Positions 1 to 26,247 of a stretch of 26,247 nucleotides of DNA are shown piece by piece; position 1 is the stretch's first letter; every line of letters begins with the position of its first letter. Location of the stretch: assembly GCA_049472355.1 (NCBI GenBank), contig JBLIRP010000056.1, positions 1 to 26,247 on the forward strand. Direction: 5' to 3'. Source of the stretch: a bacterium (GTDB taxonomy: Bacteria; SZUA-182; DTGQ01; JAFGSM01). A model generated the notes under the pieces. The model made no database searches. It worked only from the letters and a program-made list of their open reading frames with translations, and had not been told where the DNA came from. The position numbers were made by a program, and so were the translations under genes.

Positions 1-498
1 ACGGTCAAGGAACTTGAGGACAAATTTTCCAAATCCTCCTCAGCGGTGTTTGCAGAATTCAAGGGACTCAGCGTCCAAAGCATGGAAGACCTGAGGAATC
101 GCTCCAGGCAGGCCCATGTGGAATTCCACGTTTTAAAGAACACCCTTGCGGAGAGGGCCTTTCAGGTGCTGAACCTGAGCGGCGGGGAGACCCTGTTTAT
201 CGGCCCCACGGCCGTGGCCTTCGGCGTGGATGACCCGGTGATTCCCATCAAGGTGCTGAAGGATTTTGCCAAGGAAAACCCGCAACTGGTCCTTAAGGGA
301 GGGGTCATCGAGGGAAAGCTGATTGCGGAAAACGCAATCGGCGCCATCGCTGACCTTCCGCCGCGAGAGATACTGCTGAGTCAGTTATTGATGCAGATGC
401 AGGCCCCCTTGACAGGCCTGGTCAATACGTTGAGCTCCCCCCTCAGGGGACTGCTCAACTGCCTCAAGGCGTTAGAACAGAAGAAGTCCCAGGGGTAA
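1..498 (+). CDS. rplJ: 50S ribosomal protein L10 (uL10), 5'-truncated by window edge
   Basis: Frame is open from base 1 ([25 protein letters not shown]...). It has the VLKNTL, GPTAVAF and LKGG motifs and the C-terminal LPPRE helix, and lies upstream of rplL. Confidence 0.96.
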
Positions 499-598
499 CG
501 GCGCTGTTTCCCTTCGCCCGGGGAGCAGGGTTTTTCTGGGAGCAGGACGGTACAACAGGGCGCAACACGATGACAGCGCAGACGACAAGGAGGAAGGT

Positions 599-985
599 AT
601 GGCTGGACTTACGAAAGAGGATGTTATCAACTTCATCTCCAACATGACCGTCATGGAATTGTCCGAAATGGTCAAGGAGATGGAAGACAAATTCGGCGTG
701 TCCGCTGCGGCCCCGATGCCCATGATGTTTGCAGGGGCCGGCCCCGCGCAGGCCGAGAAGCAAGAGGAAGAACAGACGGAATTTACCGTCCACCTCACCG
801 GTATCGGTGATCAGAAGATCCAGGTCATCAAGGAGGTCCGGGCCCTCACCGGGCTGGGACTGAAGGAGGCGAAGGAACTGGTGGATAACGCACCCAAGCC
901 CCTCAAAGAGCATGTCTCCAAGGAAGAGGCGGAAAAGATCAAGGCAGCCATCGAGAAGGTGGGTGGAGCGGTGGAGATCAAGTAG
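599..985 (+). CDS. rplL: 50S ribosomal protein L7/L12 (bL12)
   Basis: Motifs [49 protein letters not shown] upstream. Confidence 0.98.
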
Positions 986-1024
986 CCGAAGCCCTGCACG
1001 ATGGCCCGTCACAGGTGAGATGCC

Positions 1025-1053
1025 GGACCCATACCTCCAGGTATGGGTTTCAT
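1025..1053 (+). terminator. Putative intrinsic terminator/attenuator between rplL and rpoB
   Basis: Perfect 9-bp stem ACCCATACC (1027-1035) / GGTATGGGT (1040-1048), loop TCCA, followed by a short TTCAT tail. Same position as the rplL-rpoB attenuator of E. coli. Confidence 0.55.
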
Positions 1054-1090
1054 GCTGATCAAAAATACTTTTGGTCAAAAGAGGTTTTAT

Positions 1091-4000
1091 ATGGTAACCA
1101 ATTTTAGGAGTGTCAAGCGGGGACGGAGGAATTTCGCGAAGATACCGGAGATTATGGCGGTCCCCAACCTCATCGAGATCCAGAAGAGTTCCTACGAGAA
1201 ATTTCTCCAGAGGGAAGCGCCTCAAGAAGCCCGGATTGACGAAGGCTTGCAGGGGGTATTCAAAAGCGTCTTCCCTATAACCGATTTTAGCGACACCTGT
1301 TCGCTGGAATTCGTTTCCTACAGTTTCGGAGAGCCGAAGTACAGCGTCAAGGAATGCCATCAGCGGGGGATGACCTACGCGGCCGCCATCAAGGTGGTGG
1401 TACGCCTTATCGTATGGGTCAAAAACAAGGAGCAGCAGCCCGCAACCCGATCCATCAGGGATATCAAGGAGCAGGAGATATACCTGGGTGAAATACCCCT
1501 GATGACCGAGAATGGGACGTTTATCATCAACGGGACCGAGCGGGCGATTGTGAGTCAGATGCATCGATCCCCCGGGGTCTTCTTCGGTCATGACAAGGGG
1601 AAGACCTATTCCGGCCAGAAAATCGTCTATACCGCCCGTATCATCCCCTATCGCGGGTCATGGGTTGAATTCGAGATCTGCAGCAAGGATATCCTGTACC
1701 TGAGAATCGACCGCAGGAGAAAGATCATCGCCACCGTCCTGCTGAGGGCGATGGGGATAGAGTCCGATGAGGAGATCCTGAAGCGGTTCTATCAAACCGA
1801 AAAGGTGATCCTGGGGGAGGATAATGTCTGGACCAAGCTGCTCGATCCCGAAGCTCACATAGGAGAGAGGGTCAGCGCGGATATACCGGATCCCCAGACG
1901 GGAAAGGTGATTGTCAAGGCAAACACCAAGATAGGCAAGGCCAATCTTAAACGCATGATGGAATCCGGCATCGATCGCATCCCGGTCGAAGAGGAGCAGT
2001 TGATCGGCCACTACCTGGCCTCGGACATCATCGACATGGAGACGGGCGAGATCCTCTTCGAGGTCAACTCCCCGGTGACGGTTGACACCCTCTTTACCTG
2101 CAAGGAAAAGGGGATACACGAGATCGAGTTGCTCGTCATCGAAGGGAGCAAAATCGGTCAATCACTGAGGGATACAACGGCCAAGGATCCCATTAAAACG
2201 AAAACCGATGCCCTGATCGATATATACAAGCGAATGCGACCGGGGGACCCCCCCACGCCGGAAAGCGCCCAGACCCTGTTCAATCATATGTTCTTCGATC
2301 ACAAGCGCTACGACCTTTCACGGGTGGGCCGCCTGATCATGAACCGGCGGCTCGAAGTCGATAACCCCATCGACGAAAGGCTCCTCACTGAATCGGACTT
2401 CATGGAAACCATCCGGTACCTCCTGCAGTTGCAGAACGGCTATGGGTATGTCGACGATATCGATCACCTGGGGAATCGCCGGGTGAGATCGGTCGGGGAA
2501 TTGCTTGAAAACCAGTTCAGAATCGGTCTGGTGAGGATGGAACGGGCCATACGGGAGCGCATGAGCATCCAGGACATGGAAACGGTCATGCCGCATGACA
2601 TCGTCAATTCGAAGCCGGTTGCAGCGGTCATCAAGGAATTTTTCGGCAGCAGCCAGCTCTCCCAGTTTCTCGATCAGACCAACCCGCTCTCCGAGCTCAC
2701 CCACAAGAGACGTCTGAGCGCCCTGGGCCCCGGAAGCCTCAGCAGGGAACGCGCCGGGTTTGAGGTGCGCGACGTCCATTCGACCCACTACGGCCGTATC
2801 TGCCCCATAGAAACCCCTGAAGGCCCGAATATCGGGCTCATTTCCTCGCTGTCCACCTTTGCCCGGGTGAATGAGTTCGGCTTTATAGAGACCCCGTATC
2901 GAAGGGTGGTCAACGGGCAGGTGACCGATGAAATCGTGTTCCTGACGGCAAGCGAAGAGGAAAACTATGTGGTCGCCCAGGCCAATGCCCCTATCGACGA
3001 GAACGGCTACTTTCTCACCGACAGGGTGAATGTGCGGCAGGGAGGGGAATTCAAGAAGCTTTCCGCCGATCAGATCGATTTCATGGATGTTTCCCCCAAG
3101 CAACTGGTGAGCGTATCCACCTCGCTCATCCCCTTCCTTGAACACGACGACGCCAACCGTGCCCTCATGGGATCCAACATGCAGCGCCAGGCGGTCCCGC
3201 TGCTCAAACCCTCCGCCCCCTTAGTGGGAACAGGCATGGAAGGGATCGTTGCCCGGGACTCCGGCGCCATTATGATGGCGAAAAGGGCAGGCGTGGTGGA
3301 AAGCGTATCGGCAAACCGGATCATCATCCGCGCCGACCAGGAGCCCGAAGCGCTGGTGGAGGGCGGCGGCGAGCCGATCATGGATATCTATGAATTGACG
3401 AAATTCCAGCGCTCCAATCAAAACACCTGTCTGAACCAAAGGCCGATGGTCCAGGTGGGACAGCGGGTGGAGACTGGGGAATTGATTGCCGACGGTGCCG
3501 CCACCGACCATGGCGAGCTTGCCCTGGGCCAGAATGTGCTCGTGGCATTCATGCCGTGGGGCGGGTACAATTTCGAGGACGCCATCCTGATCAGTGAAAA
3601 CCTGGTAAAGGATGACCGCTACACCTCCATTCACATAGAGGAGTTCGATATCGAGGTGCGCGATACGAAACTGGGTAAGGAGGAGATCACCAGGGAGATC
3701 CCCAATGTTGGTGAGGAGGCCCTGAAAAATCTCGATGAAAGCGGCATCATCCGCATCGGCGCCGAGGTGAAGCCCGGGGATATCCTGGTGGGAAAGGTGA
3801 CCCCGAAGGGGGAGACCCAGTTGACCCCGGAAGAGAAGCTCCTCAGGGCGATTTTCGGAGAAAAGGCGGCCGATGTGCGCGATGCATCCCTTTCGGTGCC
3901 GCCAGGCATCGACGGGGTGGTGGTGGATGTCAAGGTCTTCTCGCGGAAAGGGGTGGAAAAGGACCAGCGGACCAAGGACATCGAGGATGAAGAGGTCTCC

Positions 4001-5011
4001 AATCTCAAGCGGAGTCTCCGGGACGAGATCAAGATCGTGGAGGCCCAGAAGTCAAAATTGATGCAAGGCATTCTTTCGGAGCACAGCATCGACGATGAGC
4101 CCGCACCCGCACCCGCAGATATCGAGGAATTCGGGTCCATCGACCAATCCATGATCAAGCCGCAGATGGAGGAGATCGAAAGCTGGGCGGATTCCCAGAT
4201 CGATTACTACCAGAATATCTTTCATGAAAAGCTCTCCCGCCTGGAAAAGGGGGGCGAACTGCCGCCGGGGGTTATCAAGCTGGTAAAGGTTTACATTGCG
4301 ATGAAGAGAAAGCTCTCGGTCGGAGACAAGATGGCGGGAAGGCATGGAAACAAGGGCGTGGTTTCAAAGATCCTCCCCCAGGAGGATATGCCCTTCCTCC
4401 CGGACGGCACACCCGTGGAAATCGTGCTGAATCCCCTGGGGGTGCCCTCGCGAATGAACGTGGGACAGATACTGGAGACCCACCTGGGATGGGCGGCCAG
4501 CGCCCTCGGGCTCCACATGGCCACCCCGGTGTTTGACGGGGCGAGCGTGAACCAGATCAAGGAGACCCTCCAGGAGGCCGGGATTCCGGATTCCGGAAGG
4601 ACCATTCTCTACGACGGAAGAAGCGGGGAGCCCTTTCTGCAGGAGGTGACCGTAGGATATATCTATATCCTCAAGCTGGCCCACCTCGTTGACGACAAGA
4701 TCCATGCCAGGTCCATCGGTCCCTACTCGCTGGTCACCCAGCAGCCCCTCGGCGGGAAGGCGCAGTTCGGAGGCCAGCGGTTCGGGGAGATGGAGGTATG
4801 GGCGCTCGAGGCATATGGAGCCGCTTACACCCTCCAGGAGATCCTGACCGTAAAATCGGATGACGTGGCAGGGAGGACGGATGCCTATGAGGCAATTGTC
4901 AAGGGTGAAGACCTGAAGGATCCGGGTGTCCCCGAATCATTCAATGTCCTGGTCAAGGAGCTCCAGAGCCTCTGCCTGGACGTTGAGCTCTTAAAAGAGG
5001 AGCAGAAATAA
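1091..5011 (+). CDS. rpoB: DNA-directed RNA polymerase subunit beta
   Basis: Motifs [41 protein letters not shown]. Start placed at ATG 1091 (AGAGG at 1080-1084) rather than 1043 from the ORF track. Confidence 0.99.
4100..4117 (+). repeat. (CCCGCA)x3 in-frame tandem repeat encoding PAPAPA in rpoB
   Basis: Read directly from the sequence: cccgca cccgca cccgca. Confidence 0.9.
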
Positions 5012-5025
5012 GGAGGAGTACTACA

Positions 5026-8000
5026 TTGCGATCCTATCGTGGCTTTATGAATAAATCGAGAGAGCGGATCGAATTCGACTCTATCCGCATAGGGCTGGCC
5101 TCTCCCGAAAAGATCAGATCCTGGTCCCACGGAGAGGTGAAAAAGCCCGAGACCATCAACTACCGGACCTTCAAACCGGAAAAAGACGGCCTTTTCTGCG
5201 CGAAGATCTTCGGACCTACGAAGGACTGGGAGTGCAACTGCGGTAAATACAAGCGAATGAAACACCGCGGTGTGGTCTGCGACAAGTGCGGTGTGGAGGT
5301 GATCCAGTCGAAGGTGCGAAGGGAACGGCTCGGGCATATCGAACTGGCCTGCCCGGTCTCCCATGTCTGGTTTTTCAAGGGCCTTCCCAGCCGCATCGGC
5401 CATCTGCTCGACATGACCCTCAGGGACCTGGAAAAGATCCTCTATTTTGAGGCATACGTGGTCATCGAGCCGGGGGATACGGACCTCCAGCCGCAGGAAA
5501 TCCTGACCGAGGAGAAATTCCGCAAGGCGCGCGAGCAATTCGGGGACCGATTCGAGGCAGGGATGGGCGCGGAGGCGATCCACACCATGCTCGCACGGCT
5601 GGAGATTCCCAAGCTCGCCCAGGACCTTCGCGAGGAAATGCGACAGACCTCCTCTGCCCAACAGGAGAAAAAGCTTGCCAAACGGCTCAAGGTGGTGGAG
5701 GCGTTCCTCCATTCCGGAAACAAGCCCGAGTGGATGATCCTGGAGGTCATACCGGTCATCCCGCCGGACCTTCGGCCGCTGGTGCCGCTGGACGGGGGGC
5801 GGTTTGCCACCTCCGACCTCAACGATCTCTACCGGCGGGTCATCAACCGCAACAACCGCCTCAAGAGACTCATCGAGCTCAACGCCCCCGACGTGATCAT
5901 ACGCAACGAAAAGCGCATGCTCCAGGAGGCGGTGGATGCCCTCTTTGACAACGGACGACGGGGGAGGGTCCTGAGGGGCGCCAACAATCGTCCCCTCAAG
6001 TCACTGAGCGACATGCTCAAGGGGAAACAGGGGCGATTCAGGCAGAACCTCCTTGGCAAGCGGGTGGATTATTCCGGCCGCTCGGTGATCGTGGTGGAGC
6101 CCGAGCTGAAACTTCACCAGTGCGGCCTTCCGAAGCAGATGGCCCTCGAACTTTTCAAGCCTTTTATTTACAGCAAGTTGGAGGAAATGGGATACGTCAC
6201 CACCATCAAAAGCGCCAAGAAGATGGTGGAAAAACAGCGCCCTGAAATATGGGAGATTCTGGAGGAGGTCATCACCGAGCACCCGGTGCTGTTGAACAGG
6301 GCCCCCACGTTGCACCGCCTCGGGATACAGGCGTTCGAACCGGTCCTCGTCGAGGGAAAGGCGATCAGGATCCACCCCTTGGTATGCGCGGCATTCAATG
6401 CCGACTTTGACGGGGATCAGATGGCCGTTCACATCCCCCTCTCCTTCGAGGCCCAGATCGAGGCCCGCGTGCTGATGATGTCCACCAATAACATCCTCTC
6501 CCCGGCAAACGGCGAACCGCTCGCGGTCCCCAGCCAGGATATCGTGCTCGGCTGCTACTTTCTCACCAAGGCGAAGATCGGAGAAAAGGGGGAGGGAAAG
6601 GCCTTTTCCGATGCGGACGAGGCCCTTCTGGCCTGCAATTGCGGCGCAGTCAGCCTCCAGTCCAAGATAAAGGTCCGCATCAACGGGGAACTGATGGCGA
6701 CCACCCCGGGACGGATCATCTTCAACAACATCCTTCCTCCGGGATTTGACTTTGTGAACCAGGAGCTGAAGAAAAAGGACATCATCCGGATTGTTGCACA
6801 GTGCGTGAGAAAGTGCCCCCAAAGCGAGACATTGACCCTCCTCGACGATCTGAAGGAGATCGGTTTCCGATATGCCACCGCATCCGGCATCTCCATCTCC
6901 ATCGATGACATCCAGGTCCCCTCCAGGAAGGATGAGTTGATCACCAGGGCCGAACAGGAGGTCATCGAGGTGGAGCAGCAGCACCTCGACGGGATCATTA
7001 CCGACGGCGAGCGTTACAACAAGGTGGTGGATATATGGTCCAGGGTCACCGAACAGGTTTCGGACGAGATGTTCATTGAACTCAAGAACATGGACAAGGT
7101 GGCGGGCCGAGGACGTTCGATGCACACCGGGGAGTTCAATCCAATCTACATGATGGCGGACTCAGGGGCCAGGGGAAGCAAACAGCAGATCAGGCAGCTT
7201 GCGGGCATGCGCGGGCTGATGGCCAAGCCTTCCGGCGAAATCATCGAAACACCCATCACCGCCAATTTCAAAGAGGGACTGTCGGTGTTGCAGTACTTCA
7301 TCTCCACCCACGGGGCGCGCAAGGGGCTGGCGGATACGGCGCTCAAGACGGCGGATTCGGGCTACCTGACACGACGTCTGGTGGATGTGGCCCAGGATGT
7401 TATCGTGACATTTGATGACTGCGGCACGCTTGACGGCATAGAATTCACGCCGATCGTGGAAGGGGGCGAGATCATCGCCTCCATCAAGGACAGGGCGATC
7501 GGACGGGTGGCGCTCGAGGAGATCAAGGACCCCGTAACCGGGGACGTGCTGGTGAGCCCCAATCAGGAGATCGATGAAGACCTGGCCCAGCGGATCATGG
7601 ATGCGGGTATCATAAGCATCAAGATCAGATCAGTCCTTACCTGCGAGGCGCGCCGGGGGGTGTGCGCCCGCTGCTACGGCACCAACCTGGCATCAGGGAA
7701 GATGGTCGAACTCGGGGAGGCGGTCGGCGTGCTTGCAGCCCAGTCCATCGGGGAGCCGGGGACCCAGTTGACCATGAGGACGTTCCACATCGGCGGGACC
7801 GCCCGTCTGACCGAGATGGAATCGACCGTTGCCGCGAAGAACAACGGGAAATTGAACTTCCATAATCTCAACACCGTGGAGAGAAGGGATGGGACCTTCA
7901 TCGTGCTCAACCGCAATGGAAGCATCGGCATCGAGGACGAGACGGGGCACGAGCGGGAAATCTATCCGGTGGTGTACGGTGCGACCATAAAGGTGCCCAA

Positions 8001-9093
8001 CGGCCAGATGGTGAGTGTCGGGCAGACCCTTGTGGAGTGGGACCCCTTTACCATCCCCATCCTCACCGAGATCGCCGGAAGGCTCTCGTACAAGGACGTG
8101 ATCGACGGCACCACCATGAAGGAAGAGGTGGACGAGGTCACCGGGCTCTCCCAGAAGGTGATCATGGACCATGCGGATGAAAAGCTGCAACCGCGGTTTC
8201 AGATCAAGGGAGATCACAAGCAGCCGACCAGTTACCTCCTGCCCGCCGGTGCGCACCTGATTGTCTCGGAGGGGACCGATGTCGCCCCGGGCGACGTTAT
8301 CGCCAAGATCCCTCGGGAAACCACGAAGACCAAGGATATTACCGGAGGTCTTCCCCGGGTCGCCGAATTGTTCGAGGCACGGAAACCCAAGGAATACGCC
8401 ATCATCGCCGAGATCGACGGGGAGGTGAAACTTGGAGGGACCCTTAAGGGAATGCGGCGGGTGGTCATACAGAACGAGGCGGGTATGGAACAGGAATACC
8501 TTATTCCCAGAGGGAAACACATCAACGTGCACGATGGTGATCGGGTCAAGGCAGGCGAGCCCCTCATGGACGGCGCCCCGAATCCCCACGACATCCTCCG
8601 GGTCATGGGAGAAAAGGCCCTTCAGAAATACCTGGTCGATGAGGTGCAGGAGGTCTACCGGCTCCAGGGCGTCAACATCGACGACAAGCATATCGAGGTG
8701 ATCGTCCGGCAGATGCTCCGCTGGGTGAGGATCGAATCGGTGGGTGACACCAAGTTTATCGTCGGCGAACAGGTGGACCGATTCCAGTTCCAGGAGGAAA
8801 ACGAGCGGGTGTCCTCGCAGGGAGGACAGCCGGCGAGCGCGAAGCCGATCCTGCTCGGCATTACCAAGGCCTCCTTGAGCACGGACAGCTTCATTTCCGC
8901 TGCGTCGTTCCAGGAGATGACCCGTGTGCTCACCGAGGCGAGCGTGTGCGGGAAAAGGGATGAATTGCGCGGATTGAAGGAAAATGTCATTGTGGGCCGT
9001 CTCATTCCTGCAGGAACCGGACTGCGGCGATACCGGGATATCGATGTCAAAGAGGTCGAGGGGGATGGACCCCCACCCTCATTCCTCACTTGA
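5026..9093 (+). CDS. rpoC: DNA-directed RNA polymerase subunit beta'
   Basis: Catalytic NADFDGDQ, Zn finger CNCGKYK...CDKC, trigger loop QLTMRTFH with a large insertion. TTG start with AGGAGGAG SD at 5011-5018. Confidence 0.99.
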
Positions 9094-9118
9094 CAAATTA
9101 TTATTAACATCTTACAAT
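9090..9118 (+). promoter_or_regulatory. Sigma70-type promoter for the str (rpsL) operon
   Basis: TTGACA (9090-9095), 17-nt AT-rich spacer, TACAAT (9113-9118). Confidence 0.85.
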
Positions 9119-9265
9119 AAGGGTTCTTTTATCGGGATATACTTGGCACTGTATAGCGCAGTGAGAAGGTGGTTCCGGCCCGGTGCGTGAACAAGGGCCT
9201 CACAATTCTCTCGTTATCTCGCAATATACAACCAATTATACAACCTACGGTACAATGATTACACG

Positions 9266-9299
9266 GCATAGCGATATCCGCATGGCGATATCCGTATCG
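9266..9299 (+). repeat. 14-bp tandem direct repeat (2 copies plus a partial third) in the rpsL leader
   Basis: GCATAGCGATATCC (9266-9279), GCATGGCGATATCC (9280-9293), GTATCG. Confidence 0.8.
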
Positions 9300-9331
9300 T
9301 TAATGATCGTACCCAAAGGGAAAGGGAATAC

Positions 9332-9703
9332 ATGCCGACCATCAATCAACTGGTAAAACAGGGGCGTGAAAAGGTAATAAAGAAGAAGGGGACACCGGCC
9401 CTTGCCTCCTGTCCTCAAAAGAGGGGGGTGTGCGTGAGGGTCTATACCACGACGCCGAAGAAACCCAATTCCGCCCTCAGGAAGGTGGCCCGCGTCAGAT
9501 TGACCAACGGCAAGGAGGTGACCACCTACATTCCGGGAATCGGACACAATCTTCAGGAACATTCCATTGTGCTCATTCGCGGAGGCAGGGTCAAGGACCT
9601 TCCCGGTGTCCGCTACCATATCATTCGCGGGCATCTTGATACAGCCGGTGTGCAGAATCGTAAACAATCGCGTTCCAAGTACGGTGCAAAAAGGCCCAAA
9701 TAG
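9332..9703 (+). CDS. rpsL: 30S ribosomal protein S12 (uS12)
   Basis: Motifs [30 protein letters not shown]. Confidence 0.99.
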
Positions 9704-9763
9704 CACCCTCGGGGACGGATGCGGACAACGACGAACCGTCAGGAATATAAGGAGCCATCGTCA

Positions 9764-10234
9764 ATGCCCAGGAGAAGGGTTATTACACGCAAGGACATCG
9801 AAACCGATGCACGGTACGATGACACATTGGTCGCAAAATTCATCAACCATCTCATGAAGGATGGGAAAAAAAGCACCGCGGAAAAGATCTTTTATTCGTC
9901 ATTGGATTCTATCCAATCCAAGACCAAGGAGGATCCCCTCCAGTTTTTCAAGCAGGCGCTCACCAATGCTAAGCCGGTCCTGGAGGTGAAATCCAGGAGG
10001 GTGGGAGGCTCGACCTATCAGGTGCCGGTTGAGATTCGTCCGCGCCGGCGCGTTGCCCTGGCAATACGATGGATTATCGGCTTTGCCCGTCAGCAGAAGG
10101 GCAAGAGCATGGTAGACGCCCTCGCAAACGAACTGCTCGATGCAGCGAACAACCGGGGGGCCACAATAAAGAAAAAAGAGGATACCCACAAGATGGCCGA
10201 GGCCAATAAGGCATTCGCCCATTACAAGTGGTAA
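9764..10234 (+). CDS. rpsG: 30S ribosomal protein S7 (uS7)
   Basis: MPRR start at ATG 9764 (AAGGAG upstream). Motifs [12 protein letters not shown] and [11 protein letters not shown]. 156 aa. Confidence 0.98.
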
Positions 10235-10250
10235 TGTTGAGGAGACTGTC

Positions 10251-12332
10251 GTGTCAGGCCAATTCCCGATGGAAAAAATCAGAAATATCGGCATCATGGC
10301 CCATATCGACGCCGGGAAAACCACCACCACCGAGCGGATCCTTTTCTACAGCGGGATCACGTACAAGATCGGCGAAGTGGACGAAGGTTCGACGGAGATG
10401 GACTGGATGGATCAGGAACGGGAACGGGGTATCACCATTACCTCTGCCGCAACGACCTGCTTCTGGAAAGGGTATCGAATCAATATCATCGATACCCCGG
10501 GGCATGTGGATTTCACCGCCGAGGTGGAACGCTCCCTCAGGATCCTGGACGGGTCCGTTGCCGTTTTCTGCGGGGTCAACGGTGTTGAACCCCAGTCGGA
10601 GACCGTATGGAGACAGGCGGACCGGTATCATATCCCCCGGATATCCTTTATCAATAAAATGGATCGCATCGGGGCCGACTATTTCAGGGCGGTGGATATG
10701 ATACGCACGCGCCTCGGTGCACAGCCACTGCCGCTTCAGATCCCTATAGGAAGTGAAGCCGATTTTCGCGGCGTGGTGGACCTCATCAGCTTCGAATCGA
10801 TCATCTGGGAAGAGGAGGCCCTGGGCGCCACCTTTCATACGGAACCGGTCCCCGAGGAACTCAGCCAGATCGCCCGCGAATACCGGTCAAGGCTCATAGA
10901 AGCCGCTGCGGAGCAGGATGACGGGCTCATGGAGCAATACCTGGAGACAGGGGGATTGAACACCGAGGAGATTATCAAGGGGGTGCGTCTGGGAACGCTG
11001 AACCTGAAATTTGTGCCGGTCCTCTGCGGTGCCGCCTTCAAGAACAAAGGCGTGCAGCCGCTTCTGGACGCGGTGGTCAATTTCCTCCCCTCCCCCCTCG
11101 ACGTTCCTCCCATCACCGGTCCGAATCCCAAAACAGGCAAGGTGGAACAACGAAAATCAGACATCAACGAGCCGTTTGCAGCGCTCGTGTTCAAGATCAT
11201 GAACGATGCGTATGTGGGAAACCTGGCCTACATCAGGGCCTATTCAGGGATGATCCATACCGGAACCACGGTGTACAATGCCACCAAGGACTGCAAGGAG
11301 CGTATCAGCCGGCTGCTGAAGATCCATGCAAACAAGCGCCAGGACATCAAGGAGGTGTATGCCGGGGAAATAGCGGCCGCAGCCGGTTTCAAACGGATTT
11401 CCACCGGGGATACCATCTGCGCGCCGGGGCATCCCATTATCCTGGAGTCCATGATGTTTCCGGAACCCGTGGTGTCGGTCGCCATCGAGCCGAGGACCAA
11501 GAACGATCAGGACATGCTCACCGAGGTCCTGATGAAGCTCGGCCAGGAGGACCCTACCTTCCGGTTCAAGGTGGATGATGAAACCGGGCAGACGATCATC
11601 TCCGGCATGGGCGAATTGCACCTGGAGATACTCACCGAACGTATGCTCCGTGAGTACAAGGTGAACGCCAAGATCGGAAAACCGCAGGTGGCGTATAAGG
11701 AGACCATTGCCTGCCAGGGAACCGCCGAGGAAAAGTTCGTCCGGCAGATGGGGCAGCGGGGCCAGTTTGCCCACGTGGTGGTGATGCTCGAACCCCAGCC
11801 CAGGGGCAAGGGATTTTTTTTTCAAAACCTGGCGCCTGCAGAAAAGATCCCGAAGGAATACATCCCTTCCATCGAGCAGGGGATCAGGGAAACCCTGGAG
11901 ACCGGAATCCTGGCGGGATATCCCATGATCGATGTAAAGGCCGCGTTGCTTGACGGCTCCGCCCATGAGGTCGATTCATCCGATCTCTCCTTCAAGGTGG
12001 CGGGCGCCATTGCGACAAAAAAGGCGGCAATGGCGGCGAATCCGTTGCTCCTGGAACCTGTCATGGAGGTGGAGGCGGTCATCCCCGAGGAGTACATGGG
12101 GGATGTGATCGCCCACCTCAATGCAAAGAGGGGAAAGATCGAGGGGATGGAAATACGCAGCGGCGCCCAGGTGATCAAGGCAAAGGTTCCTCTTTCCGAA
12201 ATGTTCGGATATGCAACCGATTTGCGATCCATGACCCAGGGGCGGGGAACGTATTCGATGCAATTCAACACATACGATGAGGTGCCTCAACAGATCTCCG
12301 AAGGATTATTGGCCAGAATATATCGAAGATAG
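10251..12332 (+). CDS. fusA: Elongation factor G (somewhat divergent)
   Basis: Motifs [36 protein letters not shown] start with GAGGAG SD. str-operon position. Confidence 0.96.
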
Positions 12333-12352
12333 ACAAAACAGGAGGAAGACCG

Positions 12353-13546
<1,194 letters not shown>

Positions 13547-13619
13547 TGGACTGAATAGGGACGGGACGGAAGGCACAACAGGGGTGCAGTATCCCCGTAT
13601 ATGAAGGAAGTGATTATCG

Positions 13620-13925
13620 ATGAGCCAAAGGATAAGAATTCGATTACGGGCTTATGATCATAACATCCTGGATCAATCAGCCGGAGAGATCGTAGAGCGG
13701 GCAAAAAGCACCGGGGCGCGGGTGGCGGGGCCGATCCCTCTGCCGACGCAAAAGACCCGCTACACCGTATTGCGGTCGCCGCACATTGACAAAAAATCCA
13801 GGGAACAGTTCGAGATCCGTACGCATAAACGCATCCTGGACATATTGGAGCCGACCTCGCAGACGGTGGATGCACTGATGCATCTGGATCTTCCCGCCGG
13901 TATCGATGTGGAGATCAAGCTGTAG
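13620..13925 (+). CDS. rpsJ: 30S ribosomal protein S10 (uS10/NusE)
   Basis: Motifs [32 protein letters not shown]. Confidence 0.99.
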
Positions 13926-13966
13926 GATCGATGACTTAACGATTTGGTCGTGTGAATGGAGTGGCA

Positions 13967-14596
13967 ATGAAGCTCGACATAATGGACAGAAACGGTCAGC
14001 AGACGACTCAGGTCGACCTGCCCGACGACATCTTCGCTGCGCCGGTGAAGGAACACCTCATCCACGATGTGGTGCGCTATCAGATGGCAAAGCGGCGGCG
14101 GGGCACCTCGGCGACAAAGAACAGGTCCGCTGTTCGCGGCGGCGGCATCAAGCCCTGGCGTCAAAAGGGCACGGGCCGGGCACGGGCCGGGACCATACGA
14201 TCCCCCCTGTGGGTCGGCGGAGGGATCGTTTTCGGACCTCAGCCCAGGGACTATTCATTCAAGGTAAACAAAAAGATCAGGAAGGGCGCCATCAAATCCG
14301 CACTGAGTTTCAAGGCGCAGAATCAGGATGTGCTGATGGTGGAGGATTTTGATCTCGATGAGGGGAAGACCCGCACGGCTGCGTCATTCCTTCGTGAGTG
14401 CGGCTTTGCAAGGGGTGTCCGGGTGCTGATCCTGGTGGACGGCGGCCACGAGAACCTCAAGCGTGCCAGCCGCAATATTCCCGGGGTTATGGTGCTCGAC
14501 GTACAGGGGCTGAATGTCTACGACCTCCTCTGGCATCATAAGCTCCTCATCATGGAACATGCATTACCTCGGTTGCAGGAGGTCCTCGGTTCATGA
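13967..14596 (+). CDS. rplD: 50S ribosomal protein L4 (uL4)
   Basis: [14 protein letters not shown]...SPLWVGGG loop. Start placed at ATG 13967 (GGAG at 13958-13961). Confidence 0.97.
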
Positions 14597-14883
14597 AATC
14601 TCCGTATGAAATAATCAAGGTGCCGTTCATGACTGAAAAGAGCAACAAAATGAACGAGGCATACAGCAAGGTCACCTTCATCGTGGATCGCTCCGCCACC
14701 AAGGCGGAGATTGCAAAGGCCGTGAGCGAGATCTTCAATTGTCATGTGGTACGGGTGAACTCGATCCGGATGGAGGGGAAAAAGAAACGGCTCGGTGTAC
14801 ATCAGGGGAGACGGTCCCACTGGAAAAAGGCCATCTGCACCCTGGCGAAGGGCGAAAAGATCGATGTGGTTGAGGGTATATAA
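14593..14883 (+). CDS. rplW: 50S ribosomal protein L23 (uL23)
   Basis: Motifs P..TEKS, F.V...ATK.EI, WKKA. ATGA overlap with rplD. Confidence 0.96.
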   Translation: MKSPYEIIKVPFMTEKSNKMNEAYSKVTFIVDRSATKAEIAKAVSEIFNCHVVRVNSIRMEGKKKRLGVHQGRRSHWKKAICTLAKGEKIDVVEGI

Positions 14884-14910
14884 CAGACTGGGACTCTGAA
14901 GGGATTTGCT

Positions 14911-15738
14911 ATGGGCATCAGAACATACAAGCCGGTAACCTCAAGTCAGCGCTTTCGGACAGGCTTCACCTTTGACGAGGTTACCAAGGAAAAACCGGAA
15001 AAATCGCTCACCAAGAGCCTCGCCAAGACCGGCGGGAGAAATGCGAACGGAAGGATCACCTGCCGTCACAAGGGTGGCGGTCAGAAGAGAAAATACCGGA
15101 TGATCGATTTCAAACGCGACAAGGATGGGGTGCCGGCCCGGGTCGCGAGCATCGAATACGACCCGAACCGCTCGGCCAGGATCGCGCTCCTTCACTATGC
15201 GGACGGGGAAAAGCGATACATCCTGGCCCCCCTTGGGTTACAGGTCGGGCAACGGGTGCTCTCAGGAGAAGGCGCCGAGATCGAGGTGGGCAATTCCCTC
15301 CCCCTGCGCAAGATCCCCCTCGGGACCATCGTGCATAACATCGAGATGAAGATGAACAAGGGGGGACAAATCGCCCGAAGCGCAGGGGCAGGCGCACAGA
15401 TCCTTGCCAAGGAAGGGGACTACTGTCAGGTTAAGCTCAATTCCAGCGAGGTCAGGATGATCCACCTGAATTGCAGGGCAACCATAGGCCAGGTGGGCAA
15501 CGTGGAGCATTCGAACATATCGATCGGCAAGGCAGGCAGGTCCCGGTGGCTCGGCATCAGACCAACGGTTCGAGGTGTGGCCATGAATCCCATCGACCAT
15601 CCCATGGGCGGCGGCGAGGGAAGGTCATCCGGAGGCCGCCATCCCTGCACTCCATGGGGCAAACCCACCAAGGGGTATAAGACGAGAAAGAACAAGACAA
15701 CCGGTCGTTACATTGTAAAGCGCAGAGGCACTAAGTAG
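14911..15738 (+). CDS. rplB: 50S ribosomal protein L2 (uL2)
   Basis: Motifs [13 protein letters not shown] and [17 protein letters not shown]. Confidence 0.99.
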
Positions 15739-15751
15739 AGGGAGGCATGTC

Positions 15752-16036
15752 TTGGCACGTTCACTGAAAAAAGGGCCATTCATTGATCACCACCTCGCGA
15801 AAAGGATCGAGCAGATGAATCAGACCATGGACCGCAAGGTGATCAAAACATGGTCGCGGCGATCAACCATTATCCCTGAAATGGTCGGCCACACCATTGC
15901 GGTCCACAACGGGAAGAAGTTTATCCCGGTCTATATCACGGAAAATATGGTCGGTCACAAATTGGGGGAATTCGCCCCCACCAGGACCTTCAGGGGACAC
16001 GGATCAAAGGCGGAGAAGGCGACACGGGTCAAGTAG
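15752..16036 (+). CDS. rpsS: 30S ribosomal protein S19 (uS19)
   Basis: Motifs [30 protein letters not shown] start with GGAGG SD. Confidence 0.98.
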
Positions 16037-16070
16037 AAAAACAGCGCACCTTTTTTTAAAGGGATACGAG

Positions 16071-16421
16071 ATGGAGTCACGAGCAACCATAAAATATCTC
16101 AGGACATCGTCAACAAAACTCAAACCGATCCTGGATCTGGTCCGGGGTAAAAGGGTGGATGAGGCGTTGACCGTACTCAAATTTACCAACAAGAAGTCTG
16201 CCCGGCTGGTGCACAAGGCCATCCGTTCAGCCTATGCCAATGCAGAGCAACTCCCGGATGCAAAGGATGCGAATCTCGAGGAGCTTTACATCGCAGAGAT
16301 CTTTGCCAATCAGGGCCCGACCCTGAAACGTTTCATCCCCAAGGCACGGGGACGGGCGGGGAGGATACTGAAACGCACCAACCACATCAAGATCACACTG
16401 AGAACGATGGGGAACAATTAA
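16071..16421 (+). CDS. rplV: 50S ribosomal protein L22 (uL22)
   Basis: [15 protein letters not shown]...KRTNHI. Start at ATG 16071 (the ORF-track extension is spurious). Confidence 0.95.
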
Positions 16422-16441
16422 GCCGGATTGGAGGAAACGAT

Positions 16442-17086
16442 TTGGGACAAAAGGTACATCCGATAGGATTTCGATTAGGGATTATCAAGACATGGGACTC
16501 ACGATGGTTCGCCAAAAAGGACTATGCCCAATTTCTCCATGAAGATCTGGAAATCCGTAAATTCGTCCGCGACCGGTTAAAGAGTGCGGGTGTATCCAAG
16601 GTGGAGATCGAACGGGCCTCGGACCGAATCAAGATCAATATTCACAGCGCGCGCCCGGGCATCATCATCGGGAAAAAGGGCTCCGAGGTCGATAAACTGA
16701 AAAACGATATCCAGCGCATGATCAAAAGACAGATCTTTATCAATATCCTGGAAATCCGAAAATCCGAGGTTGACGCGCAGTTGGTGGCTGAAAACATCGC
16801 CATGCAGCTTGAGAAACGGGTGGCATTCCGCAGGGCAATGAAGAAGAGGGTCTCCATGGCATTGAGGTTCGGCGCCGAAGGGATCAAGATCGCGTGCGCC
16901 GGCAGGTTGGGTGCGGCGGAGATGGCGCGCAGGGAATGGTACCGTGAGGGGAGGGTCCCCCTGCACACCCTGCGGGCGGACATTGATTATGGATTCGCCG
17001 TTTCCAAGACCACCTATGGGAGCATCGGGGTAAAGGTGTGGATCTTTAAGGGAGAGGTTGCGCACGAGCAGTCGATCCAGCAGTAG
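16442..17086 (+). CDS. rpsC: 30S ribosomal protein S3 (uS3)
   Basis: Motifs [40 protein letters not shown] start. Confidence 0.99.
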
Positions 17087-17128
17087 GGCGACCTCTCGTG
17101 TGGTGTATGACGGAAGGAAGAACGTACT

Positions 17129-17533
17129 ATGTTAATGCCAAAAAAGATTAAATATCGCAAGCAGCAGCGGGGGAAAATGAAGGGCAAGGCGCAACGGGGG
17201 AATGAGCTTCATTTCGGTGATTACGGACTCAAGGCCCTCACCCCCGGGTGGGTCACCAACCGCCAGATCGAGGCCGCCCGTATCGCCATTACCCGCTACA
17301 TAAAGCGGGGGGGGAAGATATGGATCAACATCTTCCCTGACAAGCCGATCGGACACAAGCCGGCAGAAACACGGATGGGCAAGGGCAAGGCCACGCCCGA
17401 CACCTGGGTGGCAGTGGTCAAACCGGGCAGGATACTCTACGAGATGGAAGGCATCGGCATTGATGAGGCGCGGGAGGCCATGAGACTGGCCTCGCACAAG
17501 CTGTCCGTACAAACGAAATTTGTCCACCGTTAG
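17129..17533 (+). CDS. rplP: 50S ribosomal protein L16 (uL16)
   Basis: Motifs [26 protein letters not shown]. Confidence 0.98.
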
Positions 17534-17546
17534 AAGGGAAACGAGC

Positions 17547-17753
17547 ATGAAAGCAGACGGGTTCAGGGACCTTTCAGACGAGGAGCTCAGCCATAAAGAG
17601 GCGGATTTGAGGGAGGACCTCTTCAAGCTCAACTATCAGCTTGCAACCGGGCAGTTGGAAAACAAGGCCCGGGTGAGACAGGTAAAAAAGGATATCGCAC
17701 GTCTTCTGACGGTCTGCCGTGAGAGGATTCAGGCAAAGAGGGATCAAGGATAA
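17547..17753 (+). CDS. rpmC: 50S ribosomal protein L29 (uL29)
   Basis: LFKLNYQLATGQLEN...KKDIAR. ATG at 17547. Expected gene order. Confidence 0.95.
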   Translation: MKADGFRDLSDEELSHKEADLREDLFKLNYQLATGQLENKARVRQVKKDIARLLTVCRERIQAKRDQG

Positions 17754-17768
17754 GAAGAGGGTTACGCG

Positions 17769-18026
17769 ATGGGAGACAGGGGCAGTCGTAAGAAGAGAAT
17801 AGGGATCGTGGTGAGCAACAAGATGGATAAGACGGTGGTGGTGGAGGTGGAACGACGATTCACGCACCCGGTCTATAAGAAGATCATCAAACAAAAGAAA
17901 CGCTTCAAGGCGCATGATGAACAAAACGAATGCGCGGTCGGAGACAAGGTGGTGCTCATGGAAACACGCCCGATGAGTCGTGATAAGCGATGGCGGGTCG
18001 TCTCCATTATGGAAAAGGCAAGTTGA
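17769..18026 (+). CDS. rpsQ: 30S ribosomal protein S17 (uS17)
   Basis: Motifs [29 protein letters not shown]. Confidence 0.98.
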
Positions 18027-18107
18027 TGCAATGGGATCGGTCAGTGGCATCAATCCGTCAGCAATGACGATTGCGGATATGCGGGAAATGATGGGGGACA
18101 ATAAGGC

Positions 18108-18476
18108 ATGATTCAGGTACATACGAAGCTTGATGTGGCTGATAATACCGGTGCAAAAAAACTCAGTTGTATAAAGATCCTCGGAGGCACGCGCCGAAGG
18201 TATGCCAGGCTTGGCGATGTCATCGTGGTGACGGTCAAGGAATCCACACCCACGGCCGTGGTCAAGAAGGGAACGGTGAACAAGGCCGTCGTGGTCAGGA
18301 CGAAAAAGGAATTCCGCCGCAATGACGGCTCATACATCCGGTTCGATACCAATGCAGCGGTTTTGATCAACGCGCAGGGAGAACCCATAGGCACCCGTAT
18401 CTTCGGGCCCGTGGCCCGCGAGTTGCGGGCAAAACAATTCACCAAGATTATCTCCCTTGCCCCGGAGGTTATTTAG
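18108..18476 (+). CDS. rplN: 50S ribosomal protein L14 (uL14)
   Basis: Motifs MIQ...[26 protein letters not shown]. Confidence 0.99.
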
Positions 18477-18498
18477 TGCTCATTGAGGAATGGTTATT

Positions 18499-18849
18499 AT
18501 GTTCAAGAGTAAGCCGAAACACCTGATAAGCAAAACAAACAAGATCCGGAAGGATGACACCGTCTATGTCATCACGGGAAAGGACAAGGGCAAAACCGGC
18601 AAGGTGTTGCGGGTGCTGCCGAAAAAGGGGCGTGCCGTTGTAGAGAATATCAATTTCATCTACAAGCATATGAGACCTTCACAGCAGCTCCAGCAGGGGG
18701 GGATCATCAAGAGGGAGGGCCCCATTGAGATCACCAATCTCATGCCGGTGTGCAATAAATGTTCGAAGCCGACCCGGGTTGGATTCACCGTCCTGGAGGA
18801 TGGGCGGAAGGTCCGGGTATGTAAGAAATGCGGCGAGGTCATGAGCTAA
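18499..18849 (+). CDS. rplX: 50S ribosomal protein L24 (uL24) with CxxC...CxxC
   Basis: KOW motif IRKDDTVYVITGKDKGKTG. Start 18499 preferred for its SD spacing (18490 is the alternative). Confidence 0.96.
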   Translation: MFKSKPKHLISKTNKIRKDDTVYVITGKDKGKTGKVLRVLPKKGRAVVENINFIYKHMRPSQQLQQGGIIKREGPIEITNLMPVCNKCSKPTRVGFTVLEDGRKVRVCKKCGEVMS

Positions 18850-18882
18850 TCGAAACCATACAAGAGTGGGGAAGAATGTTCC

Positions 18883-19422
18883 ATGTCACGGCTCAAGGAT
18901 AAATATTTACACGATGTGCTGCCTCAGTTAAAAGAGGAATTCAAGTATACCAACAACTTGCAGGCCCCGAGGCTTTCCAAGATAATCATCAATATGGGCG
19001 TTGGCGAGGCAATACAGAACGTCAAGGTGCTGGATTCCGCACAGGCGGACCTCACGGCGATCAGCGGTCAAAAACCGCTCGTTACCCGGGCGAAGAAATC
19101 CATCGCCGGTTTTAAGCTCAGAAAGGGGATGCCGATCGGGTGCAAGGTGACCCTGAGAAGGGAACGAATGTATGATTTCCTGGATAAGCTGGTGAATGTC
19201 GCACTCCCGAGGATCAGGGACTTCAAGGGGATTTCACCCAAGTCGTTTGATGGACGGGGGAACTATAATCTCGGGCTGAAGGAGCAGGTCATCTTCCCTG
19301 AGATCAACTATGACAAGATAGACAAGGTTCGCGGCATGGATGTGTGCATCGTCACCACCGCCAAATCGGATGAGGAGGCTCGATCCCTTTTGCAGCGGAT
19401 GGGGATGCCGTTCAAACAATAG
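18883..19422 (+). CDS. rplE: 50S ribosomal protein L5 (uL5)
   Basis: Motifs [31 protein letters not shown]. Confidence 0.99.
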
Positions 19423-19465
19423 GTTCACGGGACACAATCCCATTCAAAGGAGAGACGAGACTACA

Positions 19466-19651
19466 GTGGCAAAACAATCACTCATAGTAAAGGCACGGAG
19501 AAGGCAAAAGTTCAGGGTGAGGCAATACAACCGGTGCAGGATATGCGGTCGTCCGCGGGCGTACATCAGAAAGTTCCAGATGTGTCGCATCTGTTTCAGG
19601 AATCTGGCGCTCAAGGGCGAACTCCCTGGAGTGATCAAGGCAAGCTGGTAG
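19466..19651 (+). CDS. rpsN: 30S ribosomal protein S14, zinc-binding (type Z, 61 aa)
   Basis: GTG start at 19466. RCRICGR...CRICFR...PGVIKASW. Confidence 0.97.
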
Positions 19652-19661
19652 GAGGGGGACA

Positions 19662-20060
19662 ATGGTTTTAACAGATCCCATTGCCGATTTATTGAATCGA
19701 ATACGAAATGCGCTCTTGGCACGACATGCCAGCACCAGTATACCCTTTTCCACGATAAAGCTGGAGATCATCAAGATCATAAAGTCGGGAGGGTACATCA
19801 AAGGGTATAAGGTGTTCGACAGGGAAGGCAAGAAGGACATCCGGGTTTACCTCAAATATGATGCCCAAAGCAACGGTATCATCAAGGGATTACGAAGGAT
19901 CAGCTCGCCCGGACGTCGCGTGTACGTGTCCAAGGATAAGGTGCCGAGGGTATTGGGAGGACTGGGAATGGCCGTTCTCTCAACCACCAAGGGGATTATG
20001 GCCGATGGTACCTGCCGGCAGGAAAATGTGGGCGGAGAGGTCCTCTGCTATATCTGGTAG
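19662..20060 (+). CDS. rpsH: 30S ribosomal protein S8 (uS8)
   Basis: Motifs [28 protein letters not shown]. Confidence 0.98.
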
Positions 20061-20090
20061 GGCACCCGCGAAAAAGGAAATGGAGCACTT

Positions 20091-20627
20091 ATGTCGAGAG
20101 TAGGGAAAAAACCGATCCCCGTTCCCCAGGGGGTACAGGTCACGATCAAGGACCAGCGGGTTACCGTGAAGGGGCCGAAGGGGGAACTCCATGAGGACAT
20201 CCTCCCTGAGATAGGGATCGAACAACAGGACAATGAGCTCACCCTAATTCCCAGGGGAAATGATAAAAAGATCCACGCCCTTCACGGGCTGTACCGCACA
20301 TTGGTCGCCAATATGGTGCATGGTGTTACCGAGGGATTTCAGAAGAACCTGAAGATCGTGGGGATAGGCTATCGTGCCAATGTCTCCGGGAAGGCGCTCA
20401 ATCTTACCCTCGGCTATTCACACCCCATCAAATATGCAATCCCTGACAATATCTCCATCGAGGTGACCAAGGATAACCAGATCATCATCAAGGGAATCGA
20501 CAAGCAGCGGGTCGGGCAGATAGCCGCCGAGATCAGGGACTTCAAGCGACCCGAACCTTACAAGGGCAAGGGGATCATGTACAGGGACGAGAGAATCAGA
20601 ACAAAGGTCGGAAAGACAGGGGCGTAA
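20091..20627 (+). CDS. rplF: 50S ribosomal protein L6 (uL6)
   Basis: Motifs MSRVGKKPI, VKGPKG, PEPYKGKG. Confidence 0.99.
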   Translation: MSRVGKKPIPVPQGVQVTIKDQRVTVKGPKGELHEDILPEIGIEQQDNELTLIPRGNDKKIHALHGLYRTLVANMVHGVTEGFQKNLKIVGIGYRANVSGKALNLTLGYSHPIKYAIPDNISIEVTKDNQIIIKGIDKQRVGQIAAEIRDFKRPEPYKGKGIMYRDERIRTKVGKTGA

Positions 20628-20648
20628 TCCAAGGAGGCCATAGCATTC

Positions 20649-21005
20649 ATGGACAGGAAGGAAAATAGAAACGCGCGTCACGAGAGGGTCCGGAAAAAGG
20701 TCAAGGGAACCGGAGAACGGCCCAGATTGGCGGTTTTCAAAAGTGCATCCCACATCTATGCGCAGTTGATCGATGATGTTCAGTCAACCACCATTGTGAG
20801 CGCATCGACCATTGATCCCGCATTCAAAAAACAGATGTCATCGACCGGGAATATCGCTGCGGCAAAGCTGGTGGGACAGATGATCGCGGAGCGTGCAAAG
20901 GAAAAGGGTGTGGAAGCGATTATATTCGACCGGGGCGGATTCATCTATCACGGACGGATAAAGGCATTGGCTGAAGCAGCCCGCGAGACCGGACTCAAAT
21001 TTTAA
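20649..21005 (+). CDS. rplR: 50S ribosomal protein L18 (uL18)
   Basis: Motifs [14 protein letters not shown] and FDRGG..YHGR. Confidence 0.98.
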
Positions 21006-21029
21006 ATCGAGGTAAAAGGAGGCGAATCC

Positions 21030-21527
21030 TTGGCACGAATCAGCCACGATGAATTGGAACTAATAGACAAGGTTATTTACATAAACCGCGTTGCAAAGGT
21101 TGTCAAAGGCGGCCGCAGGTTCGGCTTCAGCGCACTGGTGGTGGTGGGTGACACCCACGGACATGTGGGAACCGGCATGGGAAAGGCCAACGAGGTCCCC
21201 GAGGCAATCAGCAAGGCAATCGAAAAGGCAAAAAAACATCTTGTAAGAATTCCCCTGGTCGGGAGTACCATACCGTATCAGGTCCTGGGTCACTTCGGCG
21301 CGAGCAGGGTGCTCCTCAAGCCCGCATCGAAGGGAACCGGGGTTATCGCTGGAGGCACCGTCAGGGCCATTGTAGAGGCAGCCGGCATTCAGGACATCCT
21401 GACGAAGTCCATCGGATCGAATAATCCCCACAATGTGGTGAAGGCAGCCATGAACGGACTGCTCCAATTGAGGGATCCCGAAGAGGTTATGAAGAATCGC
21501 GGCATGGCTGCAAGTGCAACGGAGTGA
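21030..21527 (+). CDS. rpsE: 30S ribosomal protein S5 (uS5)
   Basis: Motifs [13 protein letters not shown] and [11 protein letters not shown] start with AAGGAGG SD. Confidence 0.99.
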
Positions 21528-21538
21528 GGGAACAACCA

Positions 21539-21736
21539 ATGGCACGCCAACTGAAAATCACACTGATAAAGAGCCCCCATGGGAGATTGCCGAAACAACG
21601 TCGTATTCTCGACGCCCTGGGACTTCGGAAGACCAATCGAACCGTGTACAAACCGGATAATCCTCAAACCTGGGGTATGGTGAACAAGATACCCCACCTA
21701 CTCGTTATCGAGGGAGTGGACAAGGATCATGCTTAA
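21539..21736 (+). CDS. rpmD: 50S ribosomal protein L30 (uL30)
   Basis: LKITLIKS...LGLRK...[12 protein letters not shown] at 21539. Confidence 0.95.
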
Positions 21737-22175
21737 TCATTTAACCGCGAGCGGAGGATCACGAAAGAGCAGAAAAAGGGTGGGGCGTGGCTCCGGTTCC
21801 GGCCATGGAGGGACCTCCTGCAGGGGGCACAAGGGGCAAAACGCCCGCTCGGGCGGAGGCAAGGGCCCCGGATTCGAGGGAGGACAGATGCCCTTGCAGA
21901 GACGATTGCCCAAGAGGGGATTCACAAACATCTTCAAAAAGGAGCACGCCATCGTTCACCTTCAGGACCTGAACCGGTTCGAGGCCCAGCAGGAGATCAC
22001 CCCCGAGGTCCTCAAACAGGCGGGGATCATCAAACAGGGGGCGACACTGGTGAAGGTGCTCGCGGATGGAGCCCTTGAAAAGCCTCTTACCGTGAAGGTG
22101 CACCTGTTCTCCCAGTCGGCGATCAAGGGGATTGAGGCGGCCGGGGGGAAGGCAGAGGTGATCGGACGTGATTGA
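21729..22175 (+). CDS. rplO: 50S ribosomal protein L15 (uL15)
   Basis: Motifs [35 protein letters not shown]. Confidence 0.98.
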
Positions 22176-23478
22176 TACCTTCCAGAACATACTCAAGATA
22201 CCCGAGCTGAAGAAGAGGATACTCATCACCTTCGCCCTGCTCGCCGTGTTCAGGATCGGCGCGCACATCCCCACCCCGGGGATCAACGGCGCAGCACTCG
22301 CCGCATTCTTCGAACAGGCCAAGGGGACCCTGCTCGGTTTTTTTGATCTGTTCTCAGGAGGCGCGCTCTCCAGGCTCACCGTTTTTGCCCTGGGAATCAT
22401 GCCCTACATCGATGCGGCCATCATCCTCGAACTTCTGACCGTGGTGATCCCTCACCTGGAGAAGCTCTCCAAAGAGGGTGAGGAGGGCCGCAAAAAGATC
22501 ACCCAGTATACCCGGTACGGCACCATCCTTATTGCAGTCATTCAGTCCCTGGGGATAAGCTTCGGCCTCGAGACCATGAAAAGCCCGGGCGGCGCCGCCA
22601 TCGTGCCAAGCCCCGGATGGTCCTTCAGGCTCATGACGGTGATCACCCTGACCGCGGGGACCGTGTTTCTCATGTGGCTGGGTGAGCAGATATCGGAACG
22701 AGGCATCGGAAACGGTATATCACTGCTCATCTTCGCCGGTATTATCGTGAGGGGCCCGGCTGCGGTGATCAACACCATCCGCCTGCTGAAGACCGGCGAA
22801 CTCGCGGTCTTCCTGCTGCTCGCGTTACTGATATTCATGGCGGTGGTATGCGCCTTTATCGTATTCGTGGAGTCAGGGGAGCGGAAGATCCCCGTTCAGT
22901 ATGCCAAACGGGTCGTGGGCAGGAGGATTTACGGGGGACAAAGCACCTACATCCCCCTGCGGGTAAATACGGCCGGTGTTATTCCCATCATCTTCGCCGC
23001 GTCCATCATCATGTTTCCGGCAACCATCGCCCGGTTCATCAACCACCCCTGGATGGCAACCATCGCGGAATGGCTGTCCCCGGGGGCATTTCTGAATACG
23101 ACCCTGTATATCGTCATGATTGTCTTTTTCTGCTTCTTTTACACCGCCATCATCTTCAACCCGGTGGACCTGGCCGACAACATGAAAAAATACGGCGGGT
23201 TCATTCCCGGCATCAGGCCCGGGAAGAACACCGCGGAATATATCGACAAGATCCTTACCAGGATCACCTTCGGGGGGGCGCTCTACCTCTCGCTGATATC
23301 CGTATTGCCGACCTATCTCATCAAATTTTTCAATGTGCCCTTCTACTTCGGCGGCATCACCCTGCTCATCGTCATCGAGGTGGGTCTGGACACGGTCCGG
23401 CAGATCGAATCGCACCTCCTGATGCGTAACTACGAAGGATTCATGAAAAAACGCATGAAGAAAAAGGCAAAGATGTAA
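22168..23478 (+). CDS. secY: Preprotein translocase subunit SecY
   Basis: About 10 hydrophobic segments. Motifs [43 protein letters not shown] start. Confidence 0.98.
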
Positions 23479-23479
23479 C

Positions 23480-24193
23480 ATGATGAATGCGTCGCGCACC
23501 TTGGAAAAAAAACGCCTTGTCTTCCTGGGGGCCCCCGGGGCGGGAAAGGGGACGCAGGCCCAGCGCCTGAGCGAAGTCTACGGCCCTCCCCAGATCTCCA
23601 CCGGGGATATCCTGAGGCAGGCGGTCAAGGAAAAGACCACCCTGGGGAATAAGGCGGCCTCGTTTATGGATGCGGGGAAACTGGTCCCCGATGAGGTGGT
23701 AATCGGCATTATCGAGGAGCGGGTGAAGCAGGATGACTGTACAAACGGCTTCATCCTGGATGGATTCCCCAGGACCATTCATCAGGCGGAGGCCCTGGAC
23801 CGGACGCTGAACCGCATGGACATGGCCATTGATGCCGCCGTCTGCTTTGATGTTCCGGAAGATCTCCTGGTGAAACGGCTTTCCGGCAGGAGGGTTTGCC
23901 GATCCTGCGGGGCGAATCACAATATCTATTTCAACCCCCCTGCGAAGGACGGGGTGTGCCAAAAATGCGGAGGGGATCTGTACCAGCGCAACGACGACCA
24001 GGAGGAGACCATCAAGAACCGCCTGAAGGTATATCGGGACCAAACGGAACCCCTCATCGGATTTTATCGGCAAAAAAACCGCCTGGTAACAATCGACGGC
24101 TCAGGCTCAATGGATGTGATATTTGATCATCTGATCCGAACGCTTGAGGGAAAGGGGAAGGATGATCGTCCTCAAATCCCCTCAGGAGATTGA
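23480..24193 (+). CDS. adk: Adenylate kinase (long, Zn-LID type)
   Basis: P-loop GAPGAGKGTQ, STGDILR, LDGFPRT. LID CRSC...CQKC. Exact start uncertain (23480, 23483 or 23501). Confidence 0.97.
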   Translation: MMNASRTLEKKRLVFLGAPGAGKGTQAQRLSEVYGPPQISTGDILRQAVKEKTTLGNKAASFMDAGKLVPDEVVIGIIEERVKQDDCTNGFILDGFPRTIHQAEALDRTLNRMDMAIDAAVCFDVPEDLLVKRLSGRRVCRSCGANHNIYFNPPAKDGVCQKCGGDLYQRNDDQEETIKNRLKVYRDQTEPLIGFYRQKNRLVTIDGSGSMDVIFDHLIRTLEGKGKDDRPQIPSGD

Positions 24194-24926
24194 AAAGATT
24201 CGTGTCAGCGGACGATTGGTTCGGGAGGCATTACAACATATAGGCGCAATGGTGCAGCCGGGAGTGACCACATTGGAGTTGAATGAAGCTGCGGAACATT
24301 TTCTTCTCGCACGCGGTGCGAAGCTCGCCTTTAAGGGCTACCGAAGGGGACCACAGGAGCCCCCTTTTCCTGCAGCGCTCTGCACCTCGATCAACGACGA
24401 GATCGTCCACGGCATTCCATCGCCCAGGAGGAAACTCCGGGAAGGAGACATCATCAGCCTGGACCTGGGTGCGGCAATCGACGGGTATTACGGAGACGCC
24501 GCGGTCACCCTCCCCGTCGGCGAGGTCTCGGACGAGGCGCGCAGGCTCCTCGACGTAACCCGCGTATCCCTTGACCATGCCATTGATATGGCACTATCGG
24601 GGAATCGCCTCCAGGACATATCATACGCCGTTCAGTCCTATGTGGAGGCAAACGGTTTTTCCGTGGTGAGGGACTTTGTCGGTCACGGCATCGGGAGGGC
24701 CCCCCACGAGGACCCTCAAATCCCCAATTTCGGCAAGCCCGGGCGGGGAAAACGATTGCGGCCGGGCATGGTGCTCGCCATCGAGCCCATGGTCAATGCC
24801 GGCACCTTCGAGGTACGGATACTGGAGGACCATTGGACCGCAGTAACCGAGGATGGTAGTCTTTCCGCCCATTTTGAACATACGATTGCCATCACCCCCG
24901 AAGGCCCAGATATTCTGACACAATAG
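24162..24926 (+). CDS. map: Methionine aminopeptidase type I
   Basis: Motifs MIVLKS..EI, SINDEIVHG, GHGIG..HEDP, AIEPM, SAHFEHT. ATG at 24162 overlaps the adk 3' end. Confidence 0.97.
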   Translation: MIVLKSPQEIEKIRVSGRLVREALQHIGAMVQPGVTTLELNEAAEHFLLARGAKLAFKGYRRGPQEPPFPAALCTSINDEIVHGIPSPRRKLREGDIISLDLGAAIDGYYGDAAVTLPVGEVSDEARRLLDVTRVSLDHAIDMALSGNRLQDISYAVQSYVEANGFSVVRDFVGHGIGRAPHEDPQIPNFGKPGRGKRLRPGMVLAIEPMVNAGTFEVRILEDHWTAVTEDGSLSAHFEHTIAITPEGPDILTQ

Positions 24927-24938
24927 AAGGATGACACA

Positions 24939-25157
24939 GTGCCCAAGGAAGATGCAATAGAGGTTGAAGGAACGGTCATCGAACCGCTCCCCAATGCCAT
25001 GTTCAAGGTCGAGCTGGATAACGGGCATAAGGTGCTTGCTCACATATCCGGGAAGATGAGAAAAAACTTCATTCGCATCCTTCGGGGTGACCGCGTCCTG
25101 GTGGAGCTCTCGACCTATGATTTGACCAAAGGGAGGATCGTGTACCGGTTCAAGTGA
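24939..25157 (+). CDS. infA: Translation initiation factor IF-1
   Basis: KEDAIEVEG...LPNAMF...AHISGKMR...KGRIVYR. 72 aa, GTG start. Confidence 0.99.
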
Positions 25158-25182
25158 AACGCACGTGAGCCTGATGAAACTG

Positions 25183-25224
25183 CGAATATCGAATATCGAA
25201 TGTAGAATGTAGAATGTGGAAGTG
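25183..25224 (+). repeat. Heptamer tandem repeat (NGAATRT x5 plus one degenerate unit)
   Basis: CGAATAT CGAATAT CGAATGT AGAATGT AGAATGT GGAAGTG. Confidence 0.9.
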
Positions 25225-25255
25225 AAACGCAGATGAGACTTCGGCTCACAAAGAG

Positions 25256-25286
25256 ACCTGAAAATACCCAAAGGGGATTTTCAGGT
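25256..25286. other. Strong stem-loop in the infA-rpmJ spacer
   Basis: ACCTGAAAAT (25256-25265) / ATTTTCAGGT (25277-25286) is a perfect 10-bp stem, with an inner CCC-AAA-GGG. No U-tract follows. Confidence 0.7.
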
Positions 25287-25352
25287 GAAAGCATGGTCCG
25301 GCGGGAAGTGAGATACGCGGACGACGATGTTTCATAGGCGGGCCATTGGGAA

Positions 25353-25381
25353 TGGACATTGTGGACCATATAGATTATAAA
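25353..25381 (+). promoter_or_regulatory. Possible sigma70 promoter upstream of rpmJ-rpsM
   Basis: TGGACA, 17 nt, TATAAA. Each box matches 5/6, but the -10 lacks the important terminal T. Confidence 0.3.
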
Positions 25382-25392
25382 GGGTTTTTCTA

Positions 25393-25506
25393 ATGAAGGT
25401 ACGAGCTTCGGTAAAAAAGATGTGTAATAAATGTAAAATCATCAAGCGGCGGGGGATTATTCGGGTCATCTGCAAGGACCCTCGTCACAAGCAACGCCAA
25501 GGTTAG
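25393..25506 (+). CDS. rpmJ: 50S ribosomal protein L36 (bL36), zinc-binding form
   Basis: Hand translation [37 protein letters not shown] (37 aa). Too short for the ORF track. Confidence 0.98.
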
Positions 25507-25528
25507 GCACAGGGAAAGGGGTAATAAT

Positions 25529-25909
25529 TTGGCGCGCATTGCTGGGGTTGACTTACCCAAGAATAAACGGATCGAGATCGGGCTGACCTATATCTACGGA
25601 ATCGGCAGGCGACGAGCCAATCTTATCCTCAGACGTGCACGGGTGAATCAGGACACCAAGGTATCTCAACTGACCGAGGATGAGATTAACCGCCTCAGGG
25701 AACACGTGGAAGAGTTCAAGGTGGAGGGGGACCTGCGGCGCGAGATCTCCATGAACATCAAGCGGTTGATGGATATCGGCTGCTACCGTGGATTGCGGCA
25801 TCGCCGCTCGCTGCCCGCCCGCGGGCAGCGAACACACACCAACGCCCGAACCCGCAAGGGACCGCGGCGGGCAACGGTCGGCACCCGAAAGAAAATGTCG
25901 AAGAAGTAG
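25529..25909 (+). CDS. rpsM: 30S ribosomal protein S13 (uS13)
   Basis: Motifs [35 protein letters not shown] start. Confidence 0.99.
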
Positions 25910-25976
25910 CCCATTCCATGGCAGGATCGCCACAGGTGGGATATTGGTGAAGGAATACTAGTGCAAGGAGGTAACA

Positions 25977-26247
25977 ATGCCCAACCCACGCCGCAAAGGG
26001 GGCAAAAAGAAAGAAAAGAAAAACATACCCATTGGGGTTGCTCACATCCAGTCTACCTTTAACAACACCATTGTCACCATCAGCTCAATGGAGGGGGAGG
26101 TGGTCTGCTGGTCCAGTTCCGGAAGCCTGGGATTCAAGGGCTCCCGGAAGAGCACCCCGTTCGCCGCACAGATGGCTGCGGAGACGGCAGGAAGAAAGGC
26201 TATGGAATTCGGCGTCCGTCAGGTGGAGGTATCGGTAAAGGGACCGG
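25977..26247 (+). CDS. rpsK: 30S ribosomal protein S11 (uS11), 3'-truncated
   Basis: Hand translation [35 protein letters not shown]...[14 protein letters not shown]...VKGP. AAGGAGG SD. Confidence 0.98.

Follow-up and report, generated by a model that had tools for sequence, protein, structure and literature searches.

Departures of single genes from ribosomal protein clusters have been described for rplJL, rpmJ, rpsN and secY in the available sections of PMC8046335, and these include replacement by an out-of-operon isoform. The highly diverged r-protein paralogues discussed in the accessible part of PMC3353972 are the zinc-motif ones. The move of rplC (uL3) described here is an order-wide variant of this known kind of rearrangement. 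As in the replacement of rpmJ1 by rpmJ2, the gene was deleted from its cluster, its neighbors were rejoined, and the sole copy left was an isoform outside the operon that bears a signature sequence, in repeated independent events. The operon copy was gone, the sole copy lay elsewhere, and the signature of the stand-alone copies was absent from the operon copies of kin. The two cases differ in that rpmJ is small and non-essential, with both copies present in 40 of 115 genomes, whereas uL3 is large and essential, and two-copy intermediates were not found in related genomes. No genome with two full rplC copies was encountered among the 251 (0/240 with a match), 41 or 31 searched, counts from which second copies may have been dropped by MAG binning. 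The relocations of rplJL (Haemophilus influenzae) and secY (Bacillus selenitireducens) given in the accessible text of PMC8046335 are similar in that an essential gene left its cluster and was kept elsewhere; however, those are presented there as species-level events without long-distance transfer, whereas the rplC move was order-wide, recurred in other phyla and was linked to a sequence type. A search of the openly available literature yielded no report of an rplC located away from the S10 operon; event table S6 of PMC8046335, a source available in part, may bear on this.

The window, i.e. the whole stretch of 26,247 nt analyzed here from genome G000, contains an rpoBC-str-S10-spc-alpha cluster. 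All 29 window proteins submitted to NCBIfam (rpmJ and the cut rpsK were left out) were named in canonical order (rpsL, tuf, rpsJ, rplD, rplW, rplB and so on), and the series continued to secY, adk, map, infA and rpsM. The str operon led into the S10 operon, with 73 nt between tuf and rpsJ. Compared with a canonical S10 operon, ten genes were present in the same order, but the second slot, between rpsJ and rplD, held no rplC (Table 1). Both statements of the sequence-only reading on this point, that rplC is missing and that the other S10/spc genes stand in canonical order, were therefore correct. In a background of 80 named loci, rplC was followed by rplD in 77; two of the remaining three stopped at a contig edge, and the third was another stand-alone rplC.

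Table 1. Positions of the rpsJ-rplD join, its surroundings and the relocated rplC. Coordinates are those of the window unless a contig is named.
Feature	Position	Strand	Assignment and remarks
tuf	12353..13546	+	TIGR00485
rpsJ (uS10), 101 aa	13620..13925	+	NF001861 and TIGR01049 over cut-off; stop TAG
rpsJ-rplD spacer, 41 nt	13926..13966	+	old rplC site, without ORF
GGAG ribosome-binding site	13958-13961		inside rpsJ-rplD spacer
rplD (uL4), 209 aa	13967..14596	+	TIGR03953 over cut-off; ATG start
operon part after rplD	14593..18026	+	NCBIfam
rplC (uL3), 213 aa	G000:C129:1536-2177	+	PF00297; no internal stops
predicted sigma70 promoter	C129:1364-1392		TTGACA-17-CATAAT, TG before -10 box; upstream of rplC

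The whole-assembly search with PF00297 that had been proposed as a check returned a single match in 3.49 Mb (148 contigs), located on contig C129 (48.3 bits, cut-off 22). Residues 5-210 of this protein aligned to a solved uL3, and the loop was ungapped; TIGR03625 was over its cut-off for the uL3 of G004, G006 and G013. That rplC has been relocated out of the S10 operon is close to certain. As a separate matter, two-piece uL3 matches ca. 50-70 nt apart were noted in three other genomes (G055:C2:771322-771996, G061:C2:276659-277330 and G034:C140:2984-3631), representing an in-frame insertion or a frameshift.

The extent of the rearrangement was examined in 13 genomes of the order, of which 12 had rplD and 11 had rplC. 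The direct rpsJ-rplD join was present in 12/12 genomes with rplD, with a spacer of ca. 25-51 nt and no rplC; in the thirteenth, G004, the rpsJ-rplD region was unassembled and rplB was cut at the contig start. A single rplC was found in 11/13, always apart from rpsJ and rplD. Six other members of the class (G014-G019) kept the canonical rplC-rplD order, and the comparison of synteny in nearest relatives that had been called for thus showed an order-wide join beside canonical class relatives. One further member of the class, G013 (85% complete, 5% contamination), had a stand-alone rplC in a bin without the S10 operon and was left out of the join counts. The GC3 of rplC was 0.70, compared to 0.65-0.73 in other r-protein genes, and a recent transfer of the gene was rejected for want of a GC3 anomaly. 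In a quick tree, the uL3 subgroups of the order matched the subgroups of the hosts and their S10 proteins. This match and the ordinary GC3 indicate that the move is old and inherited: rplC had left the S10 operon by the time of the order's ancestor, if not earlier, and has been vertically inherited since. In G019, a 318-aa ORF (L165:630-1586, C67) lay between rpsJ and rplC, with a weak nucleoside 2-deoxyribosyltransferase match below cut-off; the rplC-rplD gap of this genome was ca. 250 nt.

Two readings without relocation were weighed against these data. The sequence-only reading had allowed for an assembly or editing artefact, in which rplC was lost from the contig by collapse or, as a binning error, C129 came from another organism. 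The S10 operon and rplC do lie on separate contigs, and none of the genomes seen from the order was closed. However, the sequence across 13900-13990, where a check had been suggested, was crossed by unbroken contigs in 4/4 public runs from three studies (one an RNA library), the evidence being Logan contigs rather than raw reads and X1 or X7 possibly stemming from the source study of the assembly. The contigs of runs X1 and X3 covered 13824-14064 with one and two other letters, respectively, that of the RNA run X7 covered 13866-14064 with none, and that of X8 covered 13824-14460 with 25 other letters and two gaps. With the join also present in all 12 separately assembled species, this part of the earlier reading is refuted. 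The uL3 of C129 is moreover 95% identical to that of G001, in line with 96% for uL4, and it tracked the host subgroups in the tree; an artefact is thus very improbable. A ribosome that has truly lost uL3 is less probable still, as had been anticipated. It would fit G007 (95% complete) and G002 (63% complete), which had no uL3 match, but G000 and ten relatives carry an intact rplC. The bin of G007, in which the rpsJ-rplD join is present, also had no match for the ligase that neighbors rplC elsewhere, and the ligase of G002 is cut at a contig end; a missing contig therefore fits the absence of rplC in both.

In 10/11 genomes of the order, rplC was followed by a gene for a protein of ca. 697 aa, the start of which lay 3 nt past the rplC stop in G000. 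The G004 orthologue contained CoA_binding_2, Succ_CoA_lig and ATP-grasp_5 domains, and the protein is an acyl-CoA ligase, probably of the acdAB-like kind. Genes for DRTGG/AAA_26, PfkB (family f1 only), Formyl_trans_N, HAD and DUF1015 proteins were found downstream of it. The rplC-ligase-DRTGG cluster was seen in nine genomes, and the contig of G003 ended within the ligase. In G006, rplC stood immediately 5' of a HAD gene and a thymidylate kinase gene, with the ligase absent there, while in G013 the ligase-DRTGG pair and rplC were on different contigs. The idea that uL3 and the CoA ligase are functionally tied was found to be unsupported, given the arrangement in G006 and the other neighbors in other phyla. 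The ligase was not found in five class relatives (a search without a positive control), which left the insertion site unreadable in its ancestral state. A related gene pair flanked the rplC cluster at either end of C129 (G000:C129:1-752 and 13923-16689, minus strand; also at L154 and L155). Each pair comprised a Y/P/F-rich ORF of 132-158 aa and one of 770-790 aa, with signal-peptide-like starts, and the homologues in G003 had no Pfam hit.

The predicted promoter of the relocated gene lay 143 nt upstream of rplC in G000 and matched 11/12 consensus positions. An equivalent site was located in 11/11 genomes of the order, 87-372 nt upstream of rplC; the site in G006 had no TG, and those in G008 and G010 were one base off in the -10 box. 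The resulting 5' UTRs (87-372 nt) had no visible likeness beyond the promoter when compared by eye, unaligned. Conservation of the predicted promoter but not of the UTR downstream of it argues for a promoter function. The suggestion that rplC might have its own regulation has thus gained a conserved predicted promoter in all 11 genomes. From its single copy, this promoter and its essentiality, the uL3 of G000 is probably expressed and incorporated into the 50S subunit. A conserved leader RNA at rplC or rpsJ was also considered; the upstream regions of the relocated rplC and of rpsJ (11 loci) had no relevant Rfam match, and the candidate was dropped in view of this and of the variable 5' UTRs. 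Repeats were noted in two loci. In G008 (L159:47-376), a direct repeat of ca. 28 nt occurred twice in the long rplC 5' UTR. In G013 (L164:2161-2300, C226, minus strand), two related inverted repeats of ca. 50 nt lay just upstream of rplC, the second ending at the rplC ribosome-binding site, and an HNH gene was located 3' of rplC.

At least three other phyla show the same gap in the operon. The stand-alone rplC in the background set (L108; G031, a 'Deltaproteobacteria' MAG) was accompanied by an rpsJ-rplD join, and the join was present at 26/30 rplD loci sampled from the phylum of G031. Further joins occurred in G133, G135 and G089 of the phylum of G088, and in G079. On a host tree of 117 rows, the stand-alone state changed six times, and at least three changes for the stand-alone group were placed on starred branches. 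The order was positioned apart from the other stand-alone lineages in this tree, with its operon-keeping class relatives as its sister (SH-aLRT 83). The loci in the phylum of G031 resemble those of the order in their direct rpsJ-rplD join and in a stand-alone rplC with the type A loop described below. They differ in that rplC there is often beside a gene that we take, from its sequence, to be rlmE-like, whereas in the order it heads the CoA-ligase/DRTGG cluster. Because a host-tree branch with a support of 99 parts the order from that phylum, the locus event in each was separate. The sequence-only reading had called this a rare rearrangement. The rearrangement is real; the surprise was overrated, since the state is inherited throughout the order and the operon gap is shared by at least three further phyla.

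Neighborhoods of other kinds were also recorded. The rlmE-like gene adjoined the stand-alone rplC at 12 loci of the phylum of G031 and in G133, of another phylum (L207, L212, L214, L216, L217, L222, L223, L224, L226, L229, L261, L281 and L283). At seven Sphingobacteriales loci and in one Acidimicrobiia MAG (L081, L111, L112, L116, L118, L123, L125 and L063), rpsJ was ca. 1.8-4 kb from rplC-rplD, or none was found within 6 kb.

Residues 137-148 of G000 uL3 read HG-T-H-D-Y-H-R-H-G-G-S. They correspond to E. coli residues 134-145, as established by alignment to the solved chain 10px_1E (from its R144, probably a Thermus protein) and the numbering in the consulted part of PMC7345174. According to the same part of that paper, these residues belong to the extended loop that nears the peptidyl-transferase center, and tiamulin-resistance substitutions map there. 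The available text of a preprint (10.1101/2024.11.12.623245) reports that the loop length at position 150 modulates the tolerance of rRNA changes in the center. Loops of the form HG-T-H-E/D-x-x-R-H-G-G were termed type A and scored as [HR]G[TVA][HGS][EDT]xxR. Type A was found in 50/50 stand-alone copies and in 15/149 operon copies (199 typed loci); the pattern behind these counts was written post hoc and broadened to take in two variants, 'non-A' denotes whatever does not fit it, the loci were retrieved by their similarity to a query of type A, sampling is biased, and kin are not independent. The stand-alone copies comprised 11 from the order, G013, 34 from the phylum of G031, three from the phylum of G088, and G079; three of the 34 had less than 400 nt downstream, yet their genomes show the join. 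Within the phylum of G031, type A was present in 34/34 stand-alone and 0/6 operon copies. The six operon-keeping class relatives were all non-A (6/6), with a shorter HGS-x-x-H-R-x-P-G loop, and the nearest operon-keeping relatives in the class and in the phylum of G031 were mostly one residue shorter in the loop. The loop of 10px_1E has the same length as that of G000; since type A also occurs in 15 operon loci, the long form may be ancestral. In an independent-pairs test of location against loop type, no more than three pairs fell on starred branches, and the median p was 0.5. The association of location with loop type may be the new element in these data and is worth following.

Trees were calculated from 35-117 chosen rows of the 199 typed loci, and G024 was dropped from the later ones because of its long branch. 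The uL3 of G000 was 43-49% identical to that of the six operon-keeping class relatives and 58% identical to that of G025 and G028, which belong to other phyla; the corresponding values for uL4 were 43-50%, compared with 46% (G025) and 39% (G028). In a careful uL3 tree of 35 rows with the loop kept, a split of A versus non-A ran across phyla (94/84). An AU test of the order and its class relatives as one uL3 clade rejected this arrangement in the 35-row set with the loop kept (p = 0.048). It was not rejected in quick 64-row tests with the loop kept (p = 0.245 and 0.529), nor with the loop columns removed (p = 0.277 and 0.654). This is one marginal rejection among five tests, which is weak. The phylogenetic signal for a foreign copy rests largely on the loop. 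Of the earlier proposal of a horizontally acquired replacement, the relocation has stood; the foreign origin is plausible only, with AU p values of 0.048 with the loop and 0.277 without. Type A changed seven times on the loop-free tree, and the best such tree placed 14/14 stand-alone rows and three operon rows on one side, weakly (68/85). The AU tests neither rejected nor showed a single clade of all type A (p 0.196 and 0.2), of all stand-alone copies (p 0.193), or of all uL3 from the phylum of G031 (p 0.362 and 0.112). The stand-alone uL3s of G013 and G133, which are from different phyla, were sisters without the loop (99/93), which could represent a transfer or a misbinned contig.

Since uL3 is essential, a second copy of rplC must have preceded the deletion of the operon copy. 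The second copy would have arisen outside the operon, beside a strong promoter. The operon rplC would then have been cleanly deleted, leaving rpsJ with a spacer of 25-51 nt and the rplD ribosome-binding site, and the gene's own promoter, instead of co-transcription, would keep the supply of uL3 in step with the ribosome. Less certain is the source of the second copy, which may have been another uL3 isoform (loop type A), either horizontally acquired or an old paralogue that was kept. The loop and tree comparisons incline us, by little more than an even chance, to a foreign or old paralogous isoform rather than a duplicate of the resident gene. This reading explains the pairing of location and loop over several events and the other loop type of the sister lineage. 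Slightly short of an even chance is given to a native relocation, in which the resident rplC was duplicated or moved to another place in the chromosome, with deletion of the operon copy; type A would then be ancestral or convergent, and the class relatives would have changed later. Four of the five AU tests above do not reject the clade that a native origin predicts, the loop-free trees fit a native duplicate equally well, and some operon copies in other lineages are of type A. In the available sections of PMC8046335, the relocations of rplJL and secY likewise proceeded without long-distance transfer. On the other hand, a native origin leaves unexplained why one loop type accompanies three to six location changes and is absent in operon-keeping relatives, and the AU value of 0.048 and the uL3/uL4 identity pattern also stand against it. 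A broader form of the isoform reading is doubtful; in it, a horizontally mobile uL3 variant ('rplC2'), distinguished by its loop next to the peptidyl-transferase center, would have ousted the operon gene time and again, in three or four phyla at least. Its driver would be selection on the loop, e.g. by natural inhibitors binding the center or by a co-adapted 23S rRNA.

Even the rpsJ-rplC-rplD block, then, can break and stay broken throughout an order, and the join furnishes a clean gene-order marker for this lineage. A pipeline that looks for uL3 on the contig of the S10 operon will miss rplC, and a bin such as G007 might be taken for one without uL3. Should transfer underlie the association of location with loop type, this would constitute a rare cross-phylum swap of a large, essential core r-protein, and a natural experiment on the stoichiometry of uL3 outside its operon and on the role of the loop. 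uL3 is widely used as a vertical marker; were the 'rplC2' reading true, it would mislead phylogeny in the affected lineages.
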